Shown: piece by piece, positions 1 through 64,000 of the stretch
How positions within the stretch are numbered: the stretch's first letter is position 1
How the letters are laid out: each line of letters opens with the position of its first letter
Program-made: the position numbers and the translations under genes
The notes under the pieces: model-generated
What the model was told of the DNA's origin: nothing
What the model saw: the letters and a program-made list of their open reading frames with translations, nothing else
Database searches by the model: none
Assembly: GCA_003345545.1 (NCBI GenBank)
Contig: PRDH01000044.1
Coordinates: 1-64,000 of the forward strand
Length of the DNA stretch: 64,000 nt
Origin: Candidatus Thorarchaeota archaeon
GTDB lineage: Archaea; Asgardarchaeota; Thorarchaeia; Thorarchaeales; Thorarchaeaceae
Direction of reading: 5' to 3'

Positions 1-1
1 T

Positions 2-466
2 AAGGATTGGGCTCTGAGGAAGTTGAGGGCCGTATTCAGTTACCAGTGGGGCAGGCAGGTAGAGAACCTCACAGATATGTCTGGTCTGGAGGTGGCACTA
101 TCAAGAAACACCGGGAAAATCCGGCATGTAAAGGACGGTGAGGACATTCTCTTCACTATGGTTCCAGCAACCGGCCTGCTAACGCCGACGTACAGTGGGG
201 GGCAACGACTTCTTAGTGCAGGTATAGACAAAGACTACATAGTCACCATGGACAATGAAGTTGCGGAGTTCGTCGCTGATGGCAAGTCCGCGCTTGCCAG
301 GTTTGTAAAGGAGGCACATGAGAACCTCAGAGCGGGAGAAGAAGTGCTCGTCGTCGATGAAGCAGGCGGACTACTTGCTACCGGCAAAGCCCTGCTTACC
401 GGGAAGGAGATGATGCAATTCTCTCGAGGAGCTGCGGTGCTGATCAGGCATTCACTGAATCACTAG
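2..466 (+). CDS. PUA-domain RNA-binding protein (archaeosine TGT C-terminal-like); probably 5'-truncated by the window edge
   Basis: Frame is open from base 2 (KDWALRKLRAVFSYQWG). Contains SRNTGKIRHV and the PUA signature FVADGKSALARFV...LRAGEEVLVVDE...LLATGKALL. Confidence 0.8.
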   Translation, partial: KDWALRKLRAVFSYQWGRQVENLTDMSGLEVALSRNTGKIRHVKDGEDILFTMVPATGLLTPTYSGGQRLLSAGIDKDYIVTMDNEVAEFVADGKSALARFVKEAHENLRAGEEVLVVDEAGGLLATGKALLTGKEMMQFSRGAAVLIRHSLNH

Positions 467-1607
467 CTTGGCTGGTAGCCATTGGATGGCCAGGTACCTT
501 CCGTAACGCTTCAATACCGCCAACTGGGAGGACCATAACCTCCTTTGTTCCAGCATATAGACGAATTTCGTCGCCTTCCTTTATTCTAGAGCTCGGGTCC
601 AGAAGCGCTTGCGCAGAGATCTCACCCACCTTGAAATAGACTTCTATGGCACTCCCAATGTAGATGGTCCTGCTCACAGTACCATCAATCTCATTATCAG
701 ATGAGCTCGTCTTGCTAAGATGAAGATCTTCGGGACGTATCGCCGCTTTTACTGATTCGTCTGCCATAAAGGGATAGTTGAATATCGTTGTTCGTCCTGA
801 AACAATTTGCCCATTGGGGATGCGGACCTGAATAATGTCACCCACAGATTCTACCAATCCATCGATGAATGTACACTGACCTATGAAATCAGCAACAAAG
901 ACAGTCTGTGGATTAGCATAGATTTCTTTCGGCGTATCAAACTGCTGGACATATCCCTTGTCCATCACTGCAACCATATCAGAGATGCTCAAGGCTTCAT
1001 GCTGGTCGTGTGTGACGTAGACGGTTGTGATAGAGAGCTCTTTCTGGATTCGTATTATCTCTTCACGCATGTCAATTCTGAGCTTTGCATCCAGGTTGGA
1101 CAGTGGCTCGTCAAGCAGGAGTACATCAGGTTCAATGACCAAGGCTCGCGCCAGAGCTACACGTTGTTGTTGACCACCGGAAAGTTGGTGGATGTGTCTC
1201 TGTCCAAGTTCTCCCATGTGCACAAGATCCAGGGCAGCCTGAACACGTCTATCAATTGCAGCCTTTGTGTACTTCATACCATTGACGCGTTTGAGTTTAA
1301 GACCATACGCTACATTGTCTGACACAGACATGTGAGGCCAGAGTGCATAGTTTTGAAAACACATTCCCGTGTTCCTCTTATGTGGCGGCACCCCAGTTAC
1401 ATCTTTATCATCAAAGTAGATTCTGCCATGATCTGGAGCATAGAACCCAGCGATCAGTCGCAGAAGTGTTGTTTTTCCGCAACCTGAAGGACCCAGGAGT
1501 GTGGAGAGCTCTCCCTCTCTCAGGACCATGTTGACCTCATCAGTTGCTAGCACCTCACCGAAGGTTTTTCGCAGGTTCTCCAGTGTAATCTCGACCAATC
1601 CAATCAC
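444..1607 (-). CDS. ABC transporter ATP-binding subunit, Fe3+/polyamine/thiamine (FbpC/PotA) family
   Basis: Walker A GPSGCGKT, signature LSGGQQQRVALARAL, Walker B LLLDEP, H-loop VTHD, C-terminal TOBE-like region. Confidence 0.93.
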   Translation of the reverse strand: MIGLVEITLENLRKTFGEVLATDEVNMVLREGELSTLLGPSGCGKTTLLRLIAGFYAPDHGRIYFDDKDVTGVPPHKRNTGMCFQNYALWPHMSVSDNVAYGLKLKRVNGMKYTKAAIDRRVQAALDLVHMGELGQRHIHQLSGGQQQRVALARALVIEPDVLLLDEPLSNLDAKLRIDMREEIIRIQKELSITTVYVTHDQHEALSISDMVAVMDKGYVQQFDTPKEIYANPQTVFVADFIGQCTFIDGLVESVGDIIQVRIPNGQIVSGRTTIFNYPFMADESVKAAIRPEDLHLSKTSSSDNEIDGTVSRTIYIGSAIEVYFKVGEISAQALLDPSSRIKEGDEIRLYAGTKEVMVLPVGGIEALRKVPGHPMATSQASDSVNA

Positions 1608-1608
1608 C

Positions 1609-3705
1609 TCAAATTCCAGTCATTGCAGAAGACCTAGTACCAAGGATTTTATTCGTGACAGTGATCACTGTCATTTGCAGCCCCATCATGAGAACACCAA
1701 GGCAGGCAGCATGATTCGGACCGCCGTATATGCCGGTTCCGTTAAGCACCTCATACGTCCAATAAGTCATGGGAGCCTCTTGATGCCCAACGCTTCCCAG
1801 TAAGAGACTGGTGCTCACTTCACTCACAGAGTACACGTACGAGAGTAACGAGCCCGCGAGTACACTCACCCCAATCAGTGGAAGTGTGATCCTGAAAAAT
1901 GTCCTGTTCCTGCTCGCTCCCACATTTTGGGAGGCCTCCTCCAAAACGACTGGAGTGGACATCAGGCCGGCATATGCGGCCCTCACTGTGAATGGAAACT
2001 TGCGTACCGTATAGGACATTATTATCAGAAATGCGGGATGGTTGAGGGGGAATACGGGAGTATTATAGAATAGTGTGAAGAATCCAGTAGCAATCACAAT
2101 ACCAGGAAGTGCAATTGGAGCTGTCACCAGCAGGTCCAGAGCAGTCTTGCCTGGAATATCCCTTCTAGCAATGATATATGCGGCACTCGCACCGAGCAAA
2201 ACGATGATCACCGTTGCTATCGCGCCATAGAGGAGTGTGAGTTGTATGGACCTCGTAACATCAGGAAAGGCCCACAACACATCATAGTTGCTAAGAGTCC
2301 AACTATCAGGGAGGAGACTGCCTGAAGACCATATTCCTGCAAGTGATAGTATGATGACACTGATTTGTGGTATCAATGCGAAGAAGAGTAGGGGTATTAA
2401 AATCGCATAGAGCAAAAGTGCCGTTTTGTTGCTAAGTCTTCGAGTCCTCGGATTCCATTGTCCCCCCTTTGTGCCTGATGCATAGGACCGCAGAGACGAG
2501 TATTTCCTGATTGCTAGAAAACCAATCAAGCTGATTACGAGTAGAAGCATTCCTATTGCAGGACCCTTTGGGTCTATGGCACCTGCTTGGGTGGCAACAT
2601 TTGTAAAGACTTGAAAAGCCAAGGTCTTGGTCGCAGATTGATGGTCCTGGAAGACAATTGGAGTTCCAAGGTCTTCAATACTCAGTATGAAGGTGAGGAT
2701 TGCACCAGCTTGAACGCCAGGCATGGCGAGGGGTAGAGTGACACTCCTAAAGAGACGAGTGCCTTTTGCTCCCAAGTTTTCAGCCTGTTCTTCGAGGGAT
2801 GGATCAATACCCATGAATGATGAATAGGCATTCAGGTACACCAGAGAGAAGAACGAAAGGGACTGGACAAAGATGATTGCAGCAAGTCCCCTGAGCCAGA
2901 TTGCAGGTATCAACGGAAGTCCCGAAATGGATAGAAGCACATTGATACCCTCACGAATCGGAGCAAAGAGCGTGTTAAGGAACCCATCAGCACCAAGAAA
3001 CTCTTTGATGCCAATCGCACCAACAAAGGGAGTGGCCAGGATTGGGAAGATTAAGACAGTCCGGATGATTGATTTTCCTGGAAAATCATACCTTGCCACT
3101 ACAAATGCAAGAAATACTCCAATCAACACAGCGAAAGTCGTCACAATAATTGCCACGTAGATTGAGTTAATGATTGAACCAAAGTCCCATCCATATACAA
3201 CCAGAAGGTTGCTCACAGGGTCATAGGCTGCAGGATTCAGATTCAGAAACACATCAATTTGGCCCGTTATTGGATTAAAAACCCATGGCCACACGTTTGA
3301 GTCTTGAAAGAGATTGATGAAATGATTCAGTGTCAGTGCCCCTGTTGACTCAATAGTGAAGGAGGTCCATACAACACTGAGGAGAGGAAGAATGAGGAAG
3401 ACTGAGAATACTGCAATGATTCCGATTAGTTGAATCCAAGTCAATGAGTCCATCTCCCGTCGAAGTCGCTTTAGTCCTGCAACTGTGCGAGGAACAGGAT
3501 TTCGAAGGAATTCAACAAATCCCCTAACAGACCTACTGGCTAAGCTCCCGAGTGATTTTCCTTTATTTACGAACCATGATACGATTCTCCTTGGAGCACC
3601 CATGAAACCTCGTACTGACGACTCCTTTAGACTAACTGGAACTAAGTCGGATTCTTGCTGGAGGACCTCTTCAGGCAATGCCTCATCTTTCTCGTCTGCT
3701 GTCAA
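1609..3705 (-). CDS. ABC transporter permease, FbpB-type fused double-domain
   Basis: Many TM segments with two EAA loops (LEEQAENLGA, LEEASQNVGA); lies between the SBP and ATPase genes. Confidence 0.92.
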   Translation of the reverse strand: MTADEKDEALPEEVLQQESDLVPVSLKESSVRGFMGAPRRIVSWFVNKGKSLGSLASRSVRGFVEFLRNPVPRTVAGLKRLRREMDSLTWIQLIGIIAVFSVFLILPLLSVVWTSFTIESTGALTLNHFINLFQDSNVWPWVFNPITGQIDVFLNLNPAAYDPVSNLLVVYGWDFGSIINSIYVAIIVTTFAVLIGVFLAFVVARYDFPGKSIIRTVLIFPILATPFVGAIGIKEFLGADGFLNTLFAPIREGINVLLSISGLPLIPAIWLRGLAAIIFVQSLSFFSLVYLNAYSSFMGIDPSLEEQAENLGAKGTRLFRSVTLPLAMPGVQAGAILTFILSIEDLGTPIVFQDHQSATKTLAFQVFTNVATQAGAIDPKGPAIGMLLLVISLIGFLAIRKYSSLRSYASGTKGGQWNPRTRRLSNKTALLLYAILIPLLFFALIPQISVIILSLAGIWSSGSLLPDSWTLSNYDVLWAFPDVTRSIQLTLLYGAIATVIIVLLGASAAYIIARRDIPGKTALDLLVTAPIALPGIVIATGFFTLFYNTPVFPLNHPAFLIIMSYTVRKFPFTVRAAYAGLMSTPVVLEEASQNVGASRNRTFFRITLPLIGVSVLAGSLLSYVYSVSEVSTSLLLGSVGHQEAPMTYWTYEVLNGTGIYGGPNHAACLGVLMMGLQMTVITVTNKILGTRSSAMTGI

Positions 3706-3739
3706 AGCGATAATCCCACATTCTTCGGATAGATTGATT

Positions 3740-5194
3740 CTATGTCAGTGCGTGGACCGTGTTATAAACTGAGATGTACTGGGATTTGGCTGCATTAGTC
3801 CACCTGATTCTCATCTGGGAACTATATGTAGTATCAGATGCCATATCATGGTTTATCAGTAGAGCATAATTGAGTGTGAATTTCTCTAAGATAGATGTTC
3901 CATAGTCTATGGCAGAAACCGGTCTCCCCATAAGACTAGCATAGTAGTCTAGCTGGGTCTGGTTGATGATGGCGCCATAGTACTTTGTCAGTATCTCAGT
4001 CCAGCATTGTACAAGTTCAGTCTGTGCATCTGTAAAAACAGATTGCCAGTAGAGAATGAATGCAGTGTTGGTGAGAAGCGAGAGTGTGTCATTAAAGTCG
4101 ATTCCAACCGTGGCCTTAGTCTTGTTGAACGAAGCGTATAGAGCAGTACTGTTTATTGCCTCAGGCTCCCAGAATGCTTCCTCTAGAACCGGCATTCTCA
4201 GGATGGCATTATTGAGCCATAATACTTGACCTCGAGCAGAGAGAACCCAATCAACGAAAGCCTCAGCGGCCTCCTTGTGTGGAGCTTTGGCAGCGACGGC
4301 AATCGGGTCACCATTAACAATTGTTTGATCAGCAGGTAGGATGTATTCATTATTGGGATTTAGTTTCTCATTCTGGAAACCGTAAAAGTCAATGGTCATG
4401 CCAACGCCGACTTCTCCACCTCGGACAGCAAGCTGTACATCGGCTGAACCGCCGTAGATGTTCGAACTGCCTGCGATTCTTGCCATGTTAATCCAGCCCT
4501 CATCCCAACCGAAGTATTGCGTCATAATCTCGTAGATTCGAGTGTTGGATGTAGTGTCAGGTGCATTACCTATACCTATTGTAGGAGTGGTTGGTAAGAG
4601 ACTTCCCCAGATTGGGCCTGCAAGATCAGTCCAGTTTGTGGGTGTGGGAAGACCATGGGTATCTAAGAAGTTATGATCTACCGTGAAACCAAATGATGAA
4701 ATCGCAGCTGCAATCCACATCAGTTGGCCTTCAGAATTGTTTCTCTTCATATCTGCTCCAGCAATCTCAGCCGGAACTCTAGCAGCTGCCCCCTGCATCA
4801 CAGTACTATTCAGTGGAGCAAGACGTCCATCAACCATCAGTTGGTCAAAGATCGTGGGACCTCCGCCCCAACAGACATCGATTTGACCTAGGTCTATTAG
4901 GGTATCCCAAAAAGATGAATCGGGAGTTTTCCAATCAATATCTGTTATCTGATGCTCGATAGCATAATCGGTGGCTAAGAAGGCAGGCTCATACACATTA
5001 TGAATGGCAACATCATGCCTTGTGAGGATTGTTAGAGTAATAGGTCCAGACGTCGTTGTAGTCGTTGTAGTCGTTCCGGGATTTAGAAAGCCTCCCAGAA
5101 ATATAAAGGATGTAGCAGCAACGCCGATTACTAGGATAACAGCCACAGCTAGTACTGATGTTCTTACATTTCTTGATGCTTCAAATTCACTCAT
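3740..5194 (-). CDS. ABC transporter substrate-binding protein (Fe3+/thiamine-like class), N-terminally membrane anchored
   Basis: N-terminal TM plus poly-Thr linker; motifs LTILTRHD, DVCWGGG, PTNWTDLA, GDPIAV, AAEAFVDWVLS. Confidence 0.88.
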   Translation of the reverse strand: MSEFEASRNVRTSVLAVAVILVIGVAATSFIFLGGFLNPGTTTTTTTTSGPITLTILTRHDVAIHNVYEPAFLATDYAIEHQITDIDWKTPDSSFWDTLIDLGQIDVCWGGGPTIFDQLMVDGRLAPLNSTVMQGAAARVPAEIAGADMKRNNSEGQLMWIAAAISSFGFTVDHNFLDTHGLPTPTNWTDLAGPIWGSLLPTTPTIGIGNAPDTTSNTRIYEIMTQYFGWDEGWINMARIAGSSNIYGGSADVQLAVRGGEVGVGMTIDFYGFQNEKLNPNNEYILPADQTIVNGDPIAVAAKAPHKEAAEAFVDWVLSARGQVLWLNNAILRMPVLEEAFWEPEAINSTALYASFNKTKATVGIDFNDTLSLLTNTAFILYWQSVFTDAQTELVQCWTEILTKYYGAIINQTQLDYYASLMGRPVSAIDYGTSILEKFTLNYALLINHDMASDTTYSSQMRIRWTNAAKSQYISVYNTVHALT

Positions 5195-5373
5195 TGACTT
5201 GGCTCCTAATTGATAATGGAAGCATACCCGTTATTATATTTCACTCTCATGGGATATGGTCCGGAGGGGGTAAGGAGAACCTCTAATAAAACTACCGTCC
5301 GAATTATTCATAAGGAGCTTTTCACAGGTCCCAATCGAAGTGCAATGCACGTCATGGAATAGGAGACGAACTT

Positions 5374-7347
5374 ATGAATAACAGAGATATGAAAAAGGTC
5401 ACAATCGCCTCTACAATTGGGATTTTGATGGCCTCTGTGCTCGTCTGCTCCATCCCAACAATCGTTGTTGCCTCAACTCCATCTGCAGAAGCAGGACCAA
5501 TGGGCAAGATTCTTATTGACTACTCCCATGGGCAATACAAGGCTTCCTGCGCATACCTTGACCAGTATTTGGCAAGTAACCTTACTATGATGGGATTTGA
5601 GGTTGTATTCCTCTGGGGAGGAATCAACTCAACGATTCTTGCGGACGCGGACGCTCTAATACTAAGCAAGATCTGGGGCACTTCTAATGCCTTCTTGCCT
5701 TCAGAAGTTTCGGCCGTTGCGAGCTGGTTCAATGCTGGAAACAAGTTCCTGTGGGTCGGTGGTGAGTCTGACTACGTTGAGCCAAGCGGTGGTCAGTATA
5801 TCAATGACAACATGACCCTGATCCTTGAAGCCGTTGGTTCGCATGTCTACCTTGAGCCTACAGCAGTCCAAGACCCAGTTAGCAATGCTGGCGGAACACA
5901 CAGATCTATAGCAAATGTCACAACCAGTAATCCGAATCTCGCAGGTATTGTAGAAGGTGTGGGCACGGTATTGGTTCACAGCCCAACCCTTCTGTACGGC
6001 AGTAACAGTGCCACTCCTGGCGAGAACGTCAGTGCTGTGGCTCTTGAAACAACAAGCATCGAAGATGTCTATGTGCTGTTACAGCACAGCAAGAACGGTA
6101 CAATTGTTGATGGCGACCTTCAGGCACCCTATGCACACACAAATAGTCAACGCGGAGAGTTTGCCTCGGTAGCGATCGAAACCCACGCAGGAACTGCTGG
6201 AAAAGGAGCACTTGTCGTGTCTGGTGGTTCCCCGATTGGGCATTACTGGCCAATGACTGAAAGCAACTACTCTGGCTATGCCGGTTTGGACGGAATGAGA
6301 TTCACAAAGAATCTAGTCATGTATGGAATCCTTCATGCATCAACTACTCCCATCGGAGGCAAGATCCTTGTTGACTACTCACATGGGCAATACAAGGCCT
6401 CTTGCTACAGCGTGGATAAGCGTCTATACACCTCACTATTCTTTATGGGTTATGAGGTTATACAGCTCTGGGGTGGATTGAACTCGACAATTCTCTCAGA
6501 TGCAGTCGGCCTAATCCTCTCCAAGATCTGGGGCACTTCTAATGCCTTCTTGCCTTCAGAAGTTTCGGCCGTTGCGAGCTGGTTCAATGCTGGAAACAAG
6601 TTCCTGTGGGTCGGTGGTGAGTCTGACTACGTTGAGCCAAGCGGTGGTCAGTATATCAATGACAACATGACCCTGATCCTTGAAGCCGTTGGTTCGCATG
6701 TCTACCTTGAGCCTACAGCAGTCCAAGACCCAGTTAGCAATGCTGGCGGAACACACAGACCCATAGCAAATGTTACTGGTACTGATCCATATGTGGCATC
6801 CATCCTGAATGGAGTTCATAATGTGCTAGTTCACAGCCCAACCCTTCTGTACGGCAGTAACAGTGCCACTCCTGGCGAGAACGTCAGTGCCGTTGCCCTT
6901 GAAACAACAAGCATCGAAGATGTCTATGTACTACTGCGGCACAGCAAGAATGGTACAATTGTTGATGGCGACCTTCAGGCACCCTATGCACACACGAATA
7001 GTCAACGCGGAGAATTCGTTTCAGTAGCAATGGAAGTGAATGCAGGAAGTGCAAACACTAGTGTGCTCGTCGTGTCAGGTGGTTCCCCAATTGGTCACTA
7101 CTGGCCAATGATTGAAGATATGTACGGCGGCGTAATCGGCTTGAGCGGCCATTATCTGCTCAGACAGGCAATTGACTTCGGAGTCAATCTAGCTACACCT
7201 GAGCCAGTGACAACAACAACAATCACAACAACGACTACTACAACTACTGGCGTAACGTTGCCCATAGATCCAATGCTTTTGGCAGCGATTGGTGTTGGCG
7301 CGCTCGTCGTCATCATCATTATCATTGTCGTTGTACGTAAGCGTTAG
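5374..7347 (+). CDS. Secreted, C-terminally anchored protein made of two tandem GldG/GIFT/DUF4350-like domains
   Basis: Signal peptide; two 285-aa repeats starting KIL(I/V)DYSHGQY; Thr-rich linker, TM helix and RKR tail. Confidence 0.75.
   Translation: MNNRDMKKVTIASTIGILMASVLVCSIPTIVVASTPSAEAGPMGKILIDYSHGQYKASCAYLDQYLASNLTMMGFEVVFLWGGINSTILADADALILSKIWGTSNAFLPSEVSAVASWFNAGNKFLWVGGESDYVEPSGGQYINDNMTLILEAVGSHVYLEPTAVQDPVSNAGGTHRSIANVTTSNPNLAGIVEGVGTVLVHSPTLLYGSNSATPGENVSAVALETTSIEDVYVLLQHSKNGTIVDGDLQAPYAHTNSQRGEFASVAIETHAGTAGKGALVVSGGSPIGHYWPMTESNYSGYAGLDGMRFTKNLVMYGILHASTTPIGGKILVDYSHGQYKASCYSVDKRLYTSLFFMGYEVIQLWGGLNSTILSDAVGLILSKIWGTSNAFLPSEVSAVASWFNAGNKFLWVGGESDYVEPSGGQYINDNMTLILEAVGSHVYLEPTAVQDPVSNAGGTHRPIANVTGTDPYVASILNGVHNVLVHSPTLLYGSNSATPGENVSAVALETTSIEDVYVLLRHSKNGTIVDGDLQAPYAHTNSQRGEFVSVAMEVNAGSANTSVLVVSGGSPIGHYWPMIEDMYGGVIGLSGHYLLRQAIDFGVNLATPEPVTTTTITTTTTTTTGVTLPIDPMLLAAIGVGALVVIIIIIVVVRKR
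5667..7013 (+). repeat. Intragenic direct repeat with 855-bp period
   Basis: 5667-5904 is identical to 6522-6759 (238 bp); 5974-6158 is near-identical to 6829-7013. The intervening segments are diverged. Confidence 0.92.
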
Positions 7348-7358
7348 AGAATATAATT

Positions 7359-7401
7359 AGTAGTCTGAGATGTTCTCAGGCTACTTCCCCTTTCTTTTTT
7401 T
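7359..7401 (+). terminator. Stem-loop plus U-tract terminator
   Basis: agtagtctgaga-tgt-tctcaggctact (12 bp, one G-U) followed by tcccctttcttttttt, just after the stop at 7347. Confidence 0.7.
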
Positions 7402-7527
7402 GAAGTCTACAAGAGCCAGTTGAGAAGCAGCTTTCTCTGCTCTTTGAAACAAAGAGCCACTAGTAGATAGAGGAAGTTATTTATCCGCAAAAGGGTAACT
7501 CAAAGCCTTGCCTCGGAGGACAATGAG

Positions 7528-9978
7528 TTGCATTACCCGCGAAGAACATATCTTTTTGTTGGAATAGTGATTCTCACACTGTCTGTCTGTTTTGTACCGT
7601 TCGTACCTTCAGACCAAGCCAGTATGGCTATGGATGAGGTGTTCAAGACCTCAGACTTTGTGAGCAAGAACATACTCTTTGACGAGTCACATGCAGCCAA
7701 TGGAAGCGCTATTTGGGCACCAGGTAATGCCTCAATGTTCAGCTGGCTGCTAGGGGAGAATGGATATAACTCGAGTACCAACTTTGATCAAGCCCTAGAC
7801 TCGGGGATTCTTAGTGAGTACGATATACTTGTAATCTTCTTCGCACAAATTGCATTTACGACAGGCGAGATCTCTGCGATAACTTCATTCGTTAATAATG
7901 GCGGAGGCCTGCTCCTTGTGGGAGTGAGCCATGGTAGCACATGGGGTTTCACAACGTCCCATATGAATCCCCTATCTGTTGTATTTGGGATTACCTTTGT
8001 TCAGGACATGGTTGATGCCACTGTAACAACCTTTGTGGAGCATAATGTGACCTATGGAGTGACTTCCTATTGGACTAATGTTGACCAGATGTATGGCTGC
8101 AGCCTAGCAGTCACAGGTGCGGCTCAATCAGTGATTACTCATGACGACAAGAACCTGACAGCTGTTGCAGAATATGGCCTTGGCAGAGTAATCTGTGCGA
8201 GCTCAGCGGGACCATTCATATTCTACAGATACGAATCGCTCGGTCATGGTGATTCCCATATGCAGTATTCCCTGAATACGATAGACTGGCTTGCTGGAAA
8301 TCCCAGGCGCAATGTTGTTGTTCCTGAGATAGCAAGGATTACTGTAGGTCCAGGTCCAAACCTAAGTCCTGCAGAACTGGAACAGTATGACTTGTTTGTC
8401 GGGCAGTATCATGATCACACCACGTATAGTGATGGAGCCAACACTCCTGAAGAGATGCTTGACTCAGGGCTTGCACGTGCCATGGACTTCATGGTAATGA
8501 CAGATCATTCTCATACGAGTCCAAATCCAATAGAAGGTGTGACGAGCGGGCATTATATGCGGGCAATTGCCAACGAATACGACCTGGACATCCACATTAC
8601 TGTTGGAGCCGAACTCTCATCAATCATGCACACAACAGGGTTCCCATTGACTGAAAACATTTGGACCACTGACCAGCAGACAGGTATTGATCAAATTCAT
8701 GCTCAGGGAGGAATAGCTACTTTCTGCCACCCAGGAATGTCCCCAAACTATGCGACAGGCGTCGAGAACTTTGAGAGCTTCGGTTTTGATGCAATTGAGG
8801 TTGTAAATAGCAACTTCTTTCGAGGAGAGGGGGAACTAGGATTCCTTTGCAACTTCATGGGCGGAAATGATCACCATGGTGCATCATTTGTAGGAAGTAC
8901 AGCAACTGCAGTCTTCGTATTGAATCCGTCAGGACCCGATGGGGCAATATCAGACAGTGACATTGTGGACGCAGTCCTCAATAGGCGAATAGTCATTCTC
9001 GACACGCTAAGCAGCATGGTGTATGGTGAGGAGATCTGGGTAGACAGATACCTCGAAATCCTAGATGAGGCAAAGGCAAGCGTTGCAGCAGCCCATTCAA
9101 CAATTCAGTCTTTGAAGGATTCAGGTAACGACGTAGGACTCTCGGAGCGCTTCACGGATGAGGCAGATATTGCTCTCTCTCATTGGAATCCTGGACGAGC
9201 TCTGAATCTTGCAGCCAATGCGACATCTGCAAGTGCCATCGGTCTAAATATCGACATAACAGCTCCGTCAAGTTTGGGTGTTGACACTGACTTCGATCTC
9301 ACTGTCGGATTTGCCAATAACCACACATATGCTGTCACGTTCAATGCATCCTTCTACGTCAGCACCTCAGTGTCCTTTGGTTATCAGAACTACATCGTGG
9401 ATGCACCTGCAAGAAGCACGAAGAATATGCTTCTTCACGGACACTCTGATCCATTTGGGGTGGCAATCTATTATCTCTACATTCATGACTTCAATACATC
9501 TGAGTACCTGATGCCTATTGTGTTCCGAGCGAGGAATGTGATAGACAACGTATCATTCACTATTCGTGAGAATGGAGAACAATATGAAATAGATTTCAGC
9601 TTCTATGCAGGTAGGGAGTCAACTAGGCTTATCTATTCGGTAATTCTCTTCTACGATGATGGTTCTGGAGAAACAAGTGTGGCGATGAGCAAAGCATGGA
9701 ACACCTATGACGTTTCATTGACATCCTATGAACCTGGAACCATTATTACTTTCCATGTGAGGGTGATAACAACATATGGCGATACCTTCTACTTGAGTGA
9801 GCAAGTCTTGACCCTGCCGGGCGGTGAAACGACGACCACTACAACTACAACAATTACAACTAGTACAACTGGAATGTTGCAGCCTCTCGATCCAATGGTA
9901 CTCCTCGCAATTGGAGGAGTCGGAGCAGCACTCATATTGATTGTTGTTCTCGTAGTGATGAAGCGGCGTAGTTCATAA
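7528..9978 (+). CDS. Surface-anchored GldG/DUF4350-like domain fused to a PHP-family metallophosphoesterase
   Basis: ILFDESH...FVNNGGGLLLVG domain; PHP motifs HDHT..SDG, TDH, GAE, CHP, DAIE, GNDHH; Thr linker, TM and KRR tail. Confidence 0.8.
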   Translation: MHYPRRTYLFVGIVILTLSVCFVPFVPSDQASMAMDEVFKTSDFVSKNILFDESHAANGSAIWAPGNASMFSWLLGENGYNSSTNFDQALDSGILSEYDILVIFFAQIAFTTGEISAITSFVNNGGGLLLVGVSHGSTWGFTTSHMNPLSVVFGITFVQDMVDATVTTFVEHNVTYGVTSYWTNVDQMYGCSLAVTGAAQSVITHDDKNLTAVAEYGLGRVICASSAGPFIFYRYESLGHGDSHMQYSLNTIDWLAGNPRRNVVVPEIARITVGPGPNLSPAELEQYDLFVGQYHDHTTYSDGANTPEEMLDSGLARAMDFMVMTDHSHTSPNPIEGVTSGHYMRAIANEYDLDIHITVGAELSSIMHTTGFPLTENIWTTDQQTGIDQIHAQGGIATFCHPGMSPNYATGVENFESFGFDAIEVVNSNFFRGEGELGFLCNFMGGNDHHGASFVGSTATAVFVLNPSGPDGAISDSDIVDAVLNRRIVILDTLSSMVYGEEIWVDRYLEILDEAKASVAAAHSTIQSLKDSGNDVGLSERFTDEADIALSHWNPGRALNLAANATSASAIGLNIDITAPSSLGVDTDFDLTVGFANNHTYAVTFNASFYVSTSVSFGYQNYIVDAPARSTKNMLLHGHSDPFGVAIYYLYIHDFNTSEYLMPIVFRARNVIDNVSFTIRENGEQYEIDFSFYAGRESTRLIYSVILFYDDGSGETSVAMSKAWNTYDVSLTSYEPGTIITFHVRVITTYGDTFYLSEQVLTLPGGETTTTTTTTITTSTTGMLQPLDPMVLLAIGGVGAALILIVVLVVMKRRSS

Positions 9979-10053
9979 GGCACCTAATGTGGTCGGCAGG
10001 CACGAGCCTGCCAATCGCACCACTTAATACTGCCTAAGATACAAGATTCGGTC

Positions 10054-12015
10054 ATGAGAAAGACATGTGTCATCCTAATCATTCTAGTATTGCCACTGTT
10101 CACAGCAGTGACTCTTTCACCGATGACGATGCAGGCTGAGGCCTGGGGGCTTGCAACCCACATGGACATAGCTTCGGAAGCCATGAATGCACTTACCAAC
10201 TCAACATGGAAAGAGGTCTTTGATTTCTACAGGCCGGAAATCATAGCAGGGTCCGCAACTCCTGACCAAGTTTGGCAAGACTGGGATAACCACCTCTACT
10301 ACCCAATCACGGGAGAGCATAATGCACCCATTGCGGCCCAGAGATGGTTCAACAATACGAGGGACAATTTCACTCTAGGCAATTGGGAAGATGGTTTCTT
10401 TGCTCTAGGCGTGATGAGCCACTACTTCGCAGACCCCAATTCACCTGTCCACACAGATGAAACATGGGCAGGACATAGCGCCTATGAAACGGACATCAAT
10501 AACAACCTAGACTCACTGACGATTGGAGCTCTTGCAGAGAGCACAGCTACGAATGTCAGCCAGATGGTCGTAGATGGTGCAACGTACGCGCACCAGTACT
10601 ATGACATGGTGGTCGAGGCCTATCCGGAAAGCGGTTCTGTCGCCCTGATGGCGAATGCAACAATCAAGACATTCACAGAGATTTGTCTAACAAATGCCAT
10701 CAACGGGTGCCTATCCATCTTTTACACCCTGACTCAGTTCGTTGCGCCACCAGATGTAAGCATCTTGTATGAGTACGTTGCCCTTGTCGACTACGCGCAC
10801 TCCAATGACTACATCGACCTCTCGGACCAGCTGACATCACTGAACACCAGTCTCAGCAGAGAAGGCTTCGAGTCGAGAAAACAGACGACAGCGTTTACTG
10901 CTAGTGATCTTGTTGGTGTAGATTTGTTGATTGCAACGTGTGGATTTGATGCCTATTCTGCCGCTGAGCTTACTGCAATATCAGACTGGGCAGACACAGG
11001 CAATAGATCAATCCTGTTGACAGGTCGGGGAGACTTCTCAATATATACCGACACTGCCAGACCAAATCAAATACTAGAGGCAGTTGAATCCAACATACGT
11101 GTCACAGATGACAATGTGTACATGACGGGAACATACAAGCTATGGTACAACGATTTGGACACTATGCTTGCGCCTGTGGATACTCTCAATTTGACATATG
11201 GAGTGAGTACATTCACAATGTTCTCGCCAACAAGTCTGTATTTCCTTAATGACACTCCAATCCTCCCGGTGATTATGGCCGATCATGCAGCCTATCAGAC
11301 AGATGACTACCTGCCAGCTGCGGAAGTCATCTATGACAGTATGGCAGATGGTGTCTATGGCGATCAGATTCCCCTCGCCGCAGTGGAGGAAGTTGGCAGT
11401 CTTAGAATCCTTGTTACGGGCACGACTTTCTTCAGTGATTTCGACTACGGAAAGACAGCTCAATTCGACAACATTGTCTTTTTGGAGAACTTCTTGGAGT
11501 GGGCAGTGGAGGACCGATCTGATCGGCCTGTAGGGGCCGTCGATGAAATAGGGCCCAGATTTAGTGATATTCAGTGGAGTCCTACGTCTCCAGCGGAAGG
11601 GCAGAGTGTTCTGGTCACGGTGACGGCGACAGATCCAAGTGGTGTTTCGTTTGTATATCTCAAGTATAACAACGGGACATTCTTCGTGTCACGGCAAATG
11701 CTAGCCAATGATAGCATTCACTTTTCTACTACAGTTTCAGATATAGTAAATGGTCCAGTCGTATTCACCTTCCAAGCACTAGATACCCATTCGAATATGG
11801 CAGCATTCGCATCATTCACAATCAACTGGCCTGCAGCAGTAACCACAACGATAACCACTACTACTACCACGACTAGTACAACTTCAACAACCACCACAAC
11901 ATCAAGCGTGACTCGCCCTACGTTTAATCCTACGGTAATGTATCTGGCACTATCAGCAGGAATCGGTATTCTTGTCGTAGTTCTGATTCTGGTCTTTGTA
12001 AAGAGACGGAGATAG
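10054..12015 (+). CDS. Surface-anchored Zn-dependent phospholipase C / S1-P1 nuclease-like domain fused to a GldG/DUF4350-like domain
   Basis: Predicted mature N-terminus WGLATH after the AEA cleavage site; PD, NH, HYFADPNSPVH and HSAYE zinc-ligand motifs; ALVDYAH domain; Thr linker, TM and KRRR tail. Confidence 0.8.
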   Translation: MRKTCVILIILVLPLFTAVTLSPMTMQAEAWGLATHMDIASEAMNALTNSTWKEVFDFYRPEIIAGSATPDQVWQDWDNHLYYPITGEHNAPIAAQRWFNNTRDNFTLGNWEDGFFALGVMSHYFADPNSPVHTDETWAGHSAYETDINNNLDSLTIGALAESTATNVSQMVVDGATYAHQYYDMVVEAYPESGSVALMANATIKTFTEICLTNAINGCLSIFYTLTQFVAPPDVSILYEYVALVDYAHSNDYIDLSDQLTSLNTSLSREGFESRKQTTAFTASDLVGVDLLIATCGFDAYSAAELTAISDWADTGNRSILLTGRGDFSIYTDTARPNQILEAVESNIRVTDDNVYMTGTYKLWYNDLDTMLAPVDTLNLTYGVSTFTMFSPTSLYFLNDTPILPVIMADHAAYQTDDYLPAAEVIYDSMADGVYGDQIPLAAVEEVGSLRILVTGTTFFSDFDYGKTAQFDNIVFLENFLEWAVEDRSDRPVGAVDEIGPRFSDIQWSPTSPAEGQSVLVTVTATDPSGVSFVYLKYNNGTFFVSRQMLANDSIHFSTTVSDIVNGPVVFTFQALDTHSNMAAFASFTINWPAAVTTTITTTTTTTSTTSTTTTTSSVTRPTFNPTVMYLALSAGIGILVVVLILVFVKRRR

Positions 12016-12024
12016 ATAGAGCGC

Positions 12025-12060
12025 TGGCTTGGTCTACTCCAAGCCATCTCTCCCTTTTTT
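12025..12060 (+). terminator. Stem-loop plus U-tract terminator
   Basis: tggcttgg-tctact-ccaagcca followed by tctctccctttttt after the stop at 12015. Confidence 0.65.
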
Positions 12061-12229
12061 GTCAGCAACACATTCAGACAGCATGGGAAAAAAACTGCAG
12101 ACCTTTCGATTTCGGAGCAGACCAGCATCAAAAATCGTACAAGGTGCCATCCGCAAATATTCATATGCGTTGAACGATAATTAACTGCAGACTCATGAGA
12201 CGTCGGTGTGGTCACAGGTGTCTTTAGGG

Positions 12230-12868
12230 ATGCAATCGGATGAGATGGACAGAGAGATTGAGATAGCGATAGTCAGGTCTTTTGGCTGGTCGATAATTGA
12301 TTTTGAGGCAGCTCTGTTTCAGAAGTTCCTGGTCGTATCTGCATCTACATCATTGATGACAGAGGACATGTTTCGCAAGCACCTGAAAAACATGCAGGCA
12401 AAGGGGTATGTGGCTCCAGTAGAATTCCAGGGAAAAAGAGCTTGGAAAAGGCTGGTCATCGAAACAGACATCGACGAACCAGCTCTCACACCTGAAGAGG
12501 TCAAGGAATTCATTGAAAAAGCAAGGGACAGGATGACAGAGAAGAAGGGCCATATGGAGCCATCGGGCGAAAAAGTGGTAAGCGAGTCAAAGGCTCTGGC
12601 TGAAACCATTATCAGGTTTCTCGAGAGAGGAATAGCAGAACGACATCCGATGAAGAAGAGAATAGGAGAGCCCAAACTGATTGATCATGTTGAAGCGATG
12701 CAGAGAGCGCTTGCTGAATCAAAAGAGAAATTCCTGAGATATGTGCATGACCATATTCCAGGTGTCTACAAGGACATGGAGAGTATTTTGGATTCCAAGG
12801 GAGAGGAAGCTCTCCTGCTCAGTCTTCGCGTAATCGAGTCTGGCCACAGGGCCTATCCGCCTCAGTAG
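12230..12868 (+). CDS. Hypothetical protein, possible N-terminal winged helix
   Basis: Long ORF filling the gap; FRKHLKNMQAKGYV..VEFQGKRAWKR resembles a wHTH recognition helix and wing. Start uncertain (12206, 12230 or 12245). Confidence 0.6.
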   Translation: MQSDEMDREIEIAIVRSFGWSIIDFEAALFQKFLVVSASTSLMTEDMFRKHLKNMQAKGYVAPVEFQGKRAWKRLVIETDIDEPALTPEEVKEFIEKARDRMTEKKGHMEPSGEKVVSESKALAETIIRFLERGIAERHPMKKRIGEPKLIDHVEAMQRALAESKEKFLRYVHDHIPGVYKDMESILDSKGEEALLLSLRVIESGHRAYPPQ

Positions 12869-13941
12869 TTACGCATCACAAGGAACTCTGATATGTCGAG
12901 CAAGAACTGCTTGTAGGGCTCCTTGAAGGGAGGCTTTGCCTTATCAAGAGCCACCTGTCCTTCGTGAAGAAGTTGATTCTTTATCTTATCCGCAGACTCA
13001 AGAGCACCAGAGTCGCGGAAAATCCTTCGAACGTTTTCGACTTGCTCAGCTGTGACGTGGTCATTTCCGAGTGATTTCTCGAGCGTCTTCTTCTGGGCTG
13101 TAGTGCAGAGTCGCAACGCTTGGATCACGAGCATGGTCTTCTTGCCTTCACGAATGTCACCATCAGAGGCCTTTCCTGTGACAGACTCATCTCCAAAGGT
13201 ACCCAAGATGTCGTCCTGTATCTGAAATGCTTGACCAACTTTGACGCCATATTCGCTCAGAGCTTTCATCTGAGACTCTGATCCTCTGGCCATGGCTCCA
13301 CCCATCAATAGGGACTTCTCCAGAAGAACTGCGGTCTTCATCCGTATCATGTCAAGATACATCTCAGCCGTAGCCTTTGGGTCCTTTACCATTGTCATCT
13401 CTAGCAGGACACCCTCGACGAGCTCATCAAAGCTCTTCTGGTAGTAGACGAGGCACTCTATTCCAATGTCCGGCTCCAAATCTGATTCAGTGATTGCCAC
13501 TGAGCCTAGATTCATGAGTGTATCTCCACCAAGAATCGCAGCGGTCATACCGAAATGACTGGCCTTCTCTGGATCGGGAGACACACTCTTCTTGTACCAC
13601 TCCCGATATCGCGCATGGAAGGTAGGACCGCCACGTCGGGTTTCATCACGATCGATGAGGTCATCATGAAGGAGAGATGCATTGTGCAGTATCTCAACAG
13701 AACAGGCCGCGCGATAGTAGCTCGCTGGATCGATGTTGCCGCCAATTGCCTTGTATGCAACGACAACTGCGATAGGTCTGAACCGCTTGCCGCCACGCAT
13801 CATGTACTCCTTGATGTACTCATAATACTGGACATGGGAGGGTCCGAGCTTCTTCGCTTTCTTGATTCTGTTGTCGAGAAAGTCCTCGAGGGCTCGATTC
13901 ACTGCAGCAAGTTCGCTTTTGATAATCTCTTCAAATGCCAC
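12862..13941 (-). CDS. idsA: Polyprenyl diphosphate (GGPP) synthase
   Basis: GGKRFRP, first aspartate-rich motif LLHDDLIDRDETRRG, KTA, second motif FQIQDDILG, DIREGKKT. Confidence 0.92.
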   Translation of the reverse strand: MAFEEIIKSELAAVNRALEDFLDNRIKKAKKLGPSHVQYYEYIKEYMMRGGKRFRPIAVVVAYKAIGGNIDPASYYRAACSVEILHNASLLHDDLIDRDETRRGGPTFHARYREWYKKSVSPDPEKASHFGMTAAILGGDTLMNLGSVAITESDLEPDIGIECLVYYQKSFDELVEGVLLEMTMVKDPKATAEMYLDMIRMKTAVLLEKSLLMGGAMARGSESQMKALSEYGVKVGQAFQIQDDILGTFGDESVTGKASDGDIREGKKTMLVIQALRLCTTAQKKTLEKSLGNDHVTAEQVENVRRIFRDSGALESADKIKNQLLHEGQVALDKAKPPFKEPYKQFLLDISEFLVMRNY

Positions 13942-14082
13942 GTGGATTCTCTCCAGAATCAGATGTCAGGTTTGGCAACGCTGCTCCTTTTTAGCATTTC
14001 TGAAATCGTCGAAGAATTGTTTAGAGTTCAACGATGCCAATGCAACCAGAGCCGGTATCATCAATCTCGCTCGACGCGGTTT

Positions 14083-15459
14083 CTATTGTCCAACGATTTC
14101 AGTATTGGGGAAAGCTATAGTTGGCATTACTCGCTTGTCATGGACTTCCGGATTGTCCGCAACGAGAAGATTCCCTTTGATTGACTCGTAAAGATTCCCA
14201 ACCCATAATGCATACTTAATAGCGCGACCTAATTCACCGTTCTCAATCACACGGCCATTTCGTATCTCGTTTGAGAATGTGCCAGACATTGAATCGACAA
14301 TTGGGTATGCGAAGTGTTCGATATAGACACCTCGCTTCACTTCAGCGATAATATCTTCAACTGACTTGGAACTCGGCTTCACTTCCATTGTTGTTGCATC
14401 GCATTCTGCAGGAAACGAGAATCTGCCCGCGAGCTCACGGGCGGTTCTACGCATTCCATTTCCAGTTGACGTCATCTCGAGTTGGTAGGCGTTGTAGCTG
14501 TCGAAGAGATATGACTTCAAGATACCCTTCTCAAGGACAGTCGTCTTTTGTGTTGGCACTCCTTCATCGTCAACGATTCCACTAAGCAGACCTCTCTTTG
14601 AGAGACCATTATCCACTATGGTTAGGTTTTTGCTTGCCACTCTCTCACCAATCTTATCTGCCCATGGACTGGATTTCTTGTTGACATTGTCTCCAGCTGC
14701 CGCAAAGCCCACCAGACTGTATATCATTTCTGTCCCTTCGCTCGGAGCAAGAACTGCAGTGGCATCTTCCCATTTTTGTGTGAATGGTCGGGCCTTAAGT
14801 ACGCTCAGTGCCTGTGATCTCATCAGCTCCCCTATTCCATGGAAATCAATGGTGCCGATTCCACGGCTCCAGCAACGCTGAACACCTTCTCCTACTCCGT
14901 CTTTGCTCGCAGACTTGGCGGTGAAGAATCCGAACGCGATAGTCCCCTTGGAACCTACATCAATTCCGAGCGAGTTGGAAACATGGTATTCGACAGAGCT
15001 GGTTCTAAGGGAACCGTTCGGGACTGTGACGTTCTTAGCCGATGCACCCTTGACAACCTCCATTGCCTTTTCCATCAGAATCGTGCTATCTGCCGCTGCT
15101 GTGTCGTTATCATGGAATCTATTGGAAGAACCAGATGCCTTCTTTGGTGCCGGCAACGAGACGAACTTCTCATCTTCATTACTCACTAGAGCCAGCGATT
15201 TGGCACGTTCGATGACTTCCTCAGGAGATTCTTGAGCTAGAGTAGAACTGGTAAATCCTATCCGCTTTCCTATGACGAATTTCAGGCCAATACCAGACTC
15301 CGTCATAGATCCTCCGATTTTGGGGATGTTGTCATCAATGTACGTGCTAGCTGTTTTGACCCTTGTCGCGTAGACCTCAGCTTGTGTTGCACCATTCTTT
15401 TCCGCTTGTGCAACCATCTTTTCAGCGATATCAGCAATCCTCACTCTACCCACCTCCAA
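14083..15459 (-). CDS. pmbA: TldE/PmbA family protein
   Basis: DDEGVPT...LEKGILKSYL, STGNG; lacks the HExxGH motif; adjacent to tldD. Confidence 0.88.
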   Translation of the reverse strand: MEVGRVRIADIAEKMVAQAEKNGATQAEVYATRVKTASTYIDDNIPKIGGSMTESGIGLKFVIGKRIGFTSSTLAQESPEEVIERAKSLALVSNEDEKFVSLPAPKKASGSSNRFHDNDTAAADSTILMEKAMEVVKGASAKNVTVPNGSLRTSSVEYHVSNSLGIDVGSKGTIAFGFFTAKSASKDGVGEGVQRCWSRGIGTIDFHGIGELMRSQALSVLKARPFTQKWEDATAVLAPSEGTEMIYSLVGFAAAGDNVNKKSSPWADKIGERVASKNLTIVDNGLSKRGLLSGIVDDEGVPTQKTTVLEKGILKSYLFDSYNAYQLEMTSTGNGMRRTARELAGRFSFPAECDATTMEVKPSSKSVEDIIAEVKRGVYIEHFAYPIVDSMSGTFSNEIRNGRVIENGELGRAIKYALWVGNLYESIKGNLLVADNPEVHDKRVMPTIAFPNTEIVGQ

Positions 15460-16837
15460 CCATCATCTGTGCTCTCATTATGGGACCACCCGTGGATACT
15501 GGGATGAAGTCCTCCTCGCCTTTCCCGCAAGTTCCACCACCTGAGAATGTAAGCTCGTTTCCGACAGCATCAACTGTCTTCAGTATGTCCAGCACTTTTC
15601 CTGCTAGGGTCATGCTGCGAACCAGCTGTGCAATCTCACCGTTCTTGACTATGTAGCCTCTGAGCGCTGAGCATTGCACACCGCCGCCAACAACATCTTC
15701 CATTCCAGACAGTGATTTCTCAACATAGAGACCCTCTTTTGTTTCGGAGATTATCTCGTCATTCTTCCAGTCACCAGAGTCAAAGAAGGTATTCGTCATC
15801 CGCGCAAAGATACGTCGGTTGTAGTCCTGAGCTCGACCATTTCCTGTGGGCGCGACACCCATGAGTGAAGCTGTTTCGAGAGTATGCAAGTATCCTTTGA
15901 AAATCCCTTCTTCAATAATCACAGTACGGGAGGAGCGTGTGCCTTCAGAATCGAAAGGAAAGCTGCCACGGATACCTTCCAGTGTACCATCATCTATCAA
16001 TGTGACAAGGTCGGTTCCAACCTTCACTCCGACCATGTCAGTAAGGAAGGAGCGTTTCTTCACAACCTCATCAGCCTCACTTGCATGACCACAGACTTCG
16101 TGAGCGATAAGGCCAGAAACGTCACTATCAACAATTACAGTCATAGAGCCGGAAGGGGGCTTCGCAGCGCTGAGAAGCTCGATGGCCCCTTTAGCGCATT
16201 CAGCAGCGAGTTCTTCAGGACTGATAGACTCTGCCAATTCGTAGCCTGCTGTTCCACCCTTCACTTCATAATTGAAGTGCATACGAGTTCCCTCTCGAGC
16301 GACGGGCTGAACTACAGCCAAGATTCGTACTTCATCCCACTCTAGCCGAGATCCTGCCGTATTCACAAGTCGGAATCCAGTCTTTGAATCGCTGTAGACT
16401 GAGTTTGTATTTACGATGCGATCTTCAATCTTCTGAGCCTTGTCAAGAGCCATAACAAGATTCAGCTTATCCTCTGTTGATACATTTGCTGGATCGATTT
16501 TGCATTTCTGCGATAGCTTTTGTTCAATAGGTTTTACACCCGAGAAGTCAAGGGATTTTCGTGAGAATCGAGCATTTGCTTTTGCGCTCGTAATGGCTTC
16601 TTTGAGCAAGTTCCTGCAAGTTTCAAATGTCAATGGTTCAGAGCTAGAAGACATACCCCAACACTCACCGACTAATGCTCTCGCTACGGCACCTGATTTG
16701 GTTGCTCGGCTGAACCTCTGAATATCGCCATTGCTCACTATGATCTGGGTAGATGCATGGGATTCTTGTCGAATATCGGCGAAGGTTACTGCTTTTGCGG
16801 GAACATCCTCTACGACTCTAGCCATTATGTCCAGCAT
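15446..16837 (-). CDS. tldD: TldD metalloprotease
   Basis: HEVCGHASEAD zinc motif, FDSEG, TGNGRAQ, RMTNT, CGKG. Confidence 0.92.
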   Translation of the reverse strand: MLDIMARVVEDVPAKAVTFADIRQESHASTQIIVSNGDIQRFSRATKSGAVARALVGECWGMSSSSEPLTFETCRNLLKEAITSAKANARFSRKSLDFSGVKPIEQKLSQKCKIDPANVSTEDKLNLVMALDKAQKIEDRIVNTNSVYSDSKTGFRLVNTAGSRLEWDEVRILAVVQPVAREGTRMHFNYEVKGGTAGYELAESISPEELAAECAKGAIELLSAAKPPSGSMTVIVDSDVSGLIAHEVCGHASEADEVVKKRSFLTDMVGVKVGTDLVTLIDDGTLEGIRGSFPFDSEGTRSSRTVIIEEGIFKGYLHTLETASLMGVAPTGNGRAQDYNRRIFARMTNTFFDSGDWKNDEIISETKEGLYVEKSLSGMEDVVGGGVQCSALRGYIVKNGEIAQLVRSMTLAGKVLDILKTVDAVGNELTFSGGGTCGKGEEDFIPVSTGGPIMRAQMMVGGG

Positions 16838-16921
16838 GAGGTTTCACTGTCTGGACGGATGTTGAACGCGAGATAAGCCTTTGGAGGAAGGCAAGTCTCA
16901 ATCTCGTCACTAAAACAGCAT

Positions 16922-17836
16922 TTAATAGGAGAGCTTCCCCTTGAAGACGATGACGCCAGTACCACTGACCTTGACTTGCTCAATGTCTTCTTTGTCGCCG
17001 TGAACTTCAACGAAGACTCTTCCTGGGCGACCCACGTGATACCCTTGCTCAACGACAATGCTAGTCACAGGGCGAGTGGGCTCGATGAAACCATAGCGAA
17101 TGAGATAGCAACCGATGCTGCCCGCTGCAGAACCAGACACGGGATCCTCGTAGACTCCGAGAGCAGGTGCGAAGGTCCGAACCTGGGCATCTGAAGTGGG
17201 TGCTCTCGTTTCCCTAGTGAAGACGCTCACAGTGACATAATCGGAGTCCTTCTGAAGCGCCTTGAGCTTGTCCCAGTCTGGCTTTATTCGATCAAGCGCT
17301 CTCATTGTTGAGAGAGGCATAATGAGGTGGGGAGTTCCGGTGCTTACTGTTTGAATCGGACTTGGTGAATGATAGTCTGCAAGCGTGAGACCCAACGCCT
17401 TGAGGTACTCCTTCGGGTCATAGGTCCTCAGGAAGACTGGCTTCCTGTGGGTAATCTGGATTTCATGTCTGCCAGTCGATTCGTTCTTGACTATCTCCAC
17501 GTCGAGAATGCCAGCTCGTGTTTCGAGGCTGACCATTGTGACATCCTTTGCTGTTTCAATCAGTCCTTCCCTAATCAGTGCATGAAACGCCGCAATAGTA
17601 GGATGACCTGAGAAGTCTATCTCGCTCTTCGGGGTCAAATACCTGAAGTAGAAATTCGCCTTATCGGACTCCATAACAAAGACCGTTTCACGCGTGTTCA
17701 TCTCGCGAGCGATTTTGGAGAGCATTTCATCGTCTAGACGATCAGCACCAAGAACGACTGAAGCAGGGTTGCCTCCGAAAGGAGTGTCTGTGAAAGCATC
17801 AACATGGAAGATATCAAGTTCGCTGCGAGGAACCAT
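16922..17836 (-). CDS. PhzF family isomerase/epimerase
   Basis: VDAFTDTPFGGNPA, ETVF, EIDFSGHPT, EDPVSGSA, EQG..GRPG. Confidence 0.9.
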   Translation of the reverse strand: MVPRSELDIFHVDAFTDTPFGGNPASVVLGADRLDDEMLSKIAREMNTRETVFVMESDKANFYFRYLTPKSEIDFSGHPTIAAFHALIREGLIETAKDVTMVSLETRAGILDVEIVKNESTGRHEIQITHRKPVFLRTYDPKEYLKALGLTLADYHSPSPIQTVSTGTPHLIMPLSTMRALDRIKPDWDKLKALQKDSDYVTVSVFTRETRAPTSDAQVRTFAPALGVYEDPVSGSAAGSIGCYLIRYGFIEPTRPVTSIVVEQGYHVGRPGRVFVEVHGDKEDIEQVKVSGTGVIVFKGKLSY

Positions 17837-17963
17837 TCAACACCATCTCCGAAGGCCCTTCTCGGAGCGTGCTAATTAATCATTGCATCTGATTTCACTG
17901 CACAATCAACCATCATCATGTGCGTCCCAAAGTGATATAGCGGAATACTCCAAATGCCACGTC

Positions 17964-19175
17964 ATGGCCATCAAGATTGTTCCTTTCTTTTCAGCACTTT
18001 CGCCCGATGGACTCAGGAGCCAGGTTCTTGATAGGATACAACAAGAGGGTGTTAGGATAGTCTCAAGCGCAGAGGAGCTCGCACCCAAGGAATCCGTCTG
18101 CATCTTCATCGGAACTGGGGGAACAGAGAATGATGTGGTTGAGTTCCTTGAAAATGCCCGCTCCGCATCTCAAATAACCATACTGAGTTATGACGAACGA
18201 AACTCGCTGCCTGCTTCAATGGAGATACGAGCTTACTTGCAGAGGAGAGGAGTTGAGGCTACGATAGTGCATGAACCTCTGAATGGGCTCCGCGAGCTTC
18301 TTGGCAGATGGGTCAAATGTTCGCAGATCATCGAGCATCTTAAGGGCAGCAGACTTGGACTTGTCGGCCAATCGTCATCTTGGCTGATTGCCTCGGATGT
18401 CATTCGCCGAAAGGTAGCCAAGAAATGGGGACTTGAGATAGTTGATATTCCAATACAGGAACTGATGGATGATTTGCCGGAAACATCCAACAATGGATTC
18501 AAGACGCGTATGGATGATTTTCAGTCTCATGCGATATGCCAGAGTGTTTCAAGCGCGGATATTGGCCGAGCTGGAGCCGTGGCACAGCGACTTGCAGAAA
18601 TCGTCAACGACGCCAAACTTGATGCTGTGACTGTTCAGTGTTTCACGCTGCTTCAAGAAACGGGCACATCAGGGTGTGTTGCTCTGTCCTCCGTCAACGA
18701 CGTGAGAGATCTAGTGGCAGGATGCGAGGGTGATATTCCTGCTACCTTCACGATGTTGCTTGCCAAGATGCTCACAGGACTGCCCTCATTCATGGCGAAT
18801 GTAGCGAGTGTGGACCTGGAGCTTAACACCGCAGTATTTGCACACTGCACAGTACCTTTGAGCATGACTGAAGGATACGAGACGACCAGCCATTTTGAAA
18901 CAGGAAAGAGTGTGGGCATTCGAGGAAGATTGCCGCTCTCTGAGGTAACAGTCTTCAAAGTCTTCGGGGAGGATTTAGGTGAGCACTGGGTTTCTAGCGG
19001 CACCATCATTGAAAACCTGGTGAATGAGAGTGGATGCAGGACTCAAATCAGAGTTGCAATGGACGAGCCTGTTGATTATTTCCTAGAGGAGTCACTGGCG
19101 AATCACCACATTATCATACTAGGAGATCATGTTGAGGTGATTGCAGAATTCTTTGAGTTCCTTCGCAGAAAGTGA
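17964..19175 (+). CDS. L-fucose/L-arabinose isomerase-like protein
   Basis: NSLPASME, CF, GCEGD, AHCTVP, SHFETG, CRTQ, LANHH. The ATG at 17964 is preferred over the TTG at 17883. Confidence 0.75.
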   Translation: MAIKIVPFFSALSPDGLRSQVLDRIQQEGVRIVSSAEELAPKESVCIFIGTGGTENDVVEFLENARSASQITILSYDERNSLPASMEIRAYLQRRGVEATIVHEPLNGLRELLGRWVKCSQIIEHLKGSRLGLVGQSSSWLIASDVIRRKVAKKWGLEIVDIPIQELMDDLPETSNNGFKTRMDDFQSHAICQSVSSADIGRAGAVAQRLAEIVNDAKLDAVTVQCFTLLQETGTSGCVALSSVNDVRDLVAGCEGDIPATFTMLLAKMLTGLPSFMANVASVDLELNTAVFAHCTVPLSMTEGYETTSHFETGKSVGIRGRLPLSEVTVFKVFGEDLGEHWVSSGTIIENLVNESGCRTQIRVAMDEPVDYFLEESLANHHIIILGDHVEVIAEFFEFLRRK

Positions 19176-19184
19176 ACAGGCATG

Positions 19185-19330
19185 ATAGTTAGAGAGAATG
19201 AGGTGGCGAGCATGCGGGAAATCGTGGTAGGAGGGGGGAGTTTCGTAATTGAGGGCATGTAACGAAAAACTAGCCCACACACTCGCCAATGTTTCTTTCC
19301 ATGGAGGTAAATCTTGCCCTTAATCCTCCG
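19185..19330 (-). ncRNA. Candidate structured small RNA (unknown family)
   Basis: 15-bp stem 19288-19274/19218-19204 with 3 G-U pairs on the minus strand, an inner hairpin, a 5' hairpin and loop-loop complementarity; BRE/TATA-like GGCAAACTTTAATAA upstream. Confidence 0.5.
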
Positions 19331-19725
19331 TGATAAGATGATAGCAGAGGTCACTTATTAAAGTTTGCCTAGGTGAAGATACTGAATTCGATGGTTTATG
19401 AAATGTTTAAGTTTTCGGCGGCATTCCCTAAATCTGCCAAGGCGACATGGAACAATGCGATAGAATTGGCGCGTATGGCATTTCGAAGGCCAGTGATTCA
19501 AGCCCCCATAGATTGGTCGGTCTATTTGTTAAGGCGTTCACGTGTCACTTTAATGTTGTATAACTGTCAAAGAAGCCACCATATGCAACGATGCACTCCA
19601 GCAGAGCAATGTTTCGAGGGGAATGTTTCACGCTATGGTGCGTGATTCTTCTATTGACCACTCAGAAGAAAAGAGGAGGAGTGCATCACTTGGCTGAGTA
19701 GCTGCAACACCTTTGAAGCATGATC

Positions 19726-21372
19726 TCACTGGCCGGTCTTGTAGGGTTTGCTGATGCTTTCCTCTTCCACTTGAGTTGGTCTGTGGCCTTTGCGCCACTC
19801 CTCGATAGGCCTTGAGAACTTCTCCTCCACTCGTGACCTATGAATTGTGTTCATGGTACAGAATGGAATGATTCTGCCATCGGGTACTGCGTAGTTGACA
19901 TCACAGTGCTGTACGCGCTCAAGATCGAAGTTGTAAGGGTCTTGAAAGTGCATTATTCCAAGCATGATCACGCGTCGCATGAATTTGGCAAGTGAGTCAT
20001 AGTCTCCACGTTTGAGAAATGCGCTGAGCAAGTCCTTGAGAATTCCCTTCTTCTTGATATGACGAACACCAGCAGCCAGCTTTGCCTTTGCACGTGTACT
20101 GGCACCGGCCTTCTGATCAGCATAGAGATTAGATATCTCTTCTAAGAGAACCAGGAAACTGTCAACATCGATGACCTGAGTGATTGGCTTGTAGCTGCCG
20201 TCTTCGTCGATGAAGATGAAAGTGGACATACCGCAGGCAAAGTGCGAACTGAGCTCCAGCTCAGGGCCACCCTTGATCATACCGAGGGCACGACCAACTG
20301 GCATCATCGAGGGGACCGGATACCAGTCGCTCGCAGGAATCCTGCCGCCAGTCTGCTTTTCGATGAGGTGGATGACATCAGGTATTGTGATGCGCATCTG
20401 ATGGCGAGCTTTGTGGTCGATTCGACCAGTAATGCTCACTGGCTGAAAATTCACGCACCGAATAACGTCACGATTGTCTACTGCAAACTGGACAATATCA
20501 CCTAGTTGGTCATCATTGACGCCACGCACAACCGTGGGAACTAGGACAAGTGACTCCATGCCAATCTCACGTGCATTCTGAATAGCCTGCTTCTTGAGTG
20601 GCAACAAGTCATTTCCTCTAGCTGCAAGATAAGGACCGGGAGTGACACCATCGAACTGCATATAGATGGTTGAGAGACCCGCATTACGCAGTTCCTGTAA
20701 GTACTCCTTGCTCTTTCCAATTCGAATCACGTTACTCGCAATCTGGACATGCCTGAAACCAAGCTGCTTTGCCCATTTGATGTACTGCGGAAGATTCTTG
20801 CTTACAGTCGGTTCACCGCCAGCAAACTGGACAGCCGGGGCTGGAACAGGCAAATTGCTTCGCAGGTTCTTGAGCATTTCAAAGACCTCCTGCGGGTCGG
20901 GCTCATAGATATCGCCACCTTCTGCCGCAACTGCAAAGCAGATCGGACATCGCAGATTACACCGGTTGGTGACGTCTATTAGCGCTAGAGCTGTATGTGA
21001 TTTGTGCTCTGGACATTGACCACAGTCCTCTGGGCAACCTTTCACGGTTTCCGTTCGAGGATTATCCAGCCCTACCGACTTGTACCACCAAGTCTGAGCT
21101 TTCTTGAATAGTTCAACATCGCCCCAATAAACATCAATGAACTCCCCGTGTTTCTCACAGGTCTTCTTGTACATTACCTTGCCGTTTTCCTCGTATAGAG
21201 TTGCATCGATGACATGAACTTCGTCATCAGTAAGCAAACACTCTGGACAAATGGATTGAGTTGTATAGGGGAGCTCCCTTACAGGATACTTCTGAACATG
21301 ATACCTTGAGAGGTCACTTTCCGTGTGCTTAACTGGCGTCTCAGGTACCGGTTTTACATCATCTGTGGCCAT
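19726..21372 (-). CDS. tes: Tetraether lipid synthase (Tes / GDGT-MAS; MJ0619-like radical SAM)
   Basis: N-terminal CPEC...CEKH, CPEDCGQCPEH, radical SAM motif CNLRCPIC, GGEPT, HFACG, C-terminal HFQDPYNFDLERVQHC...GRIIPFC. Confidence 0.88.
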   Translation of the reverse strand: MATDDVKPVPETPVKHTESDLSRYHVQKYPVRELPYTTQSICPECLLTDDEVHVIDATLYEENGKVMYKKTCEKHGEFIDVYWGDVELFKKAQTWWYKSVGLDNPRTETVKGCPEDCGQCPEHKSHTALALIDVTNRCNLRCPICFAVAAEGGDIYEPDPQEVFEMLKNLRSNLPVPAPAVQFAGGEPTVSKNLPQYIKWAKQLGFRHVQIASNVIRIGKSKEYLQELRNAGLSTIYMQFDGVTPGPYLAARGNDLLPLKKQAIQNAREIGMESLVLVPTVVRGVNDDQLGDIVQFAVDNRDVIRCVNFQPVSITGRIDHKARHQMRITIPDVIHLIEKQTGGRIPASDWYPVPSMMPVGRALGMIKGGPELELSSHFACGMSTFIFIDEDGSYKPITQVIDVDSFLVLLEEISNLYADQKAGASTRAKAKLAAGVRHIKKKGILKDLLSAFLKRGDYDSLAKFMRRVIMLGIMHFQDPYNFDLERVQHCDVNYAVPDGRIIPFCTMNTIHRSRVEEKFSRPIEEWRKGHRPTQVEEESISKPYKTGQ

Positions 21373-21498
21373 ACTTGCTAGCTCCTTAGTCGAATATTAC
21401 CACCACTGGACAGGGTGGTATGTGATGGCCGGACGCGTAGGATGAAGAATATAACCTTTGTCAGATGTTTCAGAGTATGTAGAGTGAGCTTTCGTGTA

Positions 21499-21825
21499 CT
21501 ACATGTCTGGGTCTTGCATGAGGATGTACCCTTGCTTGAAGCCGCCCCTGAACAATCTCTTGGTTTCGCGTTGGAGGTCCAACATTGCTCGGTCAGTCTT
21601 TCGTAGATCAAGCAGAGCATCCAATGCCTCAAGGATATCTACAATCTCCTCAGAGTCCCCCGACTCGAGGAACTCCTGGGCCTCCTCGACGATTTTGGCC
21701 CTCAGAAAACGGTCGAGCTCTCGAGAAGTAGCAACACGGACTTCAGGATTGAATCCCTTTTCCCGAATGATTTCAGGTATCTTATCTCGTACCAGTTTCT
21801 CCACCATGTTTTGTCCCTCACACAT
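21499..21825 (-). CDS. MazG-like / all-alpha NTP pyrophosphohydrolase
   Basis: KLVRDKIPEII, KIVEEAQEF, EEIVDILE, RGGF. True start probably MVEK at 21807. Confidence 0.85.
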   Translation of the reverse strand: MCEGQNMVEKLVRDKIPEIIREKGFNPEVRVATSRELDRFLRAKIVEEAQEFLESGDSEEIVDILEALDALLDLRKTDRAMLDLQRETKRLFRGGFKQGYILMQDPDM

Positions 21826-21829
21826 AGTT

Positions 21830-22534
21830 CTACCTTAGTGCTAACGCAGCCTCAACTTGGAATTTCGCCGCTGAGAGGAATGAGTCGATGGCAGCCTTTA
21901 CAGTGCCTGGGAGTTCGTCTGTCCAGGGGGAGGGATCGTCACGAGCAGTCGATCCAGTCATAGACTCAAAGGGGAGGAACTTGGCTTTGAATTTCCCATC
22001 AAACGAAATTGTGCCAAGCCACTGACCGTCTTTGACCAGTTCGTAAGTGGGAAGGAACTTCCTCATAGAGTCTGGTATGATGGCATTCCAGTAGATTGAC
22101 ATGCCATTGAACTGTCCGAGCTTGCCAAGACCTATACTGTAAGTATCAAGGGTGGCTTTTGCAGTCACAAGTCTATAGAGAATGACTATTCTGCAATTCA
22201 GACACTGATTGAATTCAAGGCCATCACCATTTGGCTGAACGTAGGCAATCCCGTTCTTCTCAATGTTGTCATCATTGCAGTGGACGCATAGGTTCATCCC
22301 CCATCGGACCTGAATATGCTCACTAAGTGGACCCTTTACGAATCTGGTGATTGCGTTTTCAAAAGCAGTCTTAACATCAGCAGGATCTTCAGAATCCATT
22401 TTGTGACGTATTGCTTGCCACACTTCCAGTATGTTTTGCCACAGAACTCGGATTACCATATCTGCAAGCTTGTCGAAGGATCTTTCTTCAAGAGCGCTCG
22501 TCCAGAACACCTCAACCTTATTTCTGCAGGACAA
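21830..22534 (-). CDS. Hypothetical protein with CxxC...CxxC putative zinc site
   Basis: 234-aa ORF directly upstream of the MazG-like gene; CVHC and CLNC. Confidence 0.6.
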   Translation of the reverse strand: MSCRNKVEVFWTSALEERSFDKLADMVIRVLWQNILEVWQAIRHKMDSEDPADVKTAFENAITRFVKGPLSEHIQVRWGMNLCVHCNDDNIEKNGIAYVQPNGDGLEFNQCLNCRIVILYRLVTAKATLDTYSIGLGKLGQFNGMSIYWNAIIPDSMRKFLPTYELVKDGQWLGTISFDGKFKAKFLPFESMTGSTARDDPSPWTDELPGTVKAAIDSFLSAAKFQVEAALALR

Positions 22535-22784
22535 CCTATTGCAGTGACCAATTAAATCTTGGTTGGACCTATAGGATGGTCAATTTGGCTTAGCCTAAGA
22601 TTTTTAACCAAGTCGAAGATGAGAGTCTAGAGAGCCCCTACAGGTGAGAAAGGATGGATTATCAAATCGACTAGGCAAGTAGCACTATCACCTAGTGATG
22701 GACATGCATGGTTCTCATCTGCGGATGGTGGCAATCAATCGCTTTCTTACTATTGCAGCAACGAATACCTGAGAGGACACTGAG

Positions 22785-25700
22785 ATGAGCTCATTACCGA
22801 AACGATATGAACCGCTTGCCCTAGAAGAAGAGGTCCTTGATTTCTGGGAGAGAGAGAGAATCTACGACAAGACCATCGAACTCAGAAGTACGGGGCCAAG
22901 ATGGAATTTTCTTGAGGGCCCTCCTACAACAAATGGATTCATGCATGTTGGGCACGCTCGAGGTCGAGCCATGAAAGACGCACAGATCAGGTACATGACC
23001 ATGCGGGGCTACAATGTATGGCGCCGTGGCGGATGGGACATGCAGGGTCTGCCCGTGGAACTTGAAGTTGAGAAGAAAGAGGGTATTGTTGAGAAGGGGC
23101 TAATCGGGTCGAATCTCGGAATGGATGTGTTCGTCAAGAAATGCAAAGAACTCGTAGACTTCTATCTAGAGAGATGGGTCAACGATTCAGTTAGGCTAGG
23201 TCTGTGGCTGGACTATCCATCAGCCTATCAGACTCGAAGGGATGACTACATAGAACATGTCTGGTACTTCCTCAAACTTGCAAACGAAAAAGGACTGCTG
23301 GGCAGAGGTTATCGAGTCAATCCAATCTGCCCACGATGTGTCACAGCACTCTCGGAGCACGAGGTCTCTCAGGGGTACTTGATGAAGACAGATCCTTCGA
23401 TATATGTCAAGTTCAAGCTCGTGGACAGGGAGAATGAGTACTTGGTCATCTGGACCACGACTCCATTCACTCTGATCTCGAACGAGATGGTTTCTGTACA
23501 CCCAGACTGCAAGTATGTCAAGGTCAAGGTCGAAGGCGAACTCTGGTGGCTCGTCGAGGACAGAGTAGAAGATGTAATGCGGAAAGCAAAGAAGAAATCG
23601 TATGAGATTGTCGACTCACTCTTGGGCAAGAAAATGCTTGGATGGAAATATGAACATCCATTCAAGGATGAGGTCCCGTTCCATCGGGCGCATGATGAGA
23701 AATACATGCATGCAGTTGTCACAGGTACCCATGTCACCGTAGTGGATGGTACGGGACTTGTGCATACGGCACCCGGATTTGGGCCCGATGACTTCAATGT
23801 TGGTAGAGAGTTCGAGGTTCCAGTTCTTGCGCCAGTGACAGGGTCAGGCAAATTCACATCGGAGGTACCTATGTTCGAGGGAAGATTCGTCTTTGATACG
23901 AACCCTGAGGTTCCGAGGCTGCTTGAGAAGAAGGGGCTTCTCGTCCATGAAGAAACTCTGGAACATGAGTATCCTCACTGCTGGAGATGTGACACTCCTC
24001 TCATCTACCTCGCGGACAAGACTCAGTGGTTCCTGAAGATGACAGGAGTACGAGAACGACTGGTCAAGGAGAATAGCATAGTAGAGTGGACACCGGAGTG
24101 GGCAGGAACAGGTCGTTTTGGAGACTGGGTGGCAAATGCAGATGATTGGTGTATATCGCGATCCAGAGTCTGGGGCTCCCCGCTTCCGGTGTGGATTTGC
24201 GATGATTGTAAGTCAGAAATCGTCATAGGTTCCCGAAAGGAGCTGAAAGAACATGCAATAAGAATGCCAAAGGACTTTGAGATGCATAGACCCTGGGCCG
24301 ACAAGGTCGTTCTCAAGTGTGAGAGGTGCGGGGGCAAGATGCATCGCGAGAAGTTCGTGACGGACTGCTGGCTAGACTCAGGCATGGCGCACACTGCGAG
24401 CTTGGATTATCTGAAGGACCCAGCATTGCATAAGCAGCTCTTTCCCTTTGACTTCATAACGGAGGCAGTGGACCAGTCAAGAGGATGGTTCTACAGCCTG
24501 CTCTATACTTCAGTTGTCATGCATGACAAAGCACCCTTCAAAGCAGCCGTGAGTCAAGAGCATGTTTTGGACGAGGATGGGGGAAAAATGAGCAAATCAA
24601 GAGGAAATGTCGTCTGGGCACAGGATGCATTTGCTAGCATAGGAGCAGATCCATTCCGCGCATTTGTACTGACTCGGTCGGCATCATGGTCTCGAATGAA
24701 CTACGACTCAAAGGAGATAGAGCTCACTCGGAAGAAACTGGACGTTCTCTGGAATGTTGTGCTCTTCACGGAAACCTACATGGACCTTGACGACTTCAAG
24801 TTCAATGAGAAGCGGATGATGAAGTCGCTGCCTAATGCGAATATAGAGGATAGGTGGATATTATCCAGGCTCCAGAGTGTGGTCAAAGAGTACCATGAGC
24901 AGATGAAGAAGTACCTGTGGCATCAGGCAGGACGAATCCTTCTTGATTTCATATCTGAAGACCTCAGCAGAGTGTATCTACCATTGGTGAAAAAACGTGT
25001 CTGGCTGGACAGCGAGGATCCAAAGAAAGTGATGGCATACGATGTCATTTACTATACGCTTCAGACCTTTCTGAGAGCCCTTAACCCATTCACTCCGTTT
25101 CTATGTGAGAAACTCCACAAAGACTTCCTTGTGAGATTTGCTGATGGTCTTCCCGAGTCCATCAACTTGACAGATATGCCGATGCCTGTAGAGAAGATGA
25201 TAGACACAGAAATGGAGTCGACGTTCGATGTGCTTCAAGAACTCAGGAGCGCCTCAAGCTATGCTAGGAACAAGAAGGGCGTCAAACTGAGACACCCCGT
25301 CGCGAAAGTCATACTCATAGCTGTAGATGATGAAATCAGTTCGAGAGCCGAGAGCCTGAGAGATCTCTTGCTAGATGATCTCAACACTAGGGCCTTCGAG
25401 GTGCGACGAACAGATGTCATGGCCGAATTCACACAGCTCTCAGTCAAGCCAAACTACAAGGCACTCGGTCCAAAGTACAAGGACATGATGAAGCAACTGG
25501 TCGCAGCACTTCAGGAAGCCAATGCAGTCAAACTCCGTGCAGACTTGGAGAAAGGGAAGGCAGGAGTTGTTGTTGCAGGAAAGAAACTCAAATTGGTCGA
25601 GGGGGACCTAGAGTTTGTGGAGAGCCTCCCAGACCATCTCAGCTTTGCTGAAAGTAATGTTGGCAAGGTCTACATTGATGTGACACGTACGAAGGAACTT

Positions 25701-25982
25701 GAGGCTGAAGGGCTTGTGAGAGATGTGACAAGGCGGGTTCAGGTCATGAGAAAGGAACTAGACCTCAAGGTCGAACAGTCAATTGACCTGGTACTTCAAT
25801 TCTCTGAGGATGAATCGGTCGAACTGGCAGAGATGTTCAAGACACATTTGATAAACGAAACGCGGGCACAGTCATTGAATCTTGTGGGTCCTAAGAAGGT
25901 GCCAGATTGGGGAAAGTATCACTATGTCAAGGATTGGCAGATAGATGACCTTAGCTTAAAGGTAGGAATAAACCCCCTGTAG
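22785..25982 (+). CDS. ileS: Isoleucine--tRNA ligase
   Basis: EGPPTTNG..HVGH (HIGH motif), WTTTP, DWCISRSR.WG, DQSRGWF, KMSKS. Confidence 0.96.
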   Translation: MSSLPKRYEPLALEEEVLDFWERERIYDKTIELRSTGPRWNFLEGPPTTNGFMHVGHARGRAMKDAQIRYMTMRGYNVWRRGGWDMQGLPVELEVEKKEGIVEKGLIGSNLGMDVFVKKCKELVDFYLERWVNDSVRLGLWLDYPSAYQTRRDDYIEHVWYFLKLANEKGLLGRGYRVNPICPRCVTALSEHEVSQGYLMKTDPSIYVKFKLVDRENEYLVIWTTTPFTLISNEMVSVHPDCKYVKVKVEGELWWLVEDRVEDVMRKAKKKSYEIVDSLLGKKMLGWKYEHPFKDEVPFHRAHDEKYMHAVVTGTHVTVVDGTGLVHTAPGFGPDDFNVGREFEVPVLAPVTGSGKFTSEVPMFEGRFVFDTNPEVPRLLEKKGLLVHEETLEHEYPHCWRCDTPLIYLADKTQWFLKMTGVRERLVKENSIVEWTPEWAGTGRFGDWVANADDWCISRSRVWGSPLPVWICDDCKSEIVIGSRKELKEHAIRMPKDFEMHRPWADKVVLKCERCGGKMHREKFVTDCWLDSGMAHTASLDYLKDPALHKQLFPFDFITEAVDQSRGWFYSLLYTSVVMHDKAPFKAAVSQEHVLDEDGGKMSKSRGNVVWAQDAFASIGADPFRAFVLTRSASWSRMNYDSKEIELTRKKLDVLWNVVLFTETYMDLDDFKFNEKRMMKSLPNANIEDRWILSRLQSVVKEYHEQMKKYLWHQAGRILLDFISEDLSRVYLPLVKKRVWLDSEDPKKVMAYDVIYYTLQTFLRALNPFTPFLCEKLHKDFLVRFADGLPESINLTDMPMPVEKMIDTEMESTFDVLQELRSASSYARNKKGVKLRHPVAKVILIAVDDEISSRAESLRDLLLDDLNTRAFEVRRTDVMAEFTQLSVKPNYKALGPKYKDMMKQLVAALQEANAVKLRADLEKGKAGVVVAGKKLKLVEGDLEFVESLPDHLSFAESNVGKVYIDVTRTKELEAEGLVRDVTRRVQVMRKELDLKVEQSIDLVLQFSEDESVELAEMFKTHLINETRAQSLNLVGPKKVPDWGKYHYVKDWQIDDLSLKVGINPL

Positions 25983-25986
25983 GTAC

Positions 25987-27324
25987 CTACTCGGAGTTCT
26001 TCTCTCTTGTCAAAACTTCTATCATCGTGTGGAATACTTCGGCATTCTCTCTAAGAGATGGCAATGATACCCATTCATTGGCACCATGCAGATTATCGCC
26101 TTCCGGGCCAAAATCGAAAAGGTCTGCACCTTGTCCCGCAAAGTACCGTGAGTCAGAACCTCCAAATCCTTCGATAATGCTGTAGAAGACACCCTTTTTG
26201 TTGAGAGCCCATTCCATTGCCCGAATCAGGCGTGAATCAGGGGCAACATCAACATAGCCGGCTCCGCCTAGCACTTTCAACGAAGACAGCTCCAATTTGC
26301 CCTTCACTGCCTCTCGAATTGATTGTTCTACTTCATCATTGTTATTCGTCATCGCTCGCACATCACAGTACAGAGTCCAGATGTCGCTTTCTTTCGAGAG
26401 GAGGTTGGGACTGATGATCTTCCCTTTGTCGGAGTGTCTTGTAGGAAAGGCTGCCTGTGAGATAGCCAGAAGGACTCGTAAGAGCTTGGTCAGTGCAATG
26501 TCGTAGGTGGATTCAACTCCAGAAGAGTCTGGATGGACAACATCCAGCTCTACCCAGTCAGGTACGACATTCGACTTCAAGAACGCACCTCTCACGTCAG
26601 AAACTACAGTTTCAGGATGCATGTCCAGATACTTTGAGGCAGTGAGCATTGCATGCCGGTCTACACCGGGTCTGAGATATGCACTATGACGAGTGTTTGA
26701 GCCGTAGGTTTCGGTCGTGAAGCGAACGGTTTCGGGCTTGCCCCTCACCTTCGCTTTATTTGCATCCACCTTCACGTAGGTAGGAAGAATATTGCGGCGT
26801 CTATGTATGATTTGCTGGTGGATGCCGTCCGCGACCACAACGTAATCAGGAAACAGTCCATGCTTGACTAGCCAGTCCCTAAGCATTCCAGCTCCATTTC
26901 GCCCGCCTATCTCCTCGTCGCCAGTCATGGCAAACATGACAGTACATGGAAGGTCAGACTGCATGAGATGTTCAGCAAGGAGAATAAGTGAAACGACATT
27001 TCCCTTGTCATCGCAGGCCCCTCGACCATATGCCACATCGCCATCAATCTTCAGCGATAAGGGATCGCTGTTCCAGCCGCTTCCGAAGGGTACAACATCA
27101 AAATGGGCAAGGAAAAGAATCTTGAAGGCGCCACTGCCTCTTCTGCCAAAGGCTGTGTAATACCCTTCGGATTCCAATAGCTCAGTATGGCAACCAGCAT
27201 CAGTCAGAAGCCTGTTGATATACTCTGGGCATTCTTTACCAGGTTTCTGAGAAGGATCGTCGTTTCTTGTGTCAAAAGCCACAAGTTTGGCAAGGACATC
27301 GAACAGATTAGTCGTCATAATCAA
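25987..27324 (-). CDS. M20 family metallopeptidase/deacylase (ArgE/DapE-like)
   Basis: AHFDVVP, GRGACDDKG, DEEIGG, GGSD, HGANE. Confidence 0.88.
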   Translation of the reverse strand: MIMTTNLFDVLAKLVAFDTRNDDPSQKPGKECPEYINRLLTDAGCHTELLESEGYYTAFGRRGSGAFKILFLAHFDVVPFGSGWNSDPLSLKIDGDVAYGRGACDDKGNVVSLILLAEHLMQSDLPCTVMFAMTGDEEIGGRNGAGMLRDWLVKHGLFPDYVVVADGIHQQIIHRRRNILPTYVKVDANKAKVRGKPETVRFTTETYGSNTRHSAYLRPGVDRHAMLTASKYLDMHPETVVSDVRGAFLKSNVVPDWVELDVVHPDSSGVESTYDIALTKLLRVLLAISQAAFPTRHSDKGKIISPNLLSKESDIWTLYCDVRAMTNNNDEVEQSIREAVKGKLELSSLKVLGGAGYVDVAPDSRLIRAMEWALNKKGVFYSIIEGFGGSDSRYFAGQGADLFDFGPEGDNLHGANEWVSLPSLRENAEVFHTMIEVLTREKNSE

Positions 27325-27381
27325 TCGGGCAACAAGATATAATGGTTAGTCAAAAGCCTATCCACCGAACAAGATGAAACG

Positions 27382-27424
27382 AAAAAAAGAGTATGTCAGG
27401 AGATGTTCGGATGAACATCCCCTG
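27382..27424 (-). terminator. Stem-loop plus U-tract terminator of the EF-2 paralog gene
   Basis: Minus strand reads caggggatgttc-atcc-gaacatctcctg followed by a T7 tract. Confidence 0.65.
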
Positions 27425-27440
27425 CGGTAGTCGATTGAGC

Positions 27441-29654
27441 TTATGTTCGTTTGTAGACCCATCTGCTCCACGAAGCCAAATTGGGCATCTCCTCGGCCAT
27501 CTTCTTTCTCTTCCGAATCTCCAGAATAATCTCTTCCTGCAGATTGCTGGGTAGAACATCAAAACCATGGAACTGATAGCCAAAGAAGCTGCGACCCGCG
27601 GTTGCGCTTCTGAATTCATCAGCAATACCGATGGTTTCTGCAGTGGGTAGAGTCCCCCTCACGGTGACTGTATCCTCTTCACCCTCAATCGTAATGATTT
27701 GACCCCGGTGACCTGTAAGGACCTTAATCACTTGGCCCTGTGTATCAGTTGGGGTCTTGATGTCCGTATCAAGAACAGGCTCGAACAGCCCAGGCCTTCC
27801 TGTGAGGAACCCCATATTGAGAGCCGCGCTCACCATGGTGGCCACCTCGTTGTACCCGGTGTGCGCTGGATCGTTGTGAACGGTAGCATCAGTCAGTGTG
27901 ACTTTGACACCCATCACCGGTTCGTGTGCTATTGGACCAGCATCAATGAACTCACGGAAAACAGTCTGGAGGTATGAATAGATACGGTCGAATCGCTGTA
28001 CTCCACTCATTCCATCAACTAACATAGATGACTCGTATATATCGAGAATCTTCCGCGCTTCTTTTGCGTCCCAGCCAGCCTCATCACGGAGAATCTGAGC
28101 TCTCTCTCTGTCGTTCATCTCAGCAGTGATCTTCTTCTTACGAATCAGGTCGACTGTCTTATCATCAAGGGGCTCAAGGAACATGCGAACCTTGTTATGA
28201 CCGTTCGGTGATTTGGTGTGGAATTCCTCTCCGCGCTCGGTCATTTTCTCACGATACACAATGATGGGTTCTGAAACCTTGATGGGGACCTGCTCGTTGA
28301 TTCTCTCGGTGAGTATCTCAATCTGAAGTGGGTCGATACCATCAAGGCGATACTCCATTGACTCCTTATCATGAGTGAACCTCGCTGTTGGGTCAGCCAT
28401 GATCCACTTCGATACTACTTCGCCAAGCGTAGCAACGTCTTGAGGATCAATTGGCTTGATGCTCCTACTGACGACCGGCTCGCTCACGTACTCGATGGCT
28501 TCGAAGCCCTTCGTGTCTGAGCCGGGGTCTACGAACGACTCACCACTTGGACACATGAAGCCGAACACAGAGAAGAGATTGCCAGCAGGAACCTCATCCA
28601 TGTCAAGGATATCGGTGATCTCCTGAACTCCTAGGCGCTTGACTTTTGCATTCTGCTTCATATTGACAAGACGTATCTCCTGCCCCGACTTGATTGTTCC
28701 AGAGAACACACGACCTATGAGGGTCGGTCTCTTGCTCTTTGGATCAATGAATATCTTGTTGATAGATCCGATGAGCGGTCCATTGCGGTCGCAGTTCAGA
28801 AGAGCCTGTCCTGCCGGGCTACTCAGATCGCCAGACCATATACGAGGAATCTTGTATTTCTGTGCATCTTTTGGATTTGGAAGGTGTTTCACTATCATCT
28901 CGAGAAGAGCTTCATCCAAAGGAAGATTATCTCTCAGCCATTTATCATCGCCCTTGCTGTACTTCTCAAAGACGATAAGCGGCTTGATGCCCTTCTTCTC
29001 CAGAGTCTTCATTGTGAAAGCCCAACCGGTCTTCGCGCTACCGATGGCTACACTTCCCTCTTGGAAACTGACTCTCCAATCCAGAGCATACTCCTTGGGA
29101 GCTACCTTCTTGATCAGCTGATTGACCTTTGAGATGATGATGTCTATTCTCTCATAGACCTTGGCTGGAGGCAGCTTAAGCTCATTGATAAGGCGATCTA
29201 CCTTGTTAACGAACAGCACTGGTTTGCATGCCTCAGAGCCAACTGCCAGGCCAATGTTTGTCTCGGTCTGCGTCATGACACCCTCGAGAGCATCTACAAG
29301 GATGACCGCCCCATCACTAGCTCTGAGGGCACGTGAAACCTCACCTGTGAATGATAAGTGTCCAGGAGTGTCTGAGAGTTGGACAAGGTACTCCTCGCCT
29401 TCGAGCTCAAAGTGCAACATGACTACTGAAGTGAAGATAGTGATGCCTCTCTCCTGTTCTTCCGCATCACTGTCTGTCATGAGCGCCTTTCCTGTTGCAG
29501 CATCACTCATGAGACCAGCACGGCGCAACAGATAGTCTGTCGTTGTAGTCTTACCATGGTCAATGTGCGCGCTGATTGAAATGATTCTCTTATGCGCATA
29601 GTCATCTGAGAGTATCAGTTTCCTTATCGCATCTGGCTCTTTGATTTTTACCAT
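27441..29654 (-). CDS. Translation elongation factor 2 paralog (aEF-2p type)
   Basis: AHIDHGKTT, RGITI, DTPGH, NKVD, KSPNGHN; diphthamide loop reads HNDPAHTG; not linked to rps12/rps7. Confidence 0.88.
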   Translation of the reverse strand: MVKIKEPDAIRKLILSDDYAHKRIISISAHIDHGKTTTTDYLLRRAGLMSDAATGKALMTDSDAEEQERGITIFTSVVMLHFELEGEEYLVQLSDTPGHLSFTGEVSRALRASDGAVILVDALEGVMTQTETNIGLAVGSEACKPVLFVNKVDRLINELKLPPAKVYERIDIIISKVNQLIKKVAPKEYALDWRVSFQEGSVAIGSAKTGWAFTMKTLEKKGIKPLIVFEKYSKGDDKWLRDNLPLDEALLEMIVKHLPNPKDAQKYKIPRIWSGDLSSPAGQALLNCDRNGPLIGSINKIFIDPKSKRPTLIGRVFSGTIKSGQEIRLVNMKQNAKVKRLGVQEITDILDMDEVPAGNLFSVFGFMCPSGESFVDPGSDTKGFEAIEYVSEPVVSRSIKPIDPQDVATLGEVVSKWIMADPTARFTHDKESMEYRLDGIDPLQIEILTERINEQVPIKVSEPIIVYREKMTERGEEFHTKSPNGHNKVRMFLEPLDDKTVDLIRKKKITAEMNDRERAQILRDEAGWDAKEARKILDIYESSMLVDGMSGVQRFDRIYSYLQTVFREFIDAGPIAHEPVMGVKVTLTDATVHNDPAHTGYNEVATMVSAALNMGFLTGRPGLFEPVLDTDIKTPTDTQGQVIKVLTGHRGQIITIEGEEDTVTVRGTLPTAETIGIADEFRSATAGRSFFGYQFHGFDVLPSNLQEEIILEIRKRKKMAEEMPNLASWSRWVYKRT

Positions 29655-29805
29655 GATGTTACACCATTCTTACTTCTTTTTCCCTCGCGATACTGCAAGC
29701 TAATAACCTGTCCCCAACTCATGAATATGTCACGAGAGAACTCATCGGGGCACCGATAATATCCATACCGGTGGCTTAGGCGAACTCTTTTTTGGAGTCT
29801 TAAAA
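29655..29805 (-). promoter_or_regulatory. TATA-like box plus structured 5' leader of the EF-2 paralog
   Basis: TTTTAA at 29805-29800; two adjacent hairpins (29773-29751 and 29750-29712) whose non-Watson-Crick pairs are G-U on the mRNA strand. Confidence 0.5.
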
Positions 29806-29900
29806 GGATTATGACAGGGAAATGAATTATCCTCCGAAAGATGGTGTTCTACGCTGTGTTCTCCCGAAGAAGGAAGTAGAGGGTAGACATTTTCATGCAT

Positions 29901-30680
29901 TCATTTTGTCGCGACAACAACCATTCTCTCAGACCCAGCTGAATACGGCATCCTCGGGAGAGTGTTCTGTCCATAGAATTCGACCTTCTTGAATCCAACT
30001 TCATTGAGCATTGCATGAATCTCAAGAGCGGTATACATCCGGATGTCGTTGTTAGACAGAGCATCCGAATCCATCAATACAATGCGGTCGTGTTCTGTAT
30101 CAACAAAGAGCGCAGGGCGTCCCCTGAGAACTCCTGCAGGAGCATCAAGCATGTGAGGCTCGCTCAGAAGATATCCGCCCTCAAGCTCTGTCCAAGTCTT
30201 ATGAAATCGTGGCAGGTTATACGGATTCATCAGATCCAGCAGAAGCTTCCCACTCTTCTTCAGCGCGGCAAAGACATCCCCGAGAATCCGTCTATTCACC
30301 TCGTGGTTGAAGAAACCAAAACTGTGACTAAGGAGCACAGCAGCATTGAACTGCTGGGTGAAGGACATGGCGCGCATGTCGCCAACCGAGAAGCCGATAG
30401 GCACATTCTCGCTCTTGGCACGCTCTCTTGCCACGCGAATCAGGGTCTCGGAGATATCAAAGGCAGTCACCTTGACTCCCTTCCTAGCGAACTCGATAGA
30501 CTGATCTCCAGAGCCGCAGGCAATGTCTAGGATTTCATTGTCTTTCTTGAGGCCCATCACGCCTATACAGAAGTCAACCACCAGACGGTCGTAGTCCTGA
30601 ATACCCTGAATAGCTCTTCGATGCTTGACTCTGAAGATTTCGGCCCAAAAGTCGTTCCAGCCAAGTTCAATATGCTCCAT
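29901..30680 (-). CDS. Class I SAM-dependent methyltransferase
   Basis: ILDIACGSG, FDIS, GDMR, SFGFF, LKKSGKLLLD. Confidence 0.9.
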   Translation of the reverse strand: MEHIELGWNDFWAEIFRVKHRRAIQGIQDYDRLVVDFCIGVMGLKKDNEILDIACGSGDQSIEFARKGVKVTAFDISETLIRVARERAKSENVPIGFSVGDMRAMSFTQQFNAAVLLSHSFGFFNHEVNRRILGDVFAALKKSGKLLLDLMNPYNLPRFHKTWTELEGGYLLSEPHMLDAPAGVLRGRPALFVDTEHDRIVLMDSDALSNNDIRMYTALEIHAMLNEVGFKKVEFYGQNTLPRMPYSAGSERMVVVATK

Positions 30681-30744
30681 AGAGGACAGACTCCGCTATC
30701 TGATTTGCTCGACTCGGATAAGAAGATTGTCATCACAAAAATAG

Positions 30745-30843
30745 AAAATGGAGAGGATTCGCCCCCGTATTCATCCGCCGGGAGGGGTCAGATTGGAACA
30801 GGTAACTCAAGAATGAGCTTTATCGACGAACCGTTCTCCAGCC
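30745..30843 (-). ncRNA. Candidate ~100-nt structured RNA (unknown family)
   Basis: TTTATA at 30869-30864; 5' and 3' ends pair (UGGAGA/UCUCCA, GGUUCGUC/GGCGAAUC); two internal hairpins; ends in UUUU. Confidence 0.5.
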
Positions 30844-31138
30844 ATGAAAATACGTAGTTTCCCTATAAATGTACTGCTCCTAGCCTAAACCTCCTGTTTT
30901 GACACAATAACGCGCAGCTGTTCGATTTTTGCAGCTCACCCTCACAACCATTGGAAAACTGGGTGTTTTCAGCTTCTCCCGAGCATTTGTGGAGAGAATC
31001 AGAGTAGAACCTGTCTGGTGAATCTGGCCAGAGATGATGAAATGACTCCTTCATCACTGCGGCGATGAGGAGGACTATGATCGTTCCTTCAGGTGCGAAA
31101 GAGATTTGGTTTGAAAACAGGAATCAACCCATGGAAGG

Positions 31139-31214
31139 TGGTAGCCCCGCCAGGATTCGAACCTAGGTCAGACGGGCCAGGGCCGCCTATGCTTGACCAC
31201 TACACCACGGGGCT
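31139..31214 (-). tRNA. tRNA-Gln (anticodon CUG), intronless, CCA encoded
   Basis: AGCCCCG/CGGGGCT acceptor stem with A1-U72, D arm GTGT/GCAT, anticodon arm GGCGG-CCCTGGC-CCGTC, T arm CTAGG-TTCGAAT-CCTGG, ACCA end. Confidence 0.95.
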
Positions 31215-31350
31215 ATGTATGCAGCGTTGACTGCATTGGAAACCTACACCCTCGGTTTTTCATCTTTTCGGTTCTAGAATCGTGATGGATTGGACAGAGG
31301 CATTTCGCCTCATTTATTAGATTGCGAGAGCACAGTCGAACGACAAACCT

Positions 31351-32085
31351 ATGCCAATCTGGTCTGAATTATCACACACGAATTTCCCTGGAGTGTCATC
31401 TAGGACAGAGGTTGCCGTAATGGTGACCGGAGCCCTCGAAGCCCACGGTTTGCATCTTCCGCTTTCAACAGACACTATTCTCCCAACCTATCTAGCAGAG
31501 CGAATAGCATCAAAGACAAGGGCACTCGTTCTTCCTTCGATTCCATTTGGCGACAGCTGGAATTTCGACAACTTTGAAGGCACTATATCGATTGCCCCTG
31601 AAGCACTGATAGGCTTTTACTCCTCGGTCATGACGGGAGTCTTCAAACAGGGTTTCAGGTACCTTATCGTTTTGAATGGACACGGCGGCAATATCCCAGA
31701 GTTAACAATCGCTGCCAAGACCGCCACTGAAACAGGACAGAGAGTCGTCATCATTGTCAATTGGTACAAGGATCTTGCTGAGTCAGCACGCAAACTTGTT
31801 GAAGAAACTCCGATGGGACATGCTGCAGAAGATGAAACATCGGAAGTCATGCATGTACGACCAGACCTTGTCGACCTTTCTAAGGCAGAATCCCATCGAG
31901 TTGTGACAAAGTTCACTATCATCTCCGGGATGTCTAGAGAAGAACTGCTTCCGTCAGCGATGTACGGAGACCCGAGAAAGGCCACACCCGAGAAGGGCAA
32001 GCTCATTGTGGAGCAAGCCGAGGAAGAGCTAGTCAGACTCATCCAACAGCTTGAGAAGGGAGAACTCCCAATCACCAGGGATTGA
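31351..32085 (+). CDS. Creatininase / creatinine amidohydrolase family protein
   Basis: GALEAHGLHLPLSTD, NGHGGN, HAAEDETS, ATPEKG. Confidence 0.9.
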   Translation: MPIWSELSHTNFPGVSSRTEVAVMVTGALEAHGLHLPLSTDTILPTYLAERIASKTRALVLPSIPFGDSWNFDNFEGTISIAPEALIGFYSSVMTGVFKQGFRYLIVLNGHGGNIPELTIAAKTATETGQRVVIIVNWYKDLAESARKLVEETPMGHAAEDETSEVMHVRPDLVDLSKAESHRVVTKFTIISGMSREELLPSAMYGDPRKATPEKGKLIVEQAEEELVRLIQQLEKGELPITRD

Positions 32086-33009
32086 TTAAATTCCCACTTT
32101 GAAGATCAGAGCATCACGCAGGACTCTCTGAAACATTCTGAGTAGATTCTTTCCCTCAGTAGCTATTGTGGCAAATACTGGATATCCTTCTAGATCCAGC
32201 ATCTGCACCATGTAATCTACTGGGAGCGCATTCGGGAGATCTCTCTTGTTCAATGACACTATGATAGGCAACATTGCCATTCGGTCAGTCCCGAGAGCAA
32301 TCCGTAATTCCTGAATTGACGCAAGATTCTCGTTCATCTGTTCGGGGGTGGAGTCAGCCATGAAAATGAGTCCATCACAATCACGCAATACCTTGATACG
32401 ACTGGCAGCATGACGACGTTGACCCGCGACTGTGAAGACGTCAAAAACCATTCTATCGCTCGCAGACACAGGAATAAAGTCAAAGAATGTCGTTCTACCT
32501 AGCTCATCAGAAATCTCAACAATCTTCCCCTTTGCAAGAGACCGTACATTTGCAAAAAGCCATCTAAGTGCTGTGGTCTTGCCAGAGAGAGAGGGGCCAT
32601 AAAACACAATCTTGATATGAACACGACCTTCCTCGTCGCGTTTCAAGACCTTTCCGGGTACAATCTCGGCAGCTGTCTGAGGGTGAATTCGAGCCCTCTT
32701 TGCATAATCTACTGTCTTCTCTGCATCAACTGCTATTTCCTCTGATGATGCGATGAGTCTACCCATAGATACTCCCGCAGGAACTCGTTCTTCAAAAACC
32801 TTGGTGCGAGGAACTGCCATCGTCTTCGGTTTCTTAGGAGGGCTCCCGGTGATGCCTTCAACTGGAGCTGCCGAGCCTAGTTCAGCCTTAGAGGGTGTGT
32901 CTTCTTCCTTCGGCGCCTTAGAACGCCTTCCAAACCTCCTGAATATCGGCAATCTGCTCTCCGAGATTTGACAGTGCGATGGTAGTCTTAAACCTTCGGG
33001 GAACTTCAT
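32086..33009 (-). CDS. MglA-like small GTPase with long N-terminal extension
   Basis: KIVFYGPSLSGKTT, RTTFFDF, TVAGQ (MglA-type G3), NKRD. True start may be the TTG at 32952. Confidence 0.85.
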   Translation of the reverse strand: MKFPEGLRLPSHCQISESRLPIFRRFGRRSKAPKEEDTPSKAELGSAAPVEGITGSPPKKPKTMAVPRTKVFEERVPAGVSMGRLIASSEEIAVDAEKTVDYAKRARIHPQTAAEIVPGKVLKRDEEGRVHIKIVFYGPSLSGKTTALRWLFANVRSLAKGKIVEISDELGRTTFFDFIPVSASDRMVFDVFTVAGQRRHAASRIKVLRDCDGLIFMADSTPEQMNENLASIQELRIALGTDRMAMLPIIVSLNKRDLPNALPVDYMVQMLDLEGYPVFATIATEGKNLLRMFQRVLRDALIFKVGI

Positions 33010-33031
33010 CCGCAGTGAGCTTTATCAAGAA

Positions 33032-34177
33032 ATGGCATCCCTGATGCAGTTCATGACGGACACCATCGACCGCAAGTTCATTTCAGAAACGTGGCCCACC
33101 CTCGAACATCTGACCTATCTCAATAATGCATCCACTGGCATCCCGCCCGTGGCGACTATCAATTCAATGAAGGAGTATCTGGACAATAGCGTAGAAGCAA
33201 TTGGCGACTTTGAGGATACGCTGAATCTCTTCAAATCAATAAGGATTGACCTTGCCAAGCTACTTGGCGGAGACTACTGCCAATATGGCTTTGTACCGAG
33301 TACCAGTTCAGGCGTCAACTCGTTCGGACATAGCATACAGTATCCAGCCGATTCAAACATTGTTCTGTGCGATCTGGAGTTTCCTGCTAACTATATTCCT
33401 TGGCAGAATATTAGCAAGCTCTACGGTCCAGAACTCAGAGTGGTGAAGTCCACGGATGGAGCGGCATCAGTAGATGATTTCGCTAGTGCAATCGATGAGA
33501 ACACGCGCGTCGTCGCCGTCAGTCAAATACAGTTCGGGAGTGGATTTCGAACCGACCTACGAGCGCTATCAAAGGTCACCCATGCCAACTGTGCACTTTT
33601 GTCGGTGGATGTCATCCAAGCAGCAGGATGTATTGAAACAGATCTGTCGAAACTGCATATTGATTTTGCGACAGCGCAAGCAGCAAAATGGCTTCTAGGA
33701 CCTGTGGGGGCGGGGTTTGTCTATGTGGCTTATTCAATCATTGAGGAAGTCCAACCGAGGTTTCTAGGTTGGTGGGGGGTTGAACAACTCAATGAATACA
33801 GTTACTTTGATAGGAAACCGTTGAGTGACGCGCAGAAATTCCAAGTCGGTTCGCCGGCTATGATTGCGTATGTGGGCTTCTCGGAGTCACTCAAGATACT
33901 TCTGCAGATATCAAACCAGAAACGAGAGAAGGCAGCCCTAGCGGTCGCGGACTATTTGCGGAAACGTCTGTCAGAACTTGATATCCCCCATTACGATTTT
34001 GGAGAAAAGAACAATTCGGCGATTGTATCATGCAAGCCACCAGATGTTGAGAAACTAAACGAGAAACTCATCAAAGAGAAGATCTACTGCTCTGTACGCA
34101 GCGGTCGACTACGAGTGTCACCACACTTCTACAACACGAATGAAGAGGTTGACAGATTAGTGGAGCATCTCAGGTGA
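33032..34177 (+). CDS. Aminotransferase class V PLP enzyme (cysteine desulfurase/kynureninase-like fold)
   Basis: YLNNAST, DVIQAAG, AAKWLLGP, RVSPHFYN. Confidence 0.88.
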   Translation: MASLMQFMTDTIDRKFISETWPTLEHLTYLNNASTGIPPVATINSMKEYLDNSVEAIGDFEDTLNLFKSIRIDLAKLLGGDYCQYGFVPSTSSGVNSFGHSIQYPADSNIVLCDLEFPANYIPWQNISKLYGPELRVVKSTDGAASVDDFASAIDENTRVVAVSQIQFGSGFRTDLRALSKVTHANCALLSVDVIQAAGCIETDLSKLHIDFATAQAAKWLLGPVGAGFVYVAYSIIEEVQPRFLGWWGVEQLNEYSYFDRKPLSDAQKFQVGSPAMIAYVGFSESLKILLQISNQKREKAALAVADYLRKRLSELDIPHYDFGEKNNSAIVSCKPPDVEKLNEKLIKEKIYCSVRSGRLRVSPHFYNTNEEVDRLVEHLR

Positions 34178-34863
34178 TTGACGTGTTTGATCAGATCAGA
34201 GAGTCTGTGTACTTCTTGGTGAGCCGTTCCTTCGATTCGAATATCACCTTCATAAAATCGAATGATCATCACATTCTGGTTGACACTGGTACTGGCCTCT
34301 ACGCGGAATCACTTGAGAATGAGCTTCACAGTCTAGGATCCTCCCTCTCTTCGATCACTGACATCATACTCACACACGCCCACATCGACCATATTGGGGG
34401 TGTGGTGCCTATTTTGGAGGTTGGCTCGCCCAAAATATACCTGCACAAAGCAGAGGCAGAGCACATCAATAGGGGAGACATGAGCTCGACCTTGAGCGAT
34501 ACCTTCGGGGCAGAATTGCCCCCACTGAGAGTGGAAGGCATACTTGAGGAGGGCTCGTCACTTGACTTTGGAAACGTGAAGATGAGGGTTTACCATACCC
34601 CGGGGCACTCAGAGGGTAGTATCACGATTGAACTCGAGGACACAGGAATCCTACTAACTGGGGACACTCTGTTTTCGGGAGGCAGTTTCGGAAGAGTAGA
34701 TTTCCCCACGGGCAGCCCAAAGAAGCTTGTAGAGTCCCTGAAACGAATCTCAGAAATGAAGTTTGACATCGGTCTTCCTGGACACATGAATGCAATGAAG
34801 TACAATGCAAAGAAGTCTGCACTGACATCTTATCAAATGGCAAAATCGATGTTCAGGATGTAA
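34174..34863 (+). CDS. MBL-fold metallo-hydrolase (glyoxalase II-like)
   Basis: THAHIDHIGG, HTPGHS, TGD, PGH. Confidence 0.9.
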   Translation: MIDVFDQIRESVYFLVSRSFDSNITFIKSNDHHILVDTGTGLYAESLENELHSLGSSLSSITDIILTHAHIDHIGGVVPILEVGSPKIYLHKAEAEHINRGDMSSTLSDTFGAELPPLRVEGILEEGSSLDFGNVKMRVYHTPGHSEGSITIELEDTGILLTGDTLFSGGSFGRVDFPTGSPKKLVESLKRISEMKFDIGLPGHMNAMKYNAKKSALTSYQMAKSMFRM

Positions 34864-35842
34864 TCAGAGTATCAACCAATTCGTCCACAGCAAGATGCTT
34901 GATGGCAGTAGACCTCGTGGGGTCCTTCAGATACTCAGTTTCAATCGCCTTGATTAGGGCATACACAGTTTCGTTTGAAGGCGTGTCAATGCCAAGCTCC
35001 TTTCCAAGTCTTATGATCTCTCCTGTGATTGCATCAATCTCGGTTCGCTTCCGCGCCAGTATGTCCTGAAGCATGGAATTGATGTTATTCCCAGTGGCCT
35101 TAGCAGTTCCGAGCGCATAGCGTACAGGGTCCTTAGTCGTGAGTTCGATGCCAAGTGCATTCACGACCTCCATGGCCTCTTCGATGAGTCTGACTACAAG
35201 TACTCTCAGCTGGTGATTCTTGTAGACCTCTCCATTAGTGAGGCCTGTCAATGCTCCCACGGGGTTTATACCACAGTTCACAAGTGTCTTAGTCCAGACC
35301 ACACCTTCGATGTTTGGACTTGATTGGACATCAAAACCACAGTCCTTGAGCATTGCAGTGATCATTTCGACGAACCCATAGTTCTCAGGAAAACGCGAAC
35401 CGAGCTCTGTGAGGCCACAACCTGTCGCCGTGACGACACCAGGTGCTGTTCGGACTGCGCCCATACATGTTGTTGCTCTTAGGACTCGTGTTGTGCGGAG
35501 TGTGTCAGCCACAAGTTGCTCTGTTCCAATGCCATTCTGGATTATGAGGATGAATGCGCCCGCGTCAACGAGATGTTTGGCAGCGCTGATAGCTGAAGCT
35601 GTATCATAGGTCTTTGTGGTAAGAAGAATCAGGTCTGCCTCGGTGACCTCAGACACATCGTCAACCGCATCGAGATGAAAGAGATGCTCTCCCATGACGC
35701 CTCGGATGGTGAGACCTTTTGAACGAATCGCGGCTATGTGAGGATTCCTGCCAACAAGAATCACTTTGTTATTCTCTATAGTGCTAAGAAAAGCACCATA
35801 CAAGCTTCCAATGGCTCCGGACCCCAAAACAACAATCTTCAT
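34853..35842 (-). CDS. panE: 2-dehydropantoate 2-reductase
   Basis: GSGAIG, QNG, WTKTLVNCGINP, SMLQD...TEIDAITG; clustered with pps and pok. Confidence 0.92.
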   Translation of the reverse strand: MKIVVLGSGAIGSLYGAFLSTIENNKVILVGRNPHIAAIRSKGLTIRGVMGEHLFHLDAVDDVSEVTEADLILLTTKTYDTASAISAAKHLVDAGAFILIIQNGIGTEQLVADTLRTTRVLRATTCMGAVRTAPGVVTATGCGLTELGSRFPENYGFVEMITAMLKDCGFDVQSSPNIEGVVWTKTLVNCGINPVGALTGLTNGEVYKNHQLRVLVVRLIEEAMEVVNALGIELTTKDPVRYALGTAKATGNNINSMLQDILARKRTEIDAITGEIIRLGKELGIDTPSNETVYALIKAIETEYLKDPTRSTAIKHLAVDELVDTLITS

Positions 35843-36654
35843 GATTCTCTCACTCCAGCTGGTTTCTTCTGACGGAGGACACTAATATCTCGTGATAGTT
35901 CCTCAAGTCTTGATGTAATGAAACGAATTGATTGACCAAGGTTCTGATCGTTGTTGAAACTCCGAACAATCTCTTGCAACTCACGCTTCGGCTTCTTTTT
36001 CAATTTCAAGGCATACTTGACCATCAGAGGCAGTGCACGAACAACATTATCCACGATGGTGATATCAGCATAGATGGCAGTTCTGCTCATGGGATTCAGG
36101 TCTATCGCAACCACGAATTTCCCTTCGGACTTCAATGCCTCTGTTCTGTCTCCATCTTCTAGAGGGACAACCACAACATCTGCAGCCCAAATTCCCTCCG
36201 AATCGACTTTCCGGCGATTGCTGCTGAGTTCGGGGATTGTAGCGGATGGTCGGTCCCGGGTGCCTAGTACTGCTTTCGCACCAGCTGTTCTTAGCACACG
36301 AATGATGGCATCCTCTCGGTCTTCTCGATAGTAGAACAAGTTGATCTCCAGAGGAGCACGAGTGATCTCGGAGAGTGCAACCAAGTCATTAGGAACGAGT
36401 GAGCATGTATTTCCATTGACGCTTATCACCGGATGCCTGGCAAGCAATAATGATGCAACTGCGGCTTTGATGGCTTTTTCAGCCAGCTGTGTTGTCTGTT
36501 CTCCGATGAGATAGTCAAAAGCCTCACCCCGACCATGTGCAAGTAGCCCAGCAGTGGCAACGACATGGTCTGTGTGACCTGCAATAATCGTATCGCGAAT
36601 AAGTAGAGACACCTTTCGCGGGTGATCAGCAGGGATTTCTGTTTCCACCGTCAT
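35839..36654 (-). CDS. pps: 4-phosphopantoate--beta-alanine ligase (phosphopantothenate synthetase)
   Basis: AHGRGEAFDYLIGE, PVISVNGN, VPLEDGDR, IDLNPMSRT. Confidence 0.93.
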   Translation of the reverse strand: MTVETEIPADHPRKVSLLIRDTIIAGHTDHVVATAGLLAHGRGEAFDYLIGEQTTQLAEKAIKAAVASLLLARHPVISVNGNTCSLVPNDLVALSEITRAPLEINLFYYREDREDAIIRVLRTAGAKAVLGTRDRPSATIPELSSNRRKVDSEGIWAADVVVVPLEDGDRTEALKSEGKFVVAIDLNPMSRTAIYADITIVDNVVRALPLMVKYALKLKKKPKRELQEIVRSFNNDQNLGQSIRFITSRLEELSRDISVLRQKKPAGVRES

Positions 36655-37577
36655 ACCAACCTCCCGCCAATGTGTGAAACTGAAGTCGCACTCACTTGAG
36701 ACCTGTCCCAGTATCTATCCAGGATATCAATCACGTTGCTGAACTCGCTATCATCGCAGAAGCAAAACACTGAATCACCTAACATGACCATGCTAGATTG
36801 CGAGAATCCAGCAACATCCAAGTCGTGAAGTGCATCGATGACCCTCTTTGTTGCAAGTCCGATGGAATTCGTGAAGTTCCTTGAACAAGAGATGAATGTT
36901 TTGAGGTCACGTCTTTTCATCATTCTATGAACAAGACGGTCGCCGGCCTTGTTGATTCTAGTACGGCTCTCTGGATTTGTTAGAACATCTCGGGTGTAGA
37001 TCCCTGGAGCTCCTGCAAGGACTACAGATGCGGGAGCGCTGCTTTCCATTCTCACTACTTCGCCAATGCCAGGACCGCCAGGATGAACACGAATCTCCAG
37101 ACCGCCTTTGGTCTGTGCAATGACATCACCGAGCCCTGTGTGATTTACTACCTCAGCCTCGTGCGCATAGCATGCAGCAGCATCGTAGCTCATCGCCGGG
37201 TCCAGAAGATGGCCGAGAGCAAGTGCTGTACCAAGGGCACCAGCCCCAGATGAACCAAAACCAGCACCGGAAGCGAGAGAGGACTTGTGCATAACATTCA
37301 CCTTGAGCTGCCTCTCATATTTCTGGACCATTCTTTGTACCACCGTGTGTGTTACTCGAGCATCAATTACCTCGCCATTGAAGATTGTAGTTATCTCTGG
37401 TCTGTCATTCTCAATTATGCTGACGGTTGTGTGTGTGCCAATCTCAACAGAGAAGCCTGCACCAGTAGATCCGCGCAAGAGGGGATCCTCAGCATCATCA
37501 TGGATTCTGAAGAATCCAGTTATGTGACCTGGAACGAAGGCCTGCGCAACCTTTGGCACGGTTTTTCTCTTGCTCAA
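36651..37577 (-). CDS. pok: Pantoate kinase (GHMP family)
   Basis: AFVPGHITGFF, GSTGAG, GAGFGSSGAGALG, TGLGDV, MLG. Confidence 0.92.
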   Translation of the reverse strand: MSKRKTVPKVAQAFVPGHITGFFRIHDDAEDPLLRGSTGAGFSVEIGTHTTVSIIENDRPEITTIFNGEVIDARVTHTVVQRMVQKYERQLKVNVMHKSSLASGAGFGSSGAGALGTALALGHLLDPAMSYDAAACYAHEAEVVNHTGLGDVIAQTKGGLEIRVHPGGPGIGEVVRMESSAPASVVLAGAPGIYTRDVLTNPESRTRINKAGDRLVHRMMKRRDLKTFISCSRNFTNSIGLATKRVIDALHDLDVAGFSQSSMVMLGDSVFCFCDDSEFSNVIDILDRYWDRSQVSATSVSHIGGRLV

Positions 37578-37692
37578 GGTGTGAGCTAAGGGACTCTCAA
37601 ATGAGTTGTTATTAAATATTCTTTACATAAAACAGGGTGCGTATATATATGTATATACATAACGGTTGAAGAGAGAGAATCGGGATCTGAAC

Positions 37693-38538
37693 CTACTTCA
37701 TGGGCACTAGACTTGTGTATTGTTTCACCCGTGGGTCTGCCGTTGGTGGTGCAGGATATGCCCATCGAGCATCGATATCGCGCCCGCTCAAATCAAAGAC
37801 ATTGAAGCTGCCCGAGGACCATGTCAGGGGACTGAAACCAAGGAGGAGGGTCTGTGTACGCCAGCTTGTTACCACGAGATGTCTGTTCATGCCTGCCGTA
37901 GGAACCACGAGGAAGACGTTGGAGAGTTCCATTAGTAGTGACGTACTGATTCGGTAGAAGAAGGTGTATGTCTTTCTATGCTCCTCTGTCCCTTGCTCAC
38001 GAAGGTCGTTGAGGTATCGTACGATGGTTTCGTCATGAACCGATGGATCCATAACATCCGAGAGCTCCTGAACGTCGACTACAACGGCGGTTTCGAAGTA
38101 GTAGGCAAGTGGGAACTCTGTGATGTGAAAAACGATGAACTTGTCTTTGCTAATGGCCTGGTAGAGATGCTGAAAGATGGCCTGTTTTGAATAGAGTGAG
38201 TTGGGATCAAGCGATGCCGGTGTGAAATTGTCAGATTCATCAGAAACAACTAGTCTGAACATGTCATCAAGCATATCGCCATCGTAGCCTATTCGCACCA
38301 TGTGATAGGGCAGATCTGTAGAACCCTCTTCCATTCTTCCTGTCGACACAAGAAACTCGTTGAAGTCTCGCTGAAATGTATCGACCTCATTGTCATTATC
38401 GGTCACAAAGAGCGATTGGGTAGGAGTGCCAAGAGAAGAAACAACCTTCTCATAGGACTGGAACCTTGTCTTCTTCTCGGTCTGAAATCCCTTCATGAGT
38501 TCATCCATGTTGCGAGAAGAGTCTGCCAAGTGTTCCAC
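37693..38538 (-). CDS. Hypothetical protein
   Basis: 281-aa ORF filling the gap between pok and coaBC; no motif recognised. Confidence 0.6.
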   Translation of the reverse strand: MEHLADSSRNMDELMKGFQTEKKTRFQSYEKVVSSLGTPTQSLFVTDNDNEVDTFQRDFNEFLVSTGRMEEGSTDLPYHMVRIGYDGDMLDDMFRLVVSDESDNFTPASLDPNSLYSKQAIFQHLYQAISKDKFIVFHITEFPLAYYFETAVVVDVQELSDVMDPSVHDETIVRYLNDLREQGTEEHRKTYTFFYRISTSLLMELSNVFLVVPTAGMNRHLVVTSWRTQTLLLGFSPLTWSSGSFNVFDLSGRDIDARWAYPAPPTADPRVKQYTSLVPMK

Positions 38539-38743
38539 ACCTACCGAAGGTTACGTCATATGGACATTCATTGATGGCAAATCCACTGAAACAGCCGCCA
38601 CCGTTACTCCCGCTCATCCTATTTGCCTCATATATTCTTTGCCCACCTGTGTATACCTGCACAATATTAGGGTAATACAGGCGATTCCAGTGTCAGCAAA
38701 ACGTCACCCACAAGTCTTATCCGACCCCTTATCCTCATAAAGG

Positions 38744-40015
38744 ATGTCTGAAGACTATCAAGTGGTGCCTTGTCCAATGGAACATACATCCAAACTGATC
38801 AAAGGAACTCTGAGTCGAGCACTTGAAGGGAAGAGCATTGCACTCTGTGTGACGGGAAGCGTGGCTGCCGTTGAGTCTGTGGCTCTTGCAAGAAGGCTCA
38901 TGCGCCACGGTGCAGAAGTCTATCCGATTATGAGTGCAATGGCTCAGAAGATCATCCATCCCTACCTGCTGGAGTGGGCGACTGGTAATCCCGTTGTCGT
39001 CGAGCTGACAGGCCAGATTGAGCACATCACTCTAGCTGGAAAGCATAAAGGCCATGTCGACTTGGTCCTAGTCGCGCCTGCAACTGCAAATACCATAGGC
39101 AAGGTCGCAACAGGAATTGATGATACACCTGTGACTACCACAGCATCATCAGCAATCGGCGCACACATTCCGGTCATAGTAGTCCCAGCCATGCATGAGT
39201 CAATGTACGAGCACCCAGCAGTCATTGAGAACATCGAGAAGCTCAAGTCAATGGGAGTTGGAGTGGTGCCCCCGCGGCTCGAGGAGGATAAGGCGAAGAT
39301 TCCCGACACAGACGTGATAGTCGATTATGTAATAGCGAAACTGGGACCTAGGGACCTTGAAGGGAAGCACTTTGTCTTAACTGCTGGTCCGACCAGAGGA
39401 TGGATTGACAGGGTGCGATTCATCACGAATCCTTCAACAGGCAAAATGGGAATTGCAGTCGCGCAGGAACTGATTTCTCGAGGAGCATCAGTGACCCTTG
39501 TGCTCGGTCCGACCGCCCAGAAGCCCCCAGCACTTGCCGAGGTTGTGAGTGTCAATACCGCCGAGGAGATGCTGGATGCAGTGATGAAAGCTCTCTCTTC
39601 TCAGAAGACAGACTGCTTTGTTTCGGCTGCAGCTGTTTCAGACTATGTCCCAGCCAAGAAAGAAGACACGAAAATCGCATCAGGAAAGACCGACTTCGTT
39701 GTGGAACTCGTGCCTACAAAGAAGATCATCGAGGCGGCGAGAAACAAGTACAAGAGTCTCTTTATCGTGGGATTCAAGGTCGAATCAGGAGTCAGTGACA
39801 AGGAGCTGGAGAGGCGAGCGAGAGCCAAAGTAGATACAGGAATCTGCAATCTAGTCGTCGCTAATGACGAACAGAAGAAGGGAGTCGCCTTTGAAGTGGA
39901 CACAAACGAAGTACTCATCGTAGGACCGAAGGACTTCAGGGTCGAGATTCCCCTAGCCTCAAAAAGGGAAGTTGCACGGCAAATTGTAGACGTCCTAGTC
40001 AAGAGAATGAGATGA
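38744..40015 (+). CDS. coaBC: Phosphopantothenoylcysteine decarboxylase / phosphopantothenate--cysteine ligase
   Basis: VTGSVAA, APATANTIGK, PAMHESM, TAGPT, RFITNPSTGKMG, AAVSDY, VGFK, VAND. Confidence 0.95.
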   Translation: MSEDYQVVPCPMEHTSKLIKGTLSRALEGKSIALCVTGSVAAVESVALARRLMRHGAEVYPIMSAMAQKIIHPYLLEWATGNPVVVELTGQIEHITLAGKHKGHVDLVLVAPATANTIGKVATGIDDTPVTTTASSAIGAHIPVIVVPAMHESMYEHPAVIENIEKLKSMGVGVVPPRLEEDKAKIPDTDVIVDYVIAKLGPRDLEGKHFVLTAGPTRGWIDRVRFITNPSTGKMGIAVAQELISRGASVTLVLGPTAQKPPALAEVVSVNTAEEMLDAVMKALSSQKTDCFVSAAAVSDYVPAKKEDTKIASGKTDFVVELVPTKKIIEAARNKYKSLFIVGFKVESGVSDKELERRARAKVDTGICNLVVANDEQKKGVAFEVDTNEVLIVGPKDFRVEIPLASKREVARQIVDVLVKRMR

Positions 40016-40027
40016 TACAGCATCTAA

Positions 40028-40417
40028 TCAAAGGATCTCAAGCAAGGCTTCAGCCATCCGTTTCATATCCATGAATATGAGCCCGAGCTGAGCATCAACC
40101 TTTGCCAGGACAAGGAACACTGCGCGGTCGCCCACAGACGTTATGAGCGTGTATCCCTTGGAACCTTTTACATAGATTTCCATGAGACTTCCACGATCCA
40201 GCTCCACAGTGGCCTTCTCTCCAAGAGATGTAATCGCTGCGCTTATTGCAGCAACATTCTCCTGTTCGCTTTCGGGCAAGGCAGATGCAATCATGAGCCC
40301 GTCTGGAGACACAAGTGCAGCGCCTTCTACGCCGGGGACTGTTTCAAAATCACGGATGATTTTATTGATACTGTCGACGCGAGTGGACATGCTAGAACCC
40401 TCTGCCAATCCGAACAA
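40028..40417 (-). CDS. Roadblock/LC7 (MglB-like) protein
   Basis: GVEGAALVSPDGLMIAS, AAISAAITSLGE, LGLIF. Confidence 0.9.
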   Translation of the reverse strand: MFGLAEGSSMSTRVDSINKIIRDFETVPGVEGAALVSPDGLMIASALPESEQENVAAISAAITSLGEKATVELDRGSLMEIYVKGSKGYTLITSVGDRAVFLVLAKVDAQLGLIFMDMKRMAEALLEIL

Positions 40418-40490
40418 AGGCTAGTCCGTGCAGTATATATAAAACCTTATTGCAGGCACGGCAAATGCGCATTTTGATTGAAAGCACGAA

Positions 40491-43400
40491 TCAGACGCCA
40501 AAGAACTCTTTTGCATCGAATTTGCCATCCTCTTCCTTCCGCTTCTTTTCCTCTTCTTTCTCTTGCTTTTTCGACCTAGAGTCTCTACTGTCATCCTTTT
40601 GATATGAGAATGAGTCGCCTCGTTTGTGCTTGAGATAGACCCAGCCTCCCACGACCGCAGCAACGCCGCCACCGAGAATGCCTATCACAATCCATGGAAA
40701 TGGACGTACAAGTAAATACCTCTCGTAAGTCAAGGAGAGAGTGTCATGACCACTCTTACTCACGTAGAGTACTATATCAAACAGACCTACATTGTTAGCT
40801 GTCCATGTTTCGTTCACTGTCACGCTGTAGAAGCCATTCTCATCCTCAATGACACTCAATTCTGTTTCATTCAGCCATAACCGCAAATTGGCAGACTCGA
40901 TAGGATTGCCCTCCAAGTCGGATAGCCGAATAGTAACAACAACACGATCTCCGGCCCAGATAATATACTGGCTTAGTGAGATTGTTCTGAGTCGTACTGA
41001 AGGCGCTGAACCCCAATTGACAACATTTTCAACAAAGTCATCTCTGGCCGTGCCATTCGGGCTCGTGGTCGTCAACACGACCTTTCCAGACCCGTAGGTT
41101 CCTGCTACAATGACAGGGCTAGACCCAGCCACCGCAAGGACCGTGAAATTGCTCCAGACTGAGTCAAAACAACCGTAGTAATCGCTCGTTGTGTTTACGA
41201 GATTGGGGATAGTAAGCAGAGGGTGGGATTCTTCAGTATAGGATATCGGTTCAATATCTGTCGTATTGCCGAATGTGATTGGCCATGGGGCCCAACCAAG
41301 AGGACCGGCTATCCCAAGTATGGCTAAAACACCCCCTTCATGGATGTAGGAAATGATCTCAGATGAGTGCGATGCGAAGTCCTCTTCAAAGAAGAGAGAG
41401 AGAGTTTCTGGCTCTACTATGACAGTGTATCGAAGAGGGAGAAGGGATATAAAATCAGTGAAATTCGAGGATTCGTAGTAATCAAAATCAACTGTCAAAG
41501 GAGCGAGCGCGTCTGGCAGATATGAGGAAGCGCCAAGGGCTGCAATAGATGATACACCACGACCCGGCACGTGATTGCCAAAGACCTCAGACGATGGATC
41601 CAGAGCCTGAACATGCAATGAGGTGCTTGGTTCGTAGAGACGAATGGATGGGTCTCCAAACAGAATCTGCTGGTTGGCATAGTCACGAGGATCTCTTCCG
41701 ACCAGAGGATACGCATAGTCGGATGAGGTGAGCGAAAGACCAGCGGAGAGGGCGTCTCCTATTGTGTTACCCTCACAGAGAGATTGAGTGACAAGTACTG
41801 CTAGCATCCCGGCAGGCTGGAAATAGACGGTTCTTGGAGATGCAGTGACTGCGACTGCTCCATGCTGCATGAGTACAAGAGGCATGTCAGTACCGCCAAG
41901 AAGACATGCTGTCAGAATGACAATTGGCGAACCAATATTACCAATGGAGGCATCAAGCTCATCTGTGGACCGTAGGATGTGATTCGAGGATTCCGCAGAG
42001 AAGGAAACCGGATTGACTAATTTGTCTGAATCCGCTGGACTCTCTCGAACAACCAGACTCTCTTCAAAACCGTATGGACTGTCTGTCGATCTCATTGAGA
42101 TGTAGCCTTGGCCGTACGGTCGGTCGGGGGGATCTCTGGGTAGAACTGTTAGTGTCCCGTGTGTGCTCAGGGACCAGAATGCTACCTGAGAGTTCAGTCC
42201 ATTGAAGGTCTCAGTCGCGCCAACATGACTCTCGATCTCGAAGCCAACCGATTCGAGGGCGTCCGTACTGTTTTCTATTTGATATAGCACGGAGTAGTGT
42301 AGGCTATTGTCAACGAATTGTGCTCCGTCTGTATACGCATACATGCTTGTGAGAGCAGTACCCGCAGAGTCTGCTATGAGGAAGAGGTACCTGTGCAGTA
42401 GACCTCGGCTGATGAGAATCGATGCAGTTGAGGGGTCCTCAGCTGGGATCCTCCCTGGATTGAAGGCTGATTGAAGCGAACGATCGAAACTCGAGGGTAG
42501 AAGGGACATTGGTGCTACGATGACACACGGTTGAGCCACTGTCGTGTTGTATGCTCCTCGGGAGGCAAGAAAGTTCTCAAAGTCATTCACAGATTTCATC
42601 ATTGAGTATTTGTTTGGAATTCGCTCGTCATACCATCCGTTCTCAGCACGGTTCTCATACTTGTTTATGACATAGATATTGTTGATTTCAGGACCAATAA
42701 GATAGGGTGCCCAAGTTTCCTGTGCACGAGTAGTCATCTGGTTGTCATCGCCGCACAGGGAGAGTATTGGTGATCCATGGGCCGCTGCGGAATATGCTGC
42801 CGGCCCAAAGAACTCGTTGTTGTCCCCAGTAGGCACAGTGACCACGACATCAGGACTTCCGGATAGCGCAGTGATATTCCCGGTTATTGCGCCATAGCTA
42901 TTAAGATTCTTGAGAGTGTACAGGCCAGTCAGGTCAGTGACAAGTCCGGTCTGTTGCAGGTCACCACTGTCCACAAGCCAGATATCGGTTGCTCCAAGTC
43001 GGTCGAGCGCCCATTGTGTGACTTCAGGTATCTGATTCAGTTCCACATAGAGAAGAGGTACGTTAAGCAGTGATGCAAGGACTGCAGCGTTTGAGGCCGA
43101 TTCCAGGTAGTGATCGATATTTGTCGGAAGTTGAGATATCCTCCATGAGATCCCGATGTTGTTCTGCTCGTTTGTAGCATCCATCCATGAGGCTATGATG
43201 ACCCAGTCACCCTCCATTGGGTATGGAAGCTGGATGGATTCCCTGCCAGGATTGGCCAGAATGCTGCCTGCAGGAGCCCACATTACCAGACGACCATTCG
43301 GGTCAATCAGCGCAAGATTGAGGTCGGTGGCGACATTATCCCAGTTCAATGACACGTTCAACCATTTGGAGTTCGCGGGGACAGGAACCGTTTCGGTGAA

Positions 43401-44318
43401 TCCCGGATGATAGAAAACACTGCAGCTCATAGTCGTGGAACCTGGAGTATCTCTCGTGAGATTCATAGTCCACGTACCGTCAGTGGTCTTCGGAAGCCAA
43501 AAATGCAGCGGTACTGCGTTCTCTACATAGGCAGGATGTCTCGAGAAATAGACTTGGGTGTATACAGAGTAGTCGACAATCTCACCAGCTGGGTCCACGA
43601 GCTCATGGGTGATGATTTCATTGCCAGTCCAGTTGAAGCTGCCCTCAAGCCAGCCGGCCGATGTGGGCGGATCGAATGATATGCTAGTAGGCACGGTCAC
43701 ACCCGTGACAGTCCCTCCAAAAGTGTCTGTTTCTGTCGCATCATTCAGAAAAGTATGACTGCTATTTCCAGAGATAATGGCACCTGCCTGAAAGCTATCT
43801 CTCGCAGGAGAGAGCACGACAGCCCCAGAAGTACGCCATTCTGAAACTGCAATTCTCGCCGCAATCTCTGCGGAACTTATCCCGGTGATTCGAGGATAGA
43901 TCTTCGCGCCAATATCGTACTGTAGCTCCGTAAGATATGATTCTGAGAAATCCCCAATGGCTGTAGCCTGAACAAGTCCACCATCTACACTGAGGTAGTC
44001 TATCCAATCTTCTAGAAACCATTCTTCACTCTCTGAGCCGGATGAATAGATGAGGGGTGAGATGTACTGAGTGCCATTGTCATAGAACACAGACATTGGA
44101 ATAGATGAGAAGTAAGCGAACTCGTCAATGTAGGAGGATGCGTTTGGAGCAACAAGAGCGATTCTTCTTAGAGGAACCTGACTTCCGTTTGCACTAGTCG
44201 AGAAAAGGTTGAAACTTGAATGAGTCCCCATAGAACTTGGAATAACTGTGGTGGCAATGGACCAGAGTAGCAGAGCCAATATGATGGAAGTCAGTATCTT
44301 CATGCGCCAGTGTGTCAA
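40491..44318 (-). CDS. Large membrane-anchored surface protein with a gingipain/C25-like cysteine peptidase domain
   Basis: Signal peptide; CWB2-like segments; PPC-like DLNLALIDPNG; STHG...TACL...GAVA...LFGDP; C-terminal TM plus charged tail. Confidence 0.65.
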   Translation of the reverse strand: MTHWRMKILTSIILALLLWSIATTVIPSSMGTHSSFNLFSTSANGSQVPLRRIALVAPNASSYIDEFAYFSSIPMSVFYDNGTQYISPLIYSSGSESEEWFLEDWIDYLSVDGGLVQATAIGDFSESYLTELQYDIGAKIYPRITGISSAEIAARIAVSEWRTSGAVVLSPARDSFQAGAIISGNSSHTFLNDATETDTFGGTVTGVTVPTSISFDPPTSAGWLEGSFNWTGNEIITHELVDPAGEIVDYSVYTQVYFSRHPAYVENAVPLHFWLPKTTDGTWTMNLTRDTPGSTTMSCSVFYHPGFTETVPVPANSKWLNVSLNWDNVATDLNLALIDPNGRLVMWAPAGSILANPGRESIQLPYPMEGDWVIIASWMDATNEQNNIGISWRISQLPTNIDHYLESASNAAVLASLLNVPLLYVELNQIPEVTQWALDRLGATDIWLVDSGDLQQTGLVTDLTGLYTLKNLNSYGAITGNITALSGSPDVVVTVPTGDNNEFFGPAAYSAAAHGSPILSLCGDDNQMTTRAQETWAPYLIGPEINNIYVINKYENRAENGWYDERIPNKYSMMKSVNDFENFLASRGAYNTTVAQPCVIVAPMSLLPSSFDRSLQSAFNPGRIPAEDPSTASILISRGLLHRYLFLIADSAGTALTSMYAYTDGAQFVDNSLHYSVLYQIENSTDALESVGFEIESHVGATETFNGLNSQVAFWSLSTHGTLTVLPRDPPDRPYGQGYISMRSTDSPYGFEESLVVRESPADSDKLVNPVSFSAESSNHILRSTDELDASIGNIGSPIVILTACLLGGTDMPLVLMQHGAVAVTASPRTVYFQPAGMLAVLVTQSLCEGNTIGDALSAGLSLTSSDYAYPLVGRDPRDYANQQILFGDPSIRLYEPSTSLHVQALDPSSEVFGNHVPGRGVSSIAALGASSYLPDALAPLTVDFDYYESSNFTDFISLLPLRYTVIVEPETLSLFFEEDFASHSSEIISYIHEGGVLAILGIAGPLGWAPWPITFGNTTDIEPISYTEESHPLLTIPNLVNTTSDYYGCFDSVWSNFTVLAVAGSSPVIVAGTYGSGKVVLTTTSPNGTARDDFVENVVNWGSAPSVRLRTISLSQYIIWAGDRVVVTIRLSDLEGNPIESANLRLWLNETELSVIEDENGFYSVTVNETWTANNVGLFDIVLYVSKSGHDTLSLTYERYLLVRPFPWIVIGILGGGVAAVVGGWVYLKHKRGDSFSYQKDDSRDSRSKKQEKEEEKKRKEEDGKFDAKEFFGV

Positions 44319-44422
44319 TGAGGTCTACTCCATAGGAAGATACTCGAATGACAGAACCTATGCAAATAGAGTTTTCCCGTTGAGAAGGAAACTAATCCGG
44401 GGCGTATTGCCCTAGGCAGTCA

Positions 44423-45310
44423 CTAATCATCCTCAATGCCGAGCAGGTCTGGATCGAAGTCCTCATCTCCTTCATCATCATCCGGAATCTCCTCTTCCTC
44501 AGGCAAGGCATCTCGCAAATCGTCAATCATGCGTCTAAGTCTTCGACGAGTCGCCTTTGGGATATCCCACATCTTCTGTTCAGCTCTATCAAGTACCTCT
44601 CTAGCAATACCAAGAATCTCTGCTTCAGAGTAGTTCTTTGCAGCATCGACAAAAAGCTCAGCAGCTCTCTTCTCATCGCCACTCGTTTCGGAGATGTCAC
44701 CAAGGAATGAGAGTGCATCTGCAATGCCTTCCTTGTCGCCCATATCTTCATAGAGTTTCAGAGCCTTCTTGATTGTAGCCTGAGCGTTCGTCCAGTCCTC
44801 TTTGTCAGCGTATGCAGCTCCCATGTCCATGACAACACTTGCCATTCCTTGGTCATTCTCAAGGGCCTTGTAGGCCTTCTGTGCCTTCTTGAAGTACTCC
44901 ATTGCTTCATCGAAGTTGCCATGCCCAAGATTTGCCAGGCCAAGACCATAAATTGCATCTGCAACGCCATTCTTGTTAGAAGCCTTCTCAAAGAGTTTCA
45001 TGGCGGTTTCCAACGACAAGAGTGCTTCATCCCAACGCTCCAGATTGATACTTGCGACGCCGAGGTTGTAGATAGTATCACAGCTACCGTTTTCATCCTT
45101 CAATTCCTTGTAGATACGCTGGGATTCCTCAAAACACTTGTGGGCCTCCTCGAACTCCTCAACAGACATGTAGATATTGCCTGCTGCATTGAACATCTTA
45201 GCTGCCTCATCCTTCTGTCCGGATGCGAGGGCGGCTGCTGCCTGCTCCAAGAGCTCAGCAGGATTCATGTCTTCCAAAGCAACGTCGGGGTCTTCTGTCA
45301 TAAGGCGCAC
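44423..45310 (-). CDS. Tetratricopeptide repeat protein with acidic tail
   Basis: About 40-aa TPR-like repeats (YNLGV, YGLGL, MDMGA, SFLGD); D/E-rich C-terminus. Confidence 0.85.
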   Translation of the reverse strand: MRLMTEDPDVALEDMNPAELLEQAAAALASGQKDEAAKMFNAAGNIYMSVEEFEEAHKCFEESQRIYKELKDENGSCDTIYNLGVASINLERWDEALLSLETAMKLFEKASNKNGVADAIYGLGLANLGHGNFDEAMEYFKKAQKAYKALENDQGMASVVMDMGAAYADKEDWTNAQATIKKALKLYEDMGDKEGIADALSFLGDISETSGDEKRAAELFVDAAKNYSEAEILGIAREVLDRAEQKMWDIPKATRRRLRRMIDDLRDALPEEEEIPDDDEGDEDFDPDLLGIEDD

Positions 45311-45429
45311 CTAGTGAGTATGAGTGGTTGCGGTCTATATTGCTTTTGATTCTTTCTAATGAAACATCTGCCCTATATCTCAATTGATGGCCGACGGAGA
45401 GGCGATATTTTCCATAACGGACGGCGCCT

Positions 45430-46131
45430 TTATCGCTGCATGATGCTGACAGGTTTCTCCAAGAGGTGGCGTACAGCATCCTTGACCTTGAATTGTTCAT
45501 CACCCACTTGTACCTCAAGGAGTTTTCTCAGCTCAAAACGTCTGAGATAGCCAACGGCCTGGTCGCGTTCGAGATTGAGGTCCTTCATCAATTTCTTGAG
45601 GCCATCTTTTGCCCCGCTGTACTTGGCGAATTTCCCGAAGACAGTGCTCCATTGCATCATGACAAGATAGAGTAAGGTTCGAAGCATGCTATCCACATTC
45701 TCCCCAGTCTTTGCAGACACCGGAAAAACAGGAAGACCAGCCAAGAAGCGCAAGTTCATTCTGAGCGAGTCGATTGGTCGAGCTCCCTGCAAGTCCTGCT
45801 TGTTTGCAGCTACAACACAGGGCACTCCAGGAAGGAAGAATGCTATCTCTCGAAAGAAGAGCTTTGCTCTGGCATCAGAGTCCGGATCTACTGAATCAAC
45901 GACAAAAATGATGCCGTCTGCTCCCGAACTCAGTATCTTTCGCATAGTTCGAAATCGTAGAAGGCCCGGTGTTCCGAACATGAAGACACTCATGCCATCC
46001 ACATTGGCTAGACCATGATCCATCGCAATAGTTGTACCTCTGCGTTCGATATTGATGCATTGTCCATTGGTAATGTGGTAAATCATTTGGCTTTTGCCGG
46101 CTTCATATGGCCCAGTCACGACAATCTTCAT
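45430..46131 (-). CDS. Small GTPase (MglA/conservon CvnD-like) with C-terminal wHTH-like extension
   Basis: GPYEAGKS, TTIAMDHG, FGTPG..RF, NKQD, SAK. Confidence 0.85.
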   Translation of the reverse strand: MKIVVTGPYEAGKSQMIYHITNGQCINIERRGTTIAMDHGLANVDGMSVFMFGTPGLLRFRTMRKILSSGADGIIFVVDSVDPDSDARAKLFFREIAFFLPGVPCVVAANKQDLQGARPIDSLRMNLRFLAGLPVFPVSAKTGENVDSMLRTLLYLVMMQWSTVFGKFAKYSGAKDGLKKLMKDLNLERDQAVGYLRRFELRKLLEVQVGDEQFKVKDAVRHLLEKPVSIMQR

Positions 46132-46318
46132 TCCTCAACACCCACATCATATTTCTGAATGGCTGTGCTCCCAGTAATCTCATGGTCGTTAAATGGTTTG
46201 CCGTTATTAAGCACGAATTGCAAAGCTCCAGAAACAAGATGGTCAGTCCGCGACCCAAGAATATATATCGACAAAACACGAAGTATTTGGTAGAATAATA
46301 ATAGAAGTGAACTCAATC

Positions 46319-46483
46319 ATGGCAGAATCAAAGACCAACGTAAGCGAAGAGTTCTGGCTCTTTCATGATTTGGAAAAGGATGAGAAGATCGAGCTTCGCA
46401 AGTTCATTGACCCAGAGCTTGATTTGGATTCCATTAAGGGCATAGACAAGCTCTTTGATAAACTGAATCACCTGCTTGATTAG
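46319..46483 (+). CDS. Small acidic protein (54 aa), below the ORF-track length cutoff
   Basis: Hand translation MAESKTNVSEEFWLFHDLEKDEKIELRKFIDPELDLDSIKGIDKLFDKLNHLLD*; AT-rich region upstream and a GC hairpin at 46497-46514 downstream. Confidence 0.55.
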   Translation: MAESKTNVSEEFWLFHDLEKDEKIELRKFIDPELDLDSIKGIDKLFDKLNHLLD

Positions 46484-46942
46484 ATGTAGGAGAGAGGCTG
46501 CTGCCTGCAGCAGCAATTCTCAAGCGCCAAAGCCAGGTTCTAGCGAAATTCATCACAACGGGCCGCAGGTTGCTGTGGTAGCAAATCTCTGCCATCCTAT
46601 TGAATACACGTAATCGTCCGAATTGCAGGCGACAATTTTTCTCTGAACTGAGCCTTCACATACCGATGTGAAGACATCAACATTCAACGATTTCAGTCCG
46701 TCATTGACAGAATGAGCCGCAACATCATCCCCAATCTCACCCGTACATGTGTTTGCATGTGAGAGCATTGCAGCAGCCTGAAGCAGCCCCATGAGAACAT
46801 CCTCCTTACGTTCGCCTGTAACTGCGGAGACACAAATACTACTGTCTCCTTGCGCATCCCAGGCCCCAAGGTTAGCTCACTTCACAACGCTTATAGCGAG
46901 TCTAACGAGGAAGTTGGCAATCAGACATTGAGAGTGGATTAG

Positions 46943-48388
46943 ATGGACATCAAGAAGGTTTCCGAGAATGTATTCGAAATCCAGAAAGGTACTCAACCAT
47001 GCATGAGAGTTCCTGTCAGGATTTATGCGTCAGATGATCTGGTCAAAAAGATGAAACAAGATGCTACATTCAAACAGGCGACCAATGCAGCATGTATCCC
47101 AGGTATCTACACCTATAGCATAGTTCTTCCTGATGGCCACCAAGGGTATGGATTTCCCATTGGCGGCGTGGCAGCCACTGACTATGAGAGCGGCGTCATA
47201 TCTCCAGGTGGAGTGGGATACGATATCAACTGCGGTGTCAGAGTGCTTAGGACCAATCTTGACGAGAAGGATGTCAGGCCTAAGATTAGACAGTTAATTG
47301 ACCAGCTATTTGCCGATGTGCCAACCGGTGTTGGGAAGCAGGGCAAAATCAATCTACAATCGCACAAGGGCGTTGATGAGGTTCTTGAGGGTGGCTCAAT
47401 GTGGGCAGTCGAGGAAGGATATGGCTGGGAAGATGATCTTGAGAATCAGGAGGCCAATGGCAGGCTGGACATCGCAAATCCCGCAGATGTGCCAGGATCT
47501 GCCAAGGACAGAGGGCTCAAGCAGAGTGGAACATTAGGATCCGGAAATCACTTCCTCGAGATTCAACTCGTTGATGACATATATGATGAGCGGGCTGCTA
47601 AGATGATGGGAATCACGAGAAAGGGACAGGTGATGATCATGATTCACAGTGGCTCTCGTGGACTCGGACACCAAGTCTGTTCAGAGTTCATCCGGACAAT
47701 GACTCAGGCTATGCGAAAGTACAAGATTGAAGTACCTGACAGAGAACTATGTTGTGCTCCAACGACGTCGCCAGAGGGTCAAGCATACCTGGGAGCGATG
47801 AGTGCTGCAGCCAACTATGCTTTTGCCAATAGACAAGCCATGATGCACTGGACACGAGAGGCATTCTCAAAGGTCATGGGTCAATCCCCTGAGGACATGG
47901 ACATGAAACTGATCTATGATGTCGCGCACAATATGGGCAAGGTTGAGGAACATGATATTGAAGGAAAGAGGACCAAGGTCGTTGTCCATAGAAAGGGCGC
48001 CACGAGGGCGTTCCCACCAGGACACCCGGATGTGCCTTCAAAATACCGCAGCATTGGGCAGCCTGTAATCATTCCCGGAACCATGGGGACTGCATCGTAC
48101 ATTCTGATAGGAAATGAACGCAGTATGAAACTGTCATTCGGTTCCACAGCACATGGAGCAGGACGTTTTCTCAGTCGTACACAGGCGAAGAGCAGATATC
48201 AGGGAAGAGAGATACAAGAGCAACTTGCTGGGGAGGGCATCATTGTCAAAGCCACTCAGGGTGTGGTAATAGCCGAAGAAGCTCCTGGAGCATACAAGGA
48301 TGTTGATGAGGTCGTCAGAGTTTCTGATTCAATCGGAATCGCAACCAAGGCAGTCAGATTGCGACCTATCGGTGTCATCAAGGGATAG
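46943..48388 (+). CDS. rtcB: tRNA-splicing ligase RtcB
   Basis: PDGHQGYGFPIGGV, GYDINCG, GTLGSGNHFLE, HSGSRG, HRKGAT, HGAGR, EEAPGAYK. Confidence 0.97.
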   Translation: MDIKKVSENVFEIQKGTQPCMRVPVRIYASDDLVKKMKQDATFKQATNAACIPGIYTYSIVLPDGHQGYGFPIGGVAATDYESGVISPGGVGYDINCGVRVLRTNLDEKDVRPKIRQLIDQLFADVPTGVGKQGKINLQSHKGVDEVLEGGSMWAVEEGYGWEDDLENQEANGRLDIANPADVPGSAKDRGLKQSGTLGSGNHFLEIQLVDDIYDERAAKMMGITRKGQVMIMIHSGSRGLGHQVCSEFIRTMTQAMRKYKIEVPDRELCCAPTTSPEGQAYLGAMSAAANYAFANRQAMMHWTREAFSKVMGQSPEDMDMKLIYDVAHNMGKVEEHDIEGKRTKVVVHRKGATRAFPPGHPDVPSKYRSIGQPVIIPGTMGTASYILIGNERSMKLSFGSTAHGAGRFLSRTQAKSRYQGREIQEQLAGEGIIVKATQGVVIAEEAPGAYKDVDEVVRVSDSIGIATKAVRLRPIGVIKG

Positions 48389-49306
48389 GCTCTGAGAGCG
48401 ATCACTAGATGCAACGTCAGTGAGCACAGCGGCAACTCCCAACAGAATGATGGTGAAGCCGATGAGTACTGCAGGCGAGGGAATACGATTGAGAAAAACC
48501 ATAGCCAAGATGGTAGCTCCTACTGGCTCACCAAGAACAGCAGATGATACCACGTATGCAGGTACTTTTGTGAGTAGGTAGTTGTTGACTGAGTGTCCGA
48601 GCACGGTTGGGAAAACAGCCAGTGCTATGAATATCAGGACCTCAGATGGCTCGAAAACTAATACGTTGTATCCACTTAGAATGCACAGGCCCAGAGTCGT
48701 GATTGCCGCAGCAAGATAGACAATGGAAGTGTAGACGGTAATTGGCACTCCTCGGGCGTATCTTCTTCCGCCTATGAAGTAGATTGCAAGGAATACGGCA
48801 CCAGCAAGTGCCAGAAGGTCGCCGGTCAATGCGCCCAAATCTAGACCATCATAGTCGACCCATGCCAAGAAGATGGCTCCAGTAACGGCTACTAGAATGC
48901 CAATCCATGAACGTCTCCGCAGAGATTCACCTAGGAAGAGCGTAGAGAGAATGGCAACGAAGATTGGAGATGAATCCACAAGAACTACACTTGCAGAAAT
49001 AGATGTCATCTCGAGCGATTGAAACCAAGTCGAGAAATGTAGGGAGAGAATGACACCGATTCCAACAAGCCACGGCCAAGTTCCACGTATTTGTGGTCCT
49101 TTCAGCGCAGCGAGGTCGCCTCTGACAACTCCGATAGCAGCCATAAAGAGAGATCCATATAGTGTTCTCCAAAACACCTTCACAAGGGAAGGAGATGTGC
49201 TCACCGTAATCAAGATACTGGCGCTCGATACCATCGAAACGGAGAGTATCAACAGTAGCACCACTCTGGCTCCACTTATCGATTCATCGATGTTCGATGT
49301 TGGCAT
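48329..49306 (-). CDS. EamA/DMT family transporter
   Basis: Ten TM helices in two repeats; LHFSTWF, GDLLAL, GEPVGA. Its 3' end overlaps the convergent rtcB. Confidence 0.88.
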   Translation of the reverse strand: MPTSNIDESISGARVVLLLILSVSMVSSASILITVSTSPSLVKVFWRTLYGSLFMAAIGVVRGDLAALKGPQIRGTWPWLVGIGVILSLHFSTWFQSLEMTSISASVVLVDSSPIFVAILSTLFLGESLRRRSWIGILVAVTGAIFLAWVDYDGLDLGALTGDLLALAGAVFLAIYFIGGRRYARGVPITVYTSIVYLAAAITTLGLCILSGYNVLVFEPSEVLIFIALAVFPTVLGHSVNNYLLTKVPAYVVSSAVLGEPVGATILAMVFLNRIPSPAVLIGFTIILLGVAAVLTDVASSDRSQSLSLDDTDRSQSDCLGCDSD

Positions 49307-49310
49307 TGTG

Positions 49311-49811
49311 CTACACCACAGGATTACGGCCCGTATGGCCACATGCAATGCAACGAGTCTTATCCTCTAGGACTTCTGCCACTTGGCTGTCACAGGCCGT
49401 ACACTTTTGGACTATCAAGTTCTCAGCATCAAAGGAGCGAAGAACCTGATCTACCTCTTTCAAAGACTCATATCTGAAAAGCACTTTTCCCTCAGCCCCT
49501 AGCACCATCTTGGACACTCGTTCAGAATTGGATTGGAGAAACATTAGCACAGGTTTCATCAGTCCGATGGCCAGCATAATCTCCATCCCAACTCCAAGCG
49601 ATGGACTTGAAACCTCAGCGATAAGCAAATCACACATCCTGACATGCTCAACATCGCGTCTGTAGATAAGATTAGGTTCACGTGCTGCCAAGAGTTGCGG
49701 TGCGAAGACTGTAACACCATTGTCCTCCATTGCTCCTATCACAGTGGAACAGAAATCATCCTTGCGCAGAGTGTCATGAATGATAGGTGCGGAGAGATAT
49801 ACCAAAACCAT
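49311..49811 (-). CDS. Nucleoside 2-deoxyribosyltransferase-like protein with C-terminal Zn ribbon
   Basis: VYLSAP, IYRRD, IAEVSSPSLGVGME, KPV, SKM; CTAC...CIAC. Confidence 0.8.
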   Translation of the reverse strand: MVLVYLSAPIIHDTLRKDDFCSTVIGAMEDNGVTVFAPQLLAAREPNLIYRRDVEHVRMCDLLIAEVSSPSLGVGMEIMLAIGLMKPVLMFLQSNSERVSKMVLGAEGKVLFRYESLKEVDQVLRSFDAENLIVQKCTACDSQVAEVLEDKTRCIACGHTGRNPVV

Positions 49812-49843
49812 ACCAGCACGGCTCCGTGGATTCCTGTTATGCT

Positions 49844-50203
49844 CTACTCTTCCGATATGGTAGACTCCTTTGAAGCACCCAACTCAGTGATAGATGGAAC
49901 TGAGCCATCATCTTCGAGCAGTTCGTACTTTCCTGAGCGACCCAATGAGAGCTGTACTTTTCCCTGCCACTCCTTTGCCCAACCGTCTTCGATCTTTATC
50001 ACCATTCCTGCAGACAGGTCATTGCCTTCATTGAAGCCCCAGAGAGAGAGGATTGCAGAACCAGAATCATCAGCCACAAGTACTTCCTTTAGCATCGTCT
50101 TGCGTCCTGCCCGTGTCTGAATCATTCTGGCCGGCGCCACAGATATCACTCTGACGATTAGATTTGAGATGTTCTTTCCTGGCTCAACTTCCACTAACTT
50201 CAC
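49844..50203 (-). CDS. Single OB-fold ssDNA-binding protein (crenarchaeal SSB/RPA-like)
   Basis: VADDSGSAILSLW, GMVIKIEDGWAKEWQGKVQLSLGR. Confidence 0.85.
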   Translation of the reverse strand: MKLVEVEPGKNISNLIVRVISVAPARMIQTRAGRKTMLKEVLVADDSGSAILSLWGFNEGNDLSAGMVIKIEDGWAKEWQGKVQLSLGRSGKYELLEDDGSVPSITELGASKESTISEE

Positions 50204-50268
50204 GAGAACTCACACTATTGGCTTACTCAAACCTCTAAATCAGTCTATCGCCAAGACAATAGCTGTGG

Positions 50269-52167
50269 CTATCTCTTGTCTTCGCCGGAGTCAACAGAAT
50301 CTAACAGACGATCTAGCTCGTCGAGCGTCTCATCATCGATAGGCAGGTCTTTTTTCTTTTCGTTGTCATCCTTGGACCCTTCAGACTTGGCTCCGCCCGC
50401 AGTGAGATCCAAAGGACCTAGAATCGATTCAAGCTCCTTGAGAGACTCTTCATCAATCTCGAAGCGAGTTTCCGACTCGCCTCGAGTGGAAACGGCTTCA
50501 TCGCTCTTGAATGCCTCAAGAGCCTTATCGATCTCAGTATGCGGAACAAGATCAATCTCTGCAGAGATGAAATCATCGGCCTGGAGTGCCTCGAAGATAA
50601 TATCCTTAGCCAATTTGACATCTCCATTGTCCTCTTCGATGACGGGCTCAATAGTAGGCACATCCTCTGCTGGCTCTGTTTCCTTGGGAGTATCAATTGT
50701 TGGTGAAGGTGCCACTTCCTCGATTTCAGAGGAGATTTCAGAGCGTTCCATGGAGAGCTCCAATTCCTCGAGGAGCATGGGTTTGGGCACTCTCTCTTCG
50801 GTCGGTTCAGATTCATTCTGAGCAACTGCATCCTCAAGAGCCTCAATGGACTCTGTTGTGTCACGCAATGCTCGGTCTTCTATGAGTTCAGACTCACGAT
50901 GTATCAATTGCTCATCCGAGAATTCAACATCAAGAGCTTGTGATTCCATTGCTTCTCCGGGTTCTGAGATAGGGATGTCTGCTTCCTCTTCTTTTGGCTC
51001 TGCAGTCAAAGCCACATCTGACTGCTCTGATGTTGCGGTTTCTTCCTCTTCTGCTTCATCAATGGATCCTTCGTCAACCTCTTCGATGACTTCCTCTACG
51101 ACCTCATAGTCGTCGGGATTCTCGACAACATGACCACTCTCATCAACTAAGACCTCCTCAACGACCTCAATGGCTTCATACTCACCCTCTTCGCCGGCTT
51201 CTTTGAGTTCTGCGGCCTCGCGCCTCTGAGCCATTGCATCGGTTTCTGCGATTGCCTCTTCAGTCGCTGTAGCCGTAAACTTCAGCAGCTCTGATGCAGG
51301 AAGGTCTGGCAGTGCCACTCCAACATATTGAGCCGCAGCAGTCATTAGTATCCCGAGCATCTCGTCGCGTCTTGCTTTGTCGATTGCTACCATTGGATAG
51401 GTAGGAATTCCAAGAATCTTCTGCACGACTTCGGGCCTCATGGCGTTTGGCTTGTCCTGTTTGTTGGCCAGAGCAAAGACAGGGACCTTGGGAGCATCTC
51501 GTTTGATGAGCTTGAGAATGTCCTTACTGATTATGACGTTACGAAGGGCAGAGTCACAGACTAGGAATATCACATCCGCTCCATGGAAATAGAACCGCCA
51601 CAGCATTCGAAAACGTTCCTGTCCCGCAAAATCCCAGAGGACAAGGCTATAGTTCCCGAATCTGATGTTCTCAACTGTTTCGAGATTGAGTGCAATGGTT
51701 GGCACGTACTGCAGTGGGGGTGTGTCACCAAGCAGAAGATGGAGTGTCGTGGTCTTTCCTACACCACCTTCGCCCACAAGAGCAATTTTGAGTCGAGTAG
51801 TCACTGATGGTTCGATAATCTTCGCATACCTTTCGCGGATTGATTCGAAGCCAAACTTTGCGAGGTCCTTCCTCAACGTCTTTGAAGCAGCCGCGACCTT
51901 GTCAAATATGGCACTTTCACTCTCGCCCTTGTCTGTAACAAATAGAAGGAGTATGTCTGAGACTGGTTCTGCTCCATGGAACTTGTGTTCACCAATAACG
52001 AGTGCCAGATTGTTGAGATCAGTTTCGTCGCTCCCTTCGGAGAGCAGTTCCTCCCTAGTCTTGACATACTCTTCAAGAGTCTCTTGCGACACCTCCACGG
52101 GCCAATACCTGGTTGATGCAAGCACTCTTCTTGTCGAGAGTCGTATAAGGAAGGTGTTGTGAATCAA
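50269..52167 (-). CDS. Longin-like domain, Arf/Rab-like small GTPase and long acidic tail
   Basis: N-terminal MIHNTFLI...LLLFVTD; GEGGVGKT, YVPTI, WDFAGQERF, NKQD; more than 300 aa of E/D-rich C-terminus. Confidence 0.85.
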   Translation of the reverse strand: MIHNTFLIRLSTRRVLASTRYWPVEVSQETLEEYVKTREELLSEGSDETDLNNLALVIGEHKFHGAEPVSDILLLFVTDKGESESAIFDKVAAASKTLRKDLAKFGFESIRERYAKIIEPSVTTRLKIALVGEGGVGKTTTLHLLLGDTPPLQYVPTIALNLETVENIRFGNYSLVLWDFAGQERFRMLWRFYFHGADVIFLVCDSALRNVIISKDILKLIKRDAPKVPVFALANKQDKPNAMRPEVVQKILGIPTYPMVAIDKARRDEMLGILMTAAAQYVGVALPDLPASELLKFTATATEEAIAETDAMAQRREAAELKEAGEEGEYEAIEVVEEVLVDESGHVVENPDDYEVVEEVIEEVDEGSIDEAEEEETATSEQSDVALTAEPKEEEADIPISEPGEAMESQALDVEFSDEQLIHRESELIEDRALRDTTESIEALEDAVAQNESEPTEERVPKPMLLEELELSMERSEISSEIEEVAPSPTIDTPKETEPAEDVPTIEPVIEEDNGDVKLAKDIIFEALQADDFISAEIDLVPHTEIDKALEAFKSDEAVSTRGESETRFEIDEESLKELESILGPLDLTAGGAKSEGSKDDNEKKKDLPIDDETLDELDRLLDSVDSGEDKR

Positions 52168-52294
52168 GGCTACCTCACCAGTGTACGTAGTGGTTTGTGT
52201 GGTATGCTAGGGAAGCTCACGCAACATGAAGTAAGGTAGTATTGTCTTGATTAACTTGTTTTGTGTGTGTACAACTACAATATGCAGCATGACA

Positions 52295-52492
52295 AGGTTA
52301 GATGTTGGGGTTCAAAGAACCCCGAACATCCGTTGGAGCGTGTTCTTCGACCGGGGGCGGTAAAATTCGTTTATGCGCAAGAACAGTGCAGTAATCACTG
52401 CAATTAGGGACTAGAACTCGTGGGACCGTGTATTGCGAGTTCCTGACGGGGGAAGACCGCCACCCGTTTGAAGTTCACACTACAGCAGACCT
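52295..52492 (+). ncRNA. Candidate ~200-nt multi-helix ncRNA (unknown family)
   Basis: 13-bp hairpin 52301-52330; long interrupted stem 52332-52361/52456-52486 enclosing hairpins 52387-52402 and 52414-52442; G-U pairs favour the plus strand. Confidence 0.55.
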
Positions 52493-52568
52493 CGAATCGC
52501 CATAAGAAGCTTTCTGGTTCACCAAAAAAGGATAGTTATTTTCATTTTGTTGAATCGAGGTGTGATAG

Positions 52569-52604
52569 GTCTTTTTTCTTGTAATATTCATAAGAAAAAA
52601 AGAC
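52569..52604. terminator. AT-rich inverted repeat, possible bidirectional terminator
   Basis: gtcttttttctt...aagaaaaaaagac gives T-tracts on both strands, between the candidate ncRNA (+) and the convergent gene (-). Confidence 0.55.
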
Positions 52605-52638
52605 ACAATTGTATGATACGGAACATGATGATTGTCAA

Positions 52639-53778
52639 TCAGCGGGGGAAGTTGTCTCGCAGAAGACGAAGGTGTTGATGGACCATCTCCATTGCCTTTG
52701 GATCATCAGGAGTCTTTTCGAGATCCGTCACCAGCGTCTGCAAGAAATACTCGGGGAAGAATAGTCTTACACGAATGTCATTAAGCAGGAATAGCCACTT
52801 GTCATATTCGCCTGAGGCACCCTTTCTGCGTTTTTCTGCGACTACCCTGAACTTCTTGAGGGTTTGGATTGCCTCCTTAAGCTCCTTCGGAGGAATGCCC
52901 AGCGTGGCCTCCAGTTCAGAGATATTTGCCGGGCGTCTTCTGAGTTCGCTGAGTGTATCATAACAGTCAGGATCTGCCAGGACTTGAGCGACTGATACAG
53001 TGTCTTCAGGGGTCTTTTGCCACTCCGTCAGGAATTCCAATACTTCTGACTTATACTCCGCCGCAAGCTCAGGATCCAAAACTCCACTAGCGGACTCCAT
53101 CGCCACGAGGGGCGGGGCTCTGAAGATTTCAAGGTCCTTTATCATGAAGACACACGTTCGACCAATCTCATCGACCCATTCCGTCTTTACTAGACCAAGT
53201 TCCTCAAAGGGGGCGATGATGGAGTCAATACTAACACTCGGAAGACCTGTGACCATCTTCAACCATTCTTCAAGTTCTTCTTTTGAGATACCACCTTTCC
53301 AGAGCTTGGGAAATACAGCCCGAGAAACCTCATCAGAGAACAATCGTGCCAGACGAGACTCATCAGTCATCCCAGCAAGTCTGATGATACGTCGGTATGT
53401 GTTGTCTAGCTCATCCTGAAGCTCTGCATCAGTCAATGCAACGACAGCATTTGTCAGAGGAGTCACAATCGACGTGATAGCAGCCTCATACATCTTCGGG
53501 TCTTCCGAAGGCGTCAGCAAAAGGGATACACAGTATTGCTCTTCCTCTCTCACTATTCCAGTATAATACGAAGCAACACCATATTCCTCACCGCCAATTC
53601 GGATACTGAGTGATGAAAATCCGGCTGTGGCATCACCCATGGCGTGAGACGTGAAGATACGCATTATCTCTGTATTAAGATCTTCACGGTAGTAGTCAGC
53701 AAAATCTGCAGGTACCTTCGCCTTCAGAACTGCTCCTATCTTTGAGTCCCAATCTATAAGCAGCATCGCTACGGGCAT
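52639..53778 (-). CDS. uDENN/longin-like protein with C-terminal winged helices
   Basis: N-terminus MPVAMLLIDWDSKIGAVLKAKVP...VASYY...VSLLL...EDP; wHTH-like ISELEATLGIPPKELKEAIQTLKKFRVV. The ATG at 53778 is preferred. Confidence 0.65.
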   Translation of the reverse strand: MPVAMLLIDWDSKIGAVLKAKVPADFADYYREDLNTEIMRIFTSHAMGDATAGFSSLSIRIGGEEYGVASYYTGIVREEEQYCVSLLLTPSEDPKMYEAAITSIVTPLTNAVVALTDAELQDELDNTYRRIIRLAGMTDESRLARLFSDEVSRAVFPKLWKGGISKEELEEWLKMVTGLPSVSIDSIIAPFEELGLVKTEWVDEIGRTCVFMIKDLEIFRAPPLVAMESASGVLDPELAAEYKSEVLEFLTEWQKTPEDTVSVAQVLADPDCYDTLSELRRRPANISELEATLGIPPKELKEAIQTLKKFRVVAEKRRKGASGEYDKWLFLLNDIRVRLFFPEYFLQTLVTDLEKTPDDPKAMEMVHQHLRLLRDNFPR

Positions 53779-53923
53779 TTCGCTTGTCTCCCAGTCCCTG
53801 GGGTTTGTTCCGCATAGAGCCAGAGCATGTACGGTTCCGGTAGTCACATATTAAAACCTTGTCACTAGTCGATTCGCAACCGTAATATCCTGGTATATAC
53901 AGCGCCTTAGGGGCTTAGGTATA

Positions 53924-54610
53924 TCATTCTTGTGATTGATTCTCCCTGCATTTGACTGTCTGTATTATCTCGCTGTGTATCTCAGCTACAACTGCATCGA
54001 GTGAATTCCCAGCATTAACGATTCTGAAGTTCCCACTGTCATGCTTCGCGATTTCAAGATACGCTTGGCGTACCTTCACAAGCCTGTCCAGCCGTTCGAA
54101 TTGTAGGTTTGCCCTATTCTCGCGCTTCGTTGCTCGAGCAAGTCCGACCTCGGCATCAACATCCAAGATGAAAACCACATCAGGTTCAGGAGCATGTATA
54201 TCCTCGCGATTCCTTCGCAGTATCTCCTGCCAAGGAACTCCAGTCGCTCCCGATTGATATGCACCAGTTGCAAAGAAATAGCGATCCATCAATACAAGTC
54301 TGCCAGAATCGAGGGCGGGAATTATGCGATTTTGAACATTCCATTCACGGTCTCTGATGAAAAGCTCAAGCTCTTCAGAAGGCGACAGTTCTCCTCGAGG
54401 AGACCTTGCTCTGATCTCCTTCCCCCACTGACTCTCGTTTGTAGGCTCTCTGAGCTGCAACACGTCGTAGCCTTCTTTTGTAAGACGTCTCTTGAGCCGA
54501 GAACATGCACAAGACTTGCCAGAGCCATCTATTCCCTCAAGAACGAAGAGAAATCCTCGAGGATCTCGACCAATTCTGCCTATCAAGCAATGAGTTCTCC
54601 TAGACGTCAT
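53924..54610 (-). CDS. tmk: Thymidylate kinase
   Basis: EGIDGSGKS, REP, DRYF...AYQ, PDVVFILD. True start is probably slightly downstream. Confidence 0.93.
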   Translation of the reverse strand: MTSRRTHCLIGRIGRDPRGFLFVLEGIDGSGKSCACSRLKRRLTKEGYDVLQLREPTNESQWGKEIRARSPRGELSPSEELELFIRDREWNVQNRIIPALDSGRLVLMDRYFFATGAYQSGATGVPWQEILRRNREDIHAPEPDVVFILDVDAEVGLARATKRENRANLQFERLDRLVKVRQAYLEIAKHDSGNFRIVNAGNSLDAVVAEIHSEIIQTVKCRENQSQE

Positions 54611-54737
54611 CTGGAATCCATCGAAATCTGCGCTGTTTTAGATTCTTCGGTCATGAATCACATGCTCAGATTCTATGAGAGCAATTCTTAAATTCGACAT
54701 GTTGTAGGATATGTTATCCTATCCAGTGTGATATAAA

Positions 54738-55250
54738 ATGACTGAGAAACCCGGACGAGCAATTGTACTTGTCATGGCAATCATTCTAGCCGCACTTCCA
54801 TTAGCTCCTGCGCTGCAGACGAAACTTCCAGCATCGTTGCCAGCTTCAGACATCACGCTCAGGATCGACTTTGGCAATGGAACGACTGTGACATTCAATG
54901 GACTAAATGGAACGACGGTTCTAAATGTGACCGATTCGGTAGTTGATGTAGAAACAAACTGGGCAGGGAACCTTGCCTATGTTGTTTCGATTGATGGCGT
55001 CAGTCAAGATCAGAATCATTGGTGGCAGTATTGGGTGAATGGGAACTATGCCTCTGTTGCAGCAAATTGGTATAGTCTCCAAGATGGTGACTCCGTTCTA
55101 TGGAATCGCACGGCATTCGGTTCTCAGAGCACAACATCAACAGATGTAGATAGTACCCTCATAATAGGTGGCATCCTTCTCGGAGCCGGAGGTTTGGGAT
55201 TCATGCTACTCCTCTACGTGAGGATGTCAAGGAGAGGAACAACAAGATGA
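54738..55250 (+). CDS. DUF4430 / transcobalamin C-terminal-like surface protein
   Basis: Signal peptide; IDFGNG, YVVSIDG, WWQYWVNG, LQDGDSVLW; C-terminal TM. Confidence 0.8.
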   Translation: MTEKPGRAIVLVMAIILAALPLAPALQTKLPASLPASDITLRIDFGNGTTVTFNGLNGTTVLNVTDSVVDVETNWAGNLAYVVSIDGVSQDQNHWWQYWVNGNYASVAANWYSLQDGDSVLWNRTAFGSQSTTSTDVDSTLIIGGILLGAGGLGFMLLLYVRMSRRGTTR

Positions 55251-56014
55251 AGAAACAGGTAATCTTTGCTACTGCAATCTTAGGGTTGATTCTAACGATG
55301 AACATCGGAGGGGAGGCCGCAACTTCTGCGGTTGAAATCTCTCCGGCGATTCAAAGCTCAACGACTGTCAACTGGAGAATAGTACGGGCGCCTCAATATG
55401 CCACCAATGCAGTTTTTTCAAATGGAGGATACTGGCAAGCTGAGGAAGATGGGGTCATGAGCTTTGCAGTGACCGATATGCAGGAAGACATCGCAGGGGA
55501 GCTTAGACTTGGAAATATGACAGTCACTACGAATGATACGATGACTGCCAAAGACCTAACACTTGGAGTCTGGGGAATCGTTGAGTTTTGGCCAGGACTC
55601 TTTATCAAGATAGGTCGTAACGAAGTACAGGAGCTCAATGATACGGCCTATGCCTCGGCCGAGCATGTCGCAGGGAACTATCTCAATGGGACCATGCTCT
55701 CATATTACGACAATCTGACTCTTGATGATATCGAACACGAGTGCATTGTATTCGAGTATCAGCAGGACCCAACAGCCGCAGGTACGCCACAGCACACAAC
55801 ATTGGTCTACAACATATCAACAGGAGTTCTTGTATATGCAAATACAAGCTACTACTTGGGGGAGTCATTCAAACCTTATGTGTTCGAGATAGAATTCCTG
55901 AGCATTGATTACACTGGCACCATGCCGGGCCTATTGATCGGTCTGACGATAGTCATGTTAGTTTCCGTAGCCGCAGTAGCACTCGTCATGATGGAGAAAA
56001 GAAAGATGTTCTAG
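55247..56014 (+). CDS. Secreted, C-terminally anchored hypothetical protein
   Basis: Signal peptide, beta-rich body (YNISTGVLV), C-terminal TM; ATGA overlap with the preceding gene. Confidence 0.7.
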   Translation: MKKQVIFATAILGLILTMNIGGEAATSAVEISPAIQSSTTVNWRIVRAPQYATNAVFSNGGYWQAEEDGVMSFAVTDMQEDIAGELRLGNMTVTTNDTMTAKDLTLGVWGIVEFWPGLFIKIGRNEVQELNDTAYASAEHVAGNYLNGTMLSYYDNLTLDDIEHECIVFEYQQDPTAAGTPQHTTLVYNISTGVLVYANTSYYLGESFKPYVFEIEFLSIDYTGTMPGLLIGLTIVMLVSVAAVALVMMEKRKMF

Positions 56015-56025
56015 AGGATAAGTAG

Positions 56026-56607
56026 ATGGACAATCACACACAACATCATCATCTGAGTCGAAGTCGTTGGGTGGCAGTGACTGCAATAATGGCAGCTCTC
56101 GCCTTGGTAGGTAACTATGCTCTAGTTATGGTGCCGAATGTCGAGCTTGGTTCGACGGTCCTCTTTGTCACGGCATATCTCTTTGGATTGCAGATGGCGG
56201 TATGGTGTGTGTTTCTGGTATCAATCATATTTGCATTCTTCAACCCTTGGGGCCCATTCATTCCTGCAATATGGCTCGCGCAAGTCATAGGGTGGCTCTT
56301 CATGGTGACTGCTGGATGGATGATGGGAAGAACAAGAGAAGGGCAGTGGACTCGTGCGGGAATCTTGGAACTGTCATTTGTGGGAGCTATCGCTACGCTA
56401 TTCTTCGACCTTGTCACTACAATGGGGTACTCATGGTCCTTCTCTGTACCATTTGCCGTAGCACTCATCAGCCTGCTACCATTCACACTGATTCATGTCT
56501 TCTCTAACGCCATTGTATTCCCCTTAGTCGTTCCGAAACTCGATCTGGCACTGAAAAGACCGATTAGCCATATGTTAGGTCCTGAGAGCAATCGGAGCAT
56601 AGAGTAA
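56026..56607 (+). CDS. ECF transporter S-component (CbrT-like, putative cobalamin)
   Basis: Six TM helices; AIMAALA motif, PNVE, HVFSN. Confidence 0.75.
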   Translation: MDNHTQHHHLSRSRWVAVTAIMAALALVGNYALVMVPNVELGSTVLFVTAYLFGLQMAVWCVFLVSIIFAFFNPWGPFIPAIWLAQVIGWLFMVTAGWMMGRTREGQWTRAGILELSFVGAIATLFFDLVTTMGYSWSFSVPFAVALISLLPFTLIHVFSNAIVFPLVVPKLDLALKRPISHMLGPESNRSIE

Positions 56608-56647
56608 AAAGAGATGTCTTCAAAGACAGGATGGAGAGTCGGATAAT

Positions 56648-57277
56648 TTGTCATGGAAGGATGAGTTCATCCGGTTGTCGCAACCGGCAGACGGTAGAGT
56701 TGCACCAGCTTTCAAGCCGTATCACGCCGCTGTGGCGCTCGTTTTGATAGGTAGGGAACAACCCCTCGGTAGATATGAGCTATGCGATAAGATGTCAATT
56801 GGCGAGGGAAGTGCAAGGACACTATTGAAGCGACTCTCAGAGGCCGGCTTGATAGAAGCTGATGGAAAACAGGGTCAGACACTCACTTCCACAGGGAAGT
56901 CACTCTTCAATCAGGTGACAAAGGATGTTCCTATTGGTAGAGTACTGGACATTCGAAGACTCGTAATGTATGAGCATGCCTATGCCAATCTTGTGAAGGC
57001 TCGTGCCCACGTGGTCACGGACGGAATCAGGCAGAGGGATGAGGCAATAATACAGGGAGGGTATGGAAAAGCCGGAGCGACAACATTCATCCAAAAGAGA
57101 GGAGACCTAGTCATGCCTCCGGATGACTATCATGTCCTTCTCGAGTACGAACAGGAAGCACTCTTGCTTATTGAGAGCCTGCGTCCTGAGGATGGGGATG
57201 CGATAGTGGTCGGTTCTGCGGGAGAACCCAATCTTGCGCGCGAGGTATCCATGGCTGCAGTGATGACTCTATTCTGA
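56648..57277 (+). CDS. wHTH protein with DUF2111/DUF4443-like C-terminal domain
   Basis: LGRYELCDKMSIGEGSARTLLKRL, G.TLT..G, GIRQRDEAI..G..GATT. Confidence 0.75.
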   Translation: MSWKDEFIRLSQPADGRVAPAFKPYHAAVALVLIGREQPLGRYELCDKMSIGEGSARTLLKRLSEAGLIEADGKQGQTLTSTGKSLFNQVTKDVPIGRVLDIRRLVMYEHAYANLVKARAHVVTDGIRQRDEAIIQGGYGKAGATTFIQKRGDLVMPPDDYHVLLEYEQEALLLIESLRPEDGDAIVVGSAGEPNLAREVSMAAVMTLF

Positions 57278-57284
57278 GGGTTCA

Positions 57285-58151
57285 ATGATGCAAACAGATC
57301 TCTTTGGAAATGTTCCTGAAATCGTGATTGATATTCATGAAACTGGGGGAAAATCCATCAATTCTGTGAAGCATCTCATGACTATGATGGATAAGGAAGG
57401 AATTAGATACACTATTGAAAAAATACCAATTGGGGACATTCTTGGTGCTGATGGCATTGCGATTGAACGGAAGACGGTAAGCGATCTGGTGAATACGTTG
57501 AAGGGGAGCGCTGCGGGCGTACCACGATTCACAAGACAAATGGATGCATTGTTGGAATATGAGAGACCCTACATACTGATTGAGAATATTCTCGCTATCA
57601 GGAGAGATCCGGTAAAGGGATGCGTGTACATACCATTCAGCACGAAACAGACAAAGGGAAAGCCCTTCTTTGTGACAATGGAGAGAGCTGCCTTCATCCA
57701 TCCGCATTCCCTTGATGCATTGATTCAAGGCGTAAGAGAACGGGGCATTCAGGTCCTTGAGGGATACAGCGCCCTTCATTCAGCAGGGCTTCTCTATGGA
57801 GTGCTATTTGGTGATAATGAGCGCAGAGAGCAGAAGGGGCAGCGGTTGCCTATTGTACGCACTCACAAAGGGCTTGATTCCATAAACGATGAGCAAGAGT
57901 TCTTCATCGCTGGTTTTCCTGGGGTCAACGTCATTCGAGCAAGAGACCTCCTGAAACGTTTTGAAACCCCCTTCGAGGTCATCAATAGCACAGACGAATG
58001 GGGTGAGATTGCAGGAATTGGACCAAAGACGATTGCAGCAGCAAAGAAACTGCTCCACACCAATTATGACTCCAAGATCCCTTCAGAGGATGAAGACACA
58101 TCAAAAGATAGTGTTCAGGAGGAGCACGGCCCCGACAAAAAGGTTAAATGA
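57285..58151 (+). CDS. ERCC4/XPF structure-specific endonuclease (short, helicase-less)
   Basis: D.HE, GD...IERKTVSDL, YILIE; two HhH motifs (FPGVN, IAGIGPK). Confidence 0.85.
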   Translation: MMQTDLFGNVPEIVIDIHETGGKSINSVKHLMTMMDKEGIRYTIEKIPIGDILGADGIAIERKTVSDLVNTLKGSAAGVPRFTRQMDALLEYERPYILIENILAIRRDPVKGCVYIPFSTKQTKGKPFFVTMERAAFIHPHSLDALIQGVRERGIQVLEGYSALHSAGLLYGVLFGDNERREQKGQRLPIVRTHKGLDSINDEQEFFIAGFPGVNVIRARDLLKRFETPFEVINSTDEWGEIAGIGPKTIAAAKKLLHTNYDSKIPSEDEDTSKDSVQEEHGPDKKVK

Positions 58152-58213
58152 CAAGACTATTCTATGACAAAAGAATTCTACGGCAATAGAATACTCAGCT
58201 AAGGTGATGTGTA

Positions 58214-59302
58214 ATGGGAAACATTCGTGTAGCAATCGCGGGACTTGGCAACTGTGCATCGGCACTTATCCAAGGAACACACTACTACCGCAACTCAAAA
58301 GCGGAAGACGAGGTGCCGGGGTTGATGCATGTTGATTTCGGTGGTTACTTCCCGAGGGACTTCAAGTATGTTGCAGCCTTTGAAGTCAATAGAAAGAAAA
58401 TCGGTCTAGACATTGCCGATGCTATGTGGGCAGAACCAAATTGCTGCGTGATTTACGCCCGTGATGTACCAAAGACAGGTGTCAAGGTTCTTCCGGGTCC
58501 TATCTCCGATGGCGTCGCTCCGCATATGAAGGAGTCCTTCTTCACATACGATGAAAAAGAGATAGAACCAGTTGACGTGGTTGAGGAACTTAAGAAGTCT
58601 AAAGCAGATGTGCTCATCACGTACCTGCCAGTGGGTAGTGCCAAGAGCACGAGGATCTATGCTCGTGCTGCGCTGGAAGCTGGAATAGGCTATGTCAATG
58701 CAATACCCGAGTTCGTTGTTTCAGATCCCAAATCGCCAATCGCGCAGGCATTCGAGAAGAAGGGATTACCATGCGCAGGCGACGACGTCAAGAGCCAGCT
58801 GGGAGCCACAATCCTCCATAGAGTACTTGCACAACTGTTCGACCAGAGAGGGCTCATTATTGAGAACACCTATCAACTGAACATAGGAGGTAATACCGAC
58901 TTTGAGAACATGCAGGTCGAAAACAGGCTGAGCTCAAAGAGAATAAGCAAGACGGAAGCCGTGACCAGCTGCGTAGACTATGAACTGCCAACCAAGATTG
59001 GGCCGAGCGACTATGTGCCTTTCTTAGGAGACAATAAGATCTGCTATATCAGCATGAGATCAAGGTCATTTGGAAACCAACCGATTGACCTCGACCTAAA
59101 GCTCTCAGTAGAGGACTCACCAAACAGCGCTGGCGTGATCATCGATGTTGTCAGAGCCGTCAAGATAGCAATGGACCGCGGAATCGGCGGAGAGCTATCA
59201 AGCATTTCCTCGTACAGCTTCAAGCACCCAAGATATCAGATTGATGATTTTGAGGGCAGAAAGAGAGTCGATGAGTTCATCGAGGGAAAGAGAGAACGCT
59301 GA
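58214..59302 (+). CDS. ino1: Myo-inositol-1-phosphate synthase
   Basis: GLGNCASALIQG, YLPVGS, GDDVKSQLGAT, YQLNIGGNTDF, SKRISKT, DSPNSAG. Confidence 0.95.
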   Translation: MGNIRVAIAGLGNCASALIQGTHYYRNSKAEDEVPGLMHVDFGGYFPRDFKYVAAFEVNRKKIGLDIADAMWAEPNCCVIYARDVPKTGVKVLPGPISDGVAPHMKESFFTYDEKEIEPVDVVEELKKSKADVLITYLPVGSAKSTRIYARAALEAGIGYVNAIPEFVVSDPKSPIAQAFEKKGLPCAGDDVKSQLGATILHRVLAQLFDQRGLIIENTYQLNIGGNTDFENMQVENRLSSKRISKTEAVTSCVDYELPTKIGPSDYVPFLGDNKICYISMRSRSFGNQPIDLDLKLSVEDSPNSAGVIIDVVRAVKIAMDRGIGGELSSISSYSFKHPRYQIDDFEGRKRVDEFIEGKRER

Positions 59303-59320
59303 TTTTCGATGAATAGAGAT

Positions 59321-59356
59321 GTGAGCCAGCCCAGAGTGAATCTGGGCTGATCTCAC
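59321..59356. terminator. Inverted repeat between convergent genes
   Basis: gtgag-c-cagcccaga-gtgaa-tctgggctg-at-ctcac. Confidence 0.55.
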
Positions 59357-59361
59357 AGAGT

Positions 59362-60510
59362 TCAGATTGCTGTGAAACTCTGTACTGCTTCTTCATCAAG
59401 CTTCTGGAGGACTTCAATGAGAAGTCTGACTGCATTCTCCACATCGTCGAAATCCAGAATCCCGTGATGAGAGTGAATATACCTCGTTGGAATCCCAAGG
59501 AACAGAGATGGTGCGCCCATTCCTGCGAGATGAATAATGCCTGCATCAGTACCCCCAACTTTCAGGAAAGCAGGTTGATGCTTGATCTCTTTCTCTTCTG
59601 CGATATCTAGCACGAATTTGCGGAGTCGAGGATTGGGAACCATCGACCCGTCTCCGGCCGATATTGAAACGCCTTTTCCCATTTTCTGCACAAGGCCTTC
59701 AACGCCGGGCGAGTCACCCGAGATGTCGACGTCCAGAGCGAATCCGACTTGGGGCTTGAGCATCTGTGATGCAGTTCGTGCGCCTCGAAGACCCACTTCC
59801 TCTTGGGTTGTGGATACGAAGTAGACTTCATTGGGGAGAGCTATCTTGTTCTCTGAGATGCGCTTGAGAGCCTCAAGAACTATGAACACTCCGATTCGAT
59901 CATCAAAAGCCTTAGCCACGCCAAGTGTCACGTCGCGGGTCTCTTCTTTGGCATCCTTATCATCTTCTTTCTTTTCTTTTCGAGTTCGCTTCATCAATCG
60001 GAAGGTCGCATGAGGTACCGCGGGGTCACCAACCTCGATACCGAGTTGCTTCACTTCTTCCGCAGAGGAACAACCAATGTCAATGAACATCTTCTCCTTT
60101 GTGACGACCTTCGCTCGGTCTTCTGGAGACAAGATGTGAGGTGGTGTGGCACCAATGACACCTATCACCTTCGCGCCACCCTTGGTGGGATTGATGACTA
60201 CCTCCTGTGACAGCAATGTCTGGTCGAACCAGCCCCCAAGCTGATAAAAGGAAAGGTATCCGTCTTTCTTGATTTCGGTAATGACAAAGCCAATCTCGTC
60301 AACGTGTCCTGCAAGCATGATTTTGGGGCCGCCCTTCCCCTTTCGGAAGATGACCGATCCCAGACCATCATGAAGAACTTCGTCAGCGTACTTCTTGCCG
60401 TAATCTTGAACAATCTTCTGAGCCTCGTGTTCGTAACCACTGGGTCCAAACGAATTACAGAGGGTCTCGAGGAATTTTAAGTCAAGTTTCAAGTCAGTCA
60501 TAGAACTCAT
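59362..60510 (-). CDS. M42 family aminopeptidase (TET-like)
   Basis: GPSGYE, GHVDEIG, KAFDDRIG, QEEVGLRGA, GGTDAG, RYIHS. Start moved to 60510 to avoid overlapping the Rab gene. Confidence 0.92.
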   Translation of the reverse strand: MSSMTDLKLDLKFLETLCNSFGPSGYEHEAQKIVQDYGKKYADEVLHDGLGSVIFRKGKGGPKIMLAGHVDEIGFVITEIKKDGYLSFYQLGGWFDQTLLSQEVVINPTKGGAKVIGVIGATPPHILSPEDRAKVVTKEKMFIDIGCSSAEEVKQLGIEVGDPAVPHATFRLMKRTRKEKKEDDKDAKEETRDVTLGVAKAFDDRIGVFIVLEALKRISENKIALPNEVYFVSTTQEEVGLRGARTASQMLKPQVGFALDVDISGDSPGVEGLVQKMGKGVSISAGDGSMVPNPRLRKFVLDIAEEKEIKHQPAFLKVGGTDAGIIHLAGMGAPSLFLGIPTRYIHSHHGILDFDDVENAVRLLIEVLQKLDEEAVQSFTAI

Positions 60511-60601
60511 CTCAAACGGTGTAATCAGTACCCAGAAACAACACGTGTCCCTTTTTGTCATTTTTGTATCAGCATGGATGTCAGGGAGCGCACAGCAAGA
60601 T

Positions 60602-61141
60602 TCACTGGAGGGTGTATTTGGCAAGCAAATAGAAGGCCTGCTCCACGTTCTGTCCAGATAGAGCACTTGTCTCTAGGTATCCTGACAGATTGTTCTCCTT
60701 CACGAAGTCAAGCGCCATCTCAGTGGTGATGATCCGATTCTCGACAAGATCCACCTTGTTTGCCAGTAGAATTATGGGAATCCTCTCACCGAGAGAGGTT
60801 TCAGTTTCCTGAATCCACTTGGGCAGCTCAATCCATGTACTCTTTCTTGTACAGTCGAACAATAGAAGAGCACCCTTGCTTCCTCGATAATAACTTCCGC
60901 GGATGAAATCGAACCTCTGTTGACCAGCCAGGTCCCAAACGAGCAGTTTTACGACGACATTGCGGCCATTCGCGGTTTCAACCTCGACAGTCTTCACAGC
61001 GAATTGCGAGCCAATAGTCACGATATACTCCTCAGAAAACTTGTGGGTGAGGAATCGGTTGACAAGTGCGGTCTTTCCACTGCCACCTGCTCCGATCATT
61101 ACGACCTTCCGCATGTAGTCAAAACCGCCGCTACTACTCAA
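60602..61141 (-). CDS. Rab-like small GTPase
   Basis: GAGGSGKT, YIVTIG, WDLAGQQRF, YYRG, NKVD, ETSAL. Confidence 0.92.
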   Translation of the reverse strand: MSSSGGFDYMRKVVMIGAGGSGKTALVNRFLTHKFSEEYIVTIGSQFAVKTVEVETANGRNVVVKLLVWDLAGQQRFDFIRGSYYRGSKGALLLFDCTRKSTWIELPKWIQETETSLGERIPIILLANKVDLVENRIITTEMALDFVKENNLSGYLETSALSGQNVEQAFYLLAKYTLQ

Positions 61142-61400
61142 GTGTTCACCTCACCCGTTAAGGGGGTCGCATCTGCTCTGGACCATATTCGGACAGGTCA
61201 GAGTGTACACTACCTTGTTCCACCCTTCAGTGTCCTTATTCAAACTTGGATTGTCGGTATTTAGCCATTTCTGGGTTTAATGCCCTGTAGTAACTCATGT
61301 TCTAGAATCAAATGGGAGGAAGTTGGCGCGTTAGTCAACTCGGGCCGAATCAGTTTATATCGTGTCGTACGGGCTCAGCACGTGCAGTGAGGTACAGAAG

Positions 61401-61586
61401 ATGCAACTAGTGACAGTCAAGATGAGCGAGATCTATGTAAGCGGGCTCGACAAGCTCGTTGAGATTGGCATGTACCCATCAAGAAGCGAAGCAATCAGAG
61501 TAGCAATCAGAGACCTCTTGCGACGTGAACTCTGGCCAGAAAACGGTAGCCCACTTACCGAGGAGAACAAGTCAGAGGAGCAATAA
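61401..61586 (+). CDS. Ribbon-helix-helix (CopG/CdrS-like) regulator
   Basis: MQLVTVKM...LDKLV..GMYPSRSEAIRVAIRDLL. Confidence 0.88.
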   Translation: MQLVTVKMSEIYVSGLDKLVEIGMYPSRSEAIRVAIRDLLRRELWPENGSPLTEENKSEEQ

Positions 61587-61648
61587 TAGGGGTCCCATGC
61601 CCACAATACACATTAGGAAACATATTAAGTCAAAGTCACAGTCACCAT

Positions 61649-62191
61649 ATGACAAGGAGGATTAGAGGTTTGAACTTCAGAGTCTTCTTCAAGAGCGTCA
61701 AATTCGCTTTCCGCGCCAAGAAACGAGTGATTCCATTCATGATTGTGTATGCCATACTGTTCATTGTTGTCTCAGATGGACTGCTATCGTCAGACTATCT
61801 GTGGTATCTTCTGATGGCATTCATAGTATCCACTTTCTATGCGATTCTTATCTCTCAATTCAGACGGCGAGATATGTCTGTCTTCAAATGCATAGGATGG
61901 GGCAACAATGATGTCATGCTTCTAGTGATAGGAGAAGTACTACTTGTTACGATAGCATCGTTTTTGGCCATGCTTCAAATCAGCTTTGAAATCATGGGAA
62001 TAATCGCATACTTCAGCATTGACCTGGGTTCTGGAACACTCTTCCAAGCAGTATACTATTTCGTGGTCATCGACGCGGTGCCACTATTCACAACTTTCTT
62101 TGTGATTCTGGGACTTCAGATACCAGGCCTATTCATAGCTCAGCGCAGGGCTGTTTCAGTTCCGCCAATGAAGGCATTGAGGGAGGAATAA
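61649..62191 (+). CDS. Minimal FtsX/MacB-type ABC permease
   Basis: Four TM helices; RRRDMSVFKCIGW; C-terminal RRA..PPMKALR. Confidence 0.8.
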   Translation: MTRRIRGLNFRVFFKSVKFAFRAKKRVIPFMIVYAILFIVVSDGLLSSDYLWYLLMAFIVSTFYAILISQFRRRDMSVFKCIGWGNNDVMLLVIGEVLLVTIASFLAMLQISFEIMGIIAYFSIDLGSGTLFQAVYYFVVIDAVPLFTTFFVILGLQIPGLFIAQRRAVSVPPMKALREE

Positions 62192-62193
62192 AA

Positions 62194-62871
62194 ATGGTAC
62201 AACCAATCATACAGGTTCAGGGAGCTAACAAGGAATTCGGTAAAGGAAAGAACACTGTTGCAGCTCTGAAAGACGTGAACCTCGAGATCCAGAGAGGCGA
62301 ATTCGTGGCCGTTGTCGGTCCGAGTGGATGCGGCAAATCAACCCTGCTTCATGTCATGGCCGGTCTTGAGCAACCGACATCGGGTCGAATACTGGTCGAC
62401 GGAGTCGATGTCACACTCATTAGCGAGAGGGATCTCCCCAAGGTCCGTATGCAGAAGATAGGTTTCGTGTTCCAAGCGTTCCTGCTCATTGAGGACTTGA
62501 CAGCCTATGAGAATGTAGAGGCAGTCCTCTGGCCCAGTGTAGACTATACAAAGGAGAAGCAGGAAGCCAGGACATTGGAAGTCCTGAGAGAAGTCGACAT
62601 GCTAGAGCGTCGCGACCATTTCCCACGACAGATGAGTGGTGGAGAGCAACAACGCATAGCAATAGCAAGAGCATTAGTTAATGGTCCTCCGATTCTGTTC
62701 TGCGATGAGCCTACAGGCAATCTCGACTCAAAGACCGGCGAGAACATTCTGAAAATCATTGCCCAGCTCAACAAGGAGAAGAACATGACAGTCGTTCTTG
62801 TCACCCATAATGAGGAACTCGTGAAGTTTGCCAAGAAGATTCTCCATATGAAAGATGGCGTGGTTAGATAG
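62194..62871 (+). CDS. ABC ATP-binding protein (LolD/MacB family)
   Basis: [34 protein letters not shown]. Confidence 0.93.
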
Positions 62872-62905
62872 GCAGAAGATCATTGCTTCTGGAGGCAGGA
62901 AACAG

Positions 62906-63739
62906 ATGCAGCCGGCAGATTGCCAGAAGCAAGAGGACCTTGCGGAGAAGCTGGCGACCAGCGGTAGTAATGCTGATGCTATGGCGCAATTCATCAAGGC
63001 AGCCAACTGCTGGAAGGGATGGGAGGTGTTCTCGAAGGCCGCGAATGCCTACGAGAGAGCATACGAACATGGCATGCTATCTCAAAACTACGCAGCGGCG
63101 GCAGCAATAATGATTGAAGCAGGTTCATCTTGGATGAAACAAGGTGAACACGACAAATTCGAGATTGACTGCCAAATCGCCGCGGAGGCATATGTTTCTG
63201 CTGCGGAAGAAGAGAAGGATTTGATCTACTTAGTTGATGGCGCATTCTGCGCAATCACTGGAGGAAATCTGGAGTTCGCTCGTGATTTGATCAAGACCGT
63301 GAGAGAGAGTGCGAAGGGGACCTTGGATGAGATCCTATTCGTAGCCTTGATGCTCAGTGAATATCGATTCGATGACGCGGATCGTGCTATCGAGTCCAAG
63401 CTAGTCAAGACTGTTGATGTAAGTAGGCTCGCAAAGATCAGGAGGACATTCTCGCATGTCTTGGCAGGTTTTGTGCGCTCATCCCTCGAAGCAGAGGCAG
63501 CAGTAACGATTGCGGGTCTGGAACAAAGTACGGGTCTTGAGCGAAAGAAGCTCAGGATGCTGATACAAAAAGGCATACAGGAGGGCCTGATTCCAGCGTA
63601 CTTGGACGAGGAGTCTGACGAACTTGTGGTAGACACAGATCGCTATGACGTTTCAAGCCTTGAAACACGAAAGGGGCCCATAATGAGCCGTGACCTTGAA
63701 GATCCTGGCGCGTGGGACTTGGATCTCGATGAGGACTGA
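62906..63739 (+). CDS. SNAP/TPR-like helical repeat protein with a PCI-like winged helix
   Basis: FIKAANCW...KAANAYERA helical repeats; [12 protein letters not shown]...[16 protein letters not shown]....LVV. The ATG at 62906 is preferred. Confidence 0.65.
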
Positions 63740-63849
63740 ACTCTAGAGCCCATGCCTGTACGTACAAGCAATGTGACTCCCCTAGAAAACGTTTTTAATC
63801 CCGTTGCTGACTCTCACACTGCCCGCCCATGTCACGGCAGGTGGTTCTA

Positions 63850-64000
63850 ATGGCTGAAGGGCTAAAATGGTTCCAGTGTCCGGTCTGCAAAGAGTCGATA
63901 CACTGGGAAGTACCAACAGATGAGCTCAAGGAAGTGAAACGATTTCCAGCCCCTATTGTGATCAAACACAAGAACCACTATCTCATCTGCTATTTGGATA
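63850..64000 (+). CDS. Small putative zinc-binding protein, 3'-truncated by the window edge
   Basis: Hand translation MAEGLKWFQCPVCKESIHWEVPTDELKEVKRFPAPIVIKHKNHYLICYLD... (CxxC...HxxH); TTTTTAAT upstream. Confidence 0.65.
   Translation, partial: MAEGLKWFQCPVCKESIHWEVPTDELKEVKRFPAPIVIKHKNHYLICYLD

Follow-up and report, generated by a model that had tools for sequence, protein, structure and literature searches.

The minus strand of positions 19185–19369 almost certainly carries a real structured RNA gene within the window, the whole 64,000-nucleotide (nt) stretch of Thorarchaeota DNA analysed here. The RNA is about 140 nt long, is non-coding and has its own promoter, and it belongs to a family that is uncatalogued, multi-copy and, in the collections searched, restricted to Thorarchaeota. 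The decisive evidence beyond chance is comparative and lies in the stem that closes the RNA, which covaries among its copies. To our knowledge, RNA-based regulation is almost wholly uncharted in Asgard archaea, the prokaryotes most closely related to eukaryotes, and a full-text literature search found no paper on such an RNA or on small RNAs of this group. Within its order the family is spread as widely as a housekeeping RNA; Rfam lacks it, and genomes hold it in multiple copies, all of which would make it an obvious starting model for studying post-transcriptional control in Asgard archaea.

Read on the minus strand, every element that the initial annotation had listed (a BRE/TATA promoter, a 5′ hairpin, a 15-bp stem with three G–U pairs, an inner hairpin and an unpaired tract) is present. 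The archaeal promoter lies at 19355–19369 and consists of a BRE-like GGCAAAC and the TATA box TTTAATAA (19362–19355); it was recognized from its sequence, which recurs in one type of copy (type A, described below). Transcription would start about 5–10 nt upstream of the 5′ hairpin, at about 19335. This hairpin (hairpin 1, 19303–19329) appears in the minimum-free-energy fold, in which GGAGG (19329–19325), a Shine–Dalgarno (SD)-like 5′ arm that is also complementary to the C-rich tract of the core, pairs with CCUCC (19307–19303) to close a loop containing AGGGCA (19320–19315). An A-rich linker, AUGGAAAGAAACAU (19289–19302), is single-stranded in the fold and leads into the closing stem P1, in which the 5′ strand UGGCGAGUGUGUGGG (19274–19288) pairs with the 3′ strand CCCGCAUGCUCGCCA (19218–19204). 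P1 has 15 bp in the window, and its three non-Watson–Crick pairs are all G–U, equivalent to A–C mismatches on the plus strand. It encloses the inner hairpin P2 (19241–19267; UUUCGU at 19267–19262 pairs with ACGAAA at 19246–19241), whose 15-nt loop holds a motif that we call C1, AUGCCCUCA (19258–19250, with UGCCCU at 19257–19252), and a single-stranded C-rich tract that we call C2, CUCCCCCCUCCUACC (19226–19240), which is invariant across the order. A pyrimidine-rich 3′ tail beginning CCUCAUUCUCUCU follows at 19185–19203. The element sits in a 550-bp spacer with convergent genes on either side, a 430-amino-acid (aa) ORF on the plus strand (end at 19175) and a 548-aa radical-SAM gene on the minus strand (end at 19726). 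As the initial annotation had observed, no minus-strand gene comes directly after the element.

The proposal that this is a stand-alone, unannotated structured RNA of the minus strand is borne out by folding and by comparison. The fold z-score is −2.73 on the minus strand, a value equalled by 3 of 200 shuffles, and −0.51 on the plus strand; in the predicted ensemble C2 is 97% unpaired and the inner loop with C1 is 84% unpaired. In an alignment of 34 copies, 96% of the cells of the closing stem form standard pairs, and covariation is strong, with 11 of the 14 pairs changed on both sides in a compensatory way. None of 500 shuffles did as well, and structures slid by 1–3 columns score far lower. 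The two strands of the stem read GGCGAGUGUGUGGG/CCCGCAUGCUCGCC in the window, GGCGACCGCACAGG/CCUGUGUGGUCGCC in the copy on contig C74 and GGUGAAGGGUUGGG/CCCAACCCUCACC in the order's second family, and are complementary in each. G–U pairs are frequent in the closing stems of the 34 copies, and because they would be A–C mismatches on the other strand, the structure under selection is that of a minus-strand RNA. The inner 6-bp stem is invariant in the same 34 copies and never covaries, and although the length of the P2 loop differs among the types of copy, the stem ends and C1 are kept.

Several other kinds of gene were considered for this place and rejected. The 75-aa ORF that overlaps the element and the 90-aa ORF beside it, which the initial annotation had allowed might prove to be conserved proteins, have no Pfam family, and orthologs differ by 1-nt indels inside the element, a kind of change that a conserved protein would not withstand. 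A conserved leader micro-ORF ending at the UAG after the stem was dismissed by inspection, since only some of the copies have it in frame. ARAGORN finds no tRNA- or tmRNA-like gene in 18900–19800, and mimicry of a tRNA acceptor stem does not fit because the ACC after the stem runs into a pyrimidine tail (ACCUUC, ACCUCA, ACCUCC) and not into CCA. The element has no boxes of a box C/D or H/ACA guide RNA, and no Rfam snoRNA match falls on it. At gathering thresholds, Rfam 15 matches the whole window only at a tRNA (31142–31214). When the region 19000–19900 was searched at E values up to 10, the single hit was an sR7 box C/D-like match on the other strand and outside the element (19638–19699, plus strand; 13 bits, E = 3.2); it overlies the region of the radical-SAM 3′ end and is most likely due to chance. 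Rfam searches of the loci of the other copies gave only a tRNA-Sec (57.5 bits; L076:2727–2813, minus strand), about 1.2 kb from the copy on contig C12 and probably there by coincidence.

The genome of the window contains four copies, the other three on contigs C74, C12 and C17; this multi-copy nature had been missed by the initial annotation. The core of the RNA was found in all 24 genomes sampled from the genus. With the covariance model R1 as the search model for the family, 86 of the 87 genomes of the order matched, covering 17 of 17 genera with 1–11 copies per genome, and the sole miss is a 52%-complete bin of 0.6 Mb. The same model gave zero matches in 123 genomes of other sampled Asgard families. 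A search with the exact composite motif in one genome for each of 185,579 prokaryotic species returned at least 118 stretches, and the records listed are titled Thorarchaeota or Promethearchaeota or are untyped archaeal metagenome-assembled genomes (MAGs), apart from one labelled Hermodarchaeota. That record (L147; JBHLLF010000039.1) may reflect an issue of labelling or binning, or may hint at a wider range.

A copy number that runs from 1 to 11, together with the many copies at contig ends, might suggest repeated DNA, either MITE-like or an integration site, and one could also suppose that the element is a small protein gene (the 75-aa ORF); we regard these readings together as so improbable as to be close to negligible. 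Terminal inverted repeats would be conserved in sequence, whereas the stems here change yet stay complementary and have G–U pairs on one strand only, and a mobile repeat was rejected on this covariation. Orthologous positions and promoters are conserved, and the viral contigs searched contain no member of the family, which led us to reject a viral origin as well. As to the small protein, the 1-nt indels break the frame of the 75-aa ORF. Contigs end at or near the core edges in several assemblies (G002:C13:1–68, G004:C7:1–68, G004:C122:9258–9316 and G079:C203:5379–5437, corresponding to model positions 11–79 or 16–74), and these cuts look like assembly breaks at a repeat with no biological boundary behind them. 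The family also serves as a useful marker, accounting for unannotated ‘ORFs’ and for some of the assembly breaks seen in Thorarchaeota MAGs.

Four paralog types can be distinguished by leader, promoter and context. Type A, to which the window copy belongs, has the promoter AAACTTTAATAAG with its TATA box 72–80 nt before the stem, followed by the 5′ hairpin and the A-rich linker; an A-rich stretch before the closing stem is found in types A and D. The promoter noted by the initial annotation is a feature of the type, with AAAC-TTTAATA(A/G) at this fixed distance from the closing stem in about 50 orthologous type-A copies from many genera. Type B (the copies on C74 and C12) has the promoter ATTTATTAGGAAGG, a TATA box about 53 nt before the stem and a leader containing GAGUAGGAG. 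Type C (the copy on C17) has the promoter GCTTAATAGG and a two-part stem, and its TATA box lies about 29 nt before the stem, which puts the predicted start of the transcript at the stem itself. The TATA boxes of types A–C thus stand at fixed, type-specific distances. Type D is represented by no copy in this genome, lacks a promoter of its own and lies close behind a 122–130-aa gene, starting about 12 nt from its stop codon. This gene, seen with the type-D copy at L028:1121–1595 and L042:1604–2102, is conserved, has no Pfam family, encodes a protein ending in ...NDVHGHV... and follows the gene for a leucine-rich-repeat (LRR) protein.

We clustered the flanking ORFs of 109 loci and found recurrent neighbours that invite a cis-acting interpretation, in which the element would be a leader or riboswitch of phzF or a 3′-UTR stability or termination element of the upstream gene. 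Type A lies behind the same radical-SAM gene (with an HMPTM-type zinc ribbon) in 49 of 68 loci, and phzF is the next gene on the same strand in 34 of the 68, from as near as 67–80 nt. In the window this order (radical-SAM gene, type-A RNA, phzF, all on one strand) spans 16922–21372, and it is conserved in many genera. The start of type D so soon after a stop codon and the combination of a covarying closing stem with an invariant core, which is also a riboswitch pattern, point the same way. A leader or riboswitch, however, belongs to the 5′ UTR of the gene that it regulates and is not separated from that gene by a promoter, and here either a convergent gene or the phzF TATA box follows the RNA. 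This box, TTAATTAGC, is found about 45 nt before the phzF ATG at every spacing and in every genome looked at (17880–17870, minus strand, in the window), and on the strength of this conserved promoter the phzF leader was rejected. In the window the RNA has stayed intact even though a 430-aa gene without a Pfam family (17883–19175, plus strand) has been inserted downstream of it and keeps it 1.4 kb from phzF. The short 5′ UTR of the window phzF has a hairpin of its own after the TATA box, CUCCGAGAAGGGCCUUCGGAG. Types B and C have other neighbours: 16 of 19 type-C loci have a PAS histidine-kinase gene just ahead of the RNA, and in the genome of the window (L077; G000 contig C17, about 50885–53455) the next gene starts about 40 nt after the type-C copy. 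No gene consistently adjoins all paralog types. Given their own promoters and conserved sites, the RNA genes of types A–C are separate transcription units and not leaders of the next gene, and we consider a cis-acting role quite improbable.

The part of the RNA that stays constant behind these different leaders is a core of about 50 nt that is almost invariant, comprising C1 in its hairpin loop, C2 as the single strand ACUCCCCCCUCCUACC, and short flanks. C1 and C2 are kept even where the scaffold has been rebuilt (L123, L127) or interrupted by long insertions (L121, copy 1), which makes these two motifs the conserved functional parts and the stems devices for presenting them. The L121 copy (1387–1537, minus strand) has two insertions in the inner hairpin, of about 31 and 25 nt and each capable of forming a hairpin, and retains AUGCCCUCA and the C-rich tract; the L127 copy has an extra CCCGC/GCGGG hairpin. 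Inspection by eye revealed no canonical bulge–helix–bulge motif of tRNA-type introns in these copies. Beyond the closing stem, the 97 copies compared continue with ACC, which leads into a run of 78% pyrimidine (ACCUUC, ACCUCA, ACCCUC). The complete CCUCC is present in 10 of these 97 tails; some genera read ACCUCCUAA, which is identical to the end of 16S rRNA, and the window copy reads ACCUCAUUC. We take this stretch for the probable termination region; it may also be a third CU-rich motif.

The invariance of the whole core of about 50 nt, inner stem included, is explained by protein binding or by a tertiary fold no less well than by seed pairing, and both have to be weighed. The RNA could be a protein-binding sponge or ribonucleoprotein scaffold whose core is recognized by an SmAP or KH-type C-rich-binding protein, through parts that include the U-run AGUUUUUCG and the CCCUC motifs, with the protein being titrated or guided. 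All 17 genera share the invariant core in its entirety, the inner stem shows no covariation whereas the closing stem covaries freely, CCCUC occurs in both C1 and C2, and the presence of several copies per genome is typical of sponge RNAs of the CsrB/RsmZ type. This reading nevertheless comes without a candidate protein or a gene that adjoins every paralog type, and the identity of the motif with the 16S tail points instead to RNA–RNA pairing; we judge it unlikely, though it deserves more weight than any other alternative discussed here. Very improbable, in our view, is a self-cleaving ribozyme or ligand-binding RNA of a new class with the core as its tertiary fold. Extreme conservation of the core inside a covarying closing stem would suit such an RNA, as would a leader complementary to the core, which makes pseudoknots possible. 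But no Rfam family appears even at E values up to 10, the two conserved unpaired segments are both C-rich and unable to pair together, leaderless copies (type C and the second family) keep the core, and in some rebuilt scaffolds only C1 and C2 persist.

The reading that we prefer, and to which we give about an even chance of being right, is that of a trans-acting, anti-SD-like small RNA (sRNA) that pairs with the ribosome-binding sites of mRNAs. The 14–15-bp covarying stem clamps the invariant core so that C1 and C2 are exposed, with the CU-rich 3′ tail after the stem, and the exposed motifs imitate the 3′ end of 16S rRNA. They would then pair in trans with purine-rich ribosome-binding sites (GGAGG or UAGGAGG) and block or modulate the initiation of translation, as do the cuckoo/CcsR, RsaE and LhrC RNAs and Methanosarcina sRNA154 and sRNA41. 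In type A, the SD-like arm has two potential partners, the C-rich arm of its own hairpin and the C-tract, and such pairing might, speculatively, mask the motifs. That the same motifs stand behind different promoters or a small gene suggests one regulatory output with several inputs.

The initial annotation had described the exposed C-rich tract as anti-SD-like, and this description holds in the genome concerned. Its 16S rRNA 3′ end reads ...GGAUCACCUCCUAAG (ending ...CACCUCCUAAG) and has CCUCCUA in common with C2. An SD-like 4-mer is found at −20 to −4 of 43% of crude gene starts against a background of 18%, with a GGAGG peak at −16 to −7, so the genome uses SD sites. C2 is an unpaired motif complementary to this organism's SD consensus, as in the anti-SD class of sRNAs, and a model SD extended to GGUAGGAGG would bind C2 with −19.1 kcal/mol, compared with −11.2 kcal/mol for the 16S tail. 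The same likeness could be read in another way, with the RNA as a decoy that copies the 16S 3′ end, in the form of a helix and the single-stranded ACCUCC(U) behind it, and competes for initiation factors or for Nob1/Dim2-type maturation factors handling the small-subunit 3′ end or the SD/anti-SD helix. CCUCCUA is indeed present in the 16S tail as well as in C2, and the ACC and pyrimidine tail equals the 16S end in the genera noted above; against this, the full CCUCC is confined to so few tails, that of the window copy not among them, that we hold a decoy to be improbable.

Individual mRNA partners did not stand out in the searches made for the anti-SD-like sRNA. Searching the genome for exact or near-exact complements of the 17-nt C-tract returned only the antisense of the copies themselves, and k-mer counts put complements of the tract at about the expected frequency. 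TGAGGGCA(T) is about twofold enriched in the genome, which we ascribe to GCC-CUC codons in coding sequence. When duplex energies were computed for about 19,000 candidate start regions, no convincing target emerged. The top match, a G-run (RGGGR) on contig C74, was rejected; it falls within a coding run, and it was compared with a single relative, which is 95% identical. Sites with TGGTAGGAGG in front of genes are few, two alone preceding long ORFs, and a two-part pattern of an SD with GGGCAU or GAGGGC gave 65 matches, mostly intragenic and with nothing enriched.

The leader of type A bears on how such motifs might be controlled. The 5′ hairpin is specific to this type and absent from types C and D and from the second family. 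Most type-A leaders fold into it, with a stem sequence that differs by clade, and the 5′ arm in every case repeats part of the exact complement of C2 (GUGGUAGGAGGGGGGAG): GGAGG or GGAGGG, GUAGGA, GGUAGG, UGGUAGGA, GUGGUAG, or GGUGGG with a G–U pair. At least six contiguous bases complementary to the C-tract are found in about two-thirds of 51 leaders, against a rough random expectation of about 12%. Compared with composition-matched shuffles the enrichment is modest (mean 5.5 versus 4.5 nt; 15 of 51 at P ≤ 0.05), and leader:core duplex energies have a mean z of −1.55 over 64 copies; the copies in all these figures are related to one another and are not independent tests. The switch that the initial annotation had envisaged, between GGAGG and the CCUCC of the tract, finds support in a family-wide complementarity of the leader, whereas the pairing itself is a prediction. 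Pairing of the leader with the C-tract, which would form a pseudoknot across the closing stem, and the self-masking that would result are plausible from the sequences.

The kissing loop proposed between AGGGCA and UGCCCU fares less evenly. The 6-nt match is exact in the window, with a chance of about 3% for loops of this size by our own arithmetic, and most of the genus has retained a hairpin-1 loop with GGGCA(U), the complement of C1; beyond the genus the loop has changed, and other genera have GAGGG or UGGGA in it, which still match the CCCUC of C1 or C2. The partner loop, C1, is invariant in all copies, as is the core. Judged from these sequences, a kissing loop is weakly supported. Calculated duplex energies in the window are −10.6 kcal/mol for the loop–loop contact and −9.9 kcal/mol for GGAGG:CCUCC, against −8 kcal/mol for hairpin 1 itself, which makes a closed, pseudoknotted form energetically plausible.

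An extension of these ideas, which we put forward tentatively and think rather unlikely, is that the RNA is a self-masked mimic of the SD/anti-SD interaction, alternating between a closed form (the leader:core pseudoknot plus the loop–loop contact) and an open form to act as a global, condition-dependent brake. Two or three sites in the core would stand in for the end of 16S rRNA. SD-led mRNAs would be titrated by the open form, or else 30S subunits by the leader, and each paralog would bring its own signal to a common brake, for example the type-C copy behind the PAS histidine-kinase gene. If this were true, Thorarchaeota would own a global, condition-dependent brake on SD-dependent translation.

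Set beside known RNAs, the family has its closest counterparts in organisation among the cuckoo RNAs or CcsR of Alphaproteobacteria (RSs0680a–d, SmelC397/ar14), which consist of 2–4 adjacent hairpins, each with CCUCCUCCC in its loop (PMC4615179). As in those RNAs, several siblings per genome present an invariant CU-rich, anti-SD-like motif on variable stems (PMC4615179). Some cuckoo copies are co-transcribed behind a small gene, with which type D may be compared. The resemblance in siblings and small gene is one of organisation only; the cuckoo RNAs are bacterial and have no sequence relationship to the Thorarchaeota RNA, which in place of adjacent hairpins has an end-to-end stem enclosing one hairpin loop (AUGCCCUCA) and a long single strand (CUCCCCCCUCCUACC). 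No cuckoo/ar14 model matches the region, to the extent that such models are in Rfam. RsaE/RoxS (Rfam RF01820) and LhrC of Bacillota also pair with SD regions through repeated unpaired C-rich motifs, and the LhrC sRNAs, like the RNAs described here, are multi-copy siblings. The repeated unpaired C-rich motifs are shared, but domain of life, motif and architecture are different, there is no Rfam match, and the targets of RsaE/RoxS and LhrC are known. Among archaea, sRNA154 and sRNA41 of Methanosarcina mazei are intergenic, lineage-conserved RNAs whose anti-RBS loops mask ribosome-binding sites (PMC5867862). The Thorarchaeota RNA resembles them, in a comparison made by description only, in being archaeal, intergenic and conserved within a lineage and in having anti-RBS-like sequences; they are single-copy, Methanosarcina-specific and experimentally validated, whereas the Thorarchaeota family is multi-copy and has a clamp stem and, in type A, an SD-like leader. 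By analogy, the family most probably works like these CU-rich anti-SD sRNAs while being a member of none of their families, and if the anti-SD reading is true, sibling sRNAs imitating the docking sequence of the ribosome would have arisen independently in Bacteria and Archaea.

Follow-up and report, generated by a model that had tools for sequence, protein, structure and literature searches.

The question raised by this locus is whether a 470 bp gap between two genes in the window (the whole stretch of 64,000 nucleotides of a Candidatus Thorarchaeota contig analyzed here) encodes a structured RNA and, if so, from which strand it is read and what the RNA might do. A preliminary description had proposed a multi-helix non-coding RNA (ncRNA), undescribed in Asgard archaea and antisense to both flanking genes. 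The helices it listed are present in the sequence, and both strands fold more stably than dinucleotide shuffles (z-score −4.4 for the plus strand; −3.6 for the minus strand, or −4.3 on the refined span). By its sequence, the gap holds a stand-alone ncRNA gene, here called RNA1, that is real, uncatalogued, conserved, present in a single copy and equipped with a predicted promoter of its own. The proposal of an undescribed Asgard ncRNA is borne out by this conservation, by covariation and by the lack of any Rfam or literature match. An Rfam scan of the locus returned nothing significant, and none at E ≤ 10 for RF01857 on either strand; ten diverse homolog loci likewise had no Rfam match. Searches of the literature on Thor or Asgard RNAs turned up no description of RNA1. 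This genome carries one copy, and no small open reading frame (ORF) within it is kept across homologs. The gene and its surroundings are as follows.

52292 to 52480, minus strand: RNA1, a structured ncRNA gene of about 185 nt (match to covariance model R1 at 52291-52479; fold z-score)
52478-52480 (5′ end) and about 52295 (3′ end), minus strand: RNA1 ends, predicted and not mapped
52501 to 52517, minus strand: predicted BRE plus TATA promoter, AGAAAG-CTTCTTATG
52639 to 53778, minus strand: upstream neighbor, a conserved Asgard protein with a C-terminal winged helix, found upstream of RNA1 in every locus long enough
50269 to 52167, minus strand: downstream neighbor, an Arf-like GTPase with an acidic tail, not always adjacent to RNA1
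52249 to 52265, minus strand: separate TATA-like motif, conserved in the alignment, the putative GTPase promoter
52569 to 52604, minus strand: T-tract palindrome, a probable terminator for the gene upstream

Strand, predicted promoter and neighbors of RNA1

Several kinds of polarity point strongly to the minus strand, which places RNA1 in the same orientation as both neighbors rather than antisense to them. The G-U versus A-C wobble cells in helices P1 and P2 (described below) stand at 36:4 in favor of minus, and UNCG loops number 17 on the minus strand and 0 on the plus strand, while GNRA loops are even between strands. A strict BRE/TATA pattern is found upstream of 59/69 copies and on the opposite side of 0/70, in counts made on the same sequences from which the pattern was derived and on genomes that are not independent within genera. 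This promoter type resembles the family's 16S, 23S and tRNA promoters, and RNA1 tails are U-rich on the minus strand. The plus-strand preference of the preliminary description holds only for the folding energy of this one sequence (−83.8 for plus vs. −72.3 for minus). Across genera, single-sequence folding energies are mixed, which accounts for that earlier choice. Upstream of the promoter, two further motifs may be transcription factor sites: TTCG-N3-TTTYGRAA just ahead of the BRE in genera g3, g7, g8 and g10, and repeated TGCGA motifs in g1.

With the spacing from TATA box to start calibrated on Thor SRP RNA genes, RNA1 is predicted to begin at 52478-52480, which is the base of P1. The closing helix drawn previously (52295-52299/52488-52492) is not conserved: its second arm lies upstream of the predicted start, and a helix of at least 5 bp at this position is possible in only 13/58 homologs. 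Because contigs from three public RNA-seq runs leave the RNA1 locus uncovered, and so speak neither for nor against it, minus-strand transcription from 52478-52480 to about 52295 is something that we infer, although strongly.

The neighborhood argues for independence. A convergent ORF directly follows RNA1 in g5, g6, g9, g36, two g10 genomes and one g1 genome, and another, unrelated ORF precedes RNA1 in one g7 genome. Together with the TATA-like motif of the GTPase, the convergent ORFs mean that RNA1 is best read as its own gene, not as a leader. Minus-strand transcription as a UTR had been allowed for at the outset; the strand is right, but a UTR does not fit an element with a predicted promoter to itself that, in several lineages, is not coupled to the gene downstream. 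The T-tract element, previously noted as following the RNA, occurs only in the nearest relatives and lies outside RNA1.

Two other features of the region were noted. A putative GNAT-like gene (240-370 codons, assigned by eye) is the convergent gene between RNA1 and the GTPase in g5, g6, g10 and g36. At window positions 54705-54727, just before a DUF4430 gene, is a palindrome of the type TAGGATAGGTTAACCTATCCTA that is conserved across genera and is likely an operator of the downstream transporter-like operon.

Distribution, fold and a sister RNA

Model R1 detects RNA1 in 72/86 genomes of the Thorarchaeota family, with a single real copy in each apart from one assembly with a duplicated locus. 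R1 was built from one subgroup, and the syntenic gaps of 29 relatives align over RNA1. A core model, R2, extends the range to more genera, and the remaining ones came from unfiltered searches of the syntenic site, so that two models and synteny together place RNA1 in 16/16 genera. In the only genome of the sister family, the flanking genes are 127 nt apart and RNA1 was not found between them. Filtered searches of about 115 other Asgard genomes with R1 or R2 gave no credible match; one marginal match outside the family (E 0.04) lacks the motifs and synteny, and pattern matches in viruses, non-Thor genomes and three metagenome contigs fail the covariance model. RNA1 is an uncatalogued family, near-universal in Thorarchaeota. 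Its presence as one copy in all 16 genera, with a conserved promoter, suggests that it does something important. In Rfam and the literature searched, almost no Asgard ncRNA families other than the rRNA, tRNA, SRP and RNase P RNAs were found. The RNA1 model, the predicted ends, the motifs and the sister RNA described below offer a handle on RNA-based regulation in the relatives of eukaryotes, while the apparent restriction to one class for now limits claims about how eukaryotes arose. From 5′ to 3′, RNA1 is composed of the following parts.

52456 to 52480, minus strand: 5′ arm of P1, a long interrupted closing helix (6/7 inner pairs vary on both sides; top mutual-information pairs)
52444 to 52455, minus strand: J1/2, conserved C-rich motif CCCCGUCA, unpaired in the centroid fold
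52413 to 52443, minus strand: P2, helix GGAACUCG/CGAGUUCU with a loop bearing CACGGUCCC (97% of cells paired, five invariant pairs)
52403 to 52412, minus strand: J2/3, second GUCCC motif, family consensus GCAUUGGUCCCC (alignment and mutual information)
52387 to 52402, minus strand: P3, a hairpin free to vary in sequence and length but usually retained
52362 to 52386, minus strand: J3/1, unpaired, containing UUGCGCA and a run rich in U, conserved in the alignment
52338 to 52361, minus strand: 3′ arm of P1 (covariation and fold)
52300 to 52331, minus strand: P4, 3′ hairpin domain beginning GGAUG (homolog comparison)

P1 closes a multiloop formed by J1/2 (CCCCGUC), P2 (whose loop ends in GGUCCC), J2/3, P3 and J3/1, and P4 follows. 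In a sequence-only alignment of 28 diverse copies, 92.5% of the P1 and P2 cells pair, compared with 18-50% for slid controls, and 9/15 pairs vary at both positions. Mutual information over the RNA1 alignment is highest for pairs within P1 and gave no pseudoknots. The long helix, the GAACUC/GAGUUC hairpin and the 13 bp hairpin (now P4) of the preliminary description are all conserved, and the long helix covaries. Five P2 pairs show no variation over 12 genera; g2 and g36 have compensated helices instead, and the J1/2 motif differs in the same two genera.

The unpaired CCCCGUC, GGUCCC (1-3 copies) and UUGCGCA motifs are nearly fixed across homologs. The multiloop holds two to five C-tracts per sequence, with modular duplication and genus-dependent spacing, and in g4 and g9 the GGUCCC of J2/3 is displayed in a hairpin loop. 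In some genera, extra hairpins occur at the 5′ end or within the loop. The tails after P4 are pyrimidine-rich (TTTT in 20/59 vs. AAAA in 4/59). A 22-nt exact copy of the RNA1 5′ arm occurs about 340 nt downstream of the tRNA-Ala(TGC) 3′ end (L002:1501-1522; G000:C70:35455-35476), adjoining a C/D-box-like stretch, and is not conserved in five relatives.

A second RNA of about 170-200 nt, the sister RNA, is found about 2 kb from RNA1 but on the other strand, ahead of the thymidylate kinase gene (tmk) and usually before DUF4430 (e.g., L347:1181-1349, which is G099:C19:24181-24349; also L367-L392). It has a closing helix and no Rfam match, a TATA-like motif precedes it by about 25 nt, and we regard it as a second uncatalogued, stand-alone structured RNA with its own putative promoter motif. 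The sister RNA was detected in 27/87 genomes and 6/17 genera; a model search of this genome did not find it. An unfiltered match to the sister model at window positions 25873-26001 (17 bits, E 0.003) lacks the signature and is probably due to chance. RNA1 and the sister RNA share GGUCCCCUUGCA, GAGUUCU and ACUUGCG in the same RNA sense, a signature of 9-14 nt that in the sister is paired within a helix, not unpaired. The 3′ signature of the sister is nearly invariant, and in its helix only the partner strand varies, which suggests that the sequence itself is recognized.

Possible functions of RNA1

Our best guess, held tentatively at a probability of about 0.4, is that RNA1 acts as a multivalent protein-binding RNA, i.e., a scaffold or sponge. 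The gene would be transcribed from its own archaeal promoter on the minus strand into an RNA of 185-260 nt, in which P1 would hold open a multiloop showing CCCCGUC, GGUCCC and UUGCGCA and P4 would cap the molecule. One RNA-binding protein or ring could dock at the repeated motifs, with RNA1 serving in a housekeeping ribonucleoprotein, and the sister RNA might bind the same partner via the common GGUCCCCUUGCA/GAGUUCU/ACUUGCG signature. We favor protein binding because the C-tracts are repeated two to five times with modular duplication and genus-variable spacing, because GGUCCC can sit in hairpin loops (g4, g9) while five P2 pairs never vary, because the signature recurs, in the same sense, in a second and independent RNA, and because tests of base-pairing targets gave no support. 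The absent pairing target is weak evidence, since invariant motifs cannot covary and mRNAs were taken from one genome only with crude gene starts. The genome encodes three LSm proteins and KH proteins, but nothing links these to RNA1. That the signature is paired in the sister RNA also tells against this reading.

An unlikely but bolder version is that RNA1 and its sister are the first of an Asgard-specific class of small stable ribonucleoproteins resembling snRNA or snoRNA, assembled on a shared protein (e.g., an LSm ring at the U-rich strand) and either chaperoning 16S folding or pairing with each other. If true, they would be an archaeal counterpart of eukaryotic U-type RNAs.

It is possible, though doubtful, that RNA1 is instead a guide or chaperone resembling U3 snoRNA, with its C-rich strands pairing transiently, in small-subunit assembly, either to pre-rRNA spacers or to the G-rich 5′ strand of 16S helix 28. 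J1/2 can form an 11 bp duplex with 16S nt 886-897 (−21.3 kcal/mol, vs. −14.7 for the antisense control), the best rRNA site, and the consensus J2/3 pairs with the same helix-28 site at −17.2, compared with −11.7 for the native partner strand. The near-universal single copy and rRNA-type promoter suit a housekeeping role of this kind, and a GACGGG motif recurs in 16S trailers. Variation does not follow the pairing, however: the J1/2 variants of g2 and g36 disrupt the duplex without any change in 16S, and the 16S variants of g32 and g35 are uncompensated. The 16S trailer and 23S leader show no cognate advantage, and a single nominally significant result for the 16S leader (p 0.01 among 12 tests) is gone with corrected segments. 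A resemblance of RNA1 to 16S nt 1378-1408, although striking by eye, is not significant (p 0.88 vs. shuffles), and other Asgards assemble ribosomes without a detectable RNA1 homolog. Other rRNA sites were tried and rejected. Exact complements in 16S h39/h40 lie side by side in this genome without covariation, the 23S 276-312 site is variable across genomes, and the GGGACC frequent in 23S leaders falls within the leader's own helices, with no cognate advantage for the pre-rRNA spacers.

The rRNA loci have features of their own. Across the family, strong conservation, structure and covariation mark the leader (about 330 nt) and trailer of 16S as well as the 23S leader (L071:1150-1500, L072:1080-1500, L185-L252), and the 16S and 23S genes are on different contigs. 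Several 16S genes have a 30-nt insert in the 3′ strand of helix 28 (near nt 1350-1385, L071), and G014, G035 and G099 have breaks of 0.7-1.8 kb near 16S nt 875; the inserts and breaks are probable rRNA introns.

Pairing with mRNAs, in which unpaired UCCC would cover ribosome-binding sites, is an unlikely role. RNA1 does have several unpaired UCCC tracts, as do Staphylococcus aureus RsaE and RNAIII (PMC2790875), and the Shine-Dalgarno sites of this genome are GGAGG/GGTGA, yet UCCC is a poor match to GGAGG. In one genome, with crude gene calls, the motifs showed no stronger pairing at translation-start regions than within coding regions and no difference from shuffled queries, and complements of GCAUUGGUCCC in 58 genomes fall in unrelated places in the 20 inspected, giving no common mRNA target.

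Less likely again is an RNA-RNA pair, in which the GGUCCCC and L2 strands of RNA1 would invade the closing helix of the sister in the manner of an sRNA sponge or of U4/U6. The predicted energy of RNA1 with the first 40 nt of the sister is −19.2, and the antisense control reaches −13.4 (cognate advantage −0.7, p 0.057); one genome has a 14-nt perfect complement between the two RNAs, whose genes are about 2 kb apart. Such complementarity follows automatically from the common signature, however; genus-level energies are not diagonal, and the RNA1 motifs are conserved in genomes in which the sister was not found, this one included.

It is very improbable that RNA1 is a cis-acting leader, riboswitch or attenuator of the Arf-like GTPase, or an element in the 3′ UTR of the upstream gene. 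Its strand is that of its neighbors, its link to the upstream gene is constant in loci long enough to tell, and the conserved junction could be an aptamer. Against a cis role are the predicted promoter and U-rich tail of RNA1, the separate TATA-like motif of the GTPase, the convergent genes that follow RNA1 in several lineages and the unrelated ORF that precedes it in one. No Rfam riboswitch matched, and RNA1 does not keep a set place ahead of a co-oriented gene family.

Least probable is that the locus encodes a plus-strand antisense RNA or a divergent SRP RNA or is a DNA element such as a MITE, for although the plus strand folds more stably in this genome and SRP RNA was not found in the assembly, the wobble, UNCG and promoter counts (36:4, 17:0 and 59/69 vs. 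0/70) all favor the minus strand, and the many-copy MITE considered in the preliminary description is at odds with one copy per genome at a fixed syntenic locus and none in viral contigs.

Comparison with known RNAs

Signatures of the SRP helix-8 motif, RNase P, 5S rRNA, tRNA and riboswitches had been reported absent, and this is upheld: Rfam finds none here, and SRP, RNase P and 5S RNAs are encoded elsewhere. The true RNase P RNA is at G000:C12, and RNA1 has no RF00373 match or pseudoknot covariation; 5S rRNA has its own locus, and ARAGORN makes no tRNA call here. A tRNA-Sec is present in this genome. Apparent resemblances to the glmS, c-di-AMP and cobalamin riboswitches, the HDV ribozyme and domain V of group II introns are not backed by Rfam.

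Like archaeal SRP RNA (RF01857), RNA1 has a long helix, a multi-hairpin head, a single copy and its own predicted promoter, but it lacks the helix-8 SRP54 motif, an Alu domain and any Rfam score. The SRP-like outline that had been remarked on is a red herring, because the relatives carry canonical SRP RNA elsewhere in addition to RNA1; a canonical 310-nt SRP RNA was found at a separate locus in 34/36 family relatives. This genome gave no SRP RNA match despite encoding SRP54 and SRP19, probably owing to an assembly gap.

The likeness to S. aureus RsaE and RNAIII (PMC2790875) is that several C-rich unpaired motifs lie where a structured RNA is most conserved. RNA1 differs from these in its predicted archaeal promoter and in having no sequence similarity to them, and its complementarity was not enriched at ribosome-binding sites in the one genome scanned with crude gene calls. 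With Y RNA/YrlA it shares a long terminal stem, a pyrimidine-rich loop and a U-rich tail, but not the tRNA-like domain, and a Ro60 (TROVE) gene was found in 0/61 genomes searched.

The comparison with U3 snoRNA and other rRNA chaperones is based on the potential pairing beside the central pseudoknot and helix 28 and on a housekeeping-like range. Unlike U3, RNA1 shows no C/D boxes or kink-turn, and its pairing is unsupported by covariation; inspection of the alignments found no C/D boxes (RUGAUGA/CUGA), kink-turn or ACA box in the consensus of the core or the 3′ domain.

For RNA1 as a protein-binding scaffold or sponge, the comparison is with the CsrB/RsmZ-type sponge RNAs, whose GGA motifs are bound by CsrA/RsmA. 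RNA1 has GGUCCC/UCCC in place of GGA, carries its two to five copies in one multiloop under a long helix and has no Rfam match. Like these sponges, it is a stand-alone RNA with short unpaired motifs of variable number, some of them in hairpin loops, and with a hairpin at its 3′ end.
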